Positions 1 to 64,000 of a stretch of 64,000 nt of DNA are shown one piece after another. The DNA lies in contig JAURCP010000006.1 of assembly GCA_030828405.1 (NCBI GenBank), positions 12,015-76,014 on the forward strand, in the 5' to 3' direction. The translations under genes were made by a program, and so were the position numbers. Numbering within the stretch: position 1 is the stretch's first letter; each line of letters opens with the position of its first letter. The notes below the pieces were generated by a model, which saw only the letters and a list, made by a program, of their open reading frames with translations, had not been told where the DNA came from and ran no database searches. This DNA comes from Thermoplasmatota archaeon. Its GTDB lineage: Archaea; Thermoplasmatota; Poseidoniia; Poseidoniales; Thalassarchaeaceae.

Positions 1-1
1 T

Positions 2-277
2 GGTAAAGGTGCAGAGTTTACCGATCCAATGACTGGAGAAACTATTGATTTATCTAAAGCAGCAACGTCTAGTGAAACTTCATCTCTAAGGCATCTGAAT
101 GAAGTTGTTCCCGAAACAGTTGCCCAAGGTACACTTTGGGTCGGCGACTACCTATGTCCAAAATGTGATGCAGATAGAATATTTGTTGTACTAATGCAGA
201 CTAGATCTTCTGATGAACCGGAAACAAAAATCTGTACTTGCGAAAGTTGCGGATACAAGTTCAGAGAGTATCAATAA
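2..277 (+). CDS. tfs: Transcription factor S / RNA polymerase subunit M (TFIIS-type C-terminal zinc ribbon); 5' truncated by window edge
   Basis: The reading frame is open to position 1. The C-terminal CPKCx(n)QTRSSDEPxTKICTCESCGYKF matches the TFIIS-type Zn-ribbon with the acidic DE hairpin. Confidence 0.7.
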   Translation, partial: GKGAEFTDPMTGETIDLSKAATSSETSSLRHLNEVVPETVAQGTLWVGDYLCPKCDADRIFVVLMQTRSSDEPETKICTCESCGYKFREYQ

Positions 278-373
278 TATACAATTTTTCAGACTTTTTG
301 AGTAATAATGCCTAATCGCTGAAACATAAGCATGAATAACCCGCAGTCAAGGGTAGGTTAAGAAAGGGGTGGC

Positions 374-1126
374 ATGATGTTGAGAGTCACAGCAAATACG
401 CAATTAATGAGAGAAATAGTAGATCTACTTTCTGTGTTAACAGAAGAAGCAAAATTAGTATGGAAAGAAAATGGATTGCAAATAAATGTAGTTGATGGGT
501 CGCATGTTGCTTTACTATCAGCAACCATAGGTGATGCATGTTTTGAGACATATGAAGTTGAACCAGTAGAAATTGGACTTGAACTTATAAAATTGAGAGA
601 CCTATTGAGCCTTGCAGGACCATCTGATTTAGTAGAATTAGATTATGATGAAGCAATAGGAGCCATTAATGTCAGAGTTGGTGCAGTACACCGAATACTT
701 AGAGGATTAGATACATCGACAATGAATGAACCAAAAATGCCACAATTGTCATTTGATAGCAGAGCGACAATAGATGCTTCCAAGCTCTCGAATGCTATCA
801 GAGCAGCAAAGTTAGTTGGAGAATTAGTTGACCTAAGTCTAGATTCAAATCAGATGAGTGTTTCAGTATCAAATGAAGCAGGAGAATCAGTAAACGTTAG
901 ATTCGATGCAGGAGAACTTAGCGAGTTAGTGGCGCCAAACCCTACGCAATCAACATATTCATTACAGTTCTTAGATCCTCTATCAAAAAAATTAGCAAGT
1001 GGATTAACTGATTCAATTACTTTAGAATTTCAAGATAAATACCCTTTAAGACTTACATGGAATAGTAATGATGGCGGGGCTAGTTGGATATATTTCCTAG
1101 CTCCAAGAGTTACTAATGATCCATGA
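374..1126 (+). CDS. pcn: DNA polymerase sliding clamp PCNA
   Basis: 250 aa with two-domain PCNA-like architecture, in an archaeal context, immediately downstream of tfs. Confidence 0.75.
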   Translation: MMLRVTANTQLMREIVDLLSVLTEEAKLVWKENGLQINVVDGSHVALLSATIGDACFETYEVEPVEIGLELIKLRDLLSLAGPSDLVELDYDEAIGAINVRVGAVHRILRGLDTSTMNEPKMPQLSFDSRATIDASKLSNAIRAAKLVGELVDLSLDSNQMSVSVSNEAGESVNVRFDAGELSELVAPNPTQSTYSLQFLDPLSKKLASGLTDSITLEFQDKYPLRLTWNSNDGGASWIYFLAPRVTNDP

Positions 1127-1170
1127 TTAATCATCGATGTTATTGAAAGTGTAGGCGCTTACGGTAAGCC

Positions 1171-2259
1171 GTGAGTGAACCTTCAGTTACTGTCATTATT
1201 CCCAGTGTTAGGAATCATGAGGAGTTAGATATTGTACTAAAAGGTCTGAAAAAACAGACTTATAGTGGACAAATCGAAACAGTAGTTGTTGGTCCTACAA
1301 ATGATCCAGGAAAGGACATCAGTCTAGAGAACAATATTCGATTTATTGATGACGAAGGTTCGAGAACTAGAGCTGATGCATGTAACATAGCAATAAAATC
1401 TACAAGTTCGGAACTGATACTATTCACTGATGACGATGTTATTGTTCCAAAAGATTGGGTTAAGAAATTAGTTTCATGGTTTGAAGATGAGGAAGTGAGT
1501 GGAGTTGGAGGACCTAATTTTGCTCCAGTTGATGAATCCACAATGTGGCAGCAAGTAATTGATGTTGCATTCTGTAGTACAATATTTACTGCTGGAACTA
1601 ATTATGGTAAAGTAGGTAAGAAAGACCTAGATGAAGTCAATCAACTTCCTGGAGTTAATTGTGCTTACAGGCGCTCTGTTCTAGAAGAAGTAAATGGATT
1701 TGATGAAGGCGCTATTGGAGCGGAAGATGTTATGCTTGATCATAGAATCAGGATGACTGGAAAGAAACTATGGACAGATAGAACAGCCATTATGTGGCAT
1801 AGAAGAAGAGACCTTTCAAGAGTTAAGAAACAAATTAGGAACTATGGACTTGTGAGAACTTTAGCCAGTCATCAATACCCTGAACTAAGAGCACCTACAC
1901 ATACTGCAGTTGCATTTTTCCCCCCAATAGTAATAGCGGCATTTGGATTCTTTTTTTGGGGCCTAGCAAATGGGGGATTGGCATGGCCTGATTTCTGGGA
2001 TATTCGATTATCTACAGTACCTATGGGCCTACCTAGATTAGGAGTTCATACATTACCAACACTAATTCTATTGTATAATATATTAGCATGGTATGGATCT
2101 TGGAAAGGCAATTCCCCCAGTAAATCAAAGAAGACCATCTTTCTTTCTTCAATAGCAACTTACACTTTACATTGGAACTATGGAATGGGAGTATTAACCG
2201 GTTGGATTAGAATCTTAAGAGGGAATTCGGGACTTCAGATTGATGATAGGAATAGATAA
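1171..2259 (+). CDS. Family 2 glycosyltransferase (GT-A) with C-terminal transmembrane region
   Basis: N-terminal VIIPSVRN...FTDDDVI (DxD) GT2 signature, and hydrophobic C-terminal helices. Confidence 0.65.
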   Translation: MSEPSVTVIIPSVRNHEELDIVLKGLKKQTYSGQIETVVVGPTNDPGKDISLENNIRFIDDEGSRTRADACNIAIKSTSSELILFTDDDVIVPKDWVKKLVSWFEDEEVSGVGGPNFAPVDESTMWQQVIDVAFCSTIFTAGTNYGKVGKKDLDEVNQLPGVNCAYRRSVLEEVNGFDEGAIGAEDVMLDHRIRMTGKKLWTDRTAIMWHRRRDLSRVKKQIRNYGLVRTLASHQYPELRAPTHTAVAFFPPIVIAAFGFFFWGLANGGLAWPDFWDIRLSTVPMGLPRLGVHTLPTLILLYNILAWYGSWKGNSPSKSKKTIFLSSIATYTLHWNYGMGVLTGWIRILRGNSGLQIDDRNR

Positions 2260-2307
2260 TTTATATTATTGATTTTTCAAAAATCAAGTTATTGATATAA
2301 CCAGAAC

Positions 2308-3468
2308 GTGATTCTGAAGTGTATGCATCCGGAACAACTACGCAGGGTTATACTAAGGATTGTAACATCTCTTATGAATCTCATAATTGGCCCTTCAGGT
2401 GCTTGGTATGCTCTTGGATTAGAAGGTCTGTGCTTGTACATTATCGTTAATGTATTTACTAAATCTGTAGTTGCAGAGATTTCGGCTCTAAACGAAAAGA
2501 TATCTAGATTGGGATATAGAATATCTCCTATCTTTCTGATTTCTGCAGGTTTCTTGCCACTTATCTCATCCAACTGGTATACTTTTGTGATTCTTATACC
2601 TATTCTATTGGCAACATATGTGGGATTATTTTGGACAGGCTTTCATGGAATTAGAAAACTAAGAACTTTAAAAACTGAAAGAGAATCAGTAAGATCCTTT
2701 CAACATTATGAAATTGTAAGTACTTTATTGGCTGCTTTTTTAGTTTTATTTCTTAAACAAGTTGAGATGGTAAGTTATGCTGGATATATAGGCTCGATTC
2801 TAGCTTTCATTGCATTGGTAATTCCAATGAAAATAGGTGAAGGGACAATCAGAATATCAAGTGGCGATATGTTAAATCAAGAAGTAATACTTGCAAGATT
2901 AACCACAGGTTCTTTCGGAATCATTGGTTTTTCGACAGTTTGGTGTATGAGGATAATTGCTTTGGAATACGCAGGAATTTCAGGGATTGCGGGGATGGTG
3001 GCTCTTTCCAGTTTAGGAGGACATATTATATCTAATTTGAATGATAAAAAACTGAGGCCAGAATCGGCTGATAATAAAAACTGGATATGGGGGACTAACA
3101 TAGTAATAACTGGTATTCTTATTATGATTGGAAGTTTAATTTTAAGGCTTGAAGAATTTTTCCTAACTGGTTATCTGATTACAAGAGGGGGCACGTCTGG
3201 TATTTTACATCCTTTAGAAGTAAGAATTTCTGGAGAATTATTAATCGGAGATGGAGGTGAAATTGGGCTAAGAGAGAGAATAAAATTCAGAACACAAACA
3301 AAAATTATGTTTTTTTATATTATCTGCAATTATATGTTGTACAATATAATTGGAGAAATTAATCTTATTTTATTAGTCTTATTGCCTTTGATAACATCAT
3401 TATATTGTTGTAAGTTAAATTTGGAGATTATTGATTACTTAAAGACTCACCAACGGGTGCAAGGTTGA
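2308..3468 (+). CDS. Polytopic integral membrane protein (hypothetical)
   Basis: 386 aa with many predicted TM helices. No recognisable catalytic motif. Confidence 0.5.
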   Translation: MILKCMHPEQLRRVILRIVTSLMNLIIGPSGAWYALGLEGLCLYIIVNVFTKSVVAEISALNEKISRLGYRISPIFLISAGFLPLISSNWYTFVILIPILLATYVGLFWTGFHGIRKLRTLKTERESVRSFQHYEIVSTLLAAFLVLFLKQVEMVSYAGYIGSILAFIALVIPMKIGEGTIRISSGDMLNQEVILARLTTGSFGIIGFSTVWCMRIIALEYAGISGIAGMVALSSLGGHIISNLNDKKLRPESADNKNWIWGTNIVITGILIMIGSLILRLEEFFLTGYLITRGGTSGILHPLEVRISGELLIGDGGEIGLRERIKFRTQTKIMFFYIICNYMLYNIIGEINLILLVLLPLITSLYCCKLNLEIIDYLKTHQRVQG

Positions 3469-5251
3469 GTTTAGATTTAGATAATTCCAATTTAATTTTA
3501 TTTTTTCTAGAATAAAGAAATAAACTCTGAGATTTAGGTTTATTTAATCCAGTAAATTCGCCAAACATTTCTCCTACTAGATGTAACTTAATTTTGTTAT
3601 TCTTACCCAATTCTTCAATATCTAAAATCCAACTAAATATCAAACTTCGAAAAATATTATCGTTACTTTTTGGATTCTCAAGAGCGGTATCTATCGAGAG
3701 TTCGGCTCTTAAAAGAAAATTATCAATCTCTGATAGGAATATTTTCATTTCTCCTAAAATTTCTTTAGATAATTCGTTTTCTAATTCAGAGCGATCTTCT
3801 GTCCAGATACTAGATCTGAATGTTGTATTCTGATAATTTTCTTTCCAGTTCTTATTTGTTATCCTTGAATCACTTAAGAATGAATTAATCTTCATGAAAA
3901 GTTGTGCTATTATTACTGATATATTGATTATTCCTGTGTAATTATTCTTACTTTCTTGAATATTTAACGCTGATTTAGCGAATCTTATTTCTTTTAATAC
4001 ACTCTCAATTATACTGCTAGTTTCATTTCGAACTATAGATTCCCTGAAACCTGAATCTTTAGGAGATGAACGATTGAAATCCAATCTGACAACTTTCATT
4101 GTTGTAGTTTTACAATAGAAATTTGTAAGATTCTTTGCTTCTGAACCAATGGTTGTAGATAAAAACGATTTAATAATCAGCCTCTTTTCTTCTTTTTTAT
4201 CTGTTTTTATCCTGTTTGAGGGGTTATTTTGATGTTCCAATAACACATCGAGACAATTCAGAATATATCCAGATTTCTTTTCTGATGACTCAAGATTTTT
4301 TCTTTCTTTCATTTCCATGTTTTCAAAATATTTATTTAAATCAGGATTTAGTGTCTTTCTAAAATCCCTAATTTTCTCTTCTATTTCATGTACTGGTTGA
4401 AGCCTAATTTTCTTATTTTTCCTCAATACCCATAATGACCACCAATAGTAGGCCTTGGCCCATACAGAATCATCTTCACGACATAATTCATCCATTTTTT
4501 TAATATAAGAAAATATATTCTTATAATCAGTTTCCCAATTATTACCAGATGGAATTAACCTTCTATTATTAGTCAAGTGGTATTGCATTAAAATTAACAT
4601 ATCAAGATGCTCAGTTTTTGTAGCACTATTATTGCGTATAGCTTTAAACCCATTTTTACTTTTCAAATTATCAAACTTAAACCAAGCAGCATCTAAAATT
4701 TTGTCAATTAATTCAAGAACTTCGGGGTTCTCAGAAAAACCCACACGAATTCTTCTGACCTGTTGTATTTTCGCTACAATCAGATATGTTGCGCAAATAT
4801 CTTTTGTTTCAACACCGTGTAATTTTTGTGTAATTTTCGATCTGAAATAATAACTATTGATTAAATCCTGTAAAGAATCTCTAGTGTAAGGATCATCTAT
4901 TTGCTGAAACCATTCATTCAAACATGGCCTTAATAATTTGTAACTACCCTCTGGATGGATTAAGTTATGTGATTGACCTATTAATCCCGATATATCACGT
5001 CTATTCCTTGAAGTGAAATTTATTATCAGCATTGAATCCTCAACACCGAAGTAATCTACCATGATTTTAAAGCTCTCTAAGGCTGATAATTTTGTTTTAG
5101 GTTCAGTGGTTAAATCTGAAAATGATTTATTATATTGCTCTGCAGCCTTAGCCCAATAAAGAATTAAATCTTTACTAAATTTATCTCTTTTCTCATTGTT
5201 AGAATAATGGAGATTACAGAAATCTTCACAACTTAACCTCTTGGACACCAT
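3428..5251 (-). CDS. Large hypothetical protein (607 aa, Lys/Asn-rich), flanks the accessory island
   Basis: Long intact ORF with very AT-rich codon usage and no motif I recognise. Confidence 0.5.
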   Translation of the reverse strand: MVSKRLSCEDFCNLHYSNNEKRDKFSKDLILYWAKAAEQYNKSFSDLTTEPKTKLSALESFKIMVDYFGVEDSMLIINFTSRNRRDISGLIGQSHNLIHPEGSYKLLRPCLNEWFQQIDDPYTRDSLQDLINSYYFRSKITQKLHGVETKDICATYLIVAKIQQVRRIRVGFSENPEVLELIDKILDAAWFKFDNLKSKNGFKAIRNNSATKTEHLDMLILMQYHLTNNRRLIPSGNNWETDYKNIFSYIKKMDELCREDDSVWAKAYYWWSLWVLRKNKKIRLQPVHEIEEKIRDFRKTLNPDLNKYFENMEMKERKNLESSEKKSGYILNCLDVLLEHQNNPSNRIKTDKKEEKRLIIKSFLSTTIGSEAKNLTNFYCKTTTMKVVRLDFNRSSPKDSGFRESIVRNETSSIIESVLKEIRFAKSALNIQESKNNYTGIINISVIIAQLFMKINSFLSDSRITNKNWKENYQNTTFRSSIWTEDRSELENELSKEILGEMKIFLSEIDNFLLRAELSIDTALENPKSNDNIFRSLIFSWILDIEELGKNNKIKLHLVGEMFGEFTGLNKPKSQSLFLYSRKNKIKLELSKSKLNLAPVGESLSNQ

Positions 5252-5584
5252 AGCTGTACGTAATAATTAATACTTATAAATGTTAATATTTATCACCTCA
5301 AATTGAATAAAAATATAAAAAAGATTAATAATAAATAGTTATTTTTAGGCGATAAATATGCCATTTGAGAAATAATTGTTTAAAGTTGTTTTTATAAAAT
5401 TGAATAATATAAAAAATCATTGGGCATATATAGGGCCGTACCGTATTATAGTATGTAGTGCACCCCGGCATTCGTTTCACAAAAATGTGGGGGGAAGGGC
5501 AGAAACTGCTTCACCACTCCCATGAGTGGAGATGGAGTAGTTTATGACGCCAAATTGGTGAAAGAAAAAGGATAACGTAAAACT

Positions 5585-5614
5585 CTAGAGGGTGTAAGAA
5601 ATGACCACCTCTAG
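5585..5614 (+). promoter_or_regulatory. Imperfect hairpin (ctagaggg-tg ... cacctctag) upstream of first small-peptide gene
   Basis: Inverted repeat read directly from the sequence, about 45 nt upstream of an AAGGAG Shine-Dalgarno. Confidence 0.4.
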
Positions 5615-5659
5615 TTTCAATATGAATAATAAATTATAAAAAAAAAGGAGATAATGAAT

Positions 5660-5746
5660 ATGGGATTTCTAAAATGGCTTTTACTCGGATCAGGTGCTGC
5701 TTACTTTGAACACACAGTAAGCGGTGACGATGACGATGATTGTTAA
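5660..5746 (+). CDS. Small hydrophobic peptide 1 (28 aa, MGFLKWLLLGSGAAYFEHTVSGDDDDDC)
   Basis: AAGGAG SD sits 9 nt upstream of the ATG. N-terminal MGF/LL motif is shared with two downstream paralogs. Below the 60-aa track threshold. Confidence 0.5.
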   Translation: MGFLKWLLLGSGAAYFEHTVSGDDDDDC

Positions 5747-5799
5747 CGTAAAAATAAATAAAAAATGACTTTCTAAATGAATAGGAATTTAGAGTTCGC

Positions 5800-5816
5800 A
5801 TCTCGGACACAGAGAT
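5800..5816 (+). promoter_or_regulatory. Conserved hairpin atctc-ggacaca-gagat upstream of peptide 2
   Basis: 5-bp stem with a 7-nt loop. The paralogous copy upstream of peptide 3 (gcctc-gggtaca-gaggc) keeps pairing through compensatory changes. Confidence 0.45.
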
Positions 5817-5840
5817 AAAAATACAAGGAGTGTGATAAAA

Positions 5841-5963
5841 ATGGGTTTGTTTAGAGCATTGTTCTGGACGGGAGCTACAATAGCGACTGGAGGATTGGCG
5901 CTTGCTTTGCTTCCAAACGACTGGGACGGTATAGACGGATATGACGGTGGCTGTGACGAATAA
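5841..5963 (+). CDS. Small hydrophobic peptide 2 (40 aa, MGLFRALFWTGATIATGGLALALLPNDWDGIDGYDGGCDE)
   Basis: ACAAGGAGTGTGATA SD context nearly identical to peptide 3. TM-like N-terminus, acidic C-terminus with Cys. Confidence 0.55.
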   Translation: MGLFRALFWTGATIATGGLALALLPNDWDGIDGYDGGCDE

Positions 5964-6026
5964 TCGCCACATACACTGTTTCGCAAATGCGATGACTTGC
6001 AGGATGAATATGGATCTTGCCCCCGT

Positions 6027-6043
6027 GCCTCGGGTACAGAGGC
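6027..6043 (+). promoter_or_regulatory. Conserved hairpin gcctc-gggtaca-gaggc upstream of peptide 3
   Basis: Same position and shape as the 5800-5816 hairpin, with compensatory base changes. Confidence 0.45.
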
Positions 6044-6069
6044 GACACAAACAAGGAGCGTGATATGTT

Positions 6070-6186
6070 ATGGGATTGCTAAAAGCAATCGTAGGCGGAA
6101 CTGTTGGTTTGGTCGTGGGCACAATGACTTGTGCACCAATCACTGGAATGATTGGTGGTGCATTTGTAGCTCAAGACTGGGAATAG
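6070..6186 (+). CDS. Small hydrophobic peptide 3 (38 aa, MGLLKAIVGGTVGLVVGTMTCAPITGMIGGAFVAQDWE)
   Basis: ACAAGGAGCGTGATA SD 11 nt upstream. Gly-rich TM helix, acidic C-terminus. Confidence 0.55.
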   Translation: MGLLKAIVGGTVGLVVGTMTCAPITGMIGGAFVAQDWE

Positions 6187-6281
6187 TTCAATGATTACAT
6201 GTGTAAATGTTGGCATGATAATGACATTTGAGAAGGTGCAAGACCTGGAAAAAAATATGAAGAAGGAAAGGAGGTAACGTA

Positions 6282-6491
6282 ATGGGAAACATAACGACAA
6301 AAGTCGAAATTGCTGACCATACGGGGCACACCACCGCTTTATTGACTCAGAGAGAGACTGTTGATCTCGTATCTGACAATGAGCGTTGGGTTTTCGCTGG
6401 AGGACAAATGATTGAGCCAGAAGAATTGGCTGAAGCAGATTGGTCTACAGTTGGAACCGTGAGAGTGATGCCGCGTATTGTGTTCGGTTGA
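6282..6491 (+). CDS. 69-aa protein, possible ThiS/MoaD-like beta-grasp (ends ...MPRIVFG)
   Basis: AGGAGGT SD. Length and the C-terminal pattern (hydrophobic-x-hydrophobic-FG) resemble sulfur-carrier/Ubl proteins. Higher GC than surrounding genes. Confidence 0.45.
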   Translation: MGNITTKVEIADHTGHTTALLTQRETVDLVSDNERWVFAGGQMIEPEELAEADWSTVGTVRVMPRIVFG

Positions 6492-6583
6492 TTGGCTGAT
6501 TATTTGCTCGAAAGAGCCCGGATTAACGTAAGTCAAGATAGGGTATACTCTATGTTGATGCAAAATAAAAAGGAGAAAATAAA

Positions 6584-7087
6584 ATGGAAACAAAACAAAT
6601 AAATAATGAAAAAATAATAGAAAATGAAATAGATTGGAAACAACACATACGAGATGTGCATAATGATATGGCAGATGATATAGAATATCTCTTCCCTAAC
6701 AATTCCACTGAAGCCTTTATGACAGCAATATGGAAAATGTCTGTTGACTTATTAGAAAGGATAGAAGTGATGGTCATCGTCGATAATAAAGATGATTTGT
6801 ATATCAGTAGCGGCACACCATCGTTAGTCTCGTTCAAAGATCATGAGGATGAATTAAAAATTGGAGATAAAATGAAGTTGCCACTGAAATGTTGCATCCA
6901 TACACACCCTTCAGGTAAAGCATACTTTAGCGATACTGATTGGAATACAATTAACACATGGAAGAGCGATATTGAATCATGCATTGTACTAGGTAAAAAT
7001 GAATATTTAGCATATAATCCTAAATCTAAATTAGCTAAAATGGTTCACTATGGGCTTCTTGAGAACAATTTGAGAGGTGAGCAATAA
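6584..7087 (+). CDS. JAB/JAMM (MPN+) metallopeptidase domain protein
   Basis: Canonical JAMM motif HTHPSGKAYFSDTD (HxHx7Sx2D). AAAGGAG SD. First gene of the coupled operon. Confidence 0.75.
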   Translation: METKQINNEKIIENEIDWKQHIRDVHNDMADDIEYLFPNNSTEAFMTAIWKMSVDLLERIEVMVIVDNKDDLYISSGTPSLVSFKDHEDELKIGDKMKLPLKCCIHTHPSGKAYFSDTDWNTINTWKSDIESCIVLGKNEYLAYNPKSKLAKMVHYGLLENNLRGEQ

Positions 7088-7311
7088 TGATTGAGGATTT
7101 AGTTATGAAAGATGATATTAGAATGATTATTGAATTAATAGAAGATAAGGGGTATGATTTAGATGAGGAAACAATTTCCTCATTAACAAAATATATTGAA
7201 ACAAATTTATCTTCATTGTGCAGAATCAATGAAATTTTAACTGGTATTACTGCTTACAAGAATCTTATCAAACAGGAAGAAGAAAAAATCGAAAGTTTAG
7301 GTGGTGTTTAA
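7087..7311 (+). CDS. 74-aa protein ending in LGGV; candidate conjugation tag or adaptor
   Basis: Start overlaps the JAB stop (TAATG). C-terminal diglycine followed by one residue. Predicted largely helical, so the fold is uncertain. Confidence 0.5.
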   Translation: MIEDLVMKDDIRMIIELIEDKGYDLDEETISSLTKYIETNLSSLCRINEILTGITAYKNLIKQEEEKIESLGGV

Positions 7312-8076
7312 ATGGATATTAACGAAGAAGAATATACGCCAGAGAGAAAGAATGGAATTTTCAGATTTAGTATTCCTAATTTAGATGCACACAATAAATC
7401 ACTTGAATGGATTGAGTCTGAGAGGAAAAGAATGGGGGCGGAAATTGATTGTATGTTAGAGGATGGATACGACTCAAGTAGGAAATGTCATATTTATGTC
7501 AATGGGAGAGAGTCTGGAATTAATTATAGATTGACATTATCTTTTGAATCTAAAATTGCAAATCTATTATCTAAAAGAATTAATGAAGTTGAATTGAGTG
7601 ATAGAAATCTAAAATCAATTTTATTCACATTTCAAAAATTGATTCATTTCGAAACACATTGGTATGATCATTCGGAAGGGCGCTGGCAGCATATTTGCTT
7701 AGATGTGAAACCTTCTGTTAATCATCCATTTTGGCCAGGAGACCATATTGTTTCTGTAATGAATTGTTTGTCTGAAGACATGACTTCAGTACTTGATAGA
7801 GATATGAAAACTTTAAGAAAAGCAATGACTAAAGCACTTGTAGTCAGTTGGTTCCAAGGCGATAATTCAGATATTATGGGATTTAATAAGGTAAGTCAAT
7901 ATGTAGAGTGGTTAATTCAATTAGAAGAAACAGATAGTGAATTTTCATTTGCAAATAAGAGAGATTTGATTTTAAAAAATATAAAAAATGATTGGGGATA
8001 TTGGGTAGAATCACAAAAAACAAAGCAAATGAAGTTATATGAAAACGTGTTTTCTAGTTTGGAGGAATATCAATGA
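7312..8076 (+). CDS. E2 (UBC)-like protein
   Basis: NHPFWPGDHIVSVMNCL resembles the UBC HPN...C(L) active-site region. It starts immediately after the stop of the upstream gene, and GGTGGTG acts as an SD. Confidence 0.45.
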   Translation: MDINEEEYTPERKNGIFRFSIPNLDAHNKSLEWIESERKRMGAEIDCMLEDGYDSSRKCHIYVNGRESGINYRLTLSFESKIANLLSKRINEVELSDRNLKSILFTFQKLIHFETHWYDHSEGRWQHICLDVKPSVNHPFWPGDHIVSVMNCLSEDMTSVLDRDMKTLRKAMTKALVVSWFQGDNSDIMGFNKVSQYVEWLIQLEETDSEFSFANKRDLILKNIKNDWGYWVESQKTKQMKLYENVFSSLEEYQ

Positions 8077-8744
8077 AAGATGTACTGGATATAGCAATAG
8101 TTGGAGTTGGAGGGATTGGTTCGAACCTCGCATCATTAATTGTGCCATCTCTATCTCAAGGAGATTTATCACAGAGATTTTCAAAAATAAATATCAATCT
8201 ATATGATTCAGATGAAGTCGAAGAAGAAAATATATTTCATCAGAGATTTAATCAATCAAATATCGGTGAAACAAAAGTTTTGGCTACAAAGAAAAACTTA
8301 TCATCTTTTGAGCATGATAAATTAGAAATCGTCCCACATGGAAAGGATGTTCGAGAGAAAGAAGATATTGAAGATAATGACCTAATAGTGGTTTGTGTAG
8401 ATTCTTCAGATGCTAGGATAGTAGTTCATTCAACAAACTCAAAATGGTTAGATCTAAGATGTAGAGGAGATAATTTCATGAGTATAGATTATACTACAAA
8501 GAAAAATATTATCAAATCAATTACCGATATCGACCAAAAACCCGGTTCTTGTCAGTATGAGGGAGCTTTAGAATCAGGTAATATTCAATTTGGTTTCATG
8601 TACGCTGCATCCTTTGGGGCTCAATGGGTGATACAAAACCTTAGAGGAGAAAATGAAGGAAATAATGTGTTGATGCCTTATCCAAGATCAGAAAGTATAA
8701 CATTTGGGACATTAGGTAATTTTGAGAAAGAGGAGGGAAGTTAA
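8073..8744 (+). CDS. Minimal E1-like (ThiF/MoeB/UBA superfamily) adenylyltransferase
   Basis: IAIVGVGGIGSNLA Rossmann motif, DSDEVEEENIFHQRF (D-D-V-E..N..Q) adenylation motif, LIVVCVDSSDARIVV, and a PGSC cysteine. ATGA overlap with the E2-like gene. Only 223 aa and lacks CxxC zinc motifs. Confidence 0.65.
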   Translation: MKDVLDIAIVGVGGIGSNLASLIVPSLSQGDLSQRFSKININLYDSDEVEEENIFHQRFNQSNIGETKVLATKKNLSSFEHDKLEIVPHGKDVREKEDIEDNDLIVVCVDSSDARIVVHSTNSKWLDLRCRGDNFMSIDYTTKKNIIKSITDIDQKPGSCQYEGALESGNIQFGFMYAASFGAQWVIQNLRGENEGNNVLMPYPRSESITFGTLGNFEKEEGS

Positions 8745-8896
8745 TGTCTTGGATAGTTAGGTGTGCATTTTGTGATGAGAAAATTACTATTGGTAAAAAT
8801 CAGTTCAAGAAAGACAAAAATCCATTAACTGAAGAAAGTGAATATGTATGTGCTCATTGTTATCAATCTTTTATTGGCGATCTAGACTCTTATTAA
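8744..8896 (+). CDS. 50-aa zinc-ribbon protein (CAFC...CAHC), not in the ORF track
   Basis: ATG overlaps the E1-like stop (TAATG). Two CxxC pairs spaced about 26 residues apart. 3' end overlaps the convergent gene by about 26 nt. Confidence 0.45.
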   Translation: MSWIVRCAFCDEKITIGKNQFKKDKNPLTEESEYVCAHCYQSFIGDLDSY

Positions 8897-9587
8897 CGTC
8901 GAAAGTTCTCATCTGATCTACAGTCCAATTCTTGGTCCTAGGCCTCCAGAAAATAATAGTAAATACTCCAATAAATAAACCGCCGAAGATAAGATTAAGC
9001 CATCCCTCTGAAATATATCCAGGACTAGCATTAAAGCTTGCCCAAATAAATGATGGAATAATTCCAAATATTAATGAGATAATTAATTCTTCAGATAATA
9101 ACTTATATTTATCAGGTGAGATTGGTAATTTTGGTGCTGTATTCTCAAAATTATTTGAGTTTTTTCTTCGAACTACTCTAAAGAAGTCACAATTTTCTCC
9201 CTTAGGAATCAAAGAAGGATTAGGAGTTCCTGAAACCCATTTTTTTGAAACTTTCATTAACCAATTATCCTCTATAAAGGGCCTACCATCACAATATTTC
9301 GACCAATAAGAACCTCGAATTCTATCTGATAACTCCTCAACTTCATCATTCCCAGAAATCAGACCACTATCCATTGCAAGAGTCCACTCAGATTCTGAGG
9401 CTACATGGCAGTTTTCATTTCGGAGAATAGTTTTCATGGTTCCAGAATCTACTGGCAGATAAGATATTTCAAAATCATAATCAATTTTGACTTCATGCCT
9501 AGGACCGACTCCTCCAAAAAGTATTGAACGATTATCTGAACCAATGAATACTTTTCCTGGATAGACAGTTACCCATTGAATTTCCAA
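8871..9587 (-). CDS. FGE-sulfatase (SUMF1)-like domain protein with C-terminal TM anchor
   Basis: N-terminal WVTVYPGKVFIGSD and C-terminal RGSYW...GENCDFFRVVRR resemble the FGE-sulfatase fold signature. Two C-terminal hydrophobic helices. Confidence 0.4.
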   Translation of the reverse strand: MEIQWVTVYPGKVFIGSDNRSILFGGVGPRHEVKIDYDFEISYLPVDSGTMKTILRNENCHVASESEWTLAMDSGLISGNDEVEELSDRIRGSYWSKYCDGRPFIEDNWLMKVSKKWVSGTPNPSLIPKGENCDFFRVVRRKNSNNFENTAPKLPISPDKYKLLSEELIISLIFGIIPSFIWASFNASPGYISEGWLNLIFGGLFIGVFTIIFWRPRTKNWTVDQMRTFDVNKSLDRQ

Positions 9588-9598
9588 TTTTATCCCAC

Positions 9599-11500
9599 CT
9601 AGGGTTCAATTTCTCCAGTTTGTATTGACCATTGAGACGCATAAACACTTTCATTTATGAGTAGATCTTCATGCTTACCTCTTTCAACAATTGCTCCATC
9701 AACCATTGAAATTATTTCATCAGCATTTCTGATTGTAGCAAGTCTATGAGCCACTGCTATTGTAAGTCGGTTCTTTTTACCATTTGAACCACCGAAAAGT
9801 GACTGTTGTATCCTCTTCTCAGTTTCAGCATCCAGTGCAGCACTAGCTTCATCTAAAATAAGAAGGTCTGGGTCATTCAATAGAGCCCTGGCAAGGCTAA
9901 TTCGTGCTCTTTGGCCTCCAGATAACATCACTCCTCTATCGCCCACCATTGATTCTAGTCCATCAGGTAATTGAGTAATAAATTCTGACGCACCTGCCAT
10001 ATCTAGCGCATTGAATATTTCCTCATCCGTAGCATCTCTTGCATAGGAAACATTTTGCTTGATAGTCCCGTAAAAAAGGAATGGATCTTGAGAAACAAAT
10101 CCAATTTTAGATCTTACAGATTTTATGGAATAATCATTGATATCTTTTCCATTAATGAGCACTTTACCATGTTGTGGTTCATAGAATCTCTCAATTAACT
10201 TCAGTATTGTACTCTTACCTGCTCCTGTATGGCCCATTACTCCCAAGAATTCTCCAGAAGAAACCTTCAAATCTATTTTGTTAAGTACATTTGATTCAGA
10301 AGAAGGATATGAAAAAGACACATCCTCAAAGGAAATACTTTCAATTGGCTCCTCAAGTGTTAGTGCGTCCTCCTTGTCATAAATCGAAGGTTCAAGATCA
10401 ACAACAGCGAAAACTCTCCGTGAAGCAGCCTCTCCTTTCTGTAATTGATTTAGTAACATCCCTAGAATCCATAAAGGCATAGTCATTCTAGTAGATATCA
10501 GTAAGAATGTTACAAACTCGCCCACACTTATTTCACTGGAATTCATTAGCCACCCTCCAGCTGAAACTAATAGTCCGAATGAAATACCCGCTACAATATG
10601 AAACCCAGGAATAAAACGATTTCTGATGAAAGCTGCTTCTATAGCTTGGTCCCGATAATTGCCACTTTGTCCCTCAATTCTAACTCTTTCAAAATCACTG
10701 GCATTATATGCTTGAACCACAGTAATTCCAGATAATACGTTTTCTAATATTGCTACTATTCCGCCTGTACTTTCTCTTTGTTGACGATACTTTCTCTGGA
10801 CTCTGGTAGAAAACCAAATAACCATAGGAACAATCATGAATAATGGCCCAAAGAGAATCATACAAAGTGTTGGAGACATCCAGAAAAGAATAACAAATGC
10901 GGTACTAAGGGTTGTTATTATCCTGATTATACTAGTAGTTGAATCTGAAATAATATCTTCCAACTGCGCTACATCAGCAGATAGTACAGACATCAAGTTT
11001 CCAGTCTGTCGGGTTTCAAAGTATGATGCCTCCATATCCATCAAAGATTTTGTAGCATCCATCCTAATATCATGCTGAGCTTTGTAAGCTATTGACTGCC
11101 AAAGTTGATTGCTTAGACCCTGGAAAATTGCAAGAAAAACGAAGGATGAAAAGATAAGTAAACCAAAGCCAAGCTCTGTGGACTCGATTGGTCCAAGATT
11201 AGGTATTGAATCGAGTGTAACAATTTTTTCAATTCTTGAATTAGTAAATTGAGAGTTATCTGGGTTGTAGTAATCGGCTGCCATACCTATTGCAATAAAG
11301 GGGACAAGGTCGAAAATTCTAGCTCCGATATTTGCTAGAAGACCGCCTAAAGCCCTCTCCCAATATCTAGTCACATAAGGCAGAATTCTCCAAATTTTTC
11401 GGCCCACTATTTGCTTCTCTTCAACAAGGTCAGAAGCATCTTTACTGATTGAAGATACTATAACTTCCTTAGTTGGATCCTGGCTATCGGCTTTCGACAT
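9599..11500 (-). CDS. ABC exporter, fused permease + ATPase (MsbA/multidrug/peptide exporter type)
   Basis: Six-TM N-terminal domain, Walker A GHTGAGKST, ABC signature LSGGQRARISLARAL, Walker B LILDEASAALD. Confidence 0.85.
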   Translation of the reverse strand: MSKADSQDPTKEVIVSSISKDASDLVEEKQIVGRKIWRILPYVTRYWERALGGLLANIGARIFDLVPFIAIGMAADYYNPDNSQFTNSRIEKIVTLDSIPNLGPIESTELGFGLLIFSSFVFLAIFQGLSNQLWQSIAYKAQHDIRMDATKSLMDMEASYFETRQTGNLMSVLSADVAQLEDIISDSTTSIIRIITTLSTAFVILFWMSPTLCMILFGPLFMIVPMVIWFSTRVQRKYRQQRESTGGIVAILENVLSGITVVQAYNASDFERVRIEGQSGNYRDQAIEAAFIRNRFIPGFHIVAGISFGLLVSAGGWLMNSSEISVGEFVTFLLISTRMTMPLWILGMLLNQLQKGEAASRRVFAVVDLEPSIYDKEDALTLEEPIESISFEDVSFSYPSSESNVLNKIDLKVSSGEFLGVMGHTGAGKSTILKLIERFYEPQHGKVLINGKDINDYSIKSVRSKIGFVSQDPFLFYGTIKQNVSYARDATDEEIFNALDMAGASEFITQLPDGLESMVGDRGVMLSGGQRARISLARALLNDPDLLILDEASAALDAETEKRIQQSLFGGSNGKKNRLTIAVAHRLATIRNADEIISMVDGAIVERGKHEDLLINESVYASQWSIQTGEIEP

Positions 11501-11552
11501 GTTCTATGGGAGAACGCGTAGTGTTTGAATGCTTCACTATACAACTTTGTTT

Positions 11553-11627
11553 TGGTGCGCCCGCCGGGATTTGAACCCGGGACATGAGGTTGGAAACCTC
11601 AGGTGATAACCCCTTCACTACAGGCGC
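11553..11627 (-). tRNA. tRNA-Gly (anticodon TCC)
   Basis: Cloverleaf folded by hand: acceptor gcgcctg/cgggcgc, anticodon loop tttccaa, T-arm ccggg-ttcaaat-cccgg, 3' CCA encoded. Confidence 0.7.
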
Positions 11628-11681
11628 GTTATCTATCCGAGGATATGACCTTTCTAAACTAGTTCGGTTACATCCGTTCAA

Positions 11682-11906
11682 ATGTTATTACCATATCCGA
11701 GGTTTATGATTGTACGCCAAAGAGTTGGAATTCTGTTAATGATTCTATTTTTACCCATAAATGGACCATTACTAAGAATCGGTATTCAAGAAATAATGGA
11801 TAAGCCAGTTCCAATTGGAGAATTCTATTTCTTTACTCTCTGCGTAATTTTATTCTTATTAGGTGGAGTAATGACTTTCACACCTAAATTGAAATCTCCT
11901 TTTTAG
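11682..11906 (+). CDS. Possible small two-TM membrane protein (74 aa)
   Basis: Hydrophobic ORF between the tRNA and the convergent hydrolase gene. 3' end overlaps the neighbour. Weak support. Confidence 0.25.
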   Translation: MLLPYPRFMIVRQRVGILLMILFLPINGPLLRIGIQEIMDKPVPIGEFYFFTLCVILFLLGGVMTFTPKLKSPF

Positions 11907-12807
11907 GATAGAGAATTTGGGGCCAGTTTGAATGAATATTTTCTATTATTTCATAGATCTTATCTTCAGAATATCCCGATTCACTCAATTTTTCAATTAA
12001 CTGATTAGTTCTTTTCGGTATCGTTTTCGGACCAAGAACGGCTCCTGGACGATTTTTATCGTCTAGAAAGTCTGTTTCCATTCCCCAGTATGAATTACAA
12101 TTAGGTAAACTTTCTACAATCTTAGAAATGCTACCTTTACCTACACTAACAGTTACACTCAAACCATGAGTGAATTGTGTGCTAATATTAGCGGGAGCAT
12201 AATGTCTGATTGCGAGATGTCGGGGTAAATTCGCCTTGTCGCATAATTTGGCTAAATCAGAATATGTTTTCTCGCCATCATCTTCCACGTGAAGTTGAAT
12301 ACTAATTTTGGCTTCTGCAGCTAATTTCATAATTTCTAATAATAAATTATTGGCTGCATCCCATGTTTCCAAACTCACTGGATAATGCGGCCGTCCGACT
12401 TCTCCTAGACAAACTGCTTCTCCTATGGAAATATATTGTATAGCTAATTTAACAGCTTGTAAGTGTAAAGATGTAGATTCTTGCAAACCAATTGTATGTA
12501 TTTGTTTCTCCCATGATACAGGATGTGGACCGAGAATTACTGACACTTTAATTCCAAACCTTTCTCTAATTTCTCTTGCCATTTCAATAGTATCGTCATA
12601 TGCAGATTGATAATCAGATATTGTCGAAGGTAAATTCGAAAAATTCGGTTTATGAACTAAATTAATTCCTGTACCTCCTGAATTAATAAACTCAGAAACT
12701 GCATCAAGATATCTATTATTGCGGTCTAAATGCATATGTTGGTCTATTATTGGCCCTTCCCATCGGCCGTGATTAAACATATTCTCACGCCAAAGCGCCC
12801 TCATCAT
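11884..12807 (-). CDS. TatD-related TIM-barrel metal-dependent hydrolase
   Basis: DQHMHLD (HxH), GEVGRPHYP, LHVEDD and METDF resemble the TatD/amidohydrolase metal-ligand pattern. Confidence 0.5.
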   Translation of the reverse strand: MMRALWRENMFNHGRWEGPIIDQHMHLDRNNRYLDAVSEFINSGGTGINLVHKPNFSNLPSTISDYQSAYDDTIEMAREIRERFGIKVSVILGPHPVSWEKQIHTIGLQESTSLHLQAVKLAIQYISIGEAVCLGEVGRPHYPVSLETWDAANNLLLEIMKLAAEAKISIQLHVEDDGEKTYSDLAKLCDKANLPRHLAIRHYAPANISTQFTHGLSVTVSVGKGSISKIVESLPNCNSYWGMETDFLDDKNRPGAVLGPKTIPKRTNQLIEKLSESGYSEDKIYEIIENIHSNWPQILYPKKEISI

Positions 12808-13318
12808 CTAATTGTGATGACCAATGTCTAATGGCCATCTCTGCAATCCTTTTTGAAGTCTGTTTCAAGACGATACCATGACCATTATTGAATAATAAAA
12901 TACTGCATTTATGTCTATCTGCATTAATTCTAAGGGCACCTATCCTAGAATCAAGATTGATCTCTGCAAAACGATCTGCAGCTAAATCCATTAATACTGC
13001 CCTACCTATGGAAAAGCGAATTATCATTTCACCTGACTCGACTAATAACCATTCATCTGACATTCCAAGATTTAGTAATAACTCTTGTACTGCTAAACGT
13101 GCTACTTCGCTTCTGGAAATACCGTGAACTAATACAGAACCCTCCGGTTCAATTACTAAAGTTGCATGAGGATTTTCATGAATAATTACAACGAATTCTC
13201 CTGACTTAACGCCTCTACCAATACTAACTGCTTCTTCATGGTTAATTGGTTCAGAGGGGGTAAAACGAAAGGTCTGTGTTTCGACATCAAGATTAATTTT
13301 GGTTTCATCCATAATCAT
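12785..13318 (-). CDS. Divergent TBP-like (two-repeat TATA-box-binding-protein fold) protein
   Basis: Two internal repeats (PHATLVIEPEGSVLVHGISRSEVARLAV / KCSILLFNNGHGIVLKQTSKRIAEMAI) resemble TBP repeat cores. About 177 aa. Confidence 0.35.
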   Translation of the reverse strand: MIMDETKINLDVETQTFRFTPSEPINHEEAVSIGRGVKSGEFVVIIHENPHATLVIEPEGSVLVHGISRSEVARLAVQELLLNLGMSDEWLLVESGEMIIRFSIGRAVLMDLAADRFAEINLDSRIGALRINADRHKCSILLFNNGHGIVLKQTSKRIAEMAIRHWSSQLDDEGALA

Positions 13319-14175
13319 TCCTCCGGAGTTATCTCCTCAACTTTCGTACATGAACTAATCGCTTTACTTATTGAAGGTAACCACGCTTGGTGAATAGGTA
13401 CCATCAAAGTCAATCCATCAGATTTAGGATCACTAATATCACGATTTCTAAGATTTGCTAGAGCACCCCTGATTCTAGAAACAAATCTCTCATCTCTAAG
13501 ATTTTGTAATTCCTCAGAAATACCTCGCTGCTCTTCTATCCACCACGTCAAACAGGAAGCAGAGGCAGCACCTAAGTCTGCATTGACTAACTTGGAACTT
13601 GTGACTGATTTAATTGCATCTTTTCTAATTTTTTTCCATCTCCTACCAGTTGTCAATGTCAGAATTAAATTTGAATAAGTGACTTGTTGATCAGCGCTTT
13701 TTATCTGCCAATCAACCCAATTTTCATCTTCAAGATTGGGTTCAATTGCATAAATTGGTAGTCCCCCTCTTGTATTCTTGGCATGTAAAAGTAAGCGTAA
13801 TTGTTCTGGATCTGGGATGACGGGGCCGTCTAATTCCAATTCATTCAAATCAGTCATCAAACGACCTAAGACGGTACCTGATGCAATGGCAGAATCTCTA
13901 TGCACCCCTGGACTCTCTTTCTCTTGTTTATCTTCCATTATCCATGATTGAAGATCTATTGAGGAGGTTAAAAATGCTACACCATGAAAATTAGAATGAG
14001 AACGTAACTTAACTGGCATTCGGATACAAGGGATATGAGGCCAAAAAATGATTTTTCCGCCATCTGGATCATCATAATGAAACTCCTCCCAAACTAAGGT
14101 TGGCATATTCATAACCCCTCCGAAACGGTACCTAGGATTGAATACAACGGTCTGAAAATGTCTCAAATAACTCAA
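13315..14175 (-). CDS. Hypothetical protein (286 aa), translationally coupled to the TBP-like gene
   Basis: ATGA overlap with the downstream gene. No motif recognised. Confidence 0.45.
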   Translation of the reverse strand: MSYLRHFQTVVFNPRYRFGGVMNMPTLVWEEFHYDDPDGGKIIFWPHIPCIRMPVKLRSHSNFHGVAFLTSSIDLQSWIMEDKQEKESPGVHRDSAIASGTVLGRLMTDLNELELDGPVIPDPEQLRLLLHAKNTRGGLPIYAIEPNLEDENWVDWQIKSADQQVTYSNLILTLTTGRRWKKIRKDAIKSVTSSKLVNADLGAASASCLTWWIEEQRGISEELQNLRDERFVSRIRGALANLRNRDISDPKSDGLTLMVPIHQAWLPSISKAISSCTKVEEITPEE

Positions 14176-14207
14176 AATAATATGATGGGTTCAAGTTTGA
14201 TGAGGAT

Positions 14208-14675
14208 TTGAGAGGGACGATAGACATGAACGAGGCCTATTCAACAGATCCTGTAATTCAACTAAATGAGGTGTTCCCGGGGGACACAAATGCGCTAGAC
14301 ACATTATTCGGAGGAAGGTTAATGTCAATCATGGATACTGCTGCTGGAATGGCAGCATCTAAATTTGCTCATAGGAACTTTGTTACTATCTCTGTTGATG
14401 CATTGAAATTTAGAAGACCGGCGTATCAAGGAGATGTGATTAGAACTACTGCAAGAGTTGTTTGGACATCACCTAGAACTGCTGGAATACATGTAATATC
14501 ATGTAGGTTATCTAGATCTGAATGGGTGGGGGAAGAAATATGTTCTGGATTCTTCTTTATGGTTGCAATAGATAGAGATATGAAAGCAATAAATATACCA
14601 CAATTTGAACCGAAAACTGATGAAGAGAAAGAAATGTGGAACTCTGCACAAAAAGCTAGAGATGCTATGAGTTAA
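14208..14675 (+). CDS. Acyl-CoA thioesterase (hotdog fold)
   Basis: LDTLFGGRLMSIMDTAAGMAA...FRRPAYQGDVI pattern is typical of YciA/BFIT-type acyl-CoA hydrolases. Confidence 0.65.
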   Translation: MRGTIDMNEAYSTDPVIQLNEVFPGDTNALDTLFGGRLMSIMDTAAGMAASKFAHRNFVTISVDALKFRRPAYQGDVIRTTARVVWTSPRTAGIHVISCRLSRSEWVGEEICSGFFFMVAIDRDMKAINIPQFEPKTDEEKEMWNSAQKARDAMS

Positions 14676-14733
14676 TGAATTTGCTAATTCGATTCACCGT
14701 TCCTTTCAACAAGGGAAGACTCTTCGGATAATT

Positions 14734-15711
14734 ATGCCTGTACTCAATGTTGCCTTCGTTGGTTCAGAATCCTTAGCAAGAAAAATTGCTAAAAAAGGAG
14801 ATGTCAGAGATATTGAGTCTTATGTTTTCAAGGAAGAAAAAAATGGTGAAATGAGAATTATTTCATTACTAAGACCTCTGAAACATCCTGAAAAAATTAG
14901 ACCGTTACTTTCAGTCTTAAATGTTGCAAAAATAGGAATTATTGAAATATCAAAGGTGGATGCCGCATTAGGAGAAATTTGTGTATCATTTGGATGCGCT
15001 AATATCAATGAAGGATTAGTAATAATAAATCCTCAAGATGGAGAATGGGTAGACCCTGATCAGGTGAGAATTATTCTAGAACAATCTGGATTGAAGAACT
15101 GGCAATTATTCGAGCAGTTGCCTGATGAACACAGTATTCGCGAGAAGTTATATTCTTTCATGGACAACATTGAAAATCAAAAATCATCTCTAATTCTCCC
15201 TGTTGACCAATTTTTTAATGTAAAGGGAGTAGGGTTGGTAGCAATAGGTTACGTGCAATCTGGCTCTGTATCAAAACATGATTCAATCCAAGTACTTCCT
15301 GCAGATGAAAATGGAATTGTTCGCAGTTTGCAGGTCATGGATGATGATGTCGACATTGCCGTTTCTGGAGATAGAGTTGGTTTAGCAATAAGAAATCTAA
15401 GAGAGGAAGCACTTCATAGAGGCTGTATGATTGTCCATGCTGATTCAAATGTATTGAATAAAAATATATCCTCTACATTTACTCTTAACAAAGCACCATT
15501 TCAAAAAAGAGTTCTTCAAATTGGTGATGTGATACATGCTGCAGTAGATATGCAATTTATTGTTGGTAGAATAAAGAATATTGAAGATTCGAAATTAACT
15601 GTTGATTGGGAAATTCCCCTATGGACAAGGAAAAAATCCAGTCCTCCGATAATTATTACTCAACTAGATGCAGGTCCGATGAGAATTATCGGGACCACTG
15701 TTTTACAATAA
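14734..15711 (+). CDS. EF-Tu/EF-1alpha-like protein with degenerate GTPase motifs
   Basis: The central beta-barrel VDQFFNVKGVGLVAIGYVQSGSV...GDRVGLAIRNL matches EF-Tu domain II. The N-terminal G1 motif is not canonical. Confidence 0.45.
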   Translation: MPVLNVAFVGSESLARKIAKKGDVRDIESYVFKEEKNGEMRIISLLRPLKHPEKIRPLLSVLNVAKIGIIEISKVDAALGEICVSFGCANINEGLVIINPQDGEWVDPDQVRIILEQSGLKNWQLFEQLPDEHSIREKLYSFMDNIENQKSSLILPVDQFFNVKGVGLVAIGYVQSGSVSKHDSIQVLPADENGIVRSLQVMDDDVDIAVSGDRVGLAIRNLREEALHRGCMIVHADSNVLNKNISSTFTLNKAPFQKRVLQIGDVIHAAVDMQFIVGRIKNIEDSKLTVDWEIPLWTRKKSSPPIIITQLDAGPMRIIGTTVLQ

Positions 15712-15784
15712 AACGGCATCTCAAAAAAACCTCAATAAGTAACATGAATTTATGCTCAACAAACCGAGTTATTATATCGTTAAT

Positions 15785-15895
15785 GAGTAACTCGCGGGCT
15801 GGATGCACACGTTCGGGCGTAATGCCCGACCGGATGAGGGAGAGTCGGCAACGTTCGGCAACCTCTCTTTGGTTGGGGTAAGGGGTAAGTTCAGG
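15785..15895 (+). ncRNA. GC-rich hairpin-rich element, candidate small structured RNA
   Basis: About 60% GC over some 110 nt in a roughly 33% GC genome. Hairpins cgggc-gtaat-gcccg and gagggagag...ctctcttt. It overlaps the improbable Arg-rich N-terminus of the 15803 ORF. Confidence 0.3.
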
Positions 15896-17530
15896 ATTGA
15901 AATAACCCAGCGTCAGCTAATACTTTCTAACGATGTAAGAAAAGGAATAAAATTAGATTTAGCATCTATCTCAAGAACAAGGAGCATCGATATTCCAACA
16001 ATCCCTAGCGGTGTAATAGTCTGGGGTTCGGCGGCTTGCTATCTAGGAGCTACAATACTAATTCCGCCTTTTGGATATGCTGTTTCTCTATTAGGTGGAC
16101 TTTCTGTTCTATCCCATTTTATCTTCAAAACTCCAGCACTAGTGATAGAAACTAATATTGGAGATAGACATATCATCCAATCAAGATTAAACGATCAGGA
16201 AGTATTGTTAAAAGTTCACATGATGATTGAAAAAGTTAGTAATGGTCAATCTGTTAGAGATGCAAAAAATAGTATGGAAAGGGAGTTTAGTTACCAAAAT
16301 AAAGAGAACGTAATTCCTAAAGCACTTTTGAACGCTCCTATAGTAAATGAGTTAGTACCTGAAGTTAGAGAGGAAATACAAGCAGTTGAAAGTTTTGCTA
16401 ATATAAGCGAAAATGTTTTACAAAATAATTTTGAAAGAGTTGATATGCAGTTCTTTGATAAACAAGAAACAATTATTGAGAGCCAATTTAGTACATCAAT
16501 ACCTGAGATGAAGCATAATGAAGTAGAAGGAGTACCTTCTGCTTATGAGCAAACTTGGGGCAGGAATGAACCACATTGGTATAATGAGAAGAAACCTATT
16601 AGTCGCTTAGAATCTTCTTTGGAAGATGTTACAGAAACAATGGAGACAGACATCTTCGGATTTAATTTTGGAGAGGGGGGGCTATTTGATTCAGAACCTG
16701 CGATATCATCATCAAATGAACCGGTAAACTATTCCTCTCCAGAGAAAAATACCATACCTGAACAGTATACTAAGAATCATCAGCGAAATAGTGAGCCTGT
16801 AGAATCAATATTTGGTTCAGAATACCCTATGGAGGAAATAAATGCAAGAAGAAGTATGTCAAGTGCTGAAATGATAAGAGTTGCTAATGGAATGAATCGT
16901 AGCCCTGTAAGTAGTTTTTCAAATTCAATGTCCTTGCCAGAACCTACTGATGAAGCAGTTAGAATTGAATGTAAGCCGGGTTTAGTAAAGAGGGCAAAAG
17001 CACAACAATCATTACATAGAAAAGCAGAGATTATTGCATCCTTGCCTGCACCCACGGATTTAGGAGAATTTCCAGGATTATCTAGAATGGCTAGTTCTTA
17101 TGAGGAAGGAAGACTATCTGTAAGGAGACTGCCAGTTAAGAGAAAAAGAGCCGGATTGATTGAAAGGTTACTAGTCCCAAGATATCGCAGCTATGAAAGA
17201 AAGGCTGTAAATTATTCGACTGAATATGGAGATCCCGATGGAATTGAAGTAAGTTCAGGAGCTAGATTTCAGTCTAAGCAACATCTTAGGATTAGAAGTG
17301 ACCAAGAACACCAAGCAGATATTAATAATAGAATTACGAGAATAAATTCTACTGAGTCGTCAACAGCAAAGGATGCATTGGATAGAGTAGTAAATAGAGT
17401 TTCGAGAGGAGAGGAACATAGTCCGACTGAATTAGGAACTGAACAGCCACTTCTAAGATTTAATCAAATGCGTAGAACTTCAAACAGTAATGAAAAAGGT
17501 CACCTTGAGGGTATTAGAAGATTGAATTAG
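15803..17530 (+). CDS. Hypothetical membrane-anchored protein with long low-complexity C-terminal region; true start probably downstream (non-ATG)
   Basis: Long ORF. TM helices near residues 60-110, and a Ser/Glu/Asn-rich tail. Confidence 0.45.
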   Translation: MHTFGRNARPDEGESATFGNLSLVGVRGKFRIEITQRQLILSNDVRKGIKLDLASISRTRSIDIPTIPSGVIVWGSAACYLGATILIPPFGYAVSLLGGLSVLSHFIFKTPALVIETNIGDRHIIQSRLNDQEVLLKVHMMIEKVSNGQSVRDAKNSMEREFSYQNKENVIPKALLNAPIVNELVPEVREEIQAVESFANISENVLQNNFERVDMQFFDKQETIIESQFSTSIPEMKHNEVEGVPSAYEQTWGRNEPHWYNEKKPISRLESSLEDVTETMETDIFGFNFGEGGLFDSEPAISSSNEPVNYSSPEKNTIPEQYTKNHQRNSEPVESIFGSEYPMEEINARRSMSSAEMIRVANGMNRSPVSSFSNSMSLPEPTDEAVRIECKPGLVKRAKAQQSLHRKAEIIASLPAPTDLGEFPGLSRMASSYEEGRLSVRRLPVKRKRAGLIERLLVPRYRSYERKAVNYSTEYGDPDGIEVSSGARFQSKQHLRIRSDQEHQADINNRITRINSTESSTAKDALDRVVNRVSRGEEHSPTELGTEQPLLRFNQMRRTSNSNEKGHLEGIRRLN

Positions 17531-18492
17531 GTTAATCCTACTATTCTTCTGTATCTATCTACTCGTGCATGATATTGTCCACGTTCTAACTTCGAAATAT
17601 TGGAACAACCTAATCCACCTAAAGTAAATGATGCGGTAACTGTAGCATGAACTAGTGCATTTCGGATAACATCTATATCATTTAGTGCACCATCTCTTCC
17701 AGAGATATTTGCCAAAAATGCTCCTGCAAATGAATCACCACATCCAGTTGGATCAACTACATTGCTTATCGGATATGCTGGTAAAGAAATTAGTCCGAAA
17801 GGAAATTTACCAATTACACCCCCACTTCCTCTTTTTACAATTATACATCTAGGCCCAGGACCTGCATGCTCTCCACCAAATAATGCTGCTCCTGACTGGA
17901 TTGAACTAATAGCTCGAGGTAGTACTTCGTCATCAGCAATTGCACAAACTTCTTCTTCGTTTAGTATAGCTATATCGACTTTACGAAGTGCTTCAGACAA
18001 TTTGGCCTTTTCAGTATTAATCCATAACATGAAACTGTCTAAAGCAGTAATTACTGCACTAGGGCATTGGTCAAGAACTGACACTTGAGTTGCAGGATGT
18101 GTATTAGCACAGAACAAAATCTCTGGTGTTGTCCAAGAGTTCGGAACTTCAGGGTCGAAATTTTCTAAAACATTAACCTCGGTAGAAATTGTTTCAGCAT
18201 CTTCCATCGAACCTAAATATCTACCCGACCAACGGAATGTATCTCCATCTCTCATTTCAACACCGGCTAAATTTAGACCGACTGATTCTAATCTTAGTTG
18301 ATCTGAGGGGGAGAAATCATTACCGACAGCGCTGACTATTCCTATATTTGGATTGTTGGAAATGTCATCAGAACTGTGGAAAGCAGCAGAAAAACCGGCA
18401 TAAGTCGCTGCGCCTCCTAGAAGATCTGAACCTTCGGCTTCAGGAGTAGAAATATCATCGTAACCAATACTACCGACAATCACTATATCCAA
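17527..18492 (-). CDS. PfkB-family carbohydrate/nucleoside kinase (ribokinase-like)
   Basis: C-terminal DPTGCGDSFAGAF matches the PfkB DTxGAGDxF signature. Confidence 0.7.
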   Translation of the reverse strand: MDIVIVGSIGYDDISTPEAEGSDLLGGAATYAGFSAAFHSSDDISNNPNIGIVSAVGNDFSPSDQLRLESVGLNLAGVEMRDGDTFRWSGRYLGSMEDAETISTEVNVLENFDPEVPNSWTTPEILFCANTHPATQVSVLDQCPSAVITALDSFMLWINTEKAKLSEALRKVDIAILNEEEVCAIADDEVLPRAISSIQSGAALFGGEHAGPGPRCIIVKRGSGGVIGKFPFGLISLPAYPISNVVDPTGCGDSFAGAFLANISGRDGALNDIDVIRNALVHATVTASFTLGGLGCSNISKLERGQYHARVDRYRRIVGLT

Positions 18493-18495
18493 AAT

Positions 18496-19839
18496 CTAGC
18501 CCCCCGAAAGTAGATCTGGGTGATTTTCGAGATAGTGAATAGTAATATTTCTTTTACGGAAATCACTTTCAGAAAGAATTGCTTGATGTAAGGGTATCAA
18601 AGTATCAACGCCTAATAATTTTATTTCACTTAAAGCAGCATTTAATTTCGAAATGGACTCCTCTCTTGTTGGCGCCCAAACAATCAATTTTGCAAGAAGA
18701 CTGTCAAACGATGCAGGCATATCATACCCTGTATGGGCATGAGTATCAATTCTTACACCTGGGCCTCCGGGCCAGTGGCACTCCCATAATTTACCAGGAG
18801 AGGGAGACAAAGTGACAGGATTCTCTGCATTCAAGCGTACTTGAATGGCATGCCCTCTAATTAGAATATCATCTTGAAGTAACTTTATTGGCTCACCAGA
18901 TGCAACTCTTATTCCCATCGATACTAAATCAGTCCCTGTTATCATTTCAGTTACTGTATGCTCTACTTGGACTCTAGGATTAACTTCTAAGAAATAGAAC
19001 TCACCTGTAGAGTCCCTTAGGAACTCAAAAGTTGCTAGACCACAATATCCCACTGCTTTAGCACCGGCAACAACCTTATCTCCAATTTCATTCCTTATTT
19101 CTTCGGATAACCAAGGTCCTTCTTCAAGTATTTTTTGATGTCTTCTTTGTATTGAACAAAACCTCTCACCGAAATGTATGGCATCTTTACCATCACCAAG
19201 TACTTGAAATTCAATATGCTGAGCTCCTTGAATAAACTTTTCTAGAAATACCCTATCATCTCCAAAAGCAGATAACGCTCGACCCTGACACAATTTCATT
19301 GCAGATTCAAATTCATCTGCTGACTCCACTACTTGCATTCCAATTCCTCCACCTCCTGCGGCTGCCTTGATAATTACTGGAAAACCAATATCTGTAGCAA
19401 TCTGGGATGCTTCTTCAGGATTAGAAATAGGACCGGGAGAACCTTTCGCTACAGGTAGACCTGCCTTAACCATGGCTTCTCTAGCAGTAATCTTGTCACC
19501 TAATAATTTTAGTACATCTGAACTTGGACCGATAAAAATAATCCCTTCTTCCGATAATCTTCTTGCGAAAGTTGGATTTTCTGCTAGGAAACCATATCCT
19601 GGATGTACTGCGTCCGCTCCAACATCCTTGGCAGCAGTAACTATTGCTTCGATATCTAAATATGATGCTAGAGGATCATCACGAGGAATGAAAACCGACT
19701 CATCTGCTAATCTTACAGGTGTAGAAATACGGTCTTCACGACCATAAATCATAACTGCTTCAATACCTAATGAATGTAATGAACGGATAATTCTCAGGGC
19801 TATTTCACCACGATTCGCAATGAGGACCCTCCTAAACAT
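18496..19839 (-). CDS. accC: Biotin carboxylase (acetyl-/propionyl-CoA carboxylase or pyruvate carboxylase subunit A)
   Basis: MFRRVLIANRGEIALRIIRS N-terminus. ATP-grasp and biotin-carboxylase C-terminal motifs across the full 447 aa. Confidence 0.9.
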   Translation of the reverse strand: MFRRVLIANRGEIALRIIRSLHSLGIEAVMIYGREDRISTPVRLADESVFIPRDDPLASYLDIEAIVTAAKDVGADAVHPGYGFLAENPTFARRLSEEGIIFIGPSSDVLKLLGDKITAREAMVKAGLPVAKGSPGPISNPEEASQIATDIGFPVIIKAAAGGGGIGMQVVESADEFESAMKLCQGRALSAFGDDRVFLEKFIQGAQHIEFQVLGDGKDAIHFGERFCSIQRRHQKILEEGPWLSEEIRNEIGDKVVAGAKAVGYCGLATFEFLRDSTGEFYFLEVNPRVQVEHTVTEMITGTDLVSMGIRVASGEPIKLLQDDILIRGHAIQVRLNAENPVTLSPSPGKLWECHWPGGPGVRIDTHAHTGYDMPASFDSLLAKLIVWAPTREESISKLNAALSEIKLLGVDTLIPLHQAILSESDFRKRNITIHYLENHPDLLSGG

Positions 19840-19901
19840 TATATTATGGCAAACAAAGACACACTATGATTGCATCGGAAAAAGAACATTAATTTTGCAG
19901 A

Positions 19902-21197
19902 TTAATACACATCTCTCAAATATCGTTTTTCTTTTTTCATCATCCCATCTTCAACAAATGATTTTGCATCTTCAGGGCTCATTTCGCCATGCTCGGAACA
20001 AATATCAATCAATGTTTGATGGACATCCTTTGCCATACGTGATTTATCCCCACAAACGTAGAAGTATCCTCCACCCTCAATCCAATTCCAGATTTCAGCA
20101 CCATTCTTTTTCATTAAATGTTGGACATAAACTTTCTCAGAACCGTCGCGAGACCACGCAAGGTCGTGCTTGTCTAGTATTCCACGCTCTTTCCAATCAT
20201 CCATTTCCTCTTTGTAGTAATTTTCTCCTGATTCAGTCCAATCACCAAAAAATAACCAATTTCTTCCACTATCTCCATTAATATCTCTTTGCTGTAAAAA
20301 GGCTCTAAATGGCGCTATCCCAGTCCCTGGCCCGACCATTATACAATCTGTATCTCCATTTTCAGGAAGAATAAATGACCTTGTAGGAGACATAAAAACT
20401 CCTATTGGAGTCTTACCAACCTCACATCTGTCTGATAAATAGCCAGTTGTTAGTCCAGCTCTATTCCTATCATGATAACTATACCTTACAATTCCAACAG
20501 TCAAATGTACAGTACCCGGTTCATAATCTGGACTGCTAGCTATTGAATATAGTCTTGGCTTGAGCCTGTCCATTCCATCTATAAATTCTTGAGCAGAAAA
20601 TGAAATATTACTAAAGTCTCTGAGAGTATCGATATAATCTCTAGTCCAAATATAGTCTTCCATTGCTTTAGGATCAGAAGTTAATTCATTCCAAAGTTCT
20701 TCTGAAGGATCGTTTGGAGACATTATCTGAGAATAACCCGAGGGGATATCATTGATTTCTCCAGAGCCTTTCCAACTAATTACTGAACTACCATCAGATG
20801 TTGAAACTCTGTCGCGACCAACAATTTTTATCTCAATTGAACCATTATCAGTTATCACTTTCGAGCCTAAATTCTCAATCCATTTTTTTGAAACTCGATG
20901 AACCTCATATCTGTTAGAGAGAGCTTCGCGTAAACTACAAACTCCGAGATTTGTTTCAACTTCTTCATCTCCTGTGAAACCTCCCAGAGCGAGAAGATCA
21001 GAAACAGTTTCAGGTGGGCAAATTGGGATTACTCCTAATGCATCACCTGCTTTATATCCAAGACCGGAATCCCCCAAGTCGAAAACAATATGTCGAGTTT
21101 CTTTGCCTGAACCCTCGCCGTTAAGAACGTAGTTTTCTGATAAATAAGACGTATATGGATTTTTGGCACTCCATTGAGAATTAGTTGTAGACATCAT
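19902..21197 (-). CDS. FAD/NAD(P)-binding oxidoreductase, CysJ / cytochrome-P450-reductase-like FNR module (no flavodoxin domain)
   Basis: RLYSIASSP FAD-binding motif and a GTGIAPFRAF NADPH-binding region. Confidence 0.7.
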   Translation of the reverse strand: MMSTTNSQWSAKNPYTSYLSENYVLNGEGSGKETRHIVFDLGDSGLGYKAGDALGVIPICPPETVSDLLALGGFTGDEEVETNLGVCSLREALSNRYEVHRVSKKWIENLGSKVITDNGSIEIKIVGRDRVSTSDGSSVISWKGSGEINDIPSGYSQIMSPNDPSEELWNELTSDPKAMEDYIWTRDYIDTLRDFSNISFSAQEFIDGMDRLKPRLYSIASSPDYEPGTVHLTVGIVRYSYHDRNRAGLTTGYLSDRCEVGKTPIGVFMSPTRSFILPENGDTDCIMVGPGTGIAPFRAFLQQRDINGDSGRNWLFFGDWTESGENYYKEEMDDWKERGILDKHDLAWSRDGSEKVYVQHLMKKNGAEIWNWIEGGGYFYVCGDKSRMAKDVHQTLIDICSEHGEMSPEDAKSFVEDGMMKKEKRYLRDVY

Positions 21198-21320
21198 GAA
21201 ACCCCGAATTGGTTATACTGTCCGAGTTGAAACATGTTTATGAATAGATGCTGAAGAAGAGTTGAAGTTCAATCATCTTCGAAGCGATTAAGTCAAGTCT
21301 TAGATACATAGTCGAGAGCC

Positions 21321-22112
21321 ATGATTCGCATCGACTTCTTGGGTACTGGCAATGCTTTCACACCTTCTGGGAGACTACATGCATTAACTCTAATAGATGG
21401 GAAAATTTTGATTGATACGCCTCCAACACTAATTACTCAACTTCGAAGAAAAGGCTTGAAAACATCTGAAATAGAATATTTATTATTTACTCATTGGCAT
21501 GCAGACCATACATTTGGATTTCCATTCTTTATGTTGGAAAGAAAATATATCTCCGACCCAAAACGAGAAAAGGACCTGAAAATTTATCTAAGACCAGGAG
21601 GTAAAGAAAAGATTTCAAATTTATGCAATATAGGTTTTCCAGGAAGCTTAGACGATGTTGAAAAAATGGCACATTGGCATGAGGAGGAAGTGTGTGAATT
21701 AGCCGGTACTAATTGGAGTTTTGAAAGATTTCCTGTTTGTCATACGCCAGAAACCGACCCTCATGGCTACGAACTGACCCATAATACTGGAATCAAAGTA
21801 CTGCATTGTGGAGATTCTGGCCCTTGTGAAGAGATTGAAATTAGAGCAGAATCAGCAGATGTTGTGATACTCGAAATGGGAATGCCGGATATAGGGACAT
21901 TTCCTTATCATTATACACCGAGTGATGTAATTGATTTCTCAAATAAATTTCCTAAAAGCTTGGTTTTAGTTACACATAACTTTGCTAGTTCAAAGAATAT
22001 TTCAGAAGGGTTTAGAGTTCCGGAATTACCAAAAGAAGTTTATCAGTTGGAAGATGGGGATGCAATCGAAATTAATCAGAATGGTGAAATTAAAATAATT
22101 AATAATTGTTGA
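21321..22112 (+). CDS. Metallo-beta-lactamase-fold hydrolase
   Basis: LFTHWHADH (HxHxDH) motif. Confidence 0.6.
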   Translation: MIRIDFLGTGNAFTPSGRLHALTLIDGKILIDTPPTLITQLRRKGLKTSEIEYLLFTHWHADHTFGFPFFMLERKYISDPKREKDLKIYLRPGGKEKISNLCNIGFPGSLDDVEKMAHWHEEEVCELAGTNWSFERFPVCHTPETDPHGYELTHNTGIKVLHCGDSGPCEEIEIRAESADVVILEMGMPDIGTFPYHYTPSDVIDFSNKFPKSLVLVTHNFASSKNISEGFRVPELPKEVYQLEDGDAIEINQNGEIKIINNC

Positions 22113-22317
22113 TTAAATGTTAATTTCTAAACAAATTGAAAACCAAGAGTTGATTCATTTAATAATGACTTTGAAGATGAAATCTAACCCTCACCTCACT
22201 TTAGTTTGGAATCACTTATTACCTCTAAGCGTCTCGTCAAGAATCCCCATTGTCGAGCGACCTCTCAAAGTGTGTCAGTAGTGCATTGGAGAATGTGCAT
22301 GACAATGGTGAGTAGAA

Positions 22318-23556
22318 ATGGACGGGAATATTTTTGAAAAAATACTCGGACAAGATTCATTATTTATAGATCGAAAAGCGTTTGAACATGCCTTTGAACC
22401 AAGCAATCTCCCTCACAGGGAACAAGAAGTCGATGCTCTAGTACGGAATTTAGTTGATGCCTTAAATGGCCATATACCATCGAATATGCTACTTTATGGA
22501 GTACCAGGTTCTGGAAAAACCGTAGTTACAAGATTCGTACTCGGTCAATTACTTGAGAAAGGAAAAGAGATGGGACATCCAGTTCAAACATATGAGATAA
22601 ATTGTAGAAATGTTGATACAAAATATAGAGTAGTGCAAACACTAGCTAGCCAACTAAAACAGAAAGGAGACTATCCTATTCCATTTACTGGTTGGCCAAC
22701 TGATAGAGTTCTTGAAACCTTAATTGAAAGGATGGATAGAGCAGGAGGAGTACATATTTTAGTTTTGGATGAGATTGATAACTTGGTAGCAAAAGCCGGT
22801 TCAGATCTACTATACAGTTTAACAAACATGAATACATTATTGAAACATGCTAGGTGCTGTATTATTGGGATCAGTAATGACCTCAACTTCACCCAAGAAC
22901 TTGACCCTAGGGTGAGTTCGAGATTGAGTCAAGAAGATGTTGTTTTCCACCCTTATGGTGCTGAAGAAATACAAGATATCCTACAAGAAAGAGTAAAGAT
23001 GGGATTGAAAAATAACTCACTGGAAGTAGGAGTGATCCCTCTATGTTCTGCTTTAGCCGCACAAGAACATGGTGATGCGAGAAGAGCCTTAGACTTGTTG
23101 AGAATATCAGTACAGAAAGCGGAACAAAGATCTCAAGGTAAAGTTGACCCAAAGCATGTACGTCTAGCTCAGTCACAACTTGAACACGACCAAGTCACTC
23201 CAGTCTTACGAACCCTACCTTTACATCAGAAATTAGTATTATTCTGCATAATAATTAATGAAGAAAATGGCTTAAGAAATATTTCAACAGGAGAGATTGT
23301 CAGAACCTATTCAGAAGCCTGTATGAAAATTAATATTGAAGGACTGACTCCTAGAAGAATTTCTACATTGTTAAACGAATTAGACACACTGGGATTAATT
23401 ATGGCTAGAAATGTAAGTAAGGGAAGAGGCGGGAGGAGTAAACAAGTAAATTCCGCAATACCAAAAGGCATTGATTCAATTAAGACCTTGAGTAAAAATG
23501 AGCCTCTTATCGAAGAAGCATCTCAAGGAAAGTATATGTTACAAGGAAGATTGTAA
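22318..23556 (+). CDS. cdc6: Orc1/Cdc6 replication initiator (AAA+ plus winged helix)
   Basis: Walker A LYGVPGSGKT, Walker B VLDEID, sensor motifs, and a C-terminal wH domain. Confidence 0.9.
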   Translation: MDGNIFEKILGQDSLFIDRKAFEHAFEPSNLPHREQEVDALVRNLVDALNGHIPSNMLLYGVPGSGKTVVTRFVLGQLLEKGKEMGHPVQTYEINCRNVDTKYRVVQTLASQLKQKGDYPIPFTGWPTDRVLETLIERMDRAGGVHILVLDEIDNLVAKAGSDLLYSLTNMNTLLKHARCCIIGISNDLNFTQELDPRVSSRLSQEDVVFHPYGAEEIQDILQERVKMGLKNNSLEVGVIPLCSALAAQEHGDARRALDLLRISVQKAEQRSQGKVDPKHVRLAQSQLEHDQVTPVLRTLPLHQKLVLFCIIINEENGLRNISTGEIVRTYSEACMKINIEGLTPRRISTLLNELDTLGLIMARNVSKGRGGRSKQVNSAIPKGIDSIKTLSKNEPLIEEASQGKYMLQGRL

Positions 23557-23569
23557 GTTCAGTGGATAA

Positions 23570-24118
23570 ATGAAAGCGTTAAACCAAAAGGGTAAGTCGC
23601 CAGTTCTGATAAACATGGTACAGACAGACTGGAAAGAGGCACTAACAAAGCCAAGTAATATGATTTCAACTGCTGCATTAATGCTAGGTGCGTGGATTAT
23701 TTTATTATCTCTAGTCAATATTTTTGGAGGTGGTGCAGGTCAAGCAGGAAATAAGGTTGCATGGATTGGATTTATTGGAATTGGAGGAGAGGCTTTTGTC
23801 CCTTATGACGATGGATTTATCGTAGATGATGCGATTTTTGCGATTATAGGCATCATAATGATTGCTACTGGAATGAGGAATCAGGATGTCTTTAATTGGA
23901 TTTCAAATATACAAAATAGTGATTTTGCGAACAACCTAATCAAAGGAAATAATGGGAAAGAGATTGTTTCAAGTTGGCTCACAGTAATTGGAATTGCATT
24001 CTACTTAGTTTGGAGTATCCAGAATGACACATGGGTAGACCCCGGTGTTTACTCAGTAATGATTGCAATGGTAGCATTTGGTATTGCATTAAATATAAAT
24101 TCAAAAGTAGAGAATTAA
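23570..24118 (+). CDS. Hypothetical membrane protein
   Basis: Four predicted TM helices. Tightly follows cdc6. Confidence 0.4.
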   Translation: MKALNQKGKSPVLINMVQTDWKEALTKPSNMISTAALMLGAWIILLSLVNIFGGGAGQAGNKVAWIGFIGIGGEAFVPYDDGFIVDDAIFAIIGIIMIATGMRNQDVFNWISNIQNSDFANNLIKGNNGKEIVSSWLTVIGIAFYLVWSIQNDTWVDPGVYSVMIAMVAFGIALNINSKVEN

Positions 24119-25137
24119 TTATTTCTCTTATCACAAAGTGATAACATTTTTTGACATCTGATTTTTGAATCTAATTCTGTAATTCTTAATACAACTCCCT
24201 TATCTGGTTGACCGTATATTATTGCTGATTTTATCGGTGCTAAAATATGTAAAAATAATGGTGTTAAATCTTCTTCACCATCAACAAGAATAAGCGTGGT
24301 CTGTTTTCTCTCTAGCCAATTATTCATTGCTTCTTTACAAGAATCAAACAAAGACTTTGTTAACACGCCAGGTGGATTGCTACATTGGATAATATTATCA
24401 TATAGAGATTGATTGATTTCTCTATAGCCATCCCATTCGGCCCTCTTAGTTTTCTCATCAATTATGCCGATAGATGTTTTAGAACCAATATTTTGTAATG
24501 CTCTGACTGTGACATCCCCCACGCCAATAATAGGCGAATGAAAATCTTCAAGGAAATTTATTAAATTAGTAATGGCAATTGAGTGGTCATCTTCTGGACC
24601 TTCAAATAATTTACCAAAAGGAACTTTTAACATTGATTCTACCTCCTTTGTCAGATAAAAATTCAAGTTCATATCTTTATGGCTTATCCAAACCTCACCA
24701 TCACTATTTATTTCGCCATTTCTAATTCGTGAGCTAGAGATAATTAATCCATCTTCAGATAATTCATGCGGAACTGAAAATATTGATAACGGTTTTAAAC
24801 CTCTTAATAACCGCTTTTGATTAATAATTTGACAGGTCGAAAGTGTTTCACTAGTACAGAATATCTTAGTTGCATTTTTATGAGATAAAGCAATACCATA
24901 ATCGTCCAATAGTTCATGAAAAGTTACTCTAGAAGATTGTTCTAAAGATAGATTTTGTTTAATTAAATCGCGCCTTTCTTTCCATGAAGAAATCCTAGGA
25001 TCTTTTTTTTGAGTAATTATATCGGATGAAATCCAGATTTCAAGAACATCGCAATTTTTAAGACAAGAATTTATCAATTTCTGGTGACCAATATGGAAAA
25101 AATCGAAGGTCCCGCCGACAAGTCCGATACTACTCAT
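24115..25137 (-). CDS. Cytidylyltransferase-family PPAT-like domain fused to a DUF359-like (GTP-dependent dephospho-CoA kinase) domain; start trimmed to MSSIGLVGG
   Basis: GGTFDFFHIGH nucleotidyltransferase motif. C-terminal GVGDVTV and VDGEEDL resemble archaeal DPCK motifs. The track's longer N-terminus runs into a GC-rich noncoding element. Confidence 0.5.
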   Translation of the reverse strand: MSSIGLVGGTFDFFHIGHQKLINSCLKNCDVLEIWISSDIITQKKDPRISSWKERRDLIKQNLSLEQSSRVTFHELLDDYGIALSHKNATKIFCTSETLSTCQIINQKRLLRGLKPLSIFSVPHELSEDGLIISSSRIRNGEINSDGEVWISHKDMNLNFYLTKEVESMLKVPFGKLFEGPEDDHSIAITNLINFLEDFHSPIIGVGDVTVRALQNIGSKTSIGIIDEKTKRAEWDGYREINQSLYDNIIQCSNPPGVLTKSLFDSCKEAMNNWLERKQTTLILVDGEEDLTPLFLHILAPIKSAIIYGQPDKGVVLRITELDSKIRCQKMLSLCDKRNN

Positions 25138-25159
25138 TGAATAGCCTGAGGAGCACATA

Positions 25160-25495
25160 TGACTTGAGAACTGCGGAAAAAAGGTGTGCCCCAGGGTGTA
25201 ACGGAACCTTTCACAGTACTTTCGCACTCTGGTTCCTGACCCCACCCTAGGACGTATGTTGGATTATGGGGTAGTCCCTAGAATCATCCCTTTCGGTCAA
25301 CAGGGGACCTTACATAATCCATACCGCCTGTATTGCGCCAGAGGTCATCCTAAGAGGAATAATCTCTTCAATTATTCACAATTCGTCACTCTGGTCTTCG
25401 ACAGACGGAGACCCATATCTGTGGTACCGAGTTTCATCCTATCACCTCCGGCTGGGGGTTTTGTCAACTCGGTGTTGCCAGTTGGGCAGAGATTC
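25160..25495 (+). ncRNA. GC-rich structured RNA, possibly RNase P RNA (alternatively SRP/7S RNA)
   Basis: About 335 nt at roughly 50% GC in an AT-rich genome, with many local helices. ggaaaaaaggtgtgcccc-agggtg-taacgg and cgacagac...ccggct loosely resemble RNase P CR-I/CR-II and CR-V. The overlapping track ORF is not protein-like. Confidence 0.35.
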
Positions 25496-25561
25496 TAAAA
25501 CATATTCATTCAATAACTCATCGATTCAGAAAAAACGGATTTAATGAGGAGAAAAATAATA

Positions 25562-28192
25562 TCATAAATTAATTGAATTGATATTTTCGTGAAAACCGGT
25601 CTTCCTTGAAAGTAGTCTTTCACCTATCATTGGGTCACCCTGAAATATAATTTTGGAAGAAAAATTTGGCCATTTCTCTATAGGTTGGGCTAACCAACCT
25701 GAAAGTGAATGAGTTCTTCCAGGTAAGGGTGGAGAACTATTTATTGAAGATTCTATTGCATCTAATAAGTCTAATAGCGGATCCGCAGAACTTGGTAAAG
25801 TATCTCTAACTCTGCGACCTCTAAGTCGACGAACAAGCAGAGGATAAATTTCTGGATTAAATCCAGGATGTGATAAGTTTTCTAATCCAGGGGTATTGGA
25901 CGATTCTCCAATTGGCCTTAGAACTAGAGCAGGCCATGGGAATGAGGAAGAAAATAACCAATCATTTAATTCATCATTACTGAGCATTTTCAATAAAATC
26001 TCGGATGAGATGGGGGCCCACCAATCATAAGGTAATCTTTCTATAATATAATTTAATTCTTCTTTCGGTAGTTCTCTACCATCAATCGAATAATTAACCA
26101 ATGATTCCCAAATCTTCAAATCATGATCTTTTGATAGAGTCTGTGCTTTGAATAAAATTTTTTCAAGTGTCCGAGAGAAATCTGCATTTGAGTTACGTCC
26201 AGAACTAAATAACCAAAAAACGCCTTGAAGAGCAGGTAGAGATTTCTTTGGAGGTGAAGAAATCCACGCCTCCAGTGACCATTTAATTAAATCATTATGA
26301 AGATTATCAGGAATCCATGCGGCATTCGACAAAAACTGTGCAGCAACCCAAGAAGTACCAGATGAAGCTTCTATGAAATCTACAGCTGGACGTGTTCTAA
26401 TTGCAGTTTGGCTGTCTTCTCTGATTTTCTGTCCTAACTTTTTTGCAAAATAATCGAGAATCTCTTCGTTTGCCTGATCGGCGAGTTCTGCAAGTCTATT
26501 CAGAGGAATATGATCAATGTCAAATAAAACCAACCACTCAATTGACAATCTATCTTTCAGCCGCTGCCATCTTGGCCATCTAGTAGCCTTAGGAGAAGCT
26601 ATCCATGCTGCCAACGGGTATCTTGCTTCCATCTGATTTGCCCATTCCTCGTTACCATTTGGGAATTGAGAAATCGCAGAATTGACCATTGAAAGGTACC
26701 CTGGGTCTAATTCTTCTGATTCAAAATTATGAGATTTATTTACACCAATTAACGTCCAAGGATTAATTTCTAAGGAGGAAGGAATATCATCATTTACAAC
26801 AATTCTAGGTAAACTATCAATCAATTTAAGAGAGATAATTTCATCATTAGAAGTTTTCAGCCTTAGCCAAGGAAGTGGCCTTAGAACATCATTATATAGA
26901 AGATTTGAAGATTTTGTTGTAGGACATATTTTTTCCTTAATCAAAATTCTTAATTTAGGATGAATAATTATAGATGATTTGATTGATTGTGAAATGTTTT
27001 CGTTAATTTCTAAAATAAGTGATGGGCGATTTTCATCAGAAATTACCCAACTCATCAATGATTCAACAGCAGAATCACCTAAATTTCTCGTATCTAAATT
27101 TCTTATATTCGACTCATCAGTTGTGAAAGTTTTTGCCCCCCAATCTCTTCTAAATTTTCTCCAAGTAGAATCATCAGTTCTAACCTTCCTAGTAGACATT
27201 ATTCTATCCTTCAAAGATTGTACTCTTCTTTTCAATTCGTTATCAGGAAGTCTAGGATGTGCCTTATGAATCCATATATCTAGAGACGATAGAGGGTAAG
27301 AATCACTACTTATATCTAAACCCGCTAAATTTGCTATCACCAAAGAATTTATTCGAGTAGTTCGAATTAGCATAGTTCTGGAAAGACTATCAGGAAGTAT
27401 AGCCACTATTGGGACTTTAGGCCTTATTTCTTGACTTAGTTTATGACATTCCCCTAGAATCCAATCTCCTCGATGGAAAGTATTCTCGTTAAGAGGTGGG
27501 CTTTGTCTTGACTTAGGCAAATCATACCAAGTTCCAAAAGTCATTGCTAATTGACTCATCTCATTAATCAAATTGGCTCTAATAATCCCTATAACAGAAG
27601 ATTGACTAGAATATGTGTCAATTATACCAGGATCAATAGAAAAAGGAGGTGCGTGAGTGACTTTCATACTTTGTAAATCAAACCACCTAGGGTCTTTTTC
27701 TTTGAAAACAGCCCAATTCCAACGAACCCCTTCATTTCCTATGGAATCATCGATATTATCTTCTGAATCAGGGGGCCTGTCAGGAATGAGAATCATTGGA
27801 GACTTAGGTATTGAAGATAATCCCATTAGAATATTACTACCATCTTTATCTAATACACAAAATTTACCTGGTAAAGAAGGGAGTGGGAGAGCTTCTAAAG
27901 CTCTAGATCTCTCATCCGATCTAATTCTATTCCAACCTAATTCAGTTAGATGTAAGTATGCTCCTCGACTCCCCGCAACAAGATCACTAGAGACCAGCCC
28001 ACCATTTCTTAGCTTTCTTAACTCCGCAGAAGCATGAGGAATCTGGAGCCCTATATCTCTGGCTAGCGTTGTAACAGTCGCACCACCTTCAGATAGTCTA
28101 TTGAGCAATCTACGACGATATCTACTGCGGATTTTTGTAGGTGTAGAAATAAAACTGGGAATTGCCTCCAATTTTGAACCTTCTGACACCAT
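25562..28192 (-). CDS. Large (876 aa) protein with N-terminal winged-helix DNA-binding domain; function unknown
   Basis: N-terminal RRLLNRLSEGGATVTTLARDIGLQIPHASAELRKLRNGGLV is wHTH-like. The remainder is unrecognised. Confidence 0.5.
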   Translation of the reverse strand: MVSEGSKLEAIPSFISTPTKIRSRYRRRLLNRLSEGGATVTTLARDIGLQIPHASAELRKLRNGGLVSSDLVAGSRGAYLHLTELGWNRIRSDERSRALEALPLPSLPGKFCVLDKDGSNILMGLSSIPKSPMILIPDRPPDSEDNIDDSIGNEGVRWNWAVFKEKDPRWFDLQSMKVTHAPPFSIDPGIIDTYSSQSSVIGIIRANLINEMSQLAMTFGTWYDLPKSRQSPPLNENTFHRGDWILGECHKLSQEIRPKVPIVAILPDSLSRTMLIRTTRINSLVIANLAGLDISSDSYPLSSLDIWIHKAHPRLPDNELKRRVQSLKDRIMSTRKVRTDDSTWRKFRRDWGAKTFTTDESNIRNLDTRNLGDSAVESLMSWVISDENRPSLILEINENISQSIKSSIIIHPKLRILIKEKICPTTKSSNLLYNDVLRPLPWLRLKTSNDEIISLKLIDSLPRIVVNDDIPSSLEINPWTLIGVNKSHNFESEELDPGYLSMVNSAISQFPNGNEEWANQMEARYPLAAWIASPKATRWPRWQRLKDRLSIEWLVLFDIDHIPLNRLAELADQANEEILDYFAKKLGQKIREDSQTAIRTRPAVDFIEASSGTSWVAAQFLSNAAWIPDNLHNDLIKWSLEAWISSPPKKSLPALQGVFWLFSSGRNSNADFSRTLEKILFKAQTLSKDHDLKIWESLVNYSIDGRELPKEELNYIIERLPYDWWAPISSEILLKMLSNDELNDWLFSSSFPWPALVLRPIGESSNTPGLENLSHPGFNPEIYPLLVRRLRGRRVRDTLPSSADPLLDLLDAIESSINSSPPLPGRTHSLSGWLAQPIEKWPNFSSKIIFQGDPMIGERLLSRKTGFHENINSINL

Positions 28193-28436
28193 TGACCGCC
28201 TCCGTAATCAACCACTTACAAAGTATGTATTAAATTATCTATTATAGTTACATTTTGTTACATATTTCTACTGGAAAAATAACTAGTTCCATTTTAACAC
28301 TGAATAATAACTTAGAAAAAGTCATGATTAGTACAACAATATGTAACTAAATTGAACAATAAGTTGCAGAAGCGTTATATTGCCCCCCGCCGCCCTACCT
28401 ATATCGAACCGGCAGTCGAAGCCGATAGATTGAGAG

Positions 28437-28721
28437 ATGAGATTGATGAATGCGGAAAAAATTCGTGATTTAGTTAAAAAGCACCTTTCAGAGAAACCTA
28501 GGAATACGGTTGAAATTAAAGATTGGCTATCTAATAGTATCCTACTAGAAGACAATTATGATATTGCGGCTATCTTAGAATCAGATCCAACGATAATTAG
28601 AATTGGGAGGATTATGAAAAGCGGAGTTATTGGGAAAGAGTACCCTTTATCGGAATGGGCTACCGATGAATGGGTATTACATCATGAAAGAAAACAGTCT
28701 AGAAGTAACGGAGATAAGTAA
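28437..28721 (+). CDS. Small winged-helix-like protein (94 aa), paralog of next gene
   Basis: Both have a wHTH-like core around ...EI(K/L)..........IRIGRIM/IMKIATTK. Confidence 0.4.
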   Translation: MRLMNAEKIRDLVKKHLSEKPRNTVEIKDWLSNSILLEDNYDIAAILESDPTIIRIGRIMKSGVIGKEYPLSEWATDEWVLHHERKQSRSNGDK

Positions 28722-28723
28722 AT

Positions 28724-28978
28724 ATGAGAACTACTAGATTAAGACAGAAAATTAAAAAATTCCTTGATACAAAGGGCGAGGCGAACACTACTGAAATATT
28801 AGAACATGTTAACTCAACCATGAGACATGGCACAACACCTCAACAGTTAGGTAACGTATTATCCAAAGATAAAGATATTATGAAAATTGCAACTACAAAG
28901 CGTGGTGGAGCTCTTTCTGGACGTTATGAAATATGTGTATGGCAATTACGCCCTGGTGCGCAAGAAAGACATGAATAA
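28724..28978 (+). CDS. Small winged-helix-like protein (84 aa), paralog of previous gene
   Basis: Tandem arrangement with a 2-nt gap. Confidence 0.4.
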   Translation: MRTTRLRQKIKKFLDTKGEANTTEILEHVNSTMRHGTTPQQLGNVLSKDKDIMKIATTKRGGALSGRYEICVWQLRPGAQERHE

Positions 28979-28989
28979 ATAGAAAATTA

Positions 28990-30003
28990 CTATTTATTTT
29001 CTAGTTCTGAATTCCAATCTCCGGTTCTAGCTAGACTATTCATTTTTGAACGGTGTAAAAAGACTGATTGGCTGCCTTCATTATCTCCAGTTGCCCACGT
29101 TTTCAATGCATTAGCCAGTAATGCTCTACCAAATGAATACGATAGTTGCCAAGGATGATTAATAGTCATAGAATTCATCAAATTTAAATGTGCTGTCGCA
29201 TCTTCATCAGATTGACCACCAGACAGGAATACAATACCAGGAAGATCATTCGGGACATGTTCGGTTAAACAATCTACAGTCATCTGAGCAACTTTTTCAC
29301 GAGAAATTTGTTCAGGACAAGAATTTCCAGCAATTATCATATTTGGCTTGAGTAAAGCACCAGGAATATGTACACCCTGGATTTGGCACTGTTCAAAAGT
29401 AGCCTGTAAAATAGATGAAGTAACTTCATAGCAAGTCTCAGCATCATGAATTCCTGCCATTAACACCTCTGGTTCAATAATTGGGACCAAACCTTGTTCT
29501 TGACAAATTGATGCGTATCTGGCCAATGCATGAGCATTGGTTGAAATACATGCGTCGGAAGGTTTTTCGTCACCTATTTCGATAACTGCACGCCACTTAG
29601 CAAATCTAGCACCCATTGAAAAATACTCTTCACACCTTTCTCTTAATCCATCAAGTCCTTCGGTGATTTTTTCACCTTCATGGTTGGCTAAATTTTTTGC
29701 TCCGATGTCTACCTTAATTCCTGGATATACACCTAAGGAAGTTAAAGCATCTGGAATAGGCCTACCATCCGGCATCTTTTGCCTTATTGTTTCATCAAAT
29801 AATATCACTCCACTAATGAATTTCTCATATCCATTAGCCGAGAAAAGGTTGGCCCTGTAAGCATTTCTTGTTTCAGGAGATGCTGAAACACCTACTGCTT
29901 CGAGTCGATTTGACATAGTCCCGTTACTTTCATCCGCAGCGAGAATTCCTTTACCTGCTGCGACTAGTTCGCTTGCTGTTTTTTCAAGTAGTTGAGTATC
30001 CAT
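28990..30003 (-). CDS. fba: Fructose-bisphosphate aldolase, class I
   Basis: GKGILAADESNGTMSNRL N-terminal signature of class I FBP aldolase. Confidence 0.8.
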   Translation of the reverse strand: MDTQLLEKTASELVAAGKGILAADESNGTMSNRLEAVGVSASPETRNAYRANLFSANGYEKFISGVILFDETIRQKMPDGRPIPDALTSLGVYPGIKVDIGAKNLANHEGEKITEGLDGLRERCEEYFSMGARFAKWRAVIEIGDEKPSDACISTNAHALARYASICQEQGLVPIIEPEVLMAGIHDAETCYEVTSSILQATFEQCQIQGVHIPGALLKPNMIIAGNSCPEQISREKVAQMTVDCLTEHVPNDLPGIVFLSGGQSDEDATAHLNLMNSMTINHPWQLSYSFGRALLANALKTWATGDNEGSQSVFLHRSKMNSLARTGDWNSELENK

Positions 30004-30066
30004 ATACTAACCTCATGCTAACGTGAAGGCTATAGGAAATGAAGGCATCGCTTTGACAGTCCGGAA

Positions 30067-31017
30067 TCAACTATCATGAGAACCACGAACAAATTTATGA
30101 ATACCACTTGATACATCAATCACTTCAGATTCAACCAAATATTTACCATTTTCAAAAGTGACTCCTTGTGTACGCCCTGAACAAACTCCGGTCCCAATAA
30201 ACAATGCATCATCAGATGAACATAAATCATCACGCTCCCACAACCTCTCAATATCACCATCAATCATTTCCTCTGCTCTAGATCTGTGCCCTTCATTTTT
30301 GAAGATTAAACGACCTTGGAAAGGTGCATTTAACCCCCTCATAGCTGCTGCAGTAATTACTCCTTCGGGAGCTGCTCCAATACCCATCAATAAATCAATT
30401 TCAGATTTTGGATCTGCTGCATTCAAAGCCGCCGCGATATCTCCATCTCCTATCAAAACTACATTTACCGATAAATCATTTAATTCTTTAATTAATTTTT
30501 TATGCCGAGGACGATCCATAACTACAACATTTAGTGATTCAATGGATTTGTCCAAAGCATTTGAAGTCGCCTCAATATTATATGAAGTTGAGGCATCCAG
30601 AGATATTTCTCCCATCAACTCTGCAGAGCCTGAAATTTTATTCATATAACAGTCAGGTGCATGTAACAGAGTACCTCGTGGTGCGGCGGCAAGGACGGCC
30701 ATTGCATTTGGCAAATTATAGGCTACATGATTAGTGCATTCTAGAGGATCTACTGCAATATCAATTGCGGGAGAATTTATATCTCCTTGTAATGAACCCA
30801 AAGGTTCGCCAATCCATAACATTGGAGCATCATCTCTTTCTCCCTCTCCGATAGCAACACGTCCATCGAATGGGACGGTATCAAAAACTGCCCTCATTGC
30901 TTCAACTGCGGCACCATCGGCTGCTTTACCATCACCTTTACCAATCCATTTTGACGCAGCAATTGCTGCAGATTCTGTGGCCTGAAGGAAATATTTCTCC
31001 AAATCAACGGTTGCCAT
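30067..31017 (-). CDS. glpX: Fructose-1,6-bisphosphatase class II (GlpX type)
   Basis: AAVEAMR...VAIGEGERDDAPML...DIAVDPLECT GlpX pattern. Confidence 0.75.
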   Translation of the reverse strand: MATVDLEKYFLQATESAAIAASKWIGKGDGKAADGAAVEAMRAVFDTVPFDGRVAIGEGERDDAPMLWIGEPLGSLQGDINSPAIDIAVDPLECTNHVAYNLPNAMAVLAAAPRGTLLHAPDCYMNKISGSAELMGEISLDASTSYNIEATSNALDKSIESLNVVVMDRPRHKKLIKELNDLSVNVVLIGDGDIAAALNAADPKSEIDLLMGIGAAPEGVITAAAMRGLNAPFQGRLIFKNEGHRSRAEEMIDGDIERLWERDDLCSSDDALFIGTGVCSGRTQGVTFENGKYLVESEVIDVSSGIHKFVRGSHDS

Positions 31018-31042
31018 ATTACTTCGGAGTGGTAATCAGCAT

Positions 31043-31513
31043 TCAATTATGTTGGTCTCCTTTGCTCTTTTTCAGAACATGAACATTATTGATTCTAGAC
31101 TCAGGATATTGCCCCTCCGAATCTTTTTCAACTGACTTCAGCATATCCCATGCACACAATAACCCAGCGTTAACTCCACACAATGCTTCCATCTCTACTC
31201 CTGTTCTCCAATGTGTTCTAACAGTAACAGTACATCTAAGATTACAACCTTCAATTTGCCATTCAACAGAGCACCCCTCAATTGGTATCGTGTGGCAATG
31301 AGGGAGAATTCTAGGAGTTTCTTTAACAGCTTGTATTGAAGCAATAGTTGAAATTTCTCGAACATCACCTTTCTTCGAACGCCCCTTGACTGCGTCAATA
31401 CCAGATGATGATAGTTGCAAAACTCCTGTCGCTATTGCTTCGCGAAAGACTACTTCTTTCTCCCCTATATCTGCAATAGCAGACCATGAATTTTTTAATT
31501 CATCAACACTCAT
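31043..31513 (-). CDS. moaC: Cyclic pyranopterin monophosphate synthase accessory protein MoaC
   Basis: KGDVREISTIASIQAVK...GVEMEAL conserved MoaC blocks. Confidence 0.8.
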   Translation of the reverse strand: MSVDELKNSWSAIADIGEKEVVFREAIATGVLQLSSSGIDAVKGRSKKGDVREISTIASIQAVKETPRILPHCHTIPIEGCSVEWQIEGCNLRCTVTVRTHWRTGVEMEALCGVNAGLLCAWDMLKSVEKDSEGQYPESRINNVHVLKKSKGDQHN

Positions 31514-31573
31514 GGAATCTCGGAGATGGTACTCATTATTCAGATAAACGGAAGTTAAATCTTGATTCGATAT

Positions 31574-32002
31574 TTATCCAAGACCTTGTTTCCAAATTTC
31601 TCCATCCGATCTAACTTCTTTTTTCCATAATGGCGCTTGTAGTTTAAGCTCATCAATTAACCATGAACAGGCTTTGAATCCCTCCGCCCGATGTTTCGAA
31701 CCAACATGAATACAGACTATCGGTTCTGAAGGCTCTACAATTCCAGTCCTATGCGCAATTAGAACTGATTTGACATCAAACTTTTCGATAGAAATTCTCG
31801 CAATATCTGTAAGAACTTCATGTAATTTATTTTCCCAAGCATCAAATTCCAGTCTTTTTACCTTGATTGCGTTGTCTTCACCTCTCGTTAAACCAACAAA
31901 AGAAACCACGCTTCCGCATCCATCAACATCTATTACAGAACGAAGTTTTTCTGGATCGAGATTTTCTTTTTCTACAAGGATAATAATCTTGTCTTTTTCC
32001 AT
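31574..32002 (-). CDS. moaE: Molybdopterin synthase catalytic subunit MoaE (start trimmed to MEKDKIIIL)
   Basis: ...HRTGIVEPSEPIVCIHVGSKHRAEGFKACSWLIDELKLQAPLWKKE matches the MoaE C-terminal signature. Confidence 0.7.
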   Translation of the reverse strand: MEKDKIIILVEKENLDPEKLRSVIDVDGCGSVVSFVGLTRGEDNAIKVKRLEFDAWENKLHEVLTDIARISIEKFDVKSVLIAHRTGIVEPSEPIVCIHVGSKHRAEGFKACSWLIDELKLQAPLWKKEVRSDGEIWKQGLG

Positions 32003-32104
32003 CTCAGTAACCCGCTTATGGACTGTTCGAAGACAAATTATCGGATGAACTCTTTGATTGTAAATGACCAAACCATTCAAACTACATACCTCATACGCAA
32101 ATAC

Positions 32105-33328
32105 ATGAAAGAGAGGATTGATATCCTTGGAGCGGGGCTATCGGGACTTGCTGCAGCGACAATCCTTGCCAAAGCTGGCAAAGAAGTTCATGTTCATGAG
32201 ATACGTAAAGACAGTGGAGCGAGATTTGATGGAGATTTCCAAGGAATAGAGAATTGGACAAGCGAAAATGATTTTTTTGATGAAATGAGGAACTGGGGGT
32301 TAGAACCAGAAGAATTTAAGTCAAATGCATTTGAAATCATTGATTTGATTCATCCAGATGATGTAATCACAAATCCAAAATCAAACGGTACTGCTTTCAG
32401 AGTTGTAGAGAGGGGGACTGACGAACATTGTATAGATCAGGGATTCAAAAGAATGGCAATATCAGCCGGTGCTAATATACACTATGAAGCTAGGGTCAAT
32501 CCAGACGACTGCGATATCATTGCAGCGGGTCCAAAAGATTCTAGCGCGATTGCTTTTGGGGAAATTTTCCATACCGATCACCCCAACCATGTGGCATTTC
32601 AATTGAATGATAAATTAGCTCCTGGCGCATATTCATACCTAATTATAATTGATGGAGTGGGGCTAATTTGTACTTGTTTATGGAGGAAACAAAAGAAATC
32701 AGGCAGGTATCTTAATGAAACCATCGCTTGGTATGAATCTCACTATAAATTGAATAGAATTCCTATCAAGAGAGTCGGTGGTAAGGGAGACTTTAGTTTG
32801 CCGAAAAAATATATTCATGAAAATAAAATTTATGTTGGAGAAGCTGGAGGTTTACAGGATTTTATGTGGGGTTTTGGGATGAGATACGCAATCACAAGCG
32901 GAGTCTTAGCGGCACAATCAATTCTCAAAGAGTGCGATTATGAGGTCGAAGTAAAAAAGAAACTTGTTCCTCTGATTAAAACAAGTGCGATTAATAGATT
33001 TTTAATGAATAGAGTAGGCGATAAAGGGTTTAAATTTGTAGCAAAATACTGGATGAGAGACCAAGAAAAGAAAGGAGAAGGGTTGAGTTTTATGAAATGG
33101 GTGTACCAACCAGGTATTTTTAGAAAATCTCTCTGGCCGCTTGTCAAACTATCAATGCTGAGAAAAAAGAAATTACAAGACGGACGTCTAGTTCATAGGA
33201 TGCCATTTAGAGGGCCTTTGAAGAGAGATATATGGGAACCCAGTGTCAAAGCTAACGAGATAGGTGAACAATGGAATATAGTTAGGAAAAGTGGAGCAAA
33301 ACTATCGTTCAGCGACTCTGATAGTTAA
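32105..33328 (+). CDS. FAD-dependent geranylgeranyl reductase family oxidoreductase (start at MKERIDILGAGLSG)
   Basis: GAGLSGLAAA dinucleotide-binding motif and GGR-family length. Confidence 0.6.
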   Translation: MKERIDILGAGLSGLAAATILAKAGKEVHVHEIRKDSGARFDGDFQGIENWTSENDFFDEMRNWGLEPEEFKSNAFEIIDLIHPDDVITNPKSNGTAFRVVERGTDEHCIDQGFKRMAISAGANIHYEARVNPDDCDIIAAGPKDSSAIAFGEIFHTDHPNHVAFQLNDKLAPGAYSYLIIIDGVGLICTCLWRKQKKSGRYLNETIAWYESHYKLNRIPIKRVGGKGDFSLPKKYIHENKIYVGEAGGLQDFMWGFGMRYAITSGVLAAQSILKECDYEVEVKKKLVPLIKTSAINRFLMNRVGDKGFKFVAKYWMRDQEKKGEGLSFMKWVYQPGIFRKSLWPLVKLSMLRKKKLQDGRLVHRMPFRGPLKRDIWEPSVKANEIGEQWNIVRKSGAKLSFSDSDS

Positions 33329-33386
33329 TATTAGAGCATTACTATGATTCCGTTTCTTTCATTAACAGATTGTCTCTGCGACGGAC

Positions 33387-34247
33387 ATGACTTCATGGCC
33401 TGACCTTGAGCCTATGCCGAACAAACTAGTGAATTATGGCGTTACTGATAACGGCATAGCCATTATAGAACTAATATCAGATACAGATGGAAAACCACTT
33501 GAAGAAGGTAGAACATCTGTCAATACTTATACTCGAGAAATGTGGGAAGATATAGATCAGGCAATTCTTAATGCTAGATTTGATGGAAATGTTTCCGTAA
33601 TATTACTAACCGGACACGGTGAGAAGTTCTTCTCGGCGGGAGCAAGTATAAATTATCTCAATACATTATCTCCAAGATACAAATACTTCTTTTGTTTACA
33701 TGCTAATGAGACTCTGTCTCGACTTGAACAAACTCCAAAATTAGTAATTGCTGCACTCAATGGTCATACAGTTGGTGGTGGGCTCGAGATCGCAATGGCA
33801 GCGGATATCCGAATTGCACACAAAGGTAATTTCCAGATTGGTCTACCAGAAGTATCTCTTGGTGTTCTAGCAGGAACTGGTGGTACCGCAAGATTATCAC
33901 GTCTAGTTGGAAAAGCAAGGGCAATGGAAATAATGGTTACTGGAAGAAAATTTTCATTCGAAGAAGCTAGAGATATGAGTTTAGTTCACGATATATATGA
34001 CAGTATCAGTTTAGAAGAATTTAGAATGGATGTAATAGATTATGCAGGACAATTTACCTTGCCATTGGCTGCGGCTAAAGCAATTGGAAATATCAAACGC
34101 AGTGTTCAAAGTGGAATTGAAATACCTCTTGAATATCATCTGGCACTGGAAAGAGAATTACAATCTGATTTATTCCAATCTGAAGACGCTAAGGAAGGGA
34201 TTGCATCATATGTCGAGCGAAGAACACCTAGATTTACAGGGAAATAA
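33387..34247 (+). CDS. Enoyl-CoA hydratase/isomerase (crotonase) family
   Basis: LNGHTVGGGLEIAMAADIRIA oxyanion-hole motif. Confidence 0.8.
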   Translation: MTSWPDLEPMPNKLVNYGVTDNGIAIIELISDTDGKPLEEGRTSVNTYTREMWEDIDQAILNARFDGNVSVILLTGHGEKFFSAGASINYLNTLSPRYKYFFCLHANETLSRLEQTPKLVIAALNGHTVGGGLEIAMAADIRIAHKGNFQIGLPEVSLGVLAGTGGTARLSRLVGKARAMEIMVTGRKFSFEEARDMSLVHDIYDSISLEEFRMDVIDYAGQFTLPLAAAKAIGNIKRSVQSGIEIPLEYHLALERELQSDLFQSEDAKEGIASYVERRTPRFTGK

Positions 34248-34301
34248 AATACTGTGCTAAATGTACATTTATTCATATACTAACATCTCTCCGGCAATTA
34301 T

Positions 34302-35444
34302 ATGTCAGGTAGTGAAATAGTAGAAGGATATACCCCCAACTTTGAGGCTTGGATTAGAGACTTCAATGAGTGGCAAACAAGAATAGGATTTGACCCATCT
34401 TGGTTAGGAGATTACAGATTTGATATTAAATTCGACTGGGATACTGCTGGGAACTCTATTGAGTTTGGAGATTTCAAAGGTATGCCAAAGTGGGAACGAA
34501 GGATGCAAATACCACAACAGAACATCAGAGATGCAATAATTAGTATGGTAAGTGTTCAAGGAGATACAGAGTTTGCAAGCGTAGAACAGCAAAATCATCT
34601 TCTAGCCACAGCACCTACTGAATATGACAAAAAATCTGCTCTCAGAATTATGTGTGAAGAGCAAAGACATGGATGGCAAATGGCTTACTTATTGTGTACT
34701 TACTTTGGAGAACAAGGTGTAAGGGAAGCTGCAAAACTATTGGAAAGAAACGCTCAGGATGGAACTAGAATTCTCGGTTCATTCAATGCACCTATAGATC
34801 ATTGGCTTGATTTTTTCTGTTTCACTCACTTCATAGATAGAGATGGGAAATACCAGTTGAAAATGCTTAGCACATCTTCATTCAAACCACTTGCAGCGTC
34901 TATGGGACCCATGCTAAAAGAAGAATCATTTCACCTAGGAACAGGTGCAAATGGACTCAGAAGGATTGTTAAACAAGGAGTCATCCCTTGTGAACTATTA
35001 CAAAAATATCTGAATAAGTGGATTAGTACAGGTCTAGATTTGTTTGGAACTGATGATTCCACTAGTGCACAGTGGGCCTATGTCTATGGTGTAAAAGGAA
35101 GATATGACGAAAGAGAAAGTGATATCGAAGCAGATAGAGAACACTTAAATGAAGCGAGTAGGGAATTATATTTCCAAGAGCTTCGTGAAGAAATGAGAAG
35201 AATCAGTGCTGCAAGGAAGGAAGGCGAGCCGGAACTTTTCATTCCTTCTGACAGATTTAATCGAGGTATTGGGAACTATGCTGGGAAGAACTACACAATT
35301 AGAGGGGAAAAATTTGAGGGTACTGATGAAGAATATGAAGCATATTTAATCAGTGTTTTACCTACCGAAGAAGATGAATACAAACTAATGAATGATTATA
35401 TGAAACAAGATTGGATTCAGTACCGCGAATGGAAAGGTAATTGA
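34302..35444 (+). CDS. Ferritin-like di-iron protein, PaaA/BoxB-like acyl-CoA oxygenase component (tentative)
   Basis: CEEQRHGWQMAYLL ExxH motif and a second helix with FHLGTG. Carboxylate-bridged di-iron architecture is inferred. Confidence 0.4.
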   Translation: MSGSEIVEGYTPNFEAWIRDFNEWQTRIGFDPSWLGDYRFDIKFDWDTAGNSIEFGDFKGMPKWERRMQIPQQNIRDAIISMVSVQGDTEFASVEQQNHLLATAPTEYDKKSALRIMCEEQRHGWQMAYLLCTYFGEQGVREAAKLLERNAQDGTRILGSFNAPIDHWLDFFCFTHFIDRDGKYQLKMLSTSSFKPLAASMGPMLKEESFHLGTGANGLRRIVKQGVIPCELLQKYLNKWISTGLDLFGTDDSTSAQWAYVYGVKGRYDERESDIEADREHLNEASRELYFQELREEMRRISAARKEGEPELFIPSDRFNRGIGNYAGKNYTIRGEKFEGTDEEYEAYLISVLPTEEDEYKLMNDYMKQDWIQYREWKGN

Positions 35445-35447
35445 TTT

Positions 35448-36026
35448 TTGGTTGGTGAATATATGCAACATTTAGCGTTATTAGCCTTCGATAAAGAAAA
35501 GTGCAAACCCTTCTTTGATAGATTAACTGAATTATTCTATGAACATCATCATTCAGAAATGCAAGATCCTGAAGAATATGAAAAATTACTTTACATGGTT
35601 AAGAAACCATATGACAATAATATGTTAGATATGATTGACAAATGGATGGGATTAGAAAAAAGAGAATGGAGAGAAGAAACAACTAGAGAAGTGAAATTGG
35701 CATTGTATGCGATTAGATATCCAGATACACTTCTACTAGATAGTTTCACAGAGAATCCAAGATCAGATATCAAAAGACTTTCCGCATATTTACATTTCAC
35801 TCATCATACATACGCAATTTGGGATGAAGATACAAGAAAAGGATTAGAGAAAATTGGAATTTACATACCTGAAACAAAGGTTGCTGACCCTTTCATCTAT
35901 GGAGCATATGTAAGTGCTATTGAATTATTGAAAGATGTCGCTCCATTTACATGCTTCCTTGAACATGATGTCCCGAGGCAGAGATTATTCCAGTCTGCTC
36001 TTGCAGCATATGGAAGAGAAGAATGA
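35448..36026 (+). CDS. Hypothetical protein (192 aa) following the di-iron protein
   Basis: Tight spacing with the upstream gene. No motif recognised. Confidence 0.4.
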   Translation: MVGEYMQHLALLAFDKEKCKPFFDRLTELFYEHHHSEMQDPEEYEKLLYMVKKPYDNNMLDMIDKWMGLEKREWREETTREVKLALYAIRYPDTLLLDSFTENPRSDIKRLSAYLHFTHHTYAIWDEDTRKGLEKIGIYIPETKVADPFIYGAYVSAIELLKDVAPFTCFLEHDVPRQRLFQSALAAYGREE

Positions 36027-36061
36027 GCAATGCCTATTGGCTATGACCATTACGTCTGTGT

Positions 36062-36952
36062 ATGCAAGTACGTACTGTGGCAGTCATAGGAGCAGGAACA
36101 ATGGGTTCAGGTATTGCTCAAGTTTGTGCTCAAAGTGGCTGGCAAACAAGAATCTTTGATGTTTTTCCTGAAAGTTTAGATAGAGGGGTTGAGAAAATAT
36201 TCTCATTCTGGGACAAGGGAATAGAAAAAGGAAAGACGACAGTTAATGAAAAAGAAAAATGGAGCCTGAACCTAAAAGCTTGTTATGAAATTACAGAGGC
36301 TTTGGAAAATGTTGATTTAGTAATTGAAGCGGTTCCAGAGATTATGCATCTCAAAAAAGAGATTTTTTTGAAAATTGAAGATTTAGTACCTAAACATGCT
36401 ATACTAGCAACTAATACTTCAAGTCTACCAATTTCAGAGATTGCAAATATTACAAATTGCCCTGAAAGAGTTATCGGAATGCACTTTTTTAATCCTGTTC
36501 CAATAATGAAACTTCTTGAACTTGTTAAGCATGAAAAATGTTCTAAAGAAACCATTGAATTAGCTCAATCAGTGGGCCAGGAAATGGGTAAGGAGACTAT
36601 CTTAGTTAATGATGTCCCAGGATTTGCCACCAGTAGGCTCGGAGTTGTACTTGGTAATGAAGCAATCAAGATGCTATCTCAAGGAGTTGCTTCAGCCAGC
36701 GATATAGATACTGCTATGAAACTTGGATATAAACACCCTATGGGTCCTTTGGAACTTTCCGACTTAGTAGGTTTAGACGTGAGAAGAGACATTTTGAATA
36801 GTCTGGCTGAATCTTTTGATGATGATTCATATAGACCTCATCCTATGTTGAACAACTTAGTTTCAGAAGGAAGTTTAGGACGGAAAACAAAGAAGGGAAT
36901 CTATGTTTGGGATGAAAATGGCAAGAAAGAAAGGGATGACTTACCAATATAG
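36062..36952 (+). CDS. 3-hydroxyacyl-CoA (3-hydroxybutyryl-CoA) dehydrogenase
   Basis: VAVIGAGTMGSGIA NAD-binding region and the family's C-terminal dimerisation domain. Confidence 0.8.
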   Translation: MQVRTVAVIGAGTMGSGIAQVCAQSGWQTRIFDVFPESLDRGVEKIFSFWDKGIEKGKTTVNEKEKWSLNLKACYEITEALENVDLVIEAVPEIMHLKKEIFLKIEDLVPKHAILATNTSSLPISEIANITNCPERVIGMHFFNPVPIMKLLELVKHEKCSKETIELAQSVGQEMGKETILVNDVPGFATSRLGVVLGNEAIKMLSQGVASASDIDTAMKLGYKHPMGPLELSDLVGLDVRRDILNSLAESFDDDSYRPHPMLNNLVSEGSLGRKTKKGIYVWDENGKKERDDLPI

Positions 36953-36960
36953 GTGTCAGC

Positions 36961-37275
36961 ATGTCAGATATTCTTGTTGAATTATTAGGAATTATTGCAG
37001 GGACTCTCGGTGTAATTGCATGGGTCCCTCAATTAAATGAAGTTTGGAAACAGAAAAAACATGAAGGAATTTCATTACCCACATTATACTTAATCTGTAC
37101 AGCATTATTATTGTGGCTGGTTTATGGATTTATCATTGGTTCAATCGCAATAATCATCTCAAACCTTGCAGCATTATACTGCATTCTGATTATAATTTTC
37201 GGAGTAAATAAATTGAGAGAAACTGATACTTATTTATTCTTCACCAAAATTTGGGTTTCTCTTATCCAAAAATGA
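36961..37275 (+). CDS. SemiSWEET / PQ-loop family small transporter
   Basis: Three TM helices with the AWVPQLNEVWKQKK PQ motif. Confidence 0.6.
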   Translation: MSDILVELLGIIAGTLGVIAWVPQLNEVWKQKKHEGISLPTLYLICTALLLWLVYGFIIGSIAIIISNLAALYCILIIIFGVNKLRETDTYLFFTKIWVSLIQK

Positions 37276-38022
37276 AGATACACCTTCAACAAAATCAGGG
37301 GTTAAAGAGGAATTAGTGATTAATAACTTCTCAAATTCTAGTTGAGTTTCCATAAAAGTTGAGGTTGATGCATCAATTAATTGCTTGGTAGATCTACGAC
37401 TTGATTCAGCCCAACTACCCCATTTTTCTGCTACTTTAATAGCACTTTCAATAAGTTCTTCAGATTCCACTAATTCATCAACCGCACCATATTCTAATGC
37501 TTTATTACCATTCCAGACTTCATTATTGAAAAAGAATTTTTTTGCTTTTTGGGTCCCAACAAGTCTGGGGAGTAACCACGTAGTACCGCCATCTGGAGAC
37601 AAACCTAGAGAAAAGAATGCTGCAGCTAACTTTGCTTCTGGGACACATACTCTATAATCGGCACAGAGGGCTATACCTAACCCTCCACCGGCAGCAGAAC
37701 CATTAATTGCCGCAATAAAGATTTTCTCAGATGCACGAATTTTCAGTTGCATAGGATGGAGGAGTGAGGTCAAACCGCTTACTAAATCGGCAATACTACC
37801 GTTATCAATTGCAGAAGCAAATGAATCAATATCGGCTCCAGAACAAAAGAATTTTCCACTCCCTGTCATTATTATTGATTTAATTGATGAATCTTCCAAT
37901 AAGTCGTCGATAATATCCGACATTGATTTCATTGATTCCATATTCAATCCGTTTCTTGATGTTTCTACGGATAAAGTGACCAAAGACACTCCTTTAGATA
38001 GATGTTCAACTGTAATAGTCAT
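37234..38022 (-). CDS. Enoyl-CoA hydratase/isomerase family
   Basis: INGSAAGGGLGIALCADYRV crotonase motif. Confidence 0.75.
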   Translation of the reverse strand: MTITVEHLSKGVSLVTLSVETSRNGLNMESMKSMSDIIDDLLEDSSIKSIIMTGSGKFFCSGADIDSFASAIDNGSIADLVSGLTSLLHPMQLKIRASEKIFIAAINGSAAGGGLGIALCADYRVCVPEAKLAAAFFSLGLSPDGGTTWLLPRLVGTQKAKKFFFNNEVWNGNKALEYGAVDELVESEELIESAIKVAEKWGSWAESSRRSTKQLIDASTSTFMETQLEFEKLLITNSSLTPDFVEGVSSFLDKRNPNFGEE

Positions 38023-38090
38023 AAATATCCGAGTAGGTACTCACTATTAGAATGCGTGAATATCTAAAGTGAGTACTCCTCGCACTGTCC

Positions 38091-39509
38091 ATGCATACAC
38101 GGGAACAACTGTATATCGATGGAAAATGGGTTCAACCAATAGGGACTGGGAGTATAGATGTAATTAATCCTGCAACAGAAGAAATAATCGGGAAAATTCC
38201 AGTTGGTTCGAAAGAAGATATTGATATTGCAACCTCGGCTGCAAGAATTGCATTTGATTCTTGGTCAAAAAGTAGTATAGAGACAAGAATAGATATTCTA
38301 AATGCTCTCTCAAATGCATTGAAGGAGAGAGGTGAAGATATCGCTCAAACAATTACTGCTGAAGTTGGAACACCAATTGGATATTCTAGAGTAGCAATGG
38401 TAGGGACACCCAGAGTTGTTTCTAGAAGTTATGCAAAAATTCTAGAAAATTTTGATTGGGAAGAAAAAGTGAGAAACTCGATTATTTGTAAAGAGCCAAT
38501 AGGTGTTTGTGCATTCATCACGCCTTGGAACTTCCCTCTACACCAAATTATAGGTAAAGTGGCTCCTGCTATAGCTGCAGGTTGTACTATGATATTAAAA
38601 CCATCAAAAGAAGCACCTTTAAGCGCATTTATACTAGCAGATATATTACATGAAATTGGATTACCATCTGGCGTTTTTAACTTAGTTTCCGGTCATGGAT
38701 CTGAAATTGGAAATTATATGTCAAGTCATCCAGAGGTCGATATGGTCTCGTTCACTGGATCAACAGGGGCAGGGATTTCAGTGAGTGAAGCAGCTGCAAC
38801 TACCGTAAAGAGAGTTACATTAGAGCTAGGAGGTAAAAGTGCAAATGTGGCTCTAGAAGATGCTGATCCAACTTTAGTGGCAAAGAAAGCCATAGGAGCT
38901 TGCCATCAAAATAGTGGACAAACATGTTCTGCACTAACGAGACTCATTATCCCTGAATCTATGAGCGATGAAGTTTACGAAATCATAGCAGATAAAAACA
39001 ATTCCTACACAGTAGGTGACCCTTTAGAGGAGAGCACAAGATGCGGCCCCATGGTAAGTTTAAGACAACAAAAAAGTGTTAGTAAATATATAGAATCTGG
39101 AATAAATGAGGGAGCTACTTTGATTTCAGGAGGACTGGGTATGCCAGAAGGTATTTCCAAAGGGTACTATGTGAAACCAACTATATTCGCAAATGTTTCT
39201 CCAGATATGAAAATCTGGAAAGAGGAAATATTCGGTCCTGTTTTAGCGATTACGACTTACAAATCAGAAGAAGAAGCTCTAATGTTAGCAAATGATTCAA
39301 TATATGGTCTATCTGGAGGGGTATGGTCTAAAGATGAGGAAAGAGCGATAAAATTTGCTAAAGGCATGAGGACGGGGCAGGTTAGCGTAAATGGTGGATC
39401 ATTCAATGTTAGTGCACCTTTTGGCGGTTACAAACTTTCAGGGAATGGAAGAGAACTTGGGGCCCATGGGCTTAACGAGTTTCTAGAGATTAAATCTATA
39501 CAACTTTAG
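38091..39509 (+). CDS. NAD(P)-dependent aldehyde dehydrogenase
   Basis: ELGGKSANV and NSGQTCSAL catalytic Glu/Cys motifs. Confidence 0.85.
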   Translation: MHTREQLYIDGKWVQPIGTGSIDVINPATEEIIGKIPVGSKEDIDIATSAARIAFDSWSKSSIETRIDILNALSNALKERGEDIAQTITAEVGTPIGYSRVAMVGTPRVVSRSYAKILENFDWEEKVRNSIICKEPIGVCAFITPWNFPLHQIIGKVAPAIAAGCTMILKPSKEAPLSAFILADILHEIGLPSGVFNLVSGHGSEIGNYMSSHPEVDMVSFTGSTGAGISVSEAAATTVKRVTLELGGKSANVALEDADPTLVAKKAIGACHQNSGQTCSALTRLIIPESMSDEVYEIIADKNNSYTVGDPLEESTRCGPMVSLRQQKSVSKYIESGINEGATLISGGLGMPEGISKGYYVKPTIFANVSPDMKIWKEEIFGPVLAITTYKSEEEALMLANDSIYGLSGGVWSKDEERAIKFAKGMRTGQVSVNGGSFNVSAPFGGYKLSGNGRELGAHGLNEFLEIKSIQL

Positions 39510-39522
39510 ACAACAATCTTCA

Positions 39523-40410
39523 CTATTTTCCAAGCCATTTAGGTGATTCTCGATTTAAGAAAGCATTAACCCCTATTTCCTTATCTTCGGTATCAAATAA
39601 TGCCACAAATTCTGATCTCTCCATCCGCACACCTTCGCTAAATGGGAGATCTAGTGAGGCTCGGACTGCACGTTTTGCAACTTTCGTAGTATAGGGGGAT
39701 TTCCTTGCAATATTTTCTGCTAACTTCATAGTAGTTTGTTTAAGCTGTTCAGGAGTAGTTACGGAATTTACTAAGCCATAAGAAAGCGCTTGTTCAGAAT
39801 CAATCATATCTCCAGTAAGTACCATTTCTAATGCTTTACCATATCCAATTAGTCTACATAATCTCTGAGTACCTCCACCTCCTGGAATCAATCCTAGATT
39901 TATTTCAGGCGTCCCAAATTTCGACCTATTAGAGGCTATTCTAATATCACAAGAAAGTGCTAATTCAGTACCTCCACCCAAAGCAAAACCATCAATCATT
40001 GCTATTGTTGGTTTAGACAGATTCCATACCCTTTCCCAAGCATTGTCTTCAAAGAAAGGCCTAACATCATCTGAATTTTTCCCTACAAATTCAGAGATAT
40101 CTGCACCTGCTGCAAAAGAAAATGGTTTTGATTTACGGCCTTCAAGAGGAGAATTTGGAGGAGCACCAGAGATTACTATTACTCTAATTAAATCGTTTGA
40201 TTCAGCTATTTCACATGCTTCTTTCAAGGATTTATGAGAATCAGAATTTAATGAATTTAGTTTATCTGGACGATTTAACGTCCAAATTGATATTAGCCCC
40301 CCATCTGGAAATGTATCTTCAACTGGAATATTTTCGATTAGTAGGATATCATCGTTCATGCATTGTCGAAGAGGAATGAATGTTTGAAAGTACGGTTGGC
40401 TCAATTTCAT
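39523..40410 (-). CDS. Enoyl-CoA hydratase/isomerase family
   Basis: IDGFALGGGTELALSCDIRIA crotonase motif. Confidence 0.75.
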   Translation of the reverse strand: MKLSQPYFQTFIPLRQCMNDDILLIENIPVEDTFPDGGLISIWTLNRPDKLNSLNSDSHKSLKEACEIAESNDLIRVIVISGAPPNSPLEGRKSKPFSFAAGADISEFVGKNSDDVRPFFEDNAWERVWNLSKPTIAMIDGFALGGGTELALSCDIRIASNRSKFGTPEINLGLIPGGGGTQRLCRLIGYGKALEMVLTGDMIDSEQALSYGLVNSVTTPEQLKQTTMKLAENIARKSPYTTKVAKRAVRASLDLPFSEGVRMERSEFVALFDTEDKEIGVNAFLNRESPKWLGK

Positions 40411-41408
40411 TCTTTTTCTAGATGAGGCGGCGGCATAGGGGGAAGCCCAGGTGGAGGAGGCATTGGGGGAAGCCCAGGTGGAGGAGGCATAGGAGGAAGC
40501 CCTTGAGGGAATTGAATATCAGTATCTACAACCAATGTATCTGTTTTTGTTTGCCCTTTTTCTTTTTTCTTACTTTCGACTACTAAAGGGATGGTTAGTT
40601 TTAAAATTCTATCATTATCAATTCTAACATAAGATACTCCAAGAGGTTTACTATCATCATATTCTTCAGATTCTTCTAATATTGTAAGTCCATGATTTGG
40701 ATCATTCAATAAAGTGGCGAGATCTTCACCATCTTCTACTTCAGTCCATAAACGAGCTTTTGCTGCCCTTCTTTCTGCTAAGGCCATTCTTCTCTTCCTT
40801 TCTAATGTTGAACGAATTTCTGCTTGTCTAGATCTACGTTGATCAACAAAATTTTCTATTTCCGATTCCATTTCAGATTGAGCATCGGATGTGATGACCA
40901 ATTTTTTAGCAAGTTTAGTACCTTCAACCGCTCCAACATTAATACCACCAAAATTAGGAAGGGGGGGTGATATTTCGGTCGCCTCTTCATTCATAGAGGT
41001 TGCCTCCGGTAGAGGTAAAGGTGGCAAAGGTGGTGGGACTATAGATGATTTTTTACGACTTCTTTGGAGTTTCTCTTCATTAAGGGAATTAACTGGTTCT
41101 TTTCTTTTTTCTAAATCTAATTCAACTTGAGTAATTATTGTGTTTTCGGATTTAGACTCAGTAATGATTTTCGGGGGGGCAGATATCAATTTTTGATTAC
41201 CAGTAAACATCAATATTGCTAGAATAGATAATAATACCACACCACCCGCTATTTGAGAAATAAAATCCAGTCTTCCTTGGAAAATAAGAAACAAGCAAGA
41301 ACCAAATATGAATGAGAACCAACCAGTTATTCTCATCAAGGAAGGCATAATATCGTCTCTGGGAGTGGGGGCCCTATCTTCACTTTGACGGAAGGCTGAG
41401 TTTATCAT
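40407..41408 (-). CDS. Membrane-anchored protein with C-terminal proline-rich (GLPPMPPPP)x3 repeats
   Basis: N-terminal TM helices, a coiled Ala/Arg-rich middle, and a Pro-rich tail encoded by 27-nt tandem repeats. Confidence 0.5.
   Translation of the reverse strand: MINSAFRQSEDRAPTPRDDIMPSLMRITGWFSFIFGSCLFLIFQGRLDFISQIAGGVVLLSILAILMFTGNQKLISAPPKIITESKSENTIITQVELDLEKRKEPVNSLNEEKLQRSRKKSSIVPPPLPPLPLPEATSMNEEATEISPPLPNFGGINVGAVEGTKLAKKLVITSDAQSEMESEIENFVDQRRSRQAEIRSTLERKRRMALAERRAAKARLWTEVEDGEDLATLLNDPNHGLTILEESEEYDDSKPLGVSYVRIDNDRILKLTIPLVVESKKKEKGQTKTDTLVVDTDIQFPQGLPPMPPPPGLPPMPPPPGLPPMPPPHLEKE
40432..40510. repeat. About 2.9 copies of a 27-nt tandem repeat (ggcatWgggggaagcccaggtggagga) inside a coding region
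   Basis: Read directly. Encodes GLPPMPPPP on the minus strand. Confidence 0.8.
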
Positions 41409-41973
41409 AAAGAATCCTTAGAGACTCTCCACGATGAGAATTAGATTCCTTTTCATAATCCTGCATCTCTCCAAAAGTACGGCCGTCACCAGAATCTGGA
41501 ATGAATATTGGGTCATAACCAAAGCCATTTGAGCCTTTTATTTCAGTTGATATACTGCCTAGACATTTTCCTAATGCACGAAAATATACACCATCTCTAT
41601 ACAAAATCGAACAAGCACGATATTCTGCATTACGATTCGATTCATTCTCAAGAAGTTTTATTATTCCTTGATTACCCAAAGTTCTAAAAAAATAAGAGGA
41701 ATAAACACCAGGGAAATCATTCAGAGATTCGATAAATAAACCAGAATCTTCTACTAGCAAAGCATGGTTCTCAAAATTAGTACCTGAGATTAACTCCAAA
41801 GCCTGCTGAATTTTAAATTCAGATACAATTTCTATTTTTGAGGATTGAGGTTCAATAATTTTTGGGGCTAAGCCATTGATGAGAAACTGTTCAATTTCAT
41901 AACCTAACTCGGATAAAGTCTGATTCGCCTCAATAACTTTATTTTCGTTACTGGTCAGAAATAGTACTTTCAT
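41380..41973 (-). CDS. Non-canonical purine NTP pyrophosphatase (Ham1/RdgB/ITPase family); start at MKVLFLTSNENK
   Basis: N-terminal TSNxxK and C-terminal GFGYDPIF motifs. Confidence 0.75.
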   Translation of the reverse strand: MKVLFLTSNENKVIEANQTLSELGYEIEQFLINGLAPKIIEPQSSKIEIVSEFKIQQALELISGTNFENHALLVEDSGLFIESLNDFPGVYSSYFFRTLGNQGIIKLLENESNRNAEYRACSILYRDGVYFRALGKCLGSISTEIKGSNGFGYDPIFIPDSGDGRTFGEMQDYEKESNSHRGESLRILYDKLSLPSK

Positions 41974-41989
41974 AATAATCACTAACTTT

Positions 41990-42697
41990 CTAGGCATGGT
42001 ACCTTACTCGTCCTCTAATTGAATTAAATCTTTCAATAACATCTGGCCCTGATGGAGCAATATTATCAGAAGAATTGGACAGATAGCCATCAATCATTGA
42101 TTCGATCGCGCTATTTTCTTCATAATGGCTTGCATTAAGGCATTCATGTAGAACTTGTAGATCGAGACCTAAATGTTCTATTTCAGGTGAAATTTTAGAA
42201 AGCCCGAAATCAATTAAAGTTAATTCTCCGTCATCATTTATTATGACATTGTGTGTAGTCAAATCTCCATGAGATATTCCCAATTCATGTAATTGGCGTA
42301 TTAAGCCACCGAATTTCTTAATCTGTTCAAAATTAGATTCACCATTTAACAAAGATTCATACAAAGTTACACCTTCTACTTCCGATAAAATAATCCAACC
42401 TTCATCTATATCTACGTCAAATAGCGAGGGTGATGGAACTGTAGTAGAATGCAATTTTCTTAATACCCTGACTTCTACTGAAAGTCTTTGACGTGTTAAT
42501 CGCCTATCTAAATCTGGGTGACGATATGAGCGACGATTGCGTTTTTTGAAGATAGCTTTCTCCCCCATCCAATACCCTGAAAATACGGTTGCTTCGGCAC
42601 CTTGATGAATCATTTTTGAAGGCTTCCACAACGGCACCGACTCAACACCCATGTGTACCGGAGATGACATACCTTGAAAGAGGTTAAACCTGACCAA
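41990..42697 (-). CDS. Bud32/Kae1-associated small protein kinase (KEOPS) / RIO-type kinase
   Basis: HGDLTTHNVIINDDGELTLIDFGLS catalytic loop and DFG in a protein of about 230 aa. Confidence 0.65.
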   Translation of the reverse strand: MVRFNLFQGMSSPVHMGVESVPLWKPSKMIHQGAEATVFSGYWMGEKAIFKKRNRRSYRHPDLDRRLTRQRLSVEVRVLRKLHSTTVPSPSLFDVDIDEGWIILSEVEGVTLYESLLNGESNFEQIKKFGGLIRQLHELGISHGDLTTHNVIINDDGELTLIDFGLSKISPEIEHLGLDLQVLHECLNASHYEENSAIESMIDGYLSNSSDNIAPSGPDVIERFNSIRGRVRYHA

Positions 42698-42710
42698 TGA
42701 GTGAAATCAC

Positions 42711-43799
42711 ATGTCTATGGACCTACCGGCAGCACCTAAATCTCAGGGAAAAGTGATTCCTAAGATATATTCCCAAGAGAAAATCGAAGAAGAAGCGGAG
42801 AGGCTAATCAACGCAATAAAGCAGCCTGAGAGATGGACACTTGAACACTGTAAGACAATAGCCGCATATACTTTAGAGATTAATGAACTTAAAAAAGAAA
42901 AAGATGTTTATCTTATAGCTCATTCATATCAAACACCGGACATCATTTATGGAGTAGCCGACGAAGTTTCAGATAGTTATTCACTGTCTAAATCTGCTAG
43001 GGACGCTAAACAACAGATTATTCTTTTTTCTAGTGTTAGATTTATGGCTGAAACTGCGAAAATACTCAGTCCGAATAAATTAGTTATACATCCCTCGCCA
43101 GAAGCAGGATGCTCATTATCGGAAAGTATTACTGCAAAAGATGTGAGAAAATTAAGGAAAAAATATCCTGGAGTTCCTGTGGCTTGCTATATCAATACCA
43201 CAGCTGAAGTAAAGGCCGAAGTAGATGTATGCGTTACAAGTAGTAATTATCTAAAAATATGTGAAAATTTACCAGGAGAAAAATTAATTTTTGTTCCAGA
43301 TAAATTTATGGGTGAGCACTTGCAAAAGTCATTAGTTGGAAAGAAAGATGTCATCATTTATGATGGTGTATGTGAAGTTCATGCATTATTTACTGGTGAG
43401 AAGATTCTATCGTGGAGAGAAAGAGCGAATGAGGCAGGGATTGATCTTCAGGTGCTAAGTCATCCTGAATGTTCAGCAGATGTTCTAGAAGAGAGTGATT
43501 TCATAGGTAGTAGTGAAGTACTGATAAAAGAATCTATTAAATTGGGGAAAGAAGGGAAAAATAATATTATGTTAATTACTGAATGTGGGACTGCTGATAG
43601 AGTGTTAGCGGAAACTAATGATGAAATGAATATTATTGGAGCCTGCGTAATGTGCAGACACATGAAGACCACTCTATTGGAAGATATACTCCAATCATTG
43701 AGAGACCCGAGAGAGGAACAAATAATTAACTTAGAACAAGAAGTTATTGAAAAGGCAAGACACTCTCTAGAAGAAATGTTTAGATATGCTGAAATTTAA
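42711..43799 (+). CDS. nadA: Quinolinate synthase NadA
   Basis: YLIAHSYQ...IYGVAD and FSSVRFMAETAKIL blocks, with three spaced Cys residues. Confidence 0.6.
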   Translation: MSMDLPAAPKSQGKVIPKIYSQEKIEEEAERLINAIKQPERWTLEHCKTIAAYTLEINELKKEKDVYLIAHSYQTPDIIYGVADEVSDSYSLSKSARDAKQQIILFSSVRFMAETAKILSPNKLVIHPSPEAGCSLSESITAKDVRKLRKKYPGVPVACYINTTAEVKAEVDVCVTSSNYLKICENLPGEKLIFVPDKFMGEHLQKSLVGKKDVIIYDGVCEVHALFTGEKILSWRERANEAGIDLQVLSHPECSADVLEESDFIGSSEVLIKESIKLGKEGKNNIMLITECGTADRVLAETNDEMNIIGACVMCRHMKTTLLEDILQSLRDPREEQIINLEQEVIEKARHSLEEMFRYAEI

Positions 43800-45889
43800 T
43801 TACTAATTCTTTTCTCAATAGCAGACTGATGAGATAGGAGCAGCAGTAATGGAATTAGCATCAATATTGCTGATTGTAAGACAACAGAGGAATACTCTTC
43901 GAAAGTTTTCTCTAATGAATAAATGACTAAGGTTGAATCGCCATTTTCACTAATTTCAATCCATGTTACACCATTATCAAGCACATGAGGATTTTCTTGA
44001 TCTAAATCATCAAGGGTTATTTGGACACGTTCATTATTATCTTCAACATTCCAAATGAAAACATCTCTATTGAAATTTTCAGGTTCAAGATTGACGGTAG
44101 GGGAAGTGATTGGTCGCTGTAGAAAAGCGATATAATTGCCTTCGATACTAGGGGATTCTGATGGCCATAAAGGATTGGAAATCATCTCTTGATTACCGGT
44201 CAAAGCATCTACTAGTATTAAGCGATTGAGTGGACCAACATCAACTAAAACAACTACTAAATTACCTTCCATTTCGATATCTATAATTGTTGAGTTATTA
44301 TAATCAACAGGTATTTCATAGAATTGAGCGAGGTATGCGTCATTCAATTCATTTGAGAAGTTTTCAATCAATATATTAATCTCAATTCCTGGATTAAATG
44401 GCGAAGTGACATTAATAATAGGTCCGTTCACGGTATTATATGCAGAAGCGAACAATTGGCCGGCTCCTTCTATTGCGGTTAAACCTTCAATATAATTTGA
44501 GGAAAGCAATTGATTATTAATAGTATTATAAATTTCCATTGTATTGTTCTTAACTATAACTAAACAAGGTTGTCCCTGATTATTCTCAATAATAGAAACT
44601 CTGTCTAATTTATCTTCATTAATTAGACTAAATATCGGCTCAAAAACTTCAACTGAAGAGTTATTTAATTGAAAAAAATCTAATTTAAAATCGTTGAAAA
44701 GTACGAGATTATTATTTGATAATTCAATTTGAGGTGGAGAAAACCAATCATTTCCTTCAATAATCGCTGCCTTCTGAGTACTTACATTCCATAACTTGAT
44801 TGTTATTTCATCATCTATATCTTCAACTCCAACCACCCACCCTTCTGAACCCGCAGCATCGGTAGGATTAACTCCTTCAATTGGAAAATCTTGATGGGTT
44901 GCGTCCCATAATAATACACCACTGGTCAAGATTAATACTACAGCGATAAACGCTTTTGTCTGGCTAGAACTTGGCCGTTGAATGGGATGAAATAACTCCT
45001 TGATAATTACCCAAGACTCAGAAAGCCATTTCTTAGGGTCATCAATTGCACGAGCTAATCTTCTTGAAAATAATCTTTCATCAGCGAATTGCCAAATTGG
45101 CGTATGTGTTTTGGCTGTAATCTCTACTGCAATCATTGCGACAATAATCCCGCCAATTATATCAGTGACCCAATGAATACCAAGATAAAGGATTGTAAAT
45201 GCTGTTATTACAATAAATAAAAGTAGTAATTTCCTATATCTTAACCATCTTTCATCTGAGTCCCATCTTTCCATAGTTAACCATATAGCGAAGGGCAAGC
45301 CGATATGTAAACTTGGCATACCATTTGTAAACGGATCAATCTGTATGAACCAATTATGAATTTCGGGAGTTAAATCATAAGCTATTGTTTCCATTTGCGG
45401 GATATAGTTTCCAGTTACTCTAACATTAAAAAATAGATAGAACGGAATAGCTAGAATATATACCCAAAACATCGATAATGAAACTCTATCTGCCATATAT
45501 CTGTCATCAAAGAAAATTGGGTATATGAAAGAAGAGAATGTCACAGCCATGAACCCCATGACATAGAAGTGAGTTAAACCAAAAGATAGTAAAGAATTAT
45601 TCAATGAATCTTGTATCCACCAAACAATATCTCCTTCTATCGCATAAATGTAAGGAGTCATGTCAAGCTGAGTGTTGGCCATTAGAATTCTATCTAATTG
45701 ATCTAGTATATCCTTCCACAAATAAACTGAAAAAACAACTATCATATGAGCCCAATATCGTCTGAACATATCGATAAAACTGGAGATACGAATTTTAGCG
45801 TAATCTGGCTTAAAAAATGGCATTAAAGAAATACTAATTATGATTGCTCCAGTAATCCAAGTAAGGTAAATACCACTCGCCACTGCCAT
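43796..45889 (-). CDS. Polytopic membrane protein with large C-terminal extracytoplasmic repeat (beta-propeller-like) domain; hypothetical
   Basis: About 8 N-terminal TM helices, then some 380 aa of Asn/Ile-rich repeats. Confidence 0.45.
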   Translation of the reverse strand: MAVASGIYLTWITGAIIISISLMPFFKPDYAKIRISSFIDMFRRYWAHMIVVFSVYLWKDILDQLDRILMANTQLDMTPYIYAIEGDIVWWIQDSLNNSLLSFGLTHFYVMGFMAVTFSSFIYPIFFDDRYMADRVSLSMFWVYILAIPFYLFFNVRVTGNYIPQMETIAYDLTPEIHNWFIQIDPFTNGMPSLHIGLPFAIWLTMERWDSDERWLRYRKLLLLFIVITAFTILYLGIHWVTDIIGGIIVAMIAVEITAKTHTPIWQFADERLFSRRLARAIDDPKKWLSESWVIIKELFHPIQRPSSSQTKAFIAVVLILTSGVLLWDATHQDFPIEGVNPTDAAGSEGWVVGVEDIDDEITIKLWNVSTQKAAIIEGNDWFSPPQIELSNNNLVLFNDFKLDFFQLNNSSVEVFEPIFSLINEDKLDRVSIIENNQGQPCLVIVKNNTMEIYNTINNQLLSSNYIEGLTAIEGAGQLFASAYNTVNGPIINVTSPFNPGIEINILIENFSNELNDAYLAQFYEIPVDYNNSTIIDIEMEGNLVVVLVDVGPLNRLILVDALTGNQEMISNPLWPSESPSIEGNYIAFLQRPITSPTVNLEPENFNRDVFIWNVEDNNERVQITLDDLDQENPHVLDNGVTWIEISENGDSTLVIYSLEKTFEEYSSVVLQSAILMLIPLLLLLSHQSAIEKRISN

Positions 45890-45951
45890 ATTACCAATAT
45901 GACTCGGGAAGACTATACATCAAGAAACTGACCCTTCTATGAAATGATGAT

Positions 45952-46995
45952 TTATGATATTCGAACCGTAGGACTGCTTGGAAGTTCCAATGTTTCAACC
46001 ACTTTTTCAACGATTTTATCAAAGGCCTCCGCAGTTGCACCATCAGGTTCTGCTAATATGCGATGAACTCCGTCATCTCCACCTCTGACTATACCTGGAT
46101 CGAAAGGAAGAGAACCGAGGAATGGAACAGAAAGATTTTCTGCAGCATCTGAGCCTCCTCCACTCTTGAATACATCTAGTGTAATTGACCAGTTTCCTTC
46201 GGAATCAGAAACTGTTTCAATCATATTACCACTTGGCCCCTTTATTGATACCTTAGTGTCTGAATCGGTAATACCATTAATTGTGTATCCACTCATATTC
46301 TCTACAACTCCGATTACAGGAATAGAAATAGTTTTAGCGAAATTGATTGATTTTCTACTATCTAATAATGCAACTTCTTGTGGCGTCGTTACGATGACCA
46401 CTCCGTCAATTGTTGGTAAACTTTGTGAAACAGTCAGTGGCTCATCGCTAGTCCCTGGAGGGAAATCGATTATCAAAGCATCAAGTTCACCCCACTCTAC
46501 GTCGCCAATAAATTGATTTATCGCACCTAATTTTATAGGGCCCCGCCAAATAACAGGTTTATCAGGATCTTCAATTAAAAATGCCATAGAAATTACCTTA
46601 ATTCCGTGGGAACCGATGGCCGGATGAATACGGCCATTCTCAACATGTAAATCTGAACCTTCTAAACCTAACATCTTTGGAACATTAGGGCCAGTAATAT
46701 CAATGTCCATTATTCCGACTTTCTTACCCATACGAGCTAGAGAAAGTGCCAATCCAGTAGCCACTGTTGATTTACCAACACCTCCTTTACCGGACAATAC
46801 CATAATCTTGTGTTTAATATCCTGATCTATTTTATTGATACGTAACTTCCTTTGCATCTGTTGGTAAGCTTGTTCCATCTGAGCTTTCTGTTCAGTTGAT
46901 GCTTCGGGTTTTTCTGTTTTCTGTTCTGATTTGCCATGATGATGACTAATCGGAGGTTCTGACATAATTAATGCGCAGGCTAAACAATACTTCAA
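45952..46995 (-). CDS. Mrp/NBP35/ApbC family Fe-S cluster carrier ATPase
   Basis: GKGGVGKSTVATGLALSLARMG deviant Walker A. Confidence 0.85.
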   Translation of the reverse strand: MKYCLACALIMSEPPISHHHGKSEQKTEKPEASTEQKAQMEQAYQQMQRKLRINKIDQDIKHKIMVLSGKGGVGKSTVATGLALSLARMGKKVGIMDIDITGPNVPKMLGLEGSDLHVENGRIHPAIGSHGIKVISMAFLIEDPDKPVIWRGPIKLGAINQFIGDVEWGELDALIIDFPPGTSDEPLTVSQSLPTIDGVVIVTTPQEVALLDSRKSINFAKTISIPVIGVVENMSGYTINGITDSDTKVSIKGPSGNMIETVSDSEGNWSITLDVFKSGGGSDAAENLSVPFLGSLPFDPGIVRGGDDGVHRILAEPDGATAEAFDKIVEKVVETLELPSSPTVRIS

Positions 46996-47076
46996 CCCTA
47001 GTGAAGATTAATTTTACATTTAATATCAAGATACTATAGAGGTATATTTGATTACAGATAATCTCTAGGATGTTAT

Positions 47077-47454
47077 ATGAATATATTATTTGTCTGTGTT
47101 GGAAATACTTGTAGAAGCCAAATGGCTGAAGCTTTGGCCAAAAATATGGGATTTAAAGCACAATCAGCAGGAACAAAACCCGGAGAGAAAATAGCAGAAA
47201 ATGCAGTAAAAGTAATCAATGAACTTGGAATTGAAATGAAAAATCAATTTCCTAAATCTATCGATACAATAGAAACTAAAGGCTATGATGAAATAATCAG
47301 TATGGGATGTGGAGTTGAATGCCCCAATCTTCCAATTTCATATGATTGGGGGTTAGATGACCCAGTAGGTCATGATATCAATTTTTACAGAAATACTAGA
47401 GAAAAAATTCAATCTCTACTAGAAAAATTGTCTCAAACTCAGACCGACGCTTAG
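47077..47454 (+). CDS. Low-molecular-weight phosphotyrosine phosphatase / ArsC-type arsenate reductase
   Basis: VCVGNTCRSQMAEAL P-loop (CX5R) motif. Confidence 0.75.
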   Translation: MNILFVCVGNTCRSQMAEALAKNMGFKAQSAGTKPGEKIAENAVKVINELGIEMKNQFPKSIDTIETKGYDEIISMGCGVECPNLPISYDWGLDDPVGHDINFYRNTREKIQSLLEKLSQTQTDA

Positions 47455-47483
47455 AAAAGTGACTCGGGTTTCCCAAAGTTCAC

Positions 47484-47558
47484 ACGAGTGTAGTGTAGTG
47501 GTTATCACCGGGCGTTGCCAACGCCTGAACCCGGGTTCAAATCCCGGCACTCGTACCA
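47484..47558 (+). tRNA. tRNA-Gly (anticodon GCC)
   Basis: Hand-folded cloverleaf: acceptor acgagtg/cactcgt, anticodon loop ttgccaa, T-arm ccggg-ttcaaat-cccgg, CCA encoded. Confidence 0.65.
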
Positions 47559-47561
47559 TGA

Positions 47562-50500
47562 CTAATCGAAATCAGAATTACGTAATACCATTAAAATACC
47601 AGCAAATGATAAGCATAATACAATTAGTAAACCAATTATGATCAACACTGGTCTATTGTCTAGTATCCAGTTATCTGAAATAGATTCGTCAGTTTTATCT
47701 AGTTTAATTATTAAACTTTGTTCAGCCGAATCTGTTGTAGAAAGGAAGATATCAGTCCCTCTCACAAAAATTTCTATCTCGCCATTAGGCAAACTTGATC
47801 GGGCAAAAATCTCTAAAGAATATACTCCATCATTGGCGTTTTTATCAACACCAAGTCCATCATCTTTCATTAAAATCCAGTTATTTGACTCACCTATGGG
47901 TGCTAATCTACCCATTTTTACTTGAACAGAAGATAAACCATCGGGATCAATCATTACAATTTCCAGTACTTGAGAAATTGGATCACCGGATTGAGGTACT
48001 GATACTGTATCAGTAATATCGTTCCCTCTAACAATTGAATAATTAACAAAAGCAGGAGCCTCATTCTCTATAATCAAAATAGAACTTATTTCCTCCCCAT
48101 TTACAAAAGAATTAGTTATCAATCTAGAAGAATCATTTCCATCTGTCAATCTAATGGGAACCAACCTTTCGCCAGGAGCGATACTCGATGGAACCTGGAA
48201 TTGGCCCACCCAACTTGAGTCTATCAATGAAAGAGGTACTGATTCGCCACCAGCACTGATTAATTCTAATGAAACAGAGTTTACTCCGTGGCCATCATTT
48301 GCTGAAATTGATACATCCACCATATCTCCTCTTTTCACGACATTAGGTACAAAACTAATAGATGTCATTACTGGAGCAGGATTAAGGATATTAATTTCTG
48401 AAGAAAATAACACATTTTCCCAATAATCAATAATTTCTATTTCAACAGTTTTATTGCCAAAATCAAGACCATTTGCGATTATTAGTGAAGTCCAAACATC
48501 ATCATGAATAACACTGTCTCCAAATAATCCTCTATCCGATAATTCAACCTTACCCAATCCGAATTCTGACATGTCTACAGATACGGAGATGATATCATTA
48601 TCTATATCTTCAACAAAGATTTCGAGATGAGATTGACCACCTTCGGCATATAAAAATCCCTCTCTAAACTGAATTTTTTCTATTGACGGGGGAGTATTTT
48701 CTTCAGCAACAATTATTGAAGGTGAACGAATTTTATCTAAAACTTGAGTCTCATGAAAGTTGACTTGGCTATCCAATAGAGGTAAATTTATTGAACGATT
48801 AACATGATGAAATAATCCGGCCAATAAGCCTTCATTAATTACACTACCAGATGCTTCTGTATTTTCTCCGTAATCCCCAATCCAGTCGATTACGACAACA
48901 TTATGCCCATCAATATTTACTTCCCTAGTTTCTTGAACTACAATAGATAAAACAAGTTCTAAATTTCTAGATAAGATTATTTCATCTCCTGAAATCAGAA
49001 TCTCAGGAATCACGCCTGTTTCTTTCGTAATAGGTGATGATTCAAATGAGCTGGCGGCTGGCCTTTCAGGTTCTATTTGTATTGGAGACTGTTCGGGAAA
49101 ATAATCTGATTTCGAACCATTATCTTCAATATATTCATATCTAATCACAGGGTTTTCCCAGTAAGATTGAGGTACTATATATTCATATGTCAAATTATGT
49201 TCAGCATTTATTTCTTCGTCAACAATCATGAAAACTGAAGAAACATTCAGCCAATTTTCATTTCTAATTTTATTAACCTCAAAGTCATTACCAGTATAAT
49301 TCTTCTGAATAACCTTATCGTCGATAAATCGAATTATTCCAAATGAACCAGAAACATCTCCATCATATGTTCCATCTACTCTTAATGTGTCATGAAGAAT
49401 AAATCCATTTCTATCTTCGAAATGTAATTTTTCGATGGTCCCGTTAGTATAGATATATGGTGCTTCTTCAGAAATAAGGGCATTAAATTCTGCATTACCG
49501 ATATACTTCAAAAGGTGCTCTTCTTGAACTCCATTTATCCACAAATCTTTGTATCTGAACTCTTCTAACTCAAGATCAATGTTTCCGTCTGCAAATTCAA
49601 TAAAACTTGTAGCATCAGCTTCTAAATTTATATTTTGGTATTCGCGAATGCCATCTGAATCAAATGACTCGAAAAAGAATGATGAAATATCACCTGTTAT
49701 GAACATGGAATCATTGTCAGAATTTTCTAACAATTGTAATATGCCATATCCATCAATTAGCAAATGTTCAGTGTAGCTATCTTGTGATAATGTACGATTA
49801 TACATTGCTTCCGTTACATTAACTGAAATATCCAATCCGTCCTGAAAAGTGGATAAGTTTCCTTTGCCACTCATTTCAAACTCCTGCCCAACTAATTCTT
49901 CATCGTAATATGTCTGATTAAGCCAAACCTTATCTAAATCTAGTTCAATATCCATATTTTCAAAATTGGAAAGTTCAAAACTTCCAAATCCTAATTCGTT
50001 TGATACGAGGTTGGGGCCTATTCTTTGCTGCCACCCTCTGCCTTCAAAGAATAATTTAGAACTGGTTTCGGATGTACCCAATATATTGTTTTGCCATGTT
50101 CTATTACTAGTTATTTCATGGTCTGCTATTGGCTGATTCCAATTTGTTACTCTGATAAATCTACTACAAGATGCTTCTAAAGTCTCAACTGAAATCTCAA
50201 TTTCATCTTTGAAGATAGGCTCTTCTGGAAGAATAATATCAATTTCTCCACCTGCCACAACTATATTCGAATTAAATTCATCACCGATTGTTTGATTATC
50301 ACGTAGATGGTTTATCGATGTTTCAACTAGATGAGGAGTAGATCCATTTCCAAATGAAGGATAGAAGGTTACTACATATCGATGTGTTATAATAGAATCA
50401 TAGGTTGAAAAATTACTATCAATGTCTACACTTTCAACATATGTTACTCCCCAATCTGTAAGAATCTCGCATTCAATAGATTCATTTTCTTCTGCTGAAA

Positions 50501-50567
50501 CTAATGATGTAAAACTACTAAAAAATATGATTAAAAAAATCATAAAAGATTTTTGTACTCTGTACAT
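47562..50567 (-). CDS. Large (1001 aa) secreted cell-surface protein with C-terminal TM anchor (S-layer/surface protein candidate)
   Basis: N-terminal signal peptide, a long Asn/Ser/Thr-rich beta-type sequence, and a C-terminal hydrophobic anchor plus a short charged tail. Confidence 0.55.
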   Translation of the reverse strand: MYRVQKSFMIFLIIFFSSFTSLVSAEENESIECEILTDWGVTYVESVDIDSNFSTYDSIITHRYVVTFYPSFGNGSTPHLVETSINHLRDNQTIGDEFNSNIVVAGGEIDIILPEEPIFKDEIEISVETLEASCSRFIRVTNWNQPIADHEITSNRTWQNNILGTSETSSKLFFEGRGWQQRIGPNLVSNELGFGSFELSNFENMDIELDLDKVWLNQTYYDEELVGQEFEMSGKGNLSTFQDGLDISVNVTEAMYNRTLSQDSYTEHLLIDGYGILQLLENSDNDSMFITGDISSFFFESFDSDGIREYQNINLEADATSFIEFADGNIDLELEEFRYKDLWINGVQEEHLLKYIGNAEFNALISEEAPYIYTNGTIEKLHFEDRNGFILHDTLRVDGTYDGDVSGSFGIIRFIDDKVIQKNYTGNDFEVNKIRNENWLNVSSVFMIVDEEINAEHNLTYEYIVPQSYWENPVIRYEYIEDNGSKSDYFPEQSPIQIEPERPAASSFESSPITKETGVIPEILISGDEIILSRNLELVLSIVVQETREVNIDGHNVVVIDWIGDYGENTEASGSVINEGLLAGLFHHVNRSINLPLLDSQVNFHETQVLDKIRSPSIIVAEENTPPSIEKIQFREGFLYAEGGQSHLEIFVEDIDNDIISVSVDMSEFGLGKVELSDRGLFGDSVIHDDVWTSLIIANGLDFGNKTVEIEIIDYWENVLFSSEINILNPAPVMTSISFVPNVVKRGDMVDVSISANDGHGVNSVSLELISAGGESVPLSLIDSSWVGQFQVPSSIAPGERLVPIRLTDGNDSSRLITNSFVNGEEISSILIIENEAPAFVNYSIVRGNDITDTVSVPQSGDPISQVLEIVMIDPDGLSSVQVKMGRLAPIGESNNWILMKDDGLGVDKNANDGVYSLEIFARSSLPNGEIEIFVRGTDIFLSTTDSAEQSLIIKLDKTDESISDNWILDNRPVLIIIGLLIVLCLSFAGILMVLRNSDFD

Positions 50568-50638
50568 AATAAACTCTAGAGGAAATCATATTTCAAACTT
50601 TGTGGTAAATGGTTATTACAAAATATCTAATCAAGAGT

Positions 50639-51055
50639 TTAGAATAATGGTTCTTCCCAATCATCTTCCTCACCAGACCTCTCTTTCCAAAGGTTAGCCG
50701 GCATATCATCATATATTCCAGCATAAGGATCTTCATCTACGACTTTTTTAGCCCGCATCTCCATTGCAGCAAGTGCAAATGCCTCCGCTGTAGATTTAAA
50801 TTTCCAATAATGTATTCTCCATTCTCTCCCATCCCATAAAGTGGTCTCTTCAGATTCAGTAGTCAACAAATCATAGTCTTGTAATTGATAAAAAAGATTA
50901 CGATCATTAGGCTCTAATGCATTATCAATAATTCGATTTGAAAAACCAAAAAAACCGAGTGCATGTTCTGCAATACCTTCTGCTACAACAGTTTCCATAT
51001 CTTCGTCAACTTTACGACGAATGGCTTGAGTTAATTGTGCAATTGTCAAACCCAT
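50639..51055 (-). CDS. Hypothetical acidic protein (138 aa)
   Basis: Intact ORF, divergent from the agmatinase-like gene. Confidence 0.4.
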   Translation of the reverse strand: MGLTIAQLTQAIRRKVDEDMETVVAEGIAEHALGFFGFSNRIIDNALEPNDRNLFYQLQDYDLLTTESEETTLWDGREWRIHYWKFKSTAEAFALAAMEMRAKKVVDEDPYAGIYDDMPANLWKERSGEEDDWEEPLF

Positions 51056-51175
51056 ATATCCGACTCCAATATTTATGTCATGGATGGGTGTGACTTATCA
51101 ACCATACTTTATAATGATTTCAAATTTAATTTCAATCCCGAAGCCATTAATCGAGAGACACTAGTCGTAATCATC

Positions 51176-52105
51176 ATGGTAGAGCCAAGCAAGAGGACCT
51201 TCTTAGGCTTAGAAGAGGATGAAAATGGCCCTCATGATATCGTAATATTGCCAATTCCTTACGAAATGACAACAAGTTACAGAGAAGGAACTGAATTTGG
51301 ACCGGAAGCATGTATTGATGCAAGTTTACAGATAGAATTGTATGATGAATTATTAGATCAAGACTTGCCTTGTGGCTACAAAATTTTTACCTCAGAGCCT
51401 TGGAATAATGAGGTTAATAGTCTTGCAGAAGCTCTAGAAAGTATTGAAAAATTTTCTTTGAAATGGGTTAATGGAGAGCAATTTCCTATTTTTTTAGGAG
51501 GAGAACATGGGATGTTGTTACCAATAATCAGGTCTCTGAGAAAACATCCAGAAATTAAGGGTGAACTTGAACAATTAACAATCTTACAAATAGACGCTCA
51601 TGCGGATTTAAGAGATGAATTAAATGGAGAAAAATATTCTCATGGAACTGTGATTAGAAGAGCTTTGGATGAAGGAGTCGGTGAAATAATTCAGGTAGGA
51701 ATTAGGGCTTACTGTTCGGAAGAAAAAAAAATAATTGAAACTGATGAAAGAGTAAAAACCTGGTTTGCTAGAGATTTAATTCGAATGAATTCCAAGAAAT
51801 CAAATTGGAACGAATTGATAAATCAAATTAAGAATTTATCCGGCCCAGTATGGCTCAGTTTTGATATAGATGGATTAGATGGTTTTCTAGTTCCTGCAAC
51901 CGGAACGCCAGTGCCGGGAGGGTTGTCTTTTTGGGGAGCAAATGAAATAATAATGGAGTTATTTAGTGCTAGTAACGCAAAAGTAATCGGTGCAGATATA
52001 AATGAAATTTCTACATCTCCAAATACAAATTTGACTGAATTCTCTGCGGCATTAATAACTACGAAAATTGTTGTTGGCCATATTATCAGTCAAAAAAGAG
52101 ATTAA
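51176..52105 (+). CDS. speB: Arginase/agmatinase family ureohydrolase (agmatinase-like); start trimmed to MVEPSK
   Basis: GGEHGM, DAHADLRDE and SFDIDGLD manganese-ligand motifs. Confidence 0.75.
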   Translation: MVEPSKRTFLGLEEDENGPHDIVILPIPYEMTTSYREGTEFGPEACIDASLQIELYDELLDQDLPCGYKIFTSEPWNNEVNSLAEALESIEKFSLKWVNGEQFPIFLGGEHGMLLPIIRSLRKHPEIKGELEQLTILQIDAHADLRDELNGEKYSHGTVIRRALDEGVGEIIQVGIRAYCSEEKKIIETDERVKTWFARDLIRMNSKKSNWNELINQIKNLSGPVWLSFDIDGLDGFLVPATGTPVPGGLSFWGANEIIMELFSASNAKVIGADINEISTSPNTNLTEFSAALITTKIVVGHIISQKRD

Positions 52106-52214
52106 TAGTAAACTCTTTATTTAATCAAAAAAAAACTTAAATTAATTTCAAACCAAACTAGAATTGAAACTTTAGGAAACAATTCTTTGTATAATTGGAT
52201 GTAATCACAAAGTC

Positions 52215-53726
52215 ATGATTACGACAGTGAGTGAATTCTTAGGTACTGGGGATATAATGATAATACCACTTTTTCAAAATATCCTAAAGGCACCTAATAA
52301 TACAACAATAGGTTTGAGCAGAAGTGCAAGTATTACGGTGAGATCTGCTATTTCTAGCGATAGTTTTGAAGGGAAAGAGGGAGAAATAATATCAATATGG
52401 ACAAAAGAATGTCAAATAATACTCTTAGGAATGGGATGTAATGATAAACTAAATACTAAGAAATCAAGAGATATTGGTGCGAAATGTTTCAGTAATCTAC
52501 CAGATAATTTAGGAAGAGAAATTGTTGTTAGGTTTACTACAGGATGGAATACTGAAAATATGGCATCTTTTGCTGAAGGAATAATCCTAAGGAATTATAA
52601 ATTTGATAAATATCAAGAAAAAATTGACGATGAGAAGCAAGATAAAGAATGGTCAATGGTTTGCCAGACTACAAAAAGAAATAGAGAAAATCTAGATTTA
52701 GAAATCGAGAGACTTTCTGCAATAGCTACGGGTGTACATCTCGCTAGAGATTTGGGGAACGAACCGGCGAACCGACTTTATCCAGAAGAATTTGGTAGGA
52801 GAGCGAAGAATTGGGCCAAAGGAAAGAAGAATGTTGAAGTTGAAGTTTGGAACTTCTCTAAACTCAAAGAAGAAGGAATGCATGGACTTATCGAGGTTGG
52901 GAAGGGAAGTATACACAAACCATGTATGGTATTCTTTCGGCTAAATCCAAATTTAGATACTGAGAAGCAAGTCCCTTGTATAGTAGGTAAAGGTATTACT
53001 TTCGATTCGGGAGGAATTTCAATCAAAGGAAGTGCAGGTATGGATGAAATGAAATTAGATATGCATGGTTCTGCTACAGTTTTTGGACTTTTTCAAGCTC
53101 TTTATGCTACAGGTTATCAAGGTCGAGTTAATGGTATAACATGTATGGCTGAAAATATGCCTAGCGCTGAAGCATATAGGCCCGGAGATGTGATAGAAAC
53201 ATATTCTGGAAAAACAATCGAAGTTCTAAACACAGATGCAGAAGGACGGAATGTACTGGCAGATGGCCTATGGAAGGCCAGTGAATTGAATCCTTCTTAC
53301 ATCATTGATTTGGCCACACTGACTGGTTCCATTGTAGTTGCTCTGGGTCATGAAGCAACTGGATTATTTGCAAATAATGATGTGTTATCTGAAAGAATAA
53401 AGATGGTTGGAGATGAAGTAGATGAAATTTGCTGGCCAATGCCGCTGTTACCTGCATTTGAAAAACAAATGACTTCTTCAAAAATTGCCGATGTAAGAAA
53501 TCAAGGAAAAGGAAGATGGGGAGGAGCTATTCAAGCTGCAGGGTTTCTAAAACAGTTCGTTCAAGAAAGAAAAGATAAAAATGGAGAGAAAACTCAGATT
53601 CCATGGGCACATTTAGATATAGCAGGAACAGCAGGAATTTGGGGGGGAGAGTCAAATTCTACAGTTGGTCATGGAGCCACAGGAATCCTAGTCCGTACTC
53701 TACATCTGTTGATCACTAAGGAGTAG
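52215..53726 (+). CDS. pepA: Leucyl aminopeptidase (M17 family)
   Basis: NTDAEGRNVLADG motif and C-terminal catalytic-domain blocks. Confidence 0.8.
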   Translation: MITTVSEFLGTGDIMIIPLFQNILKAPNNTTIGLSRSASITVRSAISSDSFEGKEGEIISIWTKECQIILLGMGCNDKLNTKKSRDIGAKCFSNLPDNLGREIVVRFTTGWNTENMASFAEGIILRNYKFDKYQEKIDDEKQDKEWSMVCQTTKRNRENLDLEIERLSAIATGVHLARDLGNEPANRLYPEEFGRRAKNWAKGKKNVEVEVWNFSKLKEEGMHGLIEVGKGSIHKPCMVFFRLNPNLDTEKQVPCIVGKGITFDSGGISIKGSAGMDEMKLDMHGSATVFGLFQALYATGYQGRVNGITCMAENMPSAEAYRPGDVIETYSGKTIEVLNTDAEGRNVLADGLWKASELNPSYIIDLATLTGSIVVALGHEATGLFANNDVLSERIKMVGDEVDEICWPMPLLPAFEKQMTSSKIADVRNQGKGRWGGAIQAAGFLKQFVQERKDKNGEKTQIPWAHLDIAGTAGIWGGESNSTVGHGATGILVRTLHLLITKE

Positions 53727-53730
53727 AAGA

Positions 53731-53952
53731 TTACTCCTGAGGCGATATTAAAAATATGGCAACATAGACAAATGCTAAAGTTCCACCAGTTAGTAATGTA
53801 AGTAAAGAGAATATTACTCTAGACGCTGTAGAAGTTATCCTCAATTTTCTTGCAAGACCGGAACATACACCTAGAATTATCCGATCATTACGAGGCCTGA
53901 AAAAGGGTTTAGCACCAAATTTAACCTTCTTAAGTGCATACTCTTGATCCAT
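53731..53952 (-). CDS. PspC-domain small membrane protein
   Basis: DRIILGVCSGLARKL followed by a TM helix. Confidence 0.6.
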   Translation of the reverse strand: MDQEYALKKVKFGAKPFFRPRNDRIILGVCSGLARKLRITSTASRVIFSLLTLLTGGTLAFVYVAIFLISPQE

Positions 53953-53956
53953 TCAA

Positions 53957-55861
53957 TCACTCATCGGTATCTTCATCATCGGAATCCAGTACTTCAAAAT
54001 CCGCCTCAACTACATCTCCATCATCATCTGATTCATTTTCTTCTTCAGATACTTCTGCAGATGCTGCTTCATATAATTTAGATGATAAACTGTGCATTAA
54101 TTCTTCCAACTCTTGTATTCTTGATTGAATACTCGTTTCATCAAGTTCTTCATCTGAAACCGGTTTTTCATCATTTATGATTAAAGATTCCAATTCTTTC
54201 AATTTTTCTAGCACTGGATTAACAACTTCATCCGACAATTTCTCTTTTGTCTCATCAATTGTTCTTCGAGTTTGATAAACTATACTGTCGGCAGTATTTC
54301 TTAGTTCCACTCTCACTTTCTTACGCTTATCTTCTTCAGCAAATTCTTCTGCATCACTTATTTTTTGCTTAATTTCTTCTTCCGATAATGAAGTCTGACT
54401 CTCTATTTTTATTGATTGTTCAGTACCTGTACCAAGATCTTTAGCTGAAACATTAACAATACCATTAGCATCAATATCGAAAGTTACCTCTATTTGAGGG
54501 ACTCCTCGAGGTGCTGGTGGTATACCCATTAAGTGGAATCTGCCAAGAGTTATGTTATCTTTTGCAAATTCTCTTTCTCCTTGTAATACATGCACTTCTA
54601 CTGCTGGCTGGCTATCCGCTGCAGTAGAGAAAGTCTCTGAACGCCTAGACGGGATTGTTGTATTTCTTTCAATCATTGTAGTCATAATTCCACCCAATGT
54701 TTCTATCCCTAAAGTTAGAGGAGTTACATCTAGAAGGAGGACATCAGTCACTCCCTCATCACCAACAATAATTCCTGCTTGTAGTGCCGCACCTAATGCA
54801 ACTGCTTCATCAGGATTAATACCTTTGAATGGAGATTTACCAACTTCTGATTCGATAGCTTCTTGGACAGCAGGAACTCGGGTAGAACCACCAACAAGAA
54901 TTACCTTGTCTACATCACCTTTACCAATTCCAGCATCCTTCATCGCTCTTCTTGTTGGAGACATTGTGCGCTCAACTAAGTCTGAAATTAAATCTTCGAA
55001 CTTTGCTCGAGAAAGTGAAAGGTCTAGATGTTCGGGTTGACCATCTTTCATTGTTATAAATGGTAAGTTTATCTGAGACATGGAAGTACCAGATAACTCA
55101 ATTTTAGCCTTTTCTGCAGCCTCTCGTAGACGACTCATTGCCTGCATATCTTTTGTCAAATCGATTCCGGAAGATTTCATGTATTCACTTGTAATCCATT
55201 CAACTATTACATGGTCAAAATCGTCACCACCAAGTCTATTATCTCCACTTGTAGCCTTAACTTCTATTTGTGGTTGGCCATCGACCTGATAGATTTCTAA
55301 AACTGATACATCAAAAGTACCTCCACCTAAATCGTATACCAGGATAGTCTGATCTTCGTCCTTATCTACCCCATAGGCTAGAGCCGCAGCAGTAGGTTCA
55401 TTGATTATTCTAAGTACTTCTAATCCAGCAATTCTACCAGCATCTTGTGTGGCTTTTCTTTGAGCATCAGTGAAATAGGCAGGGCAGGTTATCACTGCCT
55501 GAGTAACTTCACGCCCTAGATATGATTCTGCATCAGCCTTTAACTTCTGTAAAATAAAGGCCGATACTTCTTGAGGAGTGTATTCATTATCATCAATGTT
55601 CTGAACCCAATCAGTACCCATTTCTCTTTTCACTGAAAGAATTGTTCGTTGTGAATTTGTCACAGCCTGTCTTTTTGCAGTGACGCCTACCAACCTTTCG
55701 CCATCCTTACTAAAAGCAACAACAGAAGGAGTCGTTCGAGACCCTTCTGAATTAGCTATTACCACTGCTTGTCCCCCCTCAAGAGTTGCCACACAGCTAT
55801 TTGTCGTTCCAAGATCTATTCCAATTACAGGTCCACTCATTTTATTCACTTCCAATTTCAA
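53957..55861 (-). CDS. dnaK: Chaperone DnaK (Hsp70)
   Basis: [13 protein letters not shown] and DLGGGTFD, with a full-length Hsp70 including an acidic C-terminal tail. Confidence 0.95.
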
Positions 55862-56469
55862 ATATTATTTTTAATATCGAATGTAACATCTAGTATGCCA
55901 TTGTTTAGGCTCCAATCAACAATCTGACTTACAGAATTTGGTAAATCAAATTTCTTAAAAGGTCTTAATTGAGTCGTTTTCATCAGCTGAAAAGATTTTC
56001 CTGAATCAATCAAGTTAATCTCCAATTCAGACTCAACAATATCTAATTCGTGGGAAAGATCTACAGTTGCATAAATTCTGTCTTCATGAGAATAAATATC
56101 AACTTGAAGTTCTTGTTCTTCATCTTCTTTTAGATTTAACTCCGCATCAACTATTGGAGTAGGGTTATTTACTTGAACGTTAACTCCCATATTTCTGAAT
56201 AAGTCGGAAAAACCGTTCGAGCCATTCAACATCGATTCCATAGTTTTTCTAAATTCGTCTGAATCTCCATTGATATCAATTTTCATGTCCTGATTTGATA
56301 GTTTCTCTGGATCTATTCCCATTTTCTTGAATTGATCGCGGACCTGAGAAAGCATGTTTCTAAGTATCTCAATATCCATTGGCATACCCATGTCAGAGAA
56401 CATTTTTGCCATTTCTTTGAGCATTTGCTCTTCCCAATCATCTCTACTATTTTCGTCCATAATTGCCAC
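55858..56469 (-). CDS. Hsp20/alpha-crystallin-domain protein with Met-rich N-terminal extension (occupies the position where grpE is expected)
   Basis: C-terminal [16 protein letters not shown]...[10 protein letters not shown] matches the sHSP core pattern. ATGA overlap with dnaK. Confidence 0.45.
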
Positions 56470-56610
56470 TACTTAACTTGAGGTTGTATAGTGGGAAGGC
56501 GCTACCCTTTATCAACCTCTCGATTTAAATTCTTAATTAAGAAAGATTCAATCGGAAATGTTAGAGCCACAGGAGCGGTTTCAAATCTGTTAAGTTAGTC
56601 GCGAGGGTAT

Positions 56611-58221
56611 ATGTCAGATGCTGAACATGAAGTTGCCTTGGAGGATACTGACCGTATCCATGGTAGGACCGCTTTAGTCCGTAATGTCGCCGCCGCTGTT
56701 TCTTTATCGAATGCCGTTAGGTCAACATTGGGGCCTAGGGGGTTGGATAAAATGCTCGTAGATCAAGAAGGTAATGTAAGTGTCACTAACGATGGAGTTA
56801 CCGTTTTAGAAACTGCTAGAGTAGAACATCCGACTGCAAATTTACTAATTGCATCCTCGAGTTCACAAGATCGTTCAGCTAGAGACGGAACAACTACGAC
56901 AGTAATTTTGATGGCTGAAATGTTACAAAATGCCTTGGAACTAGTTAGGTCAGGCATTCATCCTTCTATAATCATTAATGGATACAGAATTTCTAACATA
57001 AAAGCATTAGAAGAAATCAAGAAAATTTCACGTGAGGCAAATAATAGGAACTTGAAAGCATCTGTAATTAAGACCTCATTACAAGGGAAAATAGATTCTT
57101 TATTAGCTGAACATCTGACTGAAATCTCCTTAATTGCAGCAGAAGCACTAGTTGATGAAGAAGGTGGAAAAGACTTAGAAAGATTACGGATAAAAAGGAT
57201 ACAAATTTCAGGTGGAAGAGCGTTAGATAGTGAATTACTACCTGCATTACTCCTAGCAAAAACAAAACTTATTGGAAACACTTCAACTTTTTCTAAAGGA
57301 GGGAACGTTGCAATAATTGATGGAGGGATTGAAGAAAGAAAATTAAGTTTGGATGCCCAAATCGAAATTAATGAATTAGGGGTACTAAAAGATTTTCAAA
57401 CTCGTAACGAGACATATCTAAAAGAAATAGTCAATCGCCTTAAAATTTTAAATGTAGATTTACTAATAGTTAGAGATGGGATAGCAGATGAAGCAATTCC
57501 AATACTCTCAGATGCTGGGATTACAGCCTATAGAAGATTCGAAAGGGACGACCTTGAAAGGTTATCAAGATTAACAAAAACAAATTTGGTTAGAGATATT
57601 AGAAAAATTACGGAAGATGATATTGGAGTATATTCATCACGTTCGGAAGAAAATATTGGCGGGATAAATTATACAAGGATAGAGGGAGAATTTGGTGGTG
57701 CGATGACTGCAGTCATTAGAGGTTCTACTCCCGAAATTAGAGATGAAGTAAGTAGAGCCTTTGACGATGCTTTGGGAGTTAGCCATAGATTAACCAAAGA
57801 AAGCAATATTCTACCAGGTGGAGGGGCAACACATATTCACTTGGCTAGACAACTTAGAGAATACGCAACGACACAATCGGGTAGAGAACAGATGGCCATT
57901 GAAGGATATGCTGCTGCCCTTGAGATAGTCCCTCGTACTTTAGCAGAAAATGCAGGATATGACCCGATAGATATTGTTTTGTCTCTCTCAGCTGCTCAAG
58001 CAAAAAAAGAAGATAGTGGACCTTGGATTGGTCTCAATGGAAACTCGGGGGAAATTATGGATATGTTTGAAGAAGGAATCTTTGATCCAATATTTGTTGC
58101 AGAGTATGCCATTTCAGGAGCTACAGAGGCCGCAATTAGCATCTTAAGGATTGACGATGTACTGTGGGCGAAGAAGGGGCCTGAAACTCCTGATTGGAGT
58201 AACCAAATTGAAGACAATTAA
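56611..58221 (+). CDS. ths: Thermosome subunit (group II chaperonin)
   Basis: Equatorial GDGTTT and apical-domain motifs in a 536-aa protein. Confidence 0.9.
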   Translation: MSDAEHEVALEDTDRIHGRTALVRNVAAAVSLSNAVRSTLGPRGLDKMLVDQEGNVSVTNDGVTVLETARVEHPTANLLIASSSSQDRSARDGTTTTVILMAEMLQNALELVRSGIHPSIIINGYRISNIKALEEIKKISREANNRNLKASVIKTSLQGKIDSLLAEHLTEISLIAAEALVDEEGGKDLERLRIKRIQISGGRALDSELLPALLLAKTKLIGNTSTFSKGGNVAIIDGGIEERKLSLDAQIEINELGVLKDFQTRNETYLKEIVNRLKILNVDLLIVRDGIADEAIPILSDAGITAYRRFERDDLERLSRLTKTNLVRDIRKITEDDIGVYSSRSEENIGGINYTRIEGEFGGAMTAVIRGSTPEIRDEVSRAFDDALGVSHRLTKESNILPGGGATHIHLARQLREYATTQSGREQMAIEGYAAALEIVPRTLAENAGYDPIDIVLSLSAAQAKKEDSGPWIGLNGNSGEIMDMFEEGIFDPIFVAEYAISGATEAAISILRIDDVLWAKKGPETPDWSNQIEDN

Positions 58222-58223
58222 AA

Positions 58224-59177
58224 TTATTTTAAGTTGGTAAGCATCTCATTGACTATAGATTCTAGATTAAATCTTGATTGCCAGTTCCAATCATTTCTTG
58301 AAATCTGATCATCTATGGAATCGGGCCAGGAATCAGCATAATTTTGGCGGATATCTGGTATATATCTACAAACAAAATTTGGTAATTTCTTATTAATTTC
58401 AGATACTAATTCCTCAGGAGTGAAGGAAACTCCAGAAATATTGTACCCACAACGTGCTGAACTAAGTGAATCAATCGGTTCGTCCATCAATGATATTGTA
58501 GCCCTTATTGCATCATCCATATACATCATCGGAAGACGTGTTTGGGCACTGAGAAAACAGTCATATGTGGATTCTTCTGAAAGTGCAGCATGAAATATAT
58601 CAACTGCATAATCAGTAGTCCCACCACTAACGGGTGACTTCCAAGATATTAGTCCAGGATATCTGATTCCTCTAACATCAACTCCATAATTCTCATGATA
58701 TATCATCCCTAATATTTCACAGTCGACTTTAGTCATTCCATATTTAGTTGTAGGATTTAATGGAGTTATTTGAGGTGCATTTTTGGGTGCATCGGGACCG
58801 AATACAGCAATAGAAGAGGGGGCGAAAATACGTAAATCGAATTCTCTCGCTGCCTCCAAAATATTTCTCGTTCCTTCTACATTAATTAATTCACATAAAT
58901 CTGGATTCTCCTGTCCTTTAGCGGAGAGTATCGCAGCTAAATGATAGATGATTTTAATTTCTTTTTCGATAATTAGTTTGAAAATTCCATCTTTATCTAA
59001 AACATCTAGATTGGTATATGGCCCGTTTTGAATACATGGATGACCTTTTTTTTCTCTAATATCACTGGCGATAACATGGTCAGAACCATAAATATCTCTT
59101 AATGATTGTACTAAATCGGTACCAATTTGGCCAAGGGCTCCTGTGACTAATATTCGGCCGCCCACATGTACAACCAT
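58224..59177 (-). CDS. NAD-dependent epimerase/dehydratase family (short-chain threonine dehydrogenase / UDP-sugar epimerase-like)
   Basis: ILVTGALGQIGTDL Rossmann motif and YGMTK (YxxxK). Confidence 0.65.
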   Translation of the reverse strand: MVVHVGGRILVTGALGQIGTDLVQSLRDIYGSDHVIASDIREKKGHPCIQNGPYTNLDVLDKDGIFKLIIEKEIKIIYHLAAILSAKGQENPDLCELINVEGTRNILEAAREFDLRIFAPSSIAVFGPDAPKNAPQITPLNPTTKYGMTKVDCEILGMIYHENYGVDVRGIRYPGLISWKSPVSGGTTDYAVDIFHAALSEESTYDCFLSAQTRLPMMYMDDAIRATISLMDEPIDSLSSARCGYNISGVSFTPEELVSEINKKLPNFVCRYIPDIRQNYADSWPDSIDDQISRNDWNWQSRFNLESIVNEMLTNLK

Positions 59178-59285
59178 AGTCGACCGGAGTGATGGAGATA
59201 CTTAGACTTAGCAAAGATAGTTTTTGGACTAAGTCTAAGGAATGTTGATAGGCAAGGTATGTTGGCTTCAAACCCCGTTGATTGA

Positions 59286-60941
59286 ATGAAGTATGTTGTT
59301 GTCACGGGAGGCGTCCTATCAGGACTTGGTAAAGGGATAACTGCGAGCAGTATCGGAGTATTGCTAAAATCCGCAGGACTGAGCGTCACTTCTGTAAAGA
59401 TTGACCCGTATCTCAATTGCGATGCAGGGACTATGTCACCATTCGAACATGGTGAAGTTTACGTTTTAGATGATGGCGGCGAAGTTGACTTGGATTTAGG
59501 AAACTATGAAAGATTCTTGGATATCTCTCTCACTAAAGATCATAATATCACCACTGGAAAGGTCTACAAATCTGTAATTGAAAGAGAAAGGAAGGGAGAC
59601 TATTTAGGAAAAACAGTACAAGTGATTCCACACATAACAAATGAAATTCAAGAATGGATTGAAAGAGTATCAAACACGCCAAGTGATGGGACAAAAAATA
59701 TTCCTGACGCTTGCGTAATTGAATTAGGAGGAACTGTTGGAGATATTGAAAGTGCACCATTCATAGAGGCATTAAGACAATTTCAATTTAGAGTTGGAGA
59801 AAGCAATATCTGCTTTGTGCATGTAAGTTTAGTTCCTGTGATGGGTCCAGTAGGAGAACAGAAAACTAAGCCTACTCAACATACTGTAAAAGAGCTAAGA
59901 GGACTTGGAATTATTCCCGATATTCTAGTTTGTAGATCTGAAAATCCATTAGATGACGAAACAAGAGAAAAGTTAGCAGCTTTTTGTCACGTTTCTCCTG
60001 GTGCAGTTGTTTCGGCTCATGATGTATCAAACATATATCGGATCCCAATTTTATTAGATGAGCAAGGAGTTAGTAATGTACTTTCAAAGCAAATAAGTTT
60101 TGATTTACCCGAATCAAGACCTCTACTAGATGATTGGATAAAAATGGCTGAAACTGTAGATAATCTCAACGAAGTTGTACAAATCGCAATGGTTGGGAAA
60201 TATACTGGACTTTCTGATTCGTATCTTAGCGTTATCAAAGCACTACAACATTCGTCATTTGAAGTAAACCGTAAACTTCAAATTAATTGGATTGAGGCAG
60301 AGAATTTAGATGAAAAAATAAAGCAAGAAAATCTTGAGAAATACAAAGAAGCATGGGATAATCTAAAAATGTCTGATGGGATACTAGTCCCTGGAGGCTT
60401 TGGGATTAGAGGAATTGAAGGGAAAATAAAGGCAGCAGAATATGCTAGAGTGAATAAAATACCTTATCTAGGGGTATGTTTAGGATTACAAATAGCCACA
60501 ATTGAGTTCTGTAGGAATGTATTGGGTATGAAAAAGGCAAATTCCACAGAATTTGACGAGAATACTCCTCAACCAGCGGTAGTATTCATGCCAGAGATAT
60601 CAAAGACACATATGGGCGGTACAATGAGATTGGGTACAAAACCAACGCCATTTTTAGTAGAAGATTGTAAAATAAAAAGACTTTATGGAAATCAATCTTA
60701 CGTTGACGAAAGGCATAGACATAGATACGAAGTGAATCCAGAATTGATTTCAGAAATTGAAAAGGCGGGATTAATCTATGTAGGTAAAGATGAAACAGGG
60801 CAGAGATGTGAAATTATGGAATTAGAAGATCATCCATATTACGTTGGGACACAATATCATCCAGAATTTAAATCTAGGCCTGGAAGGCCTAGCCCTCCTT
60901 TTTTGGGGCTCTTGAAAGCCTCAATAGGTGAAAAAATTTGA
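59286..60941 (+). CDS. pyrG: CTP synthase
   Basis: N-terminal synthetase domain and C-terminal glutamine amidotransferase ([15 protein letters not shown]). Confidence 0.95.
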
Positions 60942-60942
60942 G

Positions 60943-62088
60943 TCAATCGACTATTATAGGTAAAACTCTGGTAGTTCTGTAACCTTGTAGTACTTTCATA
61001 TATTTCTTATCAGAAAATTTCTCATCTAATTTTTTGTCCCCAGTTTCTATTCGCAAACGACGAACAGAAATTAATTTAGCAGGGGTGACTACACCTAAAA
61101 TTTCATCAATCGATATTTTTCTTAGAACGCTAGGAGATAGTTGTAGGTTGCCTCTGCCAATAAGGAATCCTTGGCCGCCCATAGGAGACAGAAGCAAAGA
61201 CACTTGACCTTTATGTGAAGAAAGAATTTCAATTAGCTGATCTTCGTTAAGATCGGTTCCTATCTGCTTATTTCCTAATGTAGCATCGATTCCCAACACT
61301 GTACCTTCAAATCCTATCATATTAGAAATTGTTCTTAATGTCCCACCAGAGCCCCAAATAATGAGTCTCTTATCATCTATTAATAACTCTTGAATATGAT
61401 CAGCAAGTCCTTCTAGAATTTCTTCTTCACCAGTTGCCTCCACTCGCATTTTTGCACCTTGCATCCACCTTGGAGATGCCGGTGTTTTAGCCTCAGCATA
61501 CAATCTAACTACCCATTCGCCATTTCGATACTTGTCTTCATCTAAATCAAGAACTTCTGTACTAGATAGTAATAATTCTCCATTCATCCATGATGAAAGT
61601 ACTTCGGCCCCTGCTTTAGGAGATGAAGCAAAACATCCAGAATGCATCTTTACGCCACATGGAATACCAATAACAGGTATGATTGATTTATTGTGAGAAT
61701 CTAAAGTAGAAACTATATCTCTCGTCGTTCCATCACCACCGGCATATAGTATCAAATCTACACTAGAATCGATTAGTAGAGATACCAACTCGAATGTATC
61801 AGATGGATTTGTAATTCCTGAAGATTCGTGTATTAAATTAAAATTACCTATTGATATCCCTTCGGGTATCCATTCACTACCCATTCTACCTTTACTTGTG
61901 AACCATTGAACCTCTTGTTTATCATCATAAATTTTACTAAAATAGTTTAATGCATCTCTTACTCTAGGACCTGCCCTATCTTTTGCACCCATTGAACGTG
62001 CATATTTTGCTTGGCCATCGGAGCCTTTGAGCCCTAATCTGCCACCCAAACCTGCATCCGGATTAACAAGTAGGCCGATACGTACCAT
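60943..62088 (-). CDS. ATP-NAD kinase / AcoX-like kinase family protein
   Basis: GGDGT motif ([14 protein letters not shown]) plus a longer AcoX-type C-terminal region. Confidence 0.5.
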
Positions 62089-62141
62089 ATCACTCGCAAA
62101 GGGCGTGTGTTAATATCAATACAGCCTATGGGTTCACTGTA

Positions 62142-63050
62142 ATGCGCATCGTAATTGCACTTGGTGGGAATGCTCTTCTTCGTAGAGGAGAAGAGATGAC
62201 AGCAAATAATCAAAGAGAGAATATAAGAATAGCAGCAAGAGCTTTAGCACCAATTATTGAGGAACATGAAGTAGTAATTAGTCATGGTAATGGACCCCAA
62301 GTAGGTCTACTCTCATTACAGTCCGCCGCTTACAAAGAAGTTGAAGAATATCCACTTGATATTTTAGGGGCACAAACCCAAGGAATGATTGGCTATATGA
62401 TTGAGCAAGAATTGGGGAATTTACTACCAATTGAAAAACCTATAGCCTCTATTCTAACAATGGTGGAAATAGATCCTGAAGACCCTGCCTTTTCGAATCC
62501 TACAAAACCTATTGGGCCGGTATATTCTGAGAAAGATGCTGAACAATTAGCAGAAAATAAAGGTTGGGATATTAAACGAGATGGTGAATATTGGAGAAGA
62601 GTTGTTCCTTCACCCGAACCTCATAGAATTTTTGAGTTGAGACCAATACATTGGTTATTAGAAAAGGGAACTGTGGTAATATGTGCTGGCGGAGGAGGTA
62701 TCCCCACATCTTATGTTGAAAAAGGTAAATTGGAAGGTGTTGAGGTAGTAATTGATAAAGATAAAGCAAGTTCTTTACTAGCTTTTGAATTGGATGCTGA
62801 TTTACTAATCATGGCTACAGATACTGACGGAGTATACATTGATTGGGGTAGTGATTCACAAGAAATTATTTCAAAAACTACGCCCGAAAAAATTGGCCAA
62901 TATACATTTGATAGTGGTTCAATGGGGCCGAAAGTTGAGGCTGCTTGCACGTTTGTTGAACGAACAGGACAGAGAGCAGTAATTGGCTCTCTTAATGATA
63001 TAAAGGAAATGGTAAATAGTTTAGCGGGAACACAATTTACACTGAAATAA
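62142..63050 (+). CDS. arcC: Carbamate kinase
   Basis: [13 protein letters not shown]-terminus and amino-acid-kinase-fold blocks. Length about 300 aa. Confidence 0.75.
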
Positions 63051-63124
63051 CATTTTGATTTGTATATTAATCAGCAAGGTATTCATATCATCGTTGTGTC
63101 AGGAGTAATTACGGAGACCAGTGT

Positions 63125-64000
63125 ATGTCAATGATTGAAGTACAAATCAATACTGAAGAAACTCATGAATATGTCTCCGGAATTACTGCCGGAGACATAT
63201 TGTTGAATGTATATGGGAAAAGAAGCGGTGCCGTCGCTGCAAATATTGATGGTGAAGAACGAGATATGTCATTTATCGTCAATAAGAATTGTAAAATTGA
63301 ACCTATTTTGGGCGATTCAGAAGAAGGATTGTATATTCTCAGGCATTCTTGTGCACATTTACTTGCACAGGCTGTTGTTGAGATTTTTCCTGAAGCTAAA
63401 CCTACTATAGGTCCACCAATTGAACATGGATTCTACTATGACTTTCATATGAATCCAATCGGAGATAGTGATCTTAAAAATATAGAGAAAAGAATGAATC
63501 AACTTGTAAGAGAAAATATTACTATTCAGAGAGAAGAGTATGATAATAATGAGCTAAGAGAATTGTTCAAAGAAAATAAATTTAAGATAGAAATTATGGA
63601 TGAAAAAATTGGAAATGAAGTTGGTTCAACCGCTTACAAACAAGGTGATTTTGTAGACCTTTGCAGAGGCCCCCATGTGCCATCTACGTCTCACCTTAGA
63701 TGGTTCAAATTAACAAGTACAAGCCAGGCTTACTGGCGCGCGGATAGGAATCGAGAACCTCTGACTCGTATTTATGGCATGTGTTATGCTAGTAAAGAAG
63801 GATTGAAAGAAAGACAAAGACAAATTGAGGAAGCGGGTAAAAGAGATCATAAAAAAATTGGAAAAGAAATGGAACTTTACATGATTGATGAAATGATTGG
63901 GAAAGGATTGCCTGTTTGGCTGCCAAATGGCGAAATTCTAAAATCAGAAATAGAAAAATATGCTTTACAGACTGAGGAGAAATATGGTTATGATAGAGTA
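63125..64000 (+). CDS. thrS: Threonyl-tRNA synthetase, N-terminal part (3' truncated by window edge)
   Basis: TGS-like N-terminus, HSCAHLL editing/second-additional-domain motif, CRGPHVPST. Confidence 0.8.
   Translation, partial: MSMIEVQINTEETHEYVSGITAGDILLNVYGKRSGAVAANIDGEERDMSFIVNKNCKIEPILGDSEEGLYILRHSCAHLLAQAVVEIFPEAKPTIGPPIEHGFYYDFHMNPIGDSDLKNIEKRMNQLVRENITIQREEYDNNELRELFKENKFKIEIMDEKIGNEVGSTAYKQGDFVDLCRGPHVPSTSHLRWFKLTSTSQAYWRADRNREPLTRIYGMCYASKEGLKERQRQIEEAGKRDHKKIGKEMELYMIDEMIGKGLPVWLPNGEILKSEIEKYALQTEEKYGYDRV

Follow-up and report, generated by a model that had tools for sequence, protein, structure and literature searches.

Four exact copies of the octamer TAACGTAA stand at cistron boundaries of a ubiquitin-like conjugation operon in an uncultured, marine archaeon of the Poseidoniales (Marine Group II). 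The best explanation, to which we give somewhat better than even chances, is that these octamers are pieces of RNA-level punctuation in a heavily structured polycistronic mRNA and not four copies of one operator. When the sites were compared across related loci, the four copies proved heterogeneous in context and in conservation, and only one of them, that at site 4, belongs to a deeply conserved RNA motif.

Occurrence and conservation of the octamer

The window, which is the whole 64-kb stretch of DNA analyzed, was searched on both strands. TAACGTAA was found as an exact match four times, always on the + strand, at 5573..5580 (site 1), 5744..5751 (site 2), 6275..6282 (site 3) and 6524..6531 (site 4), a span of 959 nt, and no further exact copy was found elsewhere in the window on either strand. 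The original prediction had announced four copies within 1 kb, as was indeed observed; it placed the first copy correctly, whereas its coordinates for the other three were one base off or too long. The association with gene boundaries that it proposed was real, four of the five boundaries in the stretch carrying a copy; the boundary between peptides B and C has none.

Local composition predicts 0.038 copies in 1.35 kb of one strand, versus the four seen, and in shuffled windows, where 1.14 copies were expected, four were reached in 2 of 100 shuffles. The non-randomness claimed earlier was borne out, although the figure given for it had ignored multiple testing. Eight different 8-mers reach four copies per kb here, most of them A/T runs, and at least four copies of some + strand 8-mer within 1 kb, with none elsewhere, arose in 2.5% of 200 local dinucleotide shuffles; once all 8-mers are corrected for, the statistics of the window by itself are modest. 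Variants with one mismatch were not enriched in the window (45 seen versus 43 expected). Restriction-site avoidance as the cause of the contrast was rejected, since the tetramer ACGT occurs at its expected frequency (genome-wide observed/expected of 1.06); ACGT not being avoided, the octamer cluster is no contrast effect. The four copies are real and not an artifact of composition.

The comparison set comprised 55 related loci (400,753 nt), in which the octamer was present in 98 copies on the operon strand and in none on the other. All of them were confined to the interval from the leader to the JAB gene, at homologous positions only. The original prediction had named equal density elsewhere as the finding that would speak against it; this was seen neither in the window nor in the 55 loci. 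The comparative evidence is stronger than the window statistics. Two distant loci (L044 and L054) are without the spacer downstream of the ubiquitin-like gene and hence uninformative.

Organization of the operon

All the features described here and below lie on the + strand. The head of the operon is a structured leader (5433..5560), which aligns in four lineages and ends shortly before copy 1; five of its predicted pairs were changed on both sides (fold z = -3.2). It is followed by the genes for three small peptides, each identified as an ORF with homologues: A (5660-5746, with the ATG at 5660 or 5654), B (5841-5963) and C (6070-6186). The gene for a 69-aa ubiquitin-like protein (Ubl), ending in ...RIVFG, comes next (6282..6491), and then a block of enzyme genes (6584..8896) composed of JAB (6584-7087), a 74-aa protein (7087-7311), a 254-aa protein (7312-8076), an E1-like enzyme (8073-8744) and a Zn-ribbon protein (8744-8896). 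The small peptides form three families, hydrophobic with acidic tails, and A and B have a Cys as their last residue or close to it. Close relatives differ in how A, B, C, Ubl and an additional MORN gene are ordered.

The Ubl AlphaFold model (pLDDT of 81.7) showed the beta-grasp order of elements, its best PDB fold matches were ubiquitin-like domains, with weak E-values (7e-3), and its homologues end in GG or in GG followed by one or two residues. JAB scored 24.8 bits with Pfam Prok-JAB, just short of the cut-off (25), and its sequence contains the HxHx7SxxD motif. The E1-like protein matched ThiF (Pfam, 2.3e-13), and PADLOC E1-E2 models matched the E1 part. A beta-grasp Ubl with a C-terminal Gly, a ThiF E1 and a JAB protein were thus found together, which makes this a prokaryotic ubiquitin-like conjugation operon. 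For its part, the 254-aa protein gave no match in Pfam, PADLOC, or PDB sequence and profile searches, and no relative of it was found in viral contigs. It contains the motif HWYD..GRWQHICLEV, which we take to resemble an E2 active site; given a predicted structure with a pLDDT of 40 and the lack of matches, its E2-like nature is no more than a lead.

The scan of eight island proteins, which did not include the small peptides A, B and C, yielded no HTH or other DNA-binding Pfam domain (E<=0.1), and the PF00940 polymerase was absent among the five ORFs of at least 500 aa scanned in the window. A gene for this polymerase adjoins the island in L015/L016/L022 and L045-48, and an AsnC-type neighbor gene is limited to L015-18. 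Rfam at the gathering threshold recovered only two tRNAs in the 64-kb window and nothing at the island or leader, and a permissive search of 5200-6650 gave nothing with E<0.3. Terminator-like sites (a G+C-rich hairpin followed by a T-run) numbered 0 in 5200-6700, and a sigma-70 promoter scan gave background counts with a bacterial model that is not applicable to Poseidoniales. The operon spacers are rich in predicted hairpins with compensatory changes. Those ahead of B (5799-5817) and C (6027-6043) present a conserved GGRYACA loop, which is common to five different stem sequences, lies about 20 nt 5' of the ribosome-binding site and is also found in the distant locus L049.

The element between the Ubl and JAB genes

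Copy 4 begins 33 nt past the Ubl stop and 60 nt ahead of the JAB ATG (6584). It is the center of the linker CCGGAUUAACGUAAG (6518-6532) of a predicted intercistronic element (6503..6561), in which hairpin 1 (GCUC-GAAA-GAGC, 6506-6517) precedes the linker and hairpin 2 (GUCAAGAUAGGG-UAUA-CUCUAUGUUGAU, 6532-6559) follows it. Within the family, octamer positions 2 to 4 vary (TTACGTAA, TATCGTAA, TTATGTAA, TAATGTAA), and positions 5 to 8 (GUAA) plus the next G/T are fixed. Six distant lineages (L045, L049, L051, L056, L057 and L060) retain the core ACGUA(A)G, and the consensus of the linker is about GGAWUWACGUARG. Seven deep lineages, with Ubl identities of 57 to 100% and loci ranging from AT-rich to G+C-rich, share the order hairpin 1, ACGUA(A)G linker, hairpin 2, A-rich tract and ribosome-binding site. 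Their hairpin sequences are unrelated, and a MAFFT alignment of 11 sequences from these lineages was anchored on the linker only. Each locus has a single extended motif, always 3' of the Ubl gene and not upstream of other genes; the site-4 element is doubled around the inserted MORN gene in L029-34, L036/37 and L023.

A covariance model of the element (R1), built here from the close family only, matched 6503-6561 with 86.5 bits (E of 2e-17), this sequence being itself in the training set, and the match was the sole significant one on the + strand in 64 kb. In distant loci, R1 gave near-top matches at the same position (E of 1e-3 in L049, 0.12 in L057, 1.5 in L060, 2.2 in L051 and 4.8 in L045). 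It gave no match with E<=10 at 5540-5615, 5730-5800 or 6260-6300, the regions of sites 1, 2 and 3. In the family alignment of the site-4 hairpins, 95.9% of the cells were paired, with G.U to A-U changes; those in hairpin 2 make sense only in + strand RNA and thus point to an RNA-level element. Double changes were seen in two pairs of hairpins 1 and 2 in the close family, a number reached by 55 of 500 shuffles, and this covariation is weak because the close family varies little. The predicted single-strandedness of the octamer motif was moderate (0.22 to 0.88). Taken together, these comparisons show that site 4 is the form taken in this locus by a linker motif of deep conservation, which two predicted hairpins enclose.

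An extension of hairpin 1 by pairing of the stop-codon region with UAAC was rejected, since no compensation accompanies the changes at positions 2 and 3 of the octamer. Pairing between octamer copies through their self-complementary ACGU core was also discarded, the duplexes reaching only -3.7 to -8.4 kcal/mol.

The Ubl initiation region

Copy 3 forms the spacer from the ribosome-binding site GGAGG (6270-6274) to the Ubl AUG, and its last A (6282) is also the first base of the start codon of the 69-aa ORF. Positions -14 to -1 were invariant in 19 distinct family sequences, showing site 3 to be, within the close family, the invariant spacer between the predicted ribosome-binding site and the AUG of Ubl. 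The same spacer reads AACCGAA, AACCGGA, ACCUAGA or AACCAUA in more distant operons. In the window, an upstream ORF terminates at site 3, but its frame is not preserved in relatives.

The spacer is part of a predicted structured translation-initiation region (6270..6332), recognized by an RNAalifold helix, fold energy and codon conservation. It comprises the Shine-Dalgarno sequence (SD), octamer and AUG (6270-6285), an inner hairpin CGAC-AAAA-GUCG (6295-6306) and the invariant codons 13 to 18, CCAUACGGGGCACACC (6317-6332). In the RNAalifold helix, GG.GGU/CGUA/UGG pairs with GCAC.CC/UACG/CCA, and a pair of the inner hairpin covaries (CG in 5, GC in 4). The minimum free energy of the region was -19.2 kcal/mol (z = -3.0). 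Third codon positions varied in 0 of 9 codons from 10 to 18, versus 28 of 51 from 19 to 69 (Fisher p = 0.0024). In an alternative full-cistron fold, the SD pairs with codons 10 to 13 and codons 13 to 18 pair with codons 61 to 66; in every predicted fold, the ribosome-binding site pairs with downstream codons that have frozen synonymous sites. The evidence for the predicted CGUA:UACG pairing of site 3 in particular is invariance only, and the full-cistron fold prefers other partners.

A competition of sites 3 and 4 for the UACG in Ubl codons 13 to 16 was considered and rejected. Site 4 pairs with these codons at -13.1 kcal/mol, and many other operon windows do so better (to -21.7 kcal/mol); moreover, the UACG pairing of codons 13 to 16 is missing in L057 and L060, although the motif is kept there.

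The sites around peptide A

Copy 1 lies 80 to 87 nt upstream of the peptide-A ATG (5660, or 5654). It is contained in GGAUAACGUAAA, between the hairpin at the end of the leader (5548-5560) and a 32-nt hairpin (CUCUAGAGGGUG...CACCUCUAG, 5583..5614) that minimum-free-energy folds place directly 3' of the copy and that is kept, with changes, in L036. The layout is that of site 4, with a hairpin, GGAUAACGUAAA, a second hairpin, an A-rich tract and the ribosome-binding site. The sequence [T/A]ACGTAA with a hairpin was found 5' of peptide A in all three of the arrangements that have A; the site-1 octamer itself occurs only in the window lineage and in L036/L037. The 3' flank resembles that of site 4 (repeat D5, 71%) and the 5' flank that of site 3 (repeat D2, 76%), with a similarity to sites 3 and 4 outside the octamer of only about 56 to 62%. 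The site-4 covariance model did not recover site 1 (E>10). These likenesses go part of the way to showing that site 1 is a diverged paralogue of site 4.

Copy 2 includes the stop codon of peptide A, its first TAA being 5744-5746, and is followed by an A-rich tract and then by a hairpin (5772-5793). It is likewise confined to the window lineage and L036/L037, in one gene arrangement, and relatives have TAAACTTAA (L019), TAAAAAAA (L021) or TAGTAATA (L042) at this position. Site 2 is a lineage-specific sequence at the peptide-A stop, and probably incidental. The notion that the octamer provides the stop of unannotated small ORFs was rejected, only site 2 being a real stop.

Proposed function of the sites

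The octamer is conserved asymmetrically and on one strand only, a pattern that fits RNA rather than a palindromic operator in DNA. We infer from these sequence features a role of the elements in mRNA processing or translational control. The hairpin-linker-hairpin element would be a candidate point of processing or protein binding, where ACGUAAG may be read by a putative factor, hairpin 1 would shield the upstream fragment at its 3' end and hairpin 2 would shield the downstream one at its 5' end. Such an element could uncouple the abundantly needed 5' products (the peptides and Ubl) from the enzyme cistrons, and the fold of the Ubl initiation region would throttle Ubl translation. An RNA-level signal, one of the two functions proposed at the outset, is accordingly upheld for site 4 and plausible for site 1, but a single factor acting at all four sites is not. 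The other, a dedicated regulator bound to a near-palindromic site, found no support, in view of the asymmetric conservation, the use of one strand and the absence of HTH domains from the eight proteins scanned; nor did a single regulator site fit the restriction of sites 1 and 2 to one gene arrangement and the loss of site 3 in distant operons.

We consider it rather unlikely that one sequence-specific RNA-binding protein or endonuclease reads UAACGUAA at all four mRNA boundaries. In its favor, every copy falls in a linker at the edge of a cistron and reads in the direction of the mRNA, one of the sites keeps the core ACGUAAG across deep lineages, and identity over 8 bases is hard to reach by independent constraints (0.038 copies expected per 1.35 kb); that such constraints do not explain the agreement of sites 3 and 4 in all eight bases also counts against our preferred reading. 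However, sites 1 and 2 are limited to one arrangement, distant operons keep site 4 and lose site 3, and three of the eight positions vary freely at site 4. The gap to the next AUG is 0, 52, 79 or 89 nt, so that one mechanism would have to act very differently at each site, and a cut at site 3 would part the ribosome-binding site from its AUG. Nothing in the comparisons shows that all four copies are read by one factor. Equally speculative, and improbable in our judgment, is the idea that a dedicated, sequence-specific factor, which binds or cleaves RNA, has ACGUAAG (here UAACGUAA) as its recognition word and punctuates the operon mRNA at its cistron boundaries. If this were true, the factor would set the ratio of the peptides and Ubl to the conjugation enzymes, by a logic like that of Cas6 processing of CRISPR transcripts or of mitochondrial tRNA punctuation.

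The variable order of A, B, C, Ubl and MORN among close relatives lends some appeal to the view that the octamers are recombination junctions, that is, microhomologies or core sites for the duplication, deletion and reshuffling of peptide and Ubl cassettes, identical by descent and without a function of their own. The peptide-A cistron is framed by copies 1 and 2 and the Ubl cistron by copies 3 and 4, site 1 has the look of a chimera between the 5' flank of site 3 (D2) and the 3' flank of site 4 (D5), the site-4 element stands on both sides of the inserted MORN gene, and the leader-to-B junction of L019 resembles a site-4 variant. This origin is nevertheless quite unlikely. The similarity of the flanks is weak outside the octamer, the repeat flanking the MORN insertion is about 55 nt long and not 8 nt, and no Pfam recombinase was found in the island. 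Site 4 and both its hairpins are intact in all arrangements, so that site 4 is not a breakpoint, and the deep conservation of ACGUAAG argues for selection.

Chance combined with hitch-hiking was given a similarly low likelihood: sites 3 and 4 would be kept within larger elements, and sites 1 and 2 would have arisen by drift in A-rich, TAA-rich spacers. The corrected frequency of the window-only event (2.5% of shuffles), the lack of enrichment of one-mismatch variants and the presence of sites 1 and 2 in a single lineage agree with it, but not the four copies seen where 0.038 were expected locally, the lack of any copy on the opposite strand or outside these positions in 0.4 Mb, and the layout that site 1 has in common with site 4.

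A site acting at the DNA level, whether an operator at which a dimeric transcription factor binds the near-palindrome TTACGTAA or a promoter inside the operon (e.g., of a T7-like single-subunit RNA polymerase), is very improbable: the inferred ancestral core TTACGTAA / TACGTA is palindromic (L019, L045, L049, L057 and L060), a PF00940 polymerase gene flanks some homologous islands, and a conserved 13-nt word with variable flanks resembles a protein site, but the left half varies while the right half is fixed, without the dyad-symmetric conservation of half-sites, deep lineages keep ACGUA(A)G and not the left half, the other strand never carries a copy, the eight island proteins scanned include no HTH protein, G+C-rich lineages have no TATA-like sequence nearby, and the G.U pairs in the flanking hairpins point to RNA. 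The polymerase promoter in particular was rejected, the extended motif being single per locus and absent upstream of other genes, and no polymerase gene being found among the five ORFs of at least 500 aa scanned in the window.

This locus brings together, on an unusual ubiquitin-like conjugation operon, a compact set of conserved, undescribed RNA elements, namely the structured leader, the GGRYACA-loop hairpins, the Ubl initiation region and the linker motif with its two clamping hairpins. The archaea of Marine Group II, which are uncultured, abound in the surface ocean, and to our knowledge almost nothing is known about their posttranscriptional gene regulation. If the ACGUAAG element were a processing or binding site, it would offer a concrete handle on archaeal mRNA processing and would bear on the modifier-to-enzyme ratio in ubiquitin-like systems; if not, the octamer would be a modest curiosity.

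Comparison with known systems

Bacterial Bil systems are operons of the Ubl-E1-E2-JAB type. The present operon is like these in combining a small beta-grasp protein that ends in Gly, an E1 of the ThiF type and a JAB peptidase. It differs from the prokaryotic Ubl-E1-E2-JAB operons (Iyer, Burroughs and Aravind 2006, PMC1779556) in that three families of hydrophobic small peptides precede Ubl, the 254-aa protein is only a candidate E2, the Ubl of the close family ends in FG and not GG, and the lineage is archaeal (Poseidoniales). In the literature collection searched, no paper linking Poseidoniales with ubiquitin-like proteins was found.

Palindromic DNA sites of the TTACGTAA type are known, e.g., the PAR-bZIP/E4BP4 sites of eukaryotes. 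These have in common with the octamer an ACGT core surrounded by A/T, and the perfect palindrome TTACGTAA is present in some lineages; unlike them, the octamer is conserved without dyad symmetry and in a single orientation, has no cognate DNA-binding protein among the eight island proteins scanned, and belongs to another domain of life. With the cis-regulatory RNAs of Rfam, the elements share being short and structured and lying in 5' untranslated regions and spacers, but no family reached the threshold; the best matches were weak, that to SNORD35 (E of 0.35) being inside the Ubl ORF, and that to DUF2815 RNA (E of 1.7) overlaps the region from site 4 to the JAB ribosome-binding site.

Helices that sequester the ribosome-binding site and start codon are found in RNA thermometers and in the translational operators of ribosomal proteins and of phage coat/replicase genes. 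Likewise, the Ubl ribosome-binding site, joined in one fold by the AUG, is predicted to pair with downstream codons frozen at synonymous positions. In contrast to those helices, two alternative folds are predicted here, and the octamer is just a family-specific spacer.

Intercistronic stem-loop or processing elements set differential expression in the Rhodobacter puf hairpins, in E. coli papBA and in lantibiotic and other RiPP precursor genes. Unlike these, the element described here has a linker word of about 13 nt, GGAWUWACGUARG, clamped by two hairpins, lacks a U-tract or terminator-like site, and comes from an archaeal host, its processing being only predicted. Like them, it has hairpins right after the genes of small products needed in abundance and before those of enzymes, its stems covary and it is strand-specific.

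Occurrence of the octamer in the window and in related loci

The octamer TAACGTAA is present in four exact copies in the 64-kb window (both strands counted), all of them on the + strand, in agreement with the original prediction, whose coordinates were correct for copy 1 and off by one base for copies 2 to 4. Copy 1 (site 1; 5573-5580) precedes the first small ORF (peptide A) by 80 to 87 nt, and copy 2 (site 2; 5744-5751) contains the stop codon of this ORF. The last base of copy 3 (site 3; 6275-6282) is also the first of the ATG that starts the 69-aa ORF, which encodes a predicted ubiquitin-like protein (Ubl), and copy 4 (site 4; 6524-6531) begins 33 nt past the stop codon of that ORF, 60 nt before the ATG of the next gene. 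Peptides B and C, the second and third small ORFs, have no copy at their boundary.

Whole-window shuffles gave an expectation of 1.14 copies, with four reached in 2 of 100, while local composition predicted 0.038 copies in 1.35 kb. Eight different 8-mers, mainly A/T runs, have four copies inside 1 kb here, and 2.5% of 200 local dinucleotide shuffles yielded some 8-mer at least four times in 1 kb and none elsewhere. The chance estimate made earlier took no account of the fact that any 8-mer might have caught the eye. One-mismatch variants showed no enrichment (45 seen versus 43 in the background), and the genome does not avoid ACGT (ratio, 1.06). Judged on the window only, the cluster is suggestive, not overwhelming.

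Other words were also recorded. ACGTAA occurs 11 times on the + strand of the window, 5 of them within 5258-6531; a fifth + strand copy (TGTACGTAAT; 5256-5263), next to where the divergent 607-aa gene starts, is not kept in the related locus L036. The perfect palindrome TTACGTAA lies at 47578-47585, 20 nt past tRNA-Gly(GCC), in the 3' end of a convergent 1,001-aa ORF without a Pfam match. GATC is strongly depleted in the whole window (130 seen versus 293 expected; ratio, 0.44), and AGCT (0.65) and CGCG (0.61) are likewise low, a depletion that restriction-modification pressure may have caused.

The identical region was found on eleven contigs from different metagenomes, and further loci were gathered via homologues of the 254-aa protein of the island (58 to 98% identity) and of Ubl, giving a total of 61. 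In the first 55 loci (400,753 nt) the octamer occurred 98 times on the operon strand and never on the other strand, all copies falling inside the interval from the leader to the JAB peptidase gene. Since it was confined to this strand and interval, an artefact of composition, which the original prediction named as its refutation, is ruled out. Shared ancestry accounts for much of the 98-copy signal, and the exact octamer is absent from the six later, more distant loci.

Site 4 and its linker motif

Site 4 belongs to a conserved element of 59 nt, TTTGCTCGAAAGAGCCCGGAT-TAACGTAA-GTCAAGATAGGGTATACTCTATGTTGATG. Positions 2 to 4 of its octamer are the least conserved (variants TTACGTAA, TATCGTAA, TTATGTAA and TAATGTAA), whereas GTAA and its surroundings do not vary within the family. 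Several lineages carry two copies of the element, one on either side of a gene of ∼121 aa inserted between Ubl and JAB (L030, 3291-3655; L036, 3306-3670; and L023), whose MORN-like repeats and zinc ribbon were assigned from reading the sequence. The gene downstream of the element varies with the arrangement, being JAB, the MORN gene, peptide A or peptide B.

Six distant lineages (L045, L049, L051, L056, L057 and L060), ranging from AT-rich to G+C-rich and with Ubl identities to the window of 57 to 68%, were then compared. Just past the Ubl stop codon, all six have a first hairpin, an ACGUA(A)G linker, a second hairpin, an A-rich tract and the ribosome-binding site of the next gene. The linker sequences are CCGGAUUAACGUAAG, CCGAACUACGUAAG, UUCUGAAUUACGUAAGGC, CAGAUCCACGUAAGG, ACGGAAUUACGUAGA, UGACGGAAUUACGUAGAA and GACGGAGAUACGCAAAC; the hairpins around them are unrelated between lineages in sequence and length, and a MAFFT alignment of eleven sequences was anchored on the linker only. 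The covariance model of the element (R1), trained on the close family only, gave a single significant + strand match in the window, at site 4 (86.5 bits), and near-top matches at the expected spot in distant loci (E values of 1e-3, 0.12, 1.5, 2.2 and 4.8). Within the family, hairpin 2 retains its pairing via G.U to A-U changes, which make sense only on the + strand RNA; the family varies too little to give strong covariation statistics. Site 4 is the form that a deeply conserved linker motif, enclosed by two hairpins and not described before, takes in this family.

Site 3 and the Ubl initiation region

Sites 3 and 4 are identical over all eight bases. At site 3, GGAGGTAACGTAATGG is invariant in 19 of 19 distinct family sequences, and in more distant operons the spacer reads AACCGAA, AACCGGA, ACCUAGA or AACCAUA. 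RNAalifold, run on a 163-nt segment, paired GGAGGU, CGUA and UGG with GCAC.CC, UACG and CCA of codons 13 to 18. An inner hairpin carries a synonymous compensatory change (CGAC-AAAA-GUCG versus CCAC-AARA-GUGG in 5 versus 4 of 9 folded sequences), the fold of the initiation region has a z score of -3.0, and third codon positions are variable in 0 of 9 cases in codons 10 to 18 versus 28 of 51 in later codons (P = 0.0024). The full-cistron fold differs, pairing codons 13 to 18 with codons 61 to 66 and the ribosome-binding site with codons 10 to 13. Both predicted folds sequester the Ubl ribosome-binding site; the CGUA:UACG pairing belongs to one of them only and is not established. Within this structured initiation region, site 3 forms an invariant spacer.

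Sites 1 and 2

Sites 1 and 2 are confined to the window lineage and L036/L037, which have one gene arrangement in common. Site 1 is laid out like site 4 (hairpin, GGAUAACGUAAA, hairpin, A-rich tract, ribosome-binding site), its flanks weakly resemble the 5' flank of site 3 and the 3' flank of site 4 (repeats D2 and D5), and every arrangement with peptide A has an octamer-like word and a hairpin upstream of it. R1 gives no score at site 1. We consider site 1, with moderate confidence, a diverged paralogue or recombinant of the site-4 element. Site 2, whose position is occupied by TAAACTTAA, TAAAAAAA or TAGTAATA in other lineages, is probably incidental.

Alternative explanations for the octamer

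A T7-like RNA polymerase gene adjacent to some homologous islands raised the possibility of an internal promoter. This reading is disfavoured by the occurrence of the extended motif once per locus, by the lack of TATA-like sequences near it in G+C-rich lineages and by the finding of no polymerase gene in the window. The dedicated regulator originally proposed to bind the near-palindrome is also disfavoured: conservation is asymmetric, the motif has one orientation only and no HTH was found among the island proteins scanned, all of which argues against a palindromic DNA operator. The energies of octamer-octamer pairing, and of sites 3 and 4 competing for a single partner, are unremarkable. The octamer cluster is real and marks RNA-level punctuation of the Poseidoniales Ubl operon, not a dedicated operator, and its elements may serve mRNA processing or stability as well as the control of translation.

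Other RNA elements of the operon

The other spacers of the operon contain hairpins with compensatory changes, such as that preceding Ubl (AAAUGU/ACAUUU, AAACGU/ACGUUU and AGAUAU/AUAUCU). Hairpins with a conserved 7-nt GGRYACA loop lie ∼20 nt before the ribosome-binding sites of peptides B and C (5799-5817 and 6027-6043 in the window; 87 and 322 in L049). With five different compensated stems (CUUC/GAAG, UCUC/GAGA, CAUC/GAUG, CCUC/GAGG and CACC/GGUG), they covary more clearly than anything related to the octamer. The head of the operon (5433-5560) encodes a structured leader RNA in which hairpin P1 spans 5463-5494 and a long helix runs from GGCAGAAACUGCUUCAC to GGAGUAGUUUAUGACGCC. The leader is conserved across four lineages, and in five of its predicted pairs both partners have changed. 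An Rfam search gave no match, and the leader is a candidate new cis-regulatory RNA.

Genes of the Ubl island

The octamers stand at the head of an island of low G+C content, whose neighbouring genes are archaeal (PCNA, a TFIIS-type zinc-ribbon protein, TBP, fibrillarin and Nop), and matches in genome collections carry the name Candidatus Poseidoniales (Marine Group II). The island comprises the divergent 607-aa protein, a leader of ∼400 nt, the small, hydrophobic, Gly-rich peptides A (5660-5746), B (5841-5963) and C (6070-6186), Ubl (6282-6491), the JAB peptidase (Prok-JAB, 24.8 bits, the cut-off being 25; the HxHx7SxxD motif can be seen in the sequence), a 74-aa protein, the 254-aa protein (7312-8076), a ThiF/E1-like enzyme and a 50-aa zinc-ribbon protein.

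The 69-aa protein is assigned as ubiquitin-like because its model is a beta-grasp fold (pLDDT, 81.7), its top PDB matches are ubiquitin-like domains, with weak E values, and its relatives terminate in GG or GG plus one or two residues (distant relatives compared, L051, L045, L056, L057, L060 and L044). In the window family, Ubl ends in FG with nothing after it, and in L049 in YG. The JAB gene is missing from several operons of more distant Ubl relatives.

Peptides A, B and C all begin with MG[FL][FL][KR], and their number and order differ among close relatives. Peptide A ends in DDDDDC, peptide B in DGIDGYDGGCDE in the window (DGIDGYD(D/G)(D/G)C(DE) in its family) and peptide C in AQDWE (AQ[DE]WE in its family). 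Several genes for peptides B and C, from at least three lineages, carry ATA in place of the ATG start of their relatives, with the ribosome-binding site intact (L030, ∼2553; L036, ∼2793; L011-14, ∼5060; and L022/L024/L028), reflecting either recurrent pseudogenisation or the use of non-ATG starts.

The T7-like single-subunit RNA polymerase gene (PF00940; ∼1,270 to 1,350 aa) adjoins Ubl islands in two distant lineages, at 1-3213 on the - strand in L015/L016/L022, with a SAP domain in L015/L016, and at 1-1609 on the + strand in L045-48 (PF00940). This neighbour is unusual for archaeal contigs and may hint at a mobile element. The distant locus L049 has an Rpb1-domain protein instead, and two other distant loci (L045 and L056) have a TFIIB-type zinc-ribbon protein. 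In L015, two near-identical tandem copies of a ∼100-nt direct repeat (∼3226-3420) sit between the polymerase gene and the gene for a 333-aa membrane protein.

The 254-aa protein has no match in Pfam, PADLOC or the PDB, and its structure model has a pLDDT of 40. It is conserved in the island, with Cys59, Cys129 and Cys152 invariant, and contains the motif HWYD..GRWQHICLEV, which we take to resemble the active site of E2 enzymes.

Follow-up and report, generated by a model that had tools for sequence, protein, structure and literature searches.

Small unannotated genes with structured RNA leaders upstream of ubiquitin-like conjugation genes in Ca. Poseidoniales

The closest described relatives of the locus analyzed here are the E1/E2/JAB/ubiquitin-like gene clusters of Iyer et al. 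2006 (PMC1779556), the bacterial Bil and Bub operons (PMC11601596), and the Ub/E1/E2/RING/Rpn11 operon of Caldiarchaeum (PMC5654768). The locus lies in a 64-kb stretch of DNA from Ca. Poseidoniales (hereafter, the window) and has in common with the known operons a Gly-ending beta-grasp protein, a ThiF-type E1, and a JAMM peptidase, along with a Cys-bearing putative E2 and a small zinc ribbon, all within one operon. The likeness to Bub type I extends to an E1-JAB fusion that is found in other Poseidoniales lineages, with the E1 forming the N-terminal half here. Unlike the known ubiquitin-like operons, this one is led by one to three micro-protein genes, usually together with a polytopic membrane protein. 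Small membrane-spanning peptides in such operons were found neither in the texts of PMC1779556, PMC11601603, and PMC11601596 nor by a wider literature search, and a literature search likewise produced no paper tying Poseidoniales to this ubiquitin-like system. The genes discussed below are the following.

2308-3468, plus strand: polytopic membrane protein
5634-6143, minus strand: antisense ORF of 169 aa, spurious
5660-5746, plus strand: pep1, 28 aa, short hydrophobic N-terminus and DDDDDC tail, lineage-specific, MGFLKWLLLGSGAAYFEHTVSGDDDDDC
5841-5963, plus strand: pep2, 40 aa, one predicted membrane-spanning helix and the conserved acidic tail LPNDWDGIDGYDGG, 40 homologue clusters, MGLFRALFWTGATIATGGLALALLPNDWDGIDGYDGGCDE
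6070-6186, plus strand: pep3, 38 aa, predicted glycine-zipper helix-break-helix membrane micro-protein, MGLLKAIVGGTVGLVVGTMTCAPITGMIGGAFVAQDWE
6282-6491, plus strand: ubiquitin-like protein, 69 aa, ending ...RIVFG (phmmer against PDB)
6584-7087, plus strand: JAB/JAMM peptidase, 167 aa (Pfam Prok-JAB, E 2e-5)
7087-7311, plus strand: acidic helical protein, 74 aa, conserved operon position
7312-8076, plus strand: putative E2, 254 aa, invariant Cys129 in W..ICLD...WPGD (alignment)
8073-8744, plus strand: E1-like adenylation enzyme (ThiF), 223 aa (Pfam ThiF, 2.3e-13)
8744-8896, plus strand: four-Cys zinc ribbon, 50 aa, last operon gene, called as a gene in L001-L009

Coding status and conservation of the small genes

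The initial annotation reported three genes for tiny peptides in this region, each led by a Shine-Dalgarno (SD) sequence, and all three ORFs are indeed present. The two strands of the window together contain only four matches to the pattern ATG-GGN-[LFI][LFI][KR], three of them at the starts of the peptides. The GTG at position 5832 cannot be the start of pep2 because it is located inside the SD, and the MNM- extension of pep1 from position 5654 is missing in the relatives.

Both pep2 and pep3 are protein-coding; their synonymous sites approach saturation against distant homologues, and their non-synonymous sites have changed little. The comparison of pep2 with distant homologues yielded pS of 0.50–0.92 and pN of 0.12–0.26, with a significant excess of third-position changes (P from 2e-5 to 1.5e-3), and for pep3, the pS/pN values are 0.94/0.09 against L026, 0.91/0.10 against L029, and 0.56/0.04 against L023 (third-position excess for pep2 and pep3 overall, P from 5e-7 to 1.5e-3). 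In L010 and L024, the membrane segment of pep2 is swapped for another hydrophobic sequence, with the frame and the tail retained. These coding tests bear out the proposal that pep2 and pep3 are real small-protein genes absent from the ORF calls. The antisense 169-aa ORF that overlaps them had been suspected of being spurious, and it is, because its frame is broken in four relatives (L003, L006, L009, and L026); pep2 and pep3 are conserved and the called ORF is not.

The case of pep1 is weaker. A search of the JGI metagenomes with a degenerate DNA pattern for GAAYFEHT recovered only two protein variants of pep1, which differ by an in-frame 3-nt indel and retain the SD, too few for a test of substitutions to have any power. 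Compared with L003, pep1 shows three synonymous and six non-synonymous changes and no third-position excess, and its rate of evolution is about that of the non-coding leader. This peptide is restricted to one lineage and is probably encoded by a real gene, although the coding support is weak.

The suggestion that the peptides form a duplicated family holds for the pep2/pep3 pair, which share homologous leaders, the MGLL[KR] start, and an [NQ]DW motif; the pep2 and pep3 profiles align with an hhalign E-value of 8.5e-5 (probability 60%). The MG start is nearly invariant across all three peptide families. None of the three peptides produced a significant match in Pfam, NCBIfam, or PHROGs. A viral origin of pep2 and pep3 was considered and ruled out by the absence of their relatives from all IMG/VR contigs.

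A single transmembrane-like helix had been attributed to each peptide. By Kyte-Doolittle hydropathy in a 19-residue window, this applies to pep2 (1.64) and pep3 (1.70), either of which is predicted to be capable of spanning the membrane, and not to pep1 (0.69), in which the hydrophobic stretch comprises only about 14 residues. The acidic, Cys-containing C-terminus does not survive as a family trait: the C-terminal residues vary in the alignments of pep2 and pep3 alike, the Cys position of the pep2 tail is occupied by C, S, G, or D, and the peptides end in ..CDE, SDE, GDE, SDDD, SDDE, YCDD, QDWE, QDWGK, DDDDDC, or GNDDV. Residue 5 of pep2 is R or S in the alignment and never K. As pep2 has a single basic residue at its N-terminus and its tail carries a charge of −6, the positive-inside rule would place the conserved tail outside the cell, where it could not contact cytosolic enzymes.

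The most conserved protein of the operon is pep3, with 85% identity to its counterpart in L026, compared to 68% for the ubiquitin-like protein, 65% for pep2, 48% for the E1, 37% for the putative E2, and 22% for the 74-aa protein. In the metagenome collection, 342 blocks have a called gene for the identical pep3, and only 14 representatives were found among 1.84 billion proteins. The AlphaFold2 model of pep3 consists of two helices (residues 2-19 and 23-36; pLDDT 71), and the peptide carries a GxxxGxxxG motif (G9/G10, G13, and G17) and a nearly invariant Cys21. Lys5 is invariant in the alignment, and some relatives (P0085 and P0083) have R or nothing at this position. Two Pfam matches of pep3 fall below the gathering thresholds, Gly-zipper_Omp (PF13488; 10.3 bits against 25, E 0.71) and DUF1269 (PF06897; 12.9 bits against 26.9, E 0.14).

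The ubiquitin-like operon and its neighborhood

The placement of the peptides directly upstream of a conjugation module agrees with our findings, in that ubiquitin-like, JAB, and E1 genes adjoin them, with the E2 being putative. For the ubiquitin-like protein, the phmmer search of PDB gave an E-value of 8e-8 on tetra-ubiquitin and about 0.2 on a single domain, and its homologues end in G, or in GG followed by one or two residues. The 167-aa peptidase scores 24.8 bits with Prok-JAB, just below the cut-off of 25, and contains the JAMM motif HxHx7Sx2D (HTHPSGKAYFSDTD, reading H-T-H-PSGKAYF-S-DT-D). The ThiF match of the E1 (residues 6-178; 50.3 bits against a cut-off of 28.1) is its sole Pfam domain; this protein additionally matches PADLOC E1-E2 (7e-12) and, below the cut-off of that family, NCBIfam PRTRC_ThiF (1e-12), and is the only match in a PADLOC scan of the neighboring genes. 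For the 74-aa protein, no family match was obtained in Pfam, NCBIfam, or PHROGs. The 254-aa protein produced no match by phmmer or profile search of PDB, a Pfam search with eight homologues found nothing, and the AlphaFold2 model obtained from a shallow alignment (pLDDT 47) gave only meaningless matches in Foldseek; we therefore refer to this protein, with its invariant cysteine, only as a putative E2.

The plus strand from 5394 to 9100 contains no run of five or more T, and an SD-like motif precedes all nine genes (9/9). From these features, we infer that the nine genes from pep1 to the zinc ribbon are transcribed as a single unit. Farther upstream, the protein encoded at 2308-3468, with tblastn matches in L005 and L008, may be a divergent homologue of the 333–394 aa polytopic membrane protein that precedes the peptides in L006, L009, L010, L026-28, and L031 (colinear hhalign alignment of 210 columns, E 4.4e-4, probability 34%). 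A 607-aa ORF that might have been the remnant of an RNA polymerase or of a membrane protein showed no similarity to either.

The pep2 and pep3 families occur only in Ca. Poseidoniales (Marine Group II). In all but two of the lineages retrieved, they precede the conjugation genes on the same strand. At most loci with enough contig, no more than about 1.5 kb separates pep2 and/or pep3 from the ubiquitin-like, E2-like, or E1 genes downstream, and genes for the polytopic membrane protein and for a T7-like RNA polymerase can usually be found near the operon. The chromosomal location of the locus, close to PCNA and fibrillarin, is constant, with a left flank that differs between strains. The JAB peptidase is present or absent depending on the lineage, and the peptides are unchanged where it is missing; in L024 and L026, its place is taken by a two-helix membrane protein. 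In L015-L018, the stop codon of pep2 overlaps the start of the next gene, which encodes a 245–264 aa protein, and pep2 is still built into the ubiquitin-like operon in both L015-18 and L019-22, which lack the polytopic membrane protein. The neighbors in L023-25 include a downstream radical SAM gene, a large helicase, and an HFX_2341-like protein. Across lineages in which every other neighbor has changed, the peptide genes still point the same way as the ubiquitin-like, E2-like, and E1 genes and still lie close to them. The exceptions are L032 and L034, in which pep3-like and pep2-like genes follow a T7-like RNA polymerase gene and have no adjacent ubiquitin-like genes; thus, the link to the ubiquitin-like system is not obligatory.

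Translation signals and structured leaders

The region upstream of and between the small genes contains the following elements, all on the plus strand.

5389-5398, plus strand: putative archaeal promoter, a TATA-like box with no second match in 5250-6300
5420-5640, plus strand: structured 5' leader of about 220 nt (folding test), in the lineage of the window only
5645-5650, plus strand: SD AAGGAG of pep1, 9 nt before the ATG
5765-5824, plus strand: leader copy 1, upstream of pep2, AUGACUU box with hairpins A (5772-5793) and B (5800-5816)
5825-5836, plus strand: extended SD of pep2, AAGGAG-U-GUGAU, with AAGGAG at 5825-5830, 10 nt before the ATG
5992-6052, plus strand: leader copy 2, upstream of pep3, AUGACUU box with hairpins A (5999-6020) and B (6027-6043)
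6053-6064, plus strand: extended SD of pep3, AAGGAG-C-GUGAU, with AAGGAG at 6053-6058, 11 nt before the ATG

The AAGGAG motifs described 9–11 nt upstream of each peptide are located at exactly 9, 10, and 11 nt, and they stand out against an SD-poor background, as had been surmised: among the 49 long ORFs of the window, a 5-mer SD precedes six, two of which belong to the peptide operon, and 35 have none. The nearly identical 5' context of pep2 and pep3 (ACAAGGAG[T/C]GTGATA) is real as well and represents an extended SD, AGGAG-N-GUGAU, which is perfect in the relatives (AGGAGGUGA) and which we take to be complementary to the 3' end of archaeal 16S rRNA (the window contains no rRNA gene). In many homologues, the weak start codons AUA, AUU, or GUG are found downstream of a perfect SD.

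The hairpin with compensatory changes that had been noticed before pep2 and pep3 was confirmed and in fact consists of two hairpins in each leader of about 60 nt. Across nine copies of the leader, 99% of the cells pair, and both sides have changed in 7 of the 12 pairs, compared to only 27–46% paired in slid controls; RNAalifold recovered both helices independently. A covariance model of the leader (R1) scores 71.5 bits for copy 1 and 76.2 bits for copy 2, its sole matches in the window, and matches only before the small genes of the operon, including copies outside its training set (43 bits in L023-25 and a weaker 17.8 bits before the ubiquitin-like gene in L029). The support for the hairpins is covariation; their thermodynamic stability is unremarkable (z-scores from −1.3 to −1.5). 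The AUGACWUU box alone shows no enrichment, with 8 occurrences in the window where 6 are expected; only the full structured element is specific. At the gathering score, Rfam 15 detected nothing in the window but two tRNAs, and a permissive scan of 5200-6350 returned only chance-level matches (E of at least 1.4). With its good covariation support, the two-hairpin leader is a candidate cis-regulatory RNA motif that appears not to have been described previously. In the centroid folds of the pep2 and pep3 leaders, the SD is predicted to be unpaired.

The TATA-like box falls within a block (GTTTTTATAAAATTGAATAATATAA) that is retained in the window, L003, L005, and L008, with diverged flanks, and could be the promoter of the peptide and ubiquitin-like operon. 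The segment 5420-5640 folds with an MFE of −62 kcal/mol (z −3.4; none of the 200 shuffles as good) and shows a few compensatory changes against L003.

Possible roles of the peptides and comparison with known systems

We propose, with moderate confidence, that pep2 and pep3, and probably pep1, are translated and that the peptides act as membrane partner subunits of the ubiquitin-like machinery. Under this scenario, pep1-pep3 would come first after the promoter in a single long transcript, in the order pep1, pep2, pep3, ubiquitin-like protein, JAB, 74-aa protein, putative E2, E1, and zinc ribbon, and pep2 and pep3 would have arisen by tandem duplication of a unit consisting of the leader and the peptide gene. 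Each peptide cistron would be translated independently from its unusually long SD, and the two-hairpin leader would most likely act at the mRNA level, in processing, stability, or ribosome loading, setting the peptide output apart from that of the enzymes. A single-pass pep2 with an acidic tail and a helix-break-helix pep3 with a glycine zipper may be embedded in the membrane as partners of the conjugation machinery, alongside the polytopic membrane protein usually encoded ahead of them, and may anchor or organize the ubiquitin-like system at the membrane; scaffold or target roles were also considered. An extended version, a membrane-coupled and RNA-controlled system in which the micro-proteins tether the enzymes or accept the ubiquitin-like protein, and which is tied to the chromosomal T7-like RNA polymerase, appears unlikely.

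Doubtful, in our estimate, is the possibility that the peptides are membrane-active effectors or toxins that form pores or cause depolarization, with the ubiquitin-like system controlling them, for example, in defense or abortive infection. The GxxxGxxxG zipper of pep3 is typical of pore formers and is accompanied by the weak Gly-zipper (E 0.7) and DUF1269 (E 0.14) matches, the weak AUA, AUU, and GUG starts behind a perfect SD look as though output were throttled, some loci have defense-like neighbors (the radical SAM, large helicase, and HFX_2341-like genes of L023-25), and the left flank is strain-variable. However, we detected no evident antitoxin or antisense feature and no PADLOC or PHROGs match for the peptides, and among the neighbors PADLOC matched only the E1. 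The SD sequestration and independent locus that characterize type I toxins were not found in this nine-gene operon, which has no T5+ terminator, and we saw no sign of a stand-alone toxin: the genes are operonic, have an SD unpaired in the predicted folds, and are conserved above the enzymes. Given that pep3 is more conserved than any enzyme of the operon and occupies a fixed position near PCNA and fibrillarin, a housekeeping partner fits better than an arms-race effector.

The peptides might instead be small subunits of the polytopic membrane protein, or independent membrane proteins, that are merely cotranscribed with the ubiquitin-like genes, which we regard as rather improbable. This would explain the peptide pairs of L032 and L034 that have no ubiquitin-like genes and the common arrangement in which the membrane protein directly precedes the peptides, and the predicted extracellular DGxDGxDGG tail would suit a cell-surface or, putatively, cation-binding role; yet, the linkage to the ubiquitin-like, E2-like, and E1 genes persists although the other neighbors all change, and L015-18 and L019-22 keep pep2 in the operon in the absence of the membrane protein.

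There is a small chance that the peptides are covalent acceptors, with the ubiquitin-like protein ligated on the cytosolic face at Gly2 (after removal of Met) or Lys5. The near-invariance of the MG start in the three families, the constancy of Lys5 in the pep3 alignment, the predicted N-in topology that would expose both residues to the cytosol, and the location of the peptides immediately upstream of the ubiquitin-like gene are compatible with this role, but position 5 is R or S in pep2, the pep3 relatives P0085 and P0083 have R or nothing there, and recognition would rest on only five cytosolic residues. Such ligation would result in a membrane-anchored ubiquitin-like protein, a functional analogue of Atg8 lipidation.

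Modification of the peptides themselves as E1 substrates, by C-terminal adenylation of the MccB or PaaA type, or as modified-peptide precursors, was another proposal of the initial annotation and is very unlikely, notwithstanding the ThiF-type E1 in the same operon, the many pep2 tails with GG followed by two to four acidic residues, loosely resembling JAB-trimmed ubiquitin-like precursors, and the radical SAM gene downstream in L023-25. The peptides have no fixed C-terminal residue (E, D, K, C, or V, with variable tail length, and no GG at all in L029), their hydrophobic membrane-type core is unlike known precursor peptides, and they are unchanged in lineages that lack JAB. The obvious substrate of the E1 is the dedicated, Gly-ending ubiquitin-like protein of the operon. 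An E1 of the MccB/PaaA type requires an extra N-terminal peptide-binding (clamp) domain; no clamp, nor any Pfam domain besides ThiF, was found in the 223-aa E1. The nearby 633-aa ABC transporter lacks a C39 peptidase domain. A class II bacteriocin with a double-glycine leader was also considered and rejected, as the 633-aa protein consists of ABC_membrane and ABC_tran only and no such leader is present in the peptides, where the conserved MG start runs straight into the hydrophobic segment. Chance frames within a structured non-coding RNA, which the abundance of conserved RNA structure in the region and the lack of a codon-position signal in pep1 might suggest, are already refuted for pep2 and pep3, since RNA structure cannot explain their patterns of synonymous substitution; the frame and tail of pep2 are, moreover, retained around the replaced membrane segment in L010 and L024.

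Few archaea of the surface ocean are as abundant as Marine Group II (Poseidoniales). To our knowledge, no member of this group has been cultured, and their gene content is therefore known almost only via automated annotation, which misses genes this small. Here, predicted membrane peptides of 38–40 residues are among the most conserved products of a eukaryote-like ubiquitin-type operon, suggesting membrane-linked ubiquitin-like signaling in Euryarchaeota; we know of no such peptide components in the described CBASS type II, Bil, Bub, and Caldiarchaeum systems. If the micro-proteins accept the ubiquitin-like protein, the system would parallel Atg8 lipidation, with a protein in place of the lipid. 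Chemical synthesis of the peptides is feasible at their length, and the small size of the E1, putative E2, and ubiquitin-like protein means that they could be expressed.

Several known systems resemble parts of this arrangement. The yeast Cue1 is a small single-pass anchor that recruits the soluble E2 Ubc7 to the ER membrane, and as in that case, a short single-pass protein is encoded here beside ubiquitin-conjugation enzymes, with pep2 in L015-18 translationally coupled to the 245–264 aa protein; however, the two are unrelated in sequence, and E2 binding by Cue1 involves a cytosolic domain of considerable size, in place of which pep2 has just 5 residues or its acidic tail of 15 residues. Type I toxins and glycine-zipper pore formers are similar in size, hydrophobicity, and, for pep3, the GxxxGxxxG motif, but differ from the peptides described here, which are operonic, have no evident antisense RNA partner, have a predicted accessible SD, and are extremely conserved across an archaeal order. 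In MccA/MccB (microcin C7) and PaaP/PaaA, a small peptide gene is likewise located beside a gene for a ThiF-family enzyme; in contrast, the peptides here have no invariant C-terminal residue and possess a hydrophobic membrane-type core, the E1 is ThiF-only, and a real ubiquitin-like substrate is present. KdpF, CydX, and AcrZ are small accessory membrane subunits encoded inside operons and, like the peptides, are 30–40 aa long with one hydrophobic helix, cotranscribed with a partner complex, and often missed by annotation; the differences are that a ubiquitin-like conjugation system would take the place of the transporter or oxidase as partner and that pep2 and pep3 each come with an elaborate conserved RNA leader.

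Peptide genes and their constraint

Features of the peptide region (window coordinates)
5389-5398, plus strand: TATA-like box upstream of the ~220-nt pep1 leader
5420-5640, plus strand: structured leader of ~220 nt between the TATA-like box and pep1
5660-5746, plus strand: pep1, 28 aa
5841-5963, plus strand: pep2, 40 aa
6070-6186, plus strand: pep3, 38 aa
5634-6143, minus strand: 169-aa antisense ORF overlapping the peptide genes

The three micro-protein ORFs proposed in the initial annotation were confirmed, each ATG being preceded by an AAGGAG Shine-Dalgarno (SD) site, at a distance of 9, 10, and 11 nt, respectively. The SD-rich character of the locus is real, given that a 5-mer SD precedes only 6 of the 49 long ORFs in the window, whereas 35 lack an SD altogether. 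The common peptide start, ATG-GGN-[LFI][LFI][KR], occurs at four sites in the window, counting both strands, and three of the four belong to the peptides.

The analysis firmly establishes that pep2 and pep3 are genuine hydrophobic micro-proteins, specific to Poseidoniales and under very strong constraint. Gene calling recovered the exact 38-aa sequence of pep3 in 342 blocks of a public assembly collection, and its synonymous and non-synonymous differences per site (pS/pN) are 0.94/0.09 against L026, 0.91/0.10 against L029, and 0.56/0.04 against L023 (L numbers denote related loci from other contigs), with differences from L026 distributed 4/2/23 over the codon positions (P = 5e-7). Against the more distant relatives, synonymous sites approach saturation and the protein is almost unchanged. 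The pep3 family is a narrow one, with 14 representatives in a set of 1.84 billion proteins; homologues of pep2 fall into 40 clusters, the consensus being MGLLRGIFWxTAAxATGGLALALLPNDWDGIDGYDGGxDE. For pep2, pS is 0.50-0.92 vs pN of 0.12-0.26 in loci retrieved through pep3, which makes this test unbiased for pep2. Between the window and L026, identity is 85% for pep3, 68% for the ubiquitin-like protein encoded downstream, 65% for pep2, 48% for the E1, 37% for the putative E2, and 22% for a 74-aa protein. The suspicion that the 169-aa antisense ORF is spurious was borne out by interruption of its frame in four relatives.

In pep2, conservation resides in the TGGLALALLP core and the DGIDGYDGG tail; the tail cysteine, initially regarded as a shared trait, does not hold as such because this position varies among C, S, G, and D. 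L010 and L024 have a different hydrophobic sequence in place of the pep2 hydrophobic segment and retain the frame and the acidic tail. In pep3, residues K5-L14, G17, and P23 do not vary, and Cys21, within the hydrophobic region, hardly does; the AlphaFold2 model (pLDDT 71) consists of helix 2-19, a break at T-C-A, and helix 23-36. Codons 2-7 of pep3 (6073-6089, plus strand) contain a perfect 7-bp inverted repeat, GAUUGCU-AAA-AGCAAUC, which is maintained by G-U wobble in L005 and L010 and missing in L026. The peptides produced no match to curated families.

Pep1 probably is a coding gene, albeit a young one under weak constraint. Only two protein variants, MGFLK... and MFGLLK..., were found in the JGI metagenome collection; the difference between them is an in-frame indel, and the SD is retained. 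The substitution pattern is uninformative on coding. The TM-like helix originally ascribed to all three peptides does not extend to pep1, the hydrophobic stretch of which is too short to span the membrane. A 28-aa peptide, MIFGILGTIRQILNPIEWTSDGTGNDDV, in a similar slot of L023 and L024 behind the conserved leader, is possibly related to pep1. In the same loci (L023 ~1650-1717, L024 ~845-912), pep3 is followed by an extra SD-led 21-aa ORF, MSYIDDDDDDCNSDPPWYEYE, with a poly-Asp-Cys motif as in the pep1 tail.

Structured leaders and translation starts

A conserved structured leader precedes pep2 and pep3, and this is likewise firmly shown. In the homologous ~60-nt element, an AUGACUU box precedes two hairpins: A, of 7 bp with the purine-rich loop GAAUAGGA, and B, of 5 bp with the loop GGGYACA. 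An A/C-rich spacer then connects to the SD. The compensatory changes noted earlier were substantiated: across nine leader copies, pairing holds in 99% of cells, with both sides changed in 7 of the 12 pairs; 0 of 500 shuffles reached the observed covariation score, and sliding the partner columns reduces pairing to 27-46%. RNAalifold recovered both helices. The covariance model matched the 64-kb window at 5765-5824 and 5992-6052 only, and its significant matches in 25 other loci lay only directly upstream of the small genes of the operon; outside the training set, L023-25 scored 43 bits and a weaker match (17.8 bits) preceded the ubiquitin-like gene of L029. The stability z-scores of these leaders are ordinary, and the case for structure rests on covariation; curated RNA families yielded no match. 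In the centroid folds, the SD is single-stranded and hence left exposed by the hairpins.

Tandem duplication of a unit made up of leader and peptide gene is supported by the leader and the MGLL[KR] start that pep2 and pep3 have in common and by their hhalign match (E 8.5e-5, probability 60%), in line with the duplicated family originally proposed. The similar 5' context of the two genes was confirmed as well, although it amounts to an extended SD, AGGAG-N-GUGAU, presumably complementary to the archaeal 16S 3' end; relatives carry the perfect 9-nt AGGAGGUGA. In many of these, an AUA, AUU, GUG, or UUG start lies 4-7 nt after the perfect SD (loci L006 6423, L009 5700, L010 9773, L029 131 and 2476; proteins P0024, P0046, P0048, P0055, P0081, P0006), and the homologues thus apparently combine a very strong SD with a weak start codon.

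The ~220-nt pep1 leader, a conserved structured RNA (MFE -62 kcal/mol, z -3.4), shows a few compensatory changes vs L003, was found only in close relatives of the window, and has no Rfam match. The spacer before the ubiquitin-like gene (6187-6281, plus strand) contains an AAUGACAUU box and a short hairpin, as do the corresponding spacers of L023, L026, and L029, with a compensatory change (AGGU/ACCU vs AGGG/CCCU). Each of the operon's first four intergenic spacers measures 92-106 nt.

The ubiquitin-like operon in Poseidoniales

Genes downstream of the peptides, in order
Gene 1: 69-aa protein ending in Gly, matching ubiquitin in PDB
Gene 2: JAMM peptidase (JAB)
Gene 3: 74-aa acidic protein
Gene 4: 254-aa protein, invariant Cys in W..ICLD..WPGD context
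Gene 5: ThiF-type E1
Gene 6: four-Cys zinc ribbon

Of the E1/E2/JAB module initially placed downstream of the peptides, the position, the ThiF-type E1, and the JAB were confirmed; for the 254-aa protein as E2, sequence and fold methods all gave no supporting match. Between positions 5394 and 9100, the plus strand contains no runs of five or more T, and SD-like motifs occur throughout the operon. The 50-aa zinc ribbon (8744-8896, plus strand; CAFC...CAHC), immediately 3' of the E1, overlaps the 3' end of an opposite-strand 238-aa ORF. It is a called gene in every close relative and may act as a minimal E3-like protein or adaptor.

The window (GC ~37%) is an archaeal chromosome segment encoding PCNA and a GT2 glycosyltransferase; related contigs additionally encode fibrillarin, Nop, TFIIS, and TBP. 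The peptide homologues come from genomes of 'Ca. Thermoplasmatota', Ca. Poseidoniales, and Thalassarchaeaceae, and the source is therefore a Marine Group II archaeon. No IMG/VR contigs carrying pep2 or pep3 relatives were found.

Pep2 and pep3 are firmly shown to be genetically coupled to the ubiquitin-like conjugation operon: in 40 related loci, the peptides are co-oriented with and adjoin the ubiquitin-like, E2-like, and E1 genes, and almost all other neighbours differ. The common ancestral layout begins with a T7-like RNA polymerase gene on the opposite strand, followed by that of a 333-394 aa polytopic membrane protein and then by pep2 and pep3, which lead into the ubiquitin-like gene and the remainder of the operon. 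Within the window, the peptides are set apart by a 607-aa ORF from a membrane protein that is probably a divergent copy of the 333-394 aa protein (hhalign E 4.4e-4), and a putative new promoter, the ~220-nt leader, and pep1 occupy the gap. Other lineages encode an E1-JAB fusion (409 aa), with a ubiquitin-like protein terminating in GG plus 1-2 residues and a pep2 stop overlapping the next start. In one lineage (L024 1340-1666, L026 6491-6832), the position of JAB is taken by a 108-113 aa membrane protein, predicted to have two membrane-spanning helices, that carries an N-terminal MNETR repeat. The E2-like gene is the sole operon neighbour kept in L011, L013, and L014; in L032 and L034, a pep3-like and a pep2-like gene come directly after the RNA polymerase, and ubiquitin-like genes are not adjacent.

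The T7-like single-subunit RNA polymerase (1206-1429 aa; Pfam PF00940, E 1e-50) adjoins the locus in many Poseidoniales contigs (L034 1557-5846; L006 923-4819, minus strand; also L009, L010, L021, L026-L028, L031, L032). It is not encoded in the window, and we found no literature on such an enzyme in Marine Group II. The slot that it has in other strains is here held by the 607-aa ORF (3428-5251, minus strand), which gave no match to Pfam, NCBIfam, or PHROGs, is located where the GC of the window is lowest (2001-6000, GC 0.32), has an 87%-identical copy in L003, and looks like a strain-variable insertion. Downstream of the E1, L023 (3742-9560) encodes an HFX_2341-N-like protein, a radical SAM enzyme, and a >1100-aa helicase (AAA_11/AAA_12), a defence-island-like neighbourhood.

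Possible roles of the peptides

The most economical mechanism, to which we give an even chance, is that the peptides are membrane-embedded partner subunits of the ubiquitin-like system which, together with the polytopic membrane protein, would localise or organise conjugation at the membrane. The main difficulty is topology because the charge distribution predicts an outward-facing conserved acidic pep2 tail. A membrane-active effector or toxin, as first suggested, appears unlikely; the peptides failed membership tests for toxin, bacteriocin, and MccA-type families. That they are independent membrane subunits seems more doubtful still, and a role as covalent acceptors of the ubiquitin-like protein is improbable. 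Least plausible by far are E1 substrates or modified-peptide precursors with the MccB-like chemistry previously envisaged, considering that the peptide C-termini are variable, a dedicated ubiquitin-like substrate is already present, the E1 is a single-domain protein of 223 aa, and the peptides persist in lineages that lost JAB.

No description of the peptides and their leader RNA was found in the searchable literature. The operon is a new variant among the known prokaryotic ubiquitin-like systems, and the nearest functional analogies for the putative partner subunits would be small operon-encoded membrane subunits and the yeast Cue1-Ubc7 anchor.

What the first reader, a model, noticed from the sequence alone, without database searches (positions are those of the whole stretch)
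6282..6491. 69-aa SD-led ORF with ThiS/MoaD-like C-terminus (…VRVMPRIVFG) immediately upstream of the JAB-E2-E1 operon
Size, charge pattern and the C-terminal hydrophobic-Gly ending resemble beta-grasp sulfur-carrier/Ubl proteins. It is therefore an alternative, perhaps better, candidate for the conjugated tag. Its GC is visibly higher than the downstream operon, and it uses a strong AGGAGGT SD. Both features suggest foreign origin.
Basis: inference. Interest (0 to 1): 0.6.

Follow-up and report, generated by a model that had tools for sequence, protein, structure and literature searches.

The report
Ubiquitin-like tag gene in marine archaeon
The 69-codon gene is real and encodes a small ubiquitin-like protein, most likely the tag used by the activating enzyme and peptidase genes beside it; this protein family from abundant, uncultured ocean archaea (Marine Group II) matches no curated family I searched, although the system is of a kind already known from bacteria.

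Summary
The ORF at 6282-6491 (+) is confirmed: 69 aa, ATG start, AGGAGGT six bases upstream, ending …RIVFG.

- **Fold.** AlphaFold2 gives a beta-grasp topology (pLDDT 82.4). Foldseek hits are almost all ubiquitin-like domains, but none is significant.
- **Family.** A profile search found 168 matching sequences, about 147 of them family members. No Pfam, NCBIfam or PADLOC model matches.
- **Terminal Gly.** It is the only invariant column. It is kept in all 120 domain copies that reach the profile end, followed by 0-3 residues, another repeat or an enzyme domain.
- **Linkage.** An E1 (ThiF) homologue follows the gene in all 24 fetched loci (19 non-redundant). The 17 loci from named genomes are Poseidoniales, apart from two short contigs binned as Acidiferrobacter. 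Relatives occur as 2-3 head-to-tail repeats and as fusions to the E1 or to the 254-aa protein.
- **Closest sequence.** Ubiquitin scores better than ThiS or MoaD in hhalign (85% vs 31% and 1.5%), but NEDD8 scores only 1.8%.

The tag reading is supported. Not established: that the 254-aa protein is an E2 (invariant Cys, no fold or sequence match), the target, the biological role, and "foreign origin". On origin, high GC and a roughly 720-bp recombination-like tract are real, but the gene belongs to the system everywhere. I class it as a new variant of Bil/Bub-type (Iyer 6d/6e) systems, here in archaea.

The parts
6269..6275 (+). Shine-Dalgarno-like AGGAGGT, six bases before the start codon
   Evidence: Read directly. 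The same motif is conserved in relatives, where over-long gene calls translate it as 'KKGG' (L001 DNA).
6282..6491 (+). Ubl69: a 69-aa beta-grasp ubiquitin-like protein, the proposed conjugated tag. Its C-terminal Gly69 codon is at 6486-6488, directly followed by the stop.
   Evidence: ORF. AF2 beta-grasp model. Foldseek hits to ubiquitin-like domains. Invariant terminal Gly. Linkage to E1. Fusions and poly-Ubl forms.
6584..7087 (+). JAB/JAMM metallopeptidase (167 aa) with an HTHPSGKAYFSDTD motif (HxHx7Sx2D). Proposed to be the deconjugase here, and the precursor-processing enzyme in relatives.
   Evidence: Pfam Prok-JAB, E 2.1e-5, 24.8 bits, just under the 25-bit cut-off. The motif is read. 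In most relatives this domain is fused to the C-terminus of the E1.
7087..7311 (+). 74-aa protein of unknown fold ending LGGV, found only in close relatives. Its role is unknown and it is not a detectable Ubl relative.
   Evidence: The family is narrow (63-96% identity) and every full-length member ends LGG[VI]. hhalign finds no similarity to the Ubl family or to the 79-aa family of other loci. The last codons, TTAGGTGGTGTT, form an SD-like sequence for the next gene.
7312..8076 (+). 254-aa protein with invariant Cys129 (codon 7696-7698) and near-invariant His138. It is the candidate E2-like carrier, but that assignment is unproven.
   Evidence: Alignment A4 gives the invariant residues W125, C129, D144 and T167-L168-R169. 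The domain is fused behind the Ubl in P0099 and P0161. The AF2 model has pLDDT 66.9. There is no Foldseek, PDB, Pfam, NCBIfam or PADLOC match. hhalign against UbcH5, Ubc9 and Ubc13 gives 0.2% probability but puts Cys129 on the E2 catalytic Cys.
8073..8744 (+). E1-like adenylating enzyme (223 aa). It has a single ThiF domain, a GxGGIGS nucleotide loop and invariant Cys160 in an SCQ motif (codon 8550-8552).
   Evidence: Pfam ThiF 2.3e-13. PADLOC E1-E2 (Cap2) 7e-12. NCBIfam PRTRC_ThiF 1e-12, below its cut-off. The family profile hits UBA6, UBA5, UBA1, MccB, NAE, SAE2, MoeB and Cap2 in the PDB.
8744..8896 (+). 50-aa CxxC…CxxC zinc-ribbon protein, the last gene of the operon
   Evidence: Only weak Zn-ribbon matches. 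It is 98% identical in L007. The role is not tested. Iyer's 6e operons also carry a small metal-binding protein (PMC1779556).
5661..6186 (+). Three SD-led micro-ORFs: 5661-5747 (28 aa), 5842-5964 (40 aa) and 6070-6186 (38 aa). Each has a hydrophobic core and an acidic tail. Their association with the system is possible but not shown.
   Evidence: Read. Their GC3 is 0.36-0.62. The 40-aa peptide family (…TGGLALALLPNDWDGIDG…) recurs beside Ubl clusters in L001, L007, L008 and L023.
6020..6740 (.). Tract of 89-98% nucleotide identity to genome L008, against about 60-80% on either side. It covers the third micro-ORF, Ubl69, the spacer and the 5' end of the JAB gene.
   Evidence: Sliding identity. 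dS is 0.07 for Ubl69 and the micro-ORF, against 0.56-1.0 for JAB, the 74-aa gene and the E2-like gene.

Best explanation
Ubl69 is a ubiquitin-like beta-grasp protein and the tag of a small conjugation system encoded by the five genes that follow it.

Proposed steps:
1. Ubl69 is made already mature, with Gly69 as its last residue. (Shown.)
2. The 223-aa single-domain E1 adenylates Gly69 with ATP and may take the tag onto its invariant Cys160. (Inferred from family membership and conservation.)
3. The tag passes to invariant Cys129 of the 254-aa protein, which acts like an E2. (Inferred from context and fusions only.)
4. The tag ends up on an amino group of an unknown target. (Inferred by analogy with Bil and Bub systems.)
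5. The JAB peptidase removes the tag. In relatives, where the tag is made with 1-3 extra residues, as 2-3 head-to-tail repeats or fused to the E1 or E2-like domain, the JAB cuts after the Gly to release it. (Inferred; shown experimentally only for bacterial BilC and BubCD.)

The host is a Marine Group II (Poseidoniales) archaeon. The biological role is unknown. A conflict, defence or mobile-element function is my best guess, and a weak one.
For: - **Fold.** The AF2 model has a beta-grasp topology, pLDDT 82.4 and pTM 0.62. The leading Foldseek hits in PDB and in viral structures are mostly ubiquitin, SUMO and ubiquilin-type domains.
- **Sequence.** The family profile finds only ubiquitin and polyubiquitin chains in the PDB, aligned end to end, WVFAG… on LIFAGKQL… and Gly on Gly. 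It reaches eukaryotic polyubiquitins in the 1.8-billion-protein library. hhalign gives ubiquitin 84.9%, ThiS 30.9% and MoaD 1.5%.
- **Terminal Gly.** It is the only invariant column and is kept in 120 of 120 domain ends.
- **Linkage.** An E1 homologue follows on the same strand in all 24 loci, 19 of them non-redundant.
- **Fusions.** Relatives include Ubl-Ubl-E1 (P0021), Ubl-E1 (P0044) and Ubl-'E2-like' (P0099, P0161). Poly-Ubl forms have LVGG plus a linker between repeats (P0020, P0023, P0024, P0028, P0029).
- **Enzymes.** E1 membership is supported. The catalytic-type Cys residues are invariant in the E1 and the 254-aa protein. The JAMM motif is intact.
- **Precedent.** Experiments on the same gene sets in bacteria show that Bil Ubls have a universally conserved Gly followed by up to nine residues that the JAB removes (PMC10557695). 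BubCD cleaves the Ubl-E2 fusion after the conserved Gly (PMC11601596).
Against: - No step has been tested biochemically.
- The structural matches are weak: best E 0.016 in PDB and 0.003 in BFVD, TM 0.4-0.6. The model rests on 14 sequences.
- The ubiquitin affinity is not robust: NEDD8 scores 1.8% and SAMP2 25%. The polyubiquitin E-values are inflated by identical repeats.
- The window's tag ends in Phe-Gly, not Gly-Gly.
- The 254-aa protein has no detectable similarity to any E2. It was not found in any of the other 14 non-redundant loci. Six of these carry 8 kb of upstream flank (three of them 8 kb on both sides) and the rest are short contigs. The core system may therefore work without an E2, as SAMP/UbaA does.
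- No target, E3 or defence-type neighbour was identified. PADLOC matched only the E1.
Confidence: 0.75

Rival explanations
1. Ubl69 is a sulfur carrier of the ThiS, MoaD, CysO or QbsE type. The E1 adenylates Gly69, which becomes a thiocarboxylate that donates sulfur to a cofactor, tRNA or small molecule. The JAB trims the C-terminal extension (as QbsD does for QbsE) or releases the product (as Mec+ does for CysO). No protein is tagged.
For: - The beta-grasp fold and C-terminal Gly are shared with these carriers.
- hhalign to ThiS is not nil, at 30.9%.
- The E1's NCBIfam matches include ThiF and MoeB models.
- Most relatives have only Ubl, E1::JAB and a small helical protein, with no E2-like gene.
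- Ubl, JAB and E1 trios in sulfur chemistry are described in PMC1779556.
- Archaeal SAMPs serve as both sulfur carriers and protein tags (established knowledge).
Against: - None of the operon proteins I scanned has a rhodanese, ThiG/ThiH, MoaE, CysM or other sulfur-pathway domain.
- Head-to-tail poly-Ubl genes and Ubl fusions to a Cys-bearing non-E1 domain are known from conjugation systems (6e/Bub), not from sulfur carriers.
- Ubiquitin scores better than ThiS or MoaD.
- All E1 scores are far below the ThiF and MoeB equivalog cut-offs.
Confidence: 0.12
2. The 74-aa protein ending LGGV (7087-7311) is the species the E1 activates, much as Cap2 activates the C-terminus of its cyclase in CBASS. 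Ubl69 would then be an accessory or regulatory beta-grasp protein.
For: All full-length homologues of the 74-aa protein end in LGG plus one residue (V or I), which resembles the LVGG-X ends of the Ubl relatives. The gene sits inside the operon, between the JAB and the 254-aa gene.
Against: - The family is shallow (63-96% identity), so conservation of GG says little.
- The GG codons (GGTGGTG) double as the SD-like sequence for the gene that starts right after its stop codon.
- hhalign finds no relation to the Ubl family.
- tblastn found the gene only in L007 and L008, whereas the Ubl-E1 pair is present in every locus.
- The 79-aa proteins that follow the E1::JAB in other loci do not end in Gly and are not detectably related.
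Confidence: 0.05
3. Ubl69 is a beta-grasp domain that is never conjugated. It could be a binding or regulatory subunit of the E1 and JAB enzymes, or a relic of a phage tail-assembly (lambda TAPI-like) ubiquitin-like domain.
For: Many beta-grasp domains are not conjugated. One family member gives a sub-threshold match to Lambda_tail_I (E 3.6e-4). Some BFVD hits are tail-tip proteins.
Against: - A non-conjugated domain would not be expected to keep an invariant Gly exactly at the C-terminus or at repeat and fusion junctions.
- No tail or virion genes lie in the neighbourhood.
- IMG/VR and GenBank phages gave no match.
Confidence: 0.05

Closest known systems
Bil systems (BilABCD; Iyer et al. 2006 operon types 6d and 6c; PMC1779556, PMC10557695)
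   Same: The gene set matches: a small Ubl, a JAB peptidase, a Cys-bearing E2-position protein and an E1. Type 6d also has 'a novel alpha-helical protein', which the 74-aa protein might match; its fold was not predicted. The Ubl has one universally conserved Gly followed by a few variable residues that the JAB trims. The E2-position protein has a conserved His a few residues after the Cys (Cys129 and His138 here; Cys138 and His151 in BilB). Some Ubls have up to three beta-grasp domains.
   Different: BilD is a large pseudo-dimeric E1 (IAD-AAD-CYS). The E1 here is a 223-aa single adenylation domain. No sequence model links any of the proteins to Bil, and the E2 fold is not demonstrated. The host is an archaeon, whereas the studies I read describe Bil operons from bacteria.
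Bub systems (Iyer type 6e / DUF6527 operons; PMC11601596, PMC11601603)
   Same: Shared features are Ubls with 1-3 beta-grasp repeats, Ubl-E2 fusion precursors, peptidase and E1 fused in one protein, a single-domain E1, and a small metal-binding protein in 6e.
   Different: Bub works through Ser oxyesters and its E1 lacks a catalytic Cys. Here Cys is invariant in both the E1 and the E2-position protein. No DUF6527 (BubE) protease was found among the proteins scanned. The fusion order is E1-JAB, not JAB-E1.
Archaeal SAMP / UbaA / HvJAMM1 system (Haloferax)
   Same: It is archaeal and combines a small beta-grasp tag ending in Gly, a single-domain E1 and a JAMM deconjugase. Most relatives of this locus also lack any E2-like gene.
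   Different: SAMPs are ThiS/MoaD-type and double as sulfur carriers. UbaA scores far below its cut-off for the related E1::JAB protein (25 vs 450 bits) and was not among the matches for the window's own E1. No poly-Ubl or fusion precursors are known to me for SAMPs.
Caldiarchaeum subterraneum and Asgard ubiquitin operons (PMC3082918, PMC5654768, PMC6043591)
   Same: These are archaeal operons with a ubiquitin-like tag made as a precursor, an E1, an E2 and an Rpn11/JAB peptidase that matures the tag.
   Different: Those proteins are recognisably eukaryote-type (Pfam ubiquitin, UQ_con, RING). Here neither the tag nor the E2-position protein matches any Pfam family, and no RING was found.
ThiS/MoaD sulfur carriers
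   Same: The beta-grasp fold, the small size, the C-terminal Gly and the ThiF-family partner.
   Different: The window's protein ends in FG rather than GG. There are no sulfur-pathway neighbours. The hhalign scores are lower than for ubiquitin. Poly-Ubl precursors and fusions are present, and there is a Cys-bearing partner protein.
Eukaryotic polyubiquitin genes
   Same: Relatives encode 2-3 head-to-tail tag copies, each ending in GG, with one or more extra residues after the last copy (P0020, P0024, P0028). The WVFAG(D/G)xM segment aligns with LIFAGKQL.
   Different: Short linkers (for example VDEP or SDEA) separate the repeats. Identity to ubiquitin is only about 30% over 57 columns, and its statistical support is borderline and inconsistent.

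Membership tests
Ubiquitin-like beta-grasp modifier (Ubl) superfamily | Beta-grasp fold (b-b-a-b-b-(helix)-b) | tested here: met
   The AF2 model has pLDDT 82.4, with elements E5-12, E15-22, H23-31, E35-39, E42-44, short helices and E60-64. Foldseek top hits are Ubl domains but weak: E at least 0.016 in PDB and at least 0.003 in BFVD.
Ubiquitin-like beta-grasp modifier (Ubl) superfamily | Flexible C-terminal tail ending in a conserved Gly, exposed or followed by a removable extension | tested here: met
   Gly69 is the only invariant column of 24 diverse members. All 120 domain ends keep it, followed by 0-3 residues, another repeat or an enzyme domain.
Ubiquitin-like beta-grasp modifier (Ubl) superfamily | Dedicated E1-type adenylating enzyme as genomic partner | tested here: met
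   An E1 homologue follows on the same strand in 24 of 24 loci. Ubl-E1 fusions are P0021 and P0044.
Ubiquitin-like beta-grasp modifier (Ubl) superfamily | Covalent attachment to target proteins | not testable with these tools
   This needs biochemistry or mass spectrometry.
ThiS/MoaD sulfur-carrier proteins | Match to ThiS or MoaD sequence families | tested here: not met
   No Pfam or NCBIfam match at E up to 1. hhalign gives ThiS 30.9% and MoaD 1.5%.
ThiS/MoaD sulfur-carrier proteins | Neighbourhood with thiamine, molybdopterin or sulfur-transfer genes (ThiG, MoaE, rhodanese) | tested here: not met
   No such domains in the operon proteins or in the scanned proteins of relatives. The rest of the genome was not examined.
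Bil (BilABCD) systems | Operon with Ubl, E2, JAB and E1 | tested here: inconclusive
   Ubl, JAB and E1 are present. The E2 position is filled by a 254-aa protein with an invariant Cys, whose E2 fold is not supported.
Bil (BilABCD) systems | [quoted passage not shown] | tested here: not met
   The E1 is 223 aa with one ThiF domain. The defining architecture is taken from PMC10557695.
Bub (6E/DUF6527) systems | DUF6527 serine protease (BubE) in the operon | tested here: not met
   The Pfam scan of all six operon proteins and of the scanned L001 proteins shows none.
Bub (6E/DUF6527) systems | Catalysis through Ser oxyesters, with an E1 lacking a catalytic Cys | tested here: not met
   Cys160 (E1) and Cys129 (254-aa protein) are invariant. 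The chemistry itself cannot be tested here.
Bub (6E/DUF6527) systems | Ubl-E2 fusion precursor and peptidase-E1 fusion | tested here: inconclusive
   Not in the window, where the genes are separate. Relatives have Ubl-'E2-like' fusions (P0099, P0161) and E1-JAB fusions, the latter in the reverse domain order.
CBASS Cap2/Cap3 | E2-E1 fusion acting on a CD-NTase encoded alongside | tested here: not met
   Only the E1 part matches the PADLOC E1-E2 models (residues 7-119). No cyclase gene is present in the operon.
PRTRC (ParB-related, ThiF-related cassette) | E1 reaching the TIGR03736 cut-off | tested here: not met
   47.9 bits against a cut-off of 144.75.

The most novel reading that the evidence does not exclude
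Marine Group II archaea carry a previously undescribed, self-contained ubiquitin-type conjugation system. On this reading its tag is a closer sequence relative of eukaryotic ubiquitin than ThiS, MoaD or the SAMPs are. The tag is often encoded as polyubiquitin-style head-to-tail precursors. In several genomes the system travels in a module with a T7-like single-subunit RNA polymerase, TFIIB-like zinc-ribbon proteins and conserved membrane micro-peptides. That would make it an archaeal mobile or conflict module combining tagging and transcription functions, and it would bear on how polyubiquitin-type genes arose.
Probability: 0.15. Interest if true: 0.8.

Novelty: new variant of a known kind. 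Interest (0 to 1): 0.6.

Why it matters
Poseidoniales are the most abundant archaea of the surface ocean and have never been cultured. Full-text searches of the paper library for Poseidoniales or Marine Group II together with ubiquitin returned nothing on an E1-linked ubiquitin-like tag. One survey mentions only RING and UCH genes in a single-cell genome (PMC4327156).

Protein tagging of the ubiquitin type was shown to work in bacteria only in 2023-2024, in the Bil, Bub and CBASS systems. A distinct archaeal family would widen the known range of these systems in three ways:
- a minimal single-domain E1;
- conserved Cys residues in place of Bub's Ser;
- precursors built like polyubiquitin.

It also gives a compact set of five to six small genes that can be tested directly in E. 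coli. The sequence resemblance to ubiquitin itself, if it holds up, is relevant to where ubiquitin and polyubiquitin genes came from.

Tried and rejected
**Searches that found nothing**
- Pfam, NCBIfam and PADLOC give no family for Ubl69, the 74-aa protein or the 254-aa protein.
- IMG/VR contigs and GenBank phages have no relative of Ubl69, so a viral origin has no direct support.

- The diverse alignment A3 was too variable for the search for related loci, so I used A2.

**E2 test for the 254-aa protein: inconclusive**
- Foldseek found no UBC-fold hit, and the PDB profile search found nothing.

**The 74-aa protein as tag**
- No similarity to the Ubl family or to the 79-aa family of other loci.
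- Its conserved GG is explained equally well by the overlapping SD-like sequence.

**Ubiquitin-specific kinship**
- The ubiquitin score is not matched by NEDD8, so I do not claim it.

**Ideas rejected**
- *Double-glycine leader peptide exported by the neighbouring ABC transporter.* The Gly is C-terminal, not at a leader junction, and the orthologous transporter in L007 (98% identical) shows no peptidase domain.
- *Lambda TAPI-type tail protein.* One sub-threshold hit only, and no tail genes.
- *SD as a sign of foreign origin.* SD-like motifs precede all genes of the cluster.
Full report
**1. Observation**

AGGAGGT lies at 6269-6275, six bases before the start. A 92-base spacer separates it from a run of five abutting or overlapping genes:
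- 6584-7087, a 167-aa JAB peptidase (Pfam Prok-JAB 2.1e-5) with an intact HxHx7Sx2D motif;
- 7087-7311, a 74-aa protein ending LGGV;
- 7312-8076, a 254-aa protein with no family match;
- 8073-8744, a 223-aa E1 (ThiF 2.3e-13; PADLOC Cap2-type E1-E2 7e-12);
- 8744-8896, a 50-aa zinc ribbon.

GC of the ORF is 0.471 (GC3 0.414). The window averages 0.369, and the downstream genes are 0.27-0.34 (GC3 about 0.20-0.30). The ORF is at the 98.9th percentile of 210-bp windows.

**2. A real, conserved gene**

A word-seeded search found 19 homologues, all from marine metagenomes. An exhaustive profile search of 1.84 billion representatives found 168 proteins at E up to 1e-3, 58 of them at 1e-10 or better. 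Twenty-one of the 168 are eukaryote-type polyubiquitins.

dN/dS against the two nearest genomes is 0.09-0.29. Over-long gene calls in the databases start with 'KKGG', which is simply the translated, conserved Shine-Dalgarno sequence.

**3. Fold**

AlphaFold2 on a 14-sequence alignment gave pLDDT 82.4 and pTM 0.62. The order of elements is strand 5-12, strand 15-22, helix 23-31, strand 35-39, strand 42-44, two short helices, strand 60-64 and a five-residue tail. This is the beta-grasp topology.

Foldseek against the PDB returned mostly ubiquitin-like domains: ubiquilin, Dsk2, SUMO, di-ubiquitin, BAG6 and Ufm1. Against viral models it returned giant-virus ubiquitin-like proteins and phage tail-tip beta-grasp domains. 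The numbers are weak (best E 0.016 and 0.003, TM 0.4-0.6). I therefore treat the fold as well supported by topology and by the uniformity of the hits, not by any single score.

**4. Sequence affinities**

No Pfam, NCBIfam or PADLOC model matches the protein or 23 diverse relatives. The one exception is a sub-threshold Lambda_tail_I hit, and that family is itself a ubiquitin-like domain.

A family profile searched against all PDB sequences returned ubiquitin and polyubiquitin chains plus one designed binder. E-values were 0.05-1.5. The ubiquitin alignments run end to end, with WVFAG(D/G)xM on LIFAGKQL and the terminal Gly on Gly76.

hhalign of the family gave these probabilities:

| Partner | Probability |
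|---|---|
| Ubiquitin | 84.9% (E 6.4e-6, 30% identity over 57 columns) |
| ThiS | 30.9% |
| SAMP2 | 25% |
| NEDD8 | 1.8% |
| MoaD | 1.5% |

The family is therefore ubiquitin-like rather than ThiS/MoaD-like by sequence, but the NEDD8 result shows the preference is not robust. The polyubiquitin E-values are inflated by identical repeats.

**5. The terminal glycine**

In an alignment of 24 diverse single-domain members (down to 29% identity), Gly69 is the only invariant column. The residue before it is Gly in most members and Phe, Tyr or Ala in some. The window belongs to the Phe-Gly group.

With a local HMM, all 120 domain copies that reach the profile end keep this Gly. What follows is one of:
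- nothing or a few residues (I, K, E, C, Y, QI, GNQ and others);
- another copy of the domain;
- an enzyme domain.

This is the signature of a tag that is activated at its C-terminus and is often made as a precursor.

**6. Linkage to the enzymes**

A scan of one genome per species (GTDB) gave 17 loci. All are labelled Poseidoniales, Thalassarchaeaceae or 'Methanobacteriota archaeon', except two short contigs binned as Acidiferrobacter. L008 is a single-cell genome with a 96% identical protein. L007 is a 106-kb metagenome contig syntenic with the window and carries fibrillarin, Nop, TFS and PCNA genes. The host is therefore a Marine Group II archaeon.

tblastn shows an E1 homologue downstream on the same strand in all 24 loci, of which 19 are non-redundant.
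- The commonest layout is one or two Ubl copies, then an E1::JAB fusion of about 410-440 aa, then a 79-aa helical protein. A TFIIB-like zinc-ribbon protein and two large proteins often follow on the other strand.
- The 254-aa protein has homologues in six of the 20 distinct places, counting the window: window, L007, L008, L001, L010 and L020.

Fusion proteins tie the parts together:
- Ubl-Ubl-E1 (P0021) and Ubl-E1 (P0044);
- Ubl-'254-aa domain' (P0099, P0161);
- poly-Ubl with two or three repeats, each ending LVGG plus a short linker (P0020, P0023, P0024, P0028, P0029).

**7. The enzymes**

*E1.* The family profile hits UBA6, UBA5, UBA1, MccB, NAE, SAE2, MoeB, Uba4 and Cap2 in the PDB. It has a GxGGIGS loop and an invariant Cys in an SCQ motif (Cys160), plus a near-invariant Cys130. 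At 223 aa it is a single adenylation domain. Its best NCBIfam match is PRTRC_ThiF, far below the cut-off.

*The 254-aa family.* It has an invariant Cys129 in a W-x3-C-[LI] context and a near-invariant His138. Its AF2 model has pLDDT 66.9. The secondary-structure order is helix, three strands, two inserted helices, two strands, the Cys, a loop and then helices, which is compatible with a UBC fold carrying an insert.

Foldseek found nothing and the PDB profile search found nothing. hhalign against three eukaryotic E2s gave 0.2% probability, although it aligned FETHWYDHSEGRWQHICLD with FTTRIYHPNINSNGSICLD. I therefore call it a candidate E2, unproven.

**8. The rival tag**

The 74-aa protein and all its full-length homologues end in LGG[VI]. 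Three points weaken it as a tag:
- The family is shallow (63-96% identity).
- It has no detectable relation to the Ubl family or to the 79-aa proteins of other loci. Those 79-aa proteins do not end in Gly.
- Its last codons (TTAGGTGGTGTT) make the SD-like sequence for the gene that starts right after its stop codon.

The Ubl-E1 pair is universal, whereas tblastn found the 74-aa gene only in the window's closest relatives, L007 and L008.

**9. 'Foreign origin'**

The GC-rich block is wider than the ORF. It runs from about 5660 to 6500 and includes three SD-led micro-ORFs.

Against genome L008, dS is 0.07 for Ubl69 and for the adjacent micro-ORF. It is 0.91, 1.0 and 0.56 for the JAB, the 74-aa gene and the 254-aa gene. 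A sliding comparison shows 89-98% identity from about 6020 to 6740, spacer included, against roughly 60-80% outside.

That pattern fits a recent recombination or transfer tract better than protein-level constraint. So this piece has its own history. Even so, a Ubl gene sits in front of the E1 in every relative, so it is not an add-on to the system. The SD argument fails because the whole cluster uses SD-like motifs.

**10. How it most likely works**

1. Ubl69 is made mature, ending in Gly69. (Shown.)
2. The E1 adenylates Gly69 and perhaps forms a thioester at Cys160. (Inferred.)
3. The tag moves to Cys129 of the 254-aa protein. (Inferred from context and fusions.)
4. The tag moves on to an unknown target. 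(Inferred by analogy.)
5. The JAB reverses the tagging, and in relatives it releases the tag from GG-X ends, poly-Ubl or fusions. (Shown experimentally only for bacterial BilC and BubCD: PMC10557695; PMC11601596.)

Because most relatives lack the 254-aa gene, the core may work with the E1 alone, as archaeal SAMP/UbaA does. A sulfur-carrier role cannot be excluded. It is less likely given the poly-Ubl genes, the fusions, the Cys-bearing partner protein and the absence of sulfur-pathway domains.

**11. Comparison with what is known**

The gene content of the window matches Iyer, Burroughs and Aravind's operon type 6d: Ubl, JAB, E1, E2-like and 'a novel alpha-helical protein'. The relatives match type 6e: poly-Ubl, an E2/RWD-like domain sometimes fused to the Ubl, JAB fused to E1, and a metal-binding protein (PMC1779556). 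These types are now called Bil and Bub (PMC11601603; PMC11601596).

The system here is not a member of either family as defined:
- Bil requires a tandem-domain E1 with a CYS insertion.
- Bub uses Ser oxyesters and a DUF6527 protease and has the JAB-E1 order.
- Here the E1 is a single domain, Cys residues are invariant, no DUF6527 is present, and the order is E1-JAB.

Full-text searches of the paper library for Poseidoniales or Marine Group II together with ubiquitin returned nothing on this family. A check of one further paper on lineage-specific archaeal proteins also found no mention.

**12. Verdict**

The finding is a new, unannotated family of ubiquitin-like tags. The system is a new variant of the Bil/Bub kind, found in Marine Group II archaea. 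The target, the role and the E2 identity remain open.

Noticed in passing
window 5661-5747, 5842-5964, 6070-6186 (+): Three tiny ORFs (28, 40 and 38 aa) each follow an AAGGAG-type motif and start with Met-Gly. Each has a hydrophobic core and an acidic tail, for example MGLFRALFWTGATIATGGLALALLPNDWDGIDGYDGGCDE. Their GC3 is 0.36-0.62 against about 0.22 nearby. The 40-aa peptide is almost unchanged beside Ubl clusters whose Ubl is only about 53-64% identical (L001 7562-7681, L023 481-603), and it also occurs in L007 and L008. They may be membrane micro-proteins linked to the system.
   Followed up: partly
L001 2590-6609 (+); L008 2133-4943 (-); L020 524-4363 (-): A T7/mitochondrial-type single-subunit RNA polymerase (1339 aa; Pfam RNA_pol 1.7e-46) lies next to the Ubl cluster in three Marine Group II contexts, one of them a 451-kb single-cell genome contig. 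The library search I ran for single-subunit RNA polymerases in Poseidoniales found no paper holding both terms. In the window the same slot holds an unrelated 607-aa ORF (3428-5251, -) with no family match.
   Followed up: partly
window 6020-6740: This roughly 720-bp tract is 89-98% identical to genome L008, while the flanks are about 60-80% identical. dS is 0.07 inside the tract and 0.56-1.0 in the downstream genes. It looks like a recent recombination or transfer tract with its right edge inside the JAB gene.
   Followed up: yes
L001 8589-16954 and the matching parts of L009, L011, L015, L017, L020: Most relatives share a larger conserved cluster: a protein of about 240 aa, one or two Ubl copies, an E1::JAB fusion, a 79-aa helical protein ending …WR(x)NQ(T/S), a TFIIB-type zinc-ribbon protein, and two large proteins (640 and 571 aa, no Pfam match) on the opposite strand. 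In L001 about 9.4 kb carrying the polymerase, an HNH gene in some copies, the micro-peptides, the E2-like gene and a second Ubl copy sits between a 168-aa gene and the Ubl. In L012 and L014-L017 and L019 that 168-aa gene directly abuts the Ubl.
   Followed up: partly
window 7297-7311: The last codons of the 74-aa gene (TTA GGT GGT GTT TAA, giving …LGGV) form an SD-like GGTGGTG for the 254-aa gene, which starts right after the stop codon. The conserved 'GG' end of that protein may therefore reflect a translation signal rather than a ubiquitin-like tail.
   Followed up: partly
L007 9692-9910: The otherwise 98% identical Ubl copy in this metagenome contig has indels near its 3' end that replace the last nine residues (…TVSQGDAAYCVSVD). 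This is either an assembly error or an inactivated copy.
   Followed up: no
window 11553-11627 (-) and 8871-11500 (-): A tRNA-Gly(TCC) gene lies just beyond the ABC transporter (633 aa) and a 238-aa membrane-anchored protein that bound the cluster on the right. The stretch between the glycosyltransferase (1171-2259) and the micro-ORFs differs between the window, L007 and L008, so this is a variable region. I did not test whether it is an integrated element.
   Followed up: no
P0026, P0061, P0042 (database proteins); L024 605-1753: A further uncharacterised domain of about 300 aa (…NNI(V/L)I(L/F)GDL(A/G)SYCI…) is fused behind one or two Ubl copies in some proteins. A similar sequence (…HKNIIIIGDLALYAIPI…, compared by eye only) occurs as a separate gene about 0.9 kb upstream of the Ubl in L024. 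It has no Pfam match and could be another enzyme or the target of the system.
   Followed up: no
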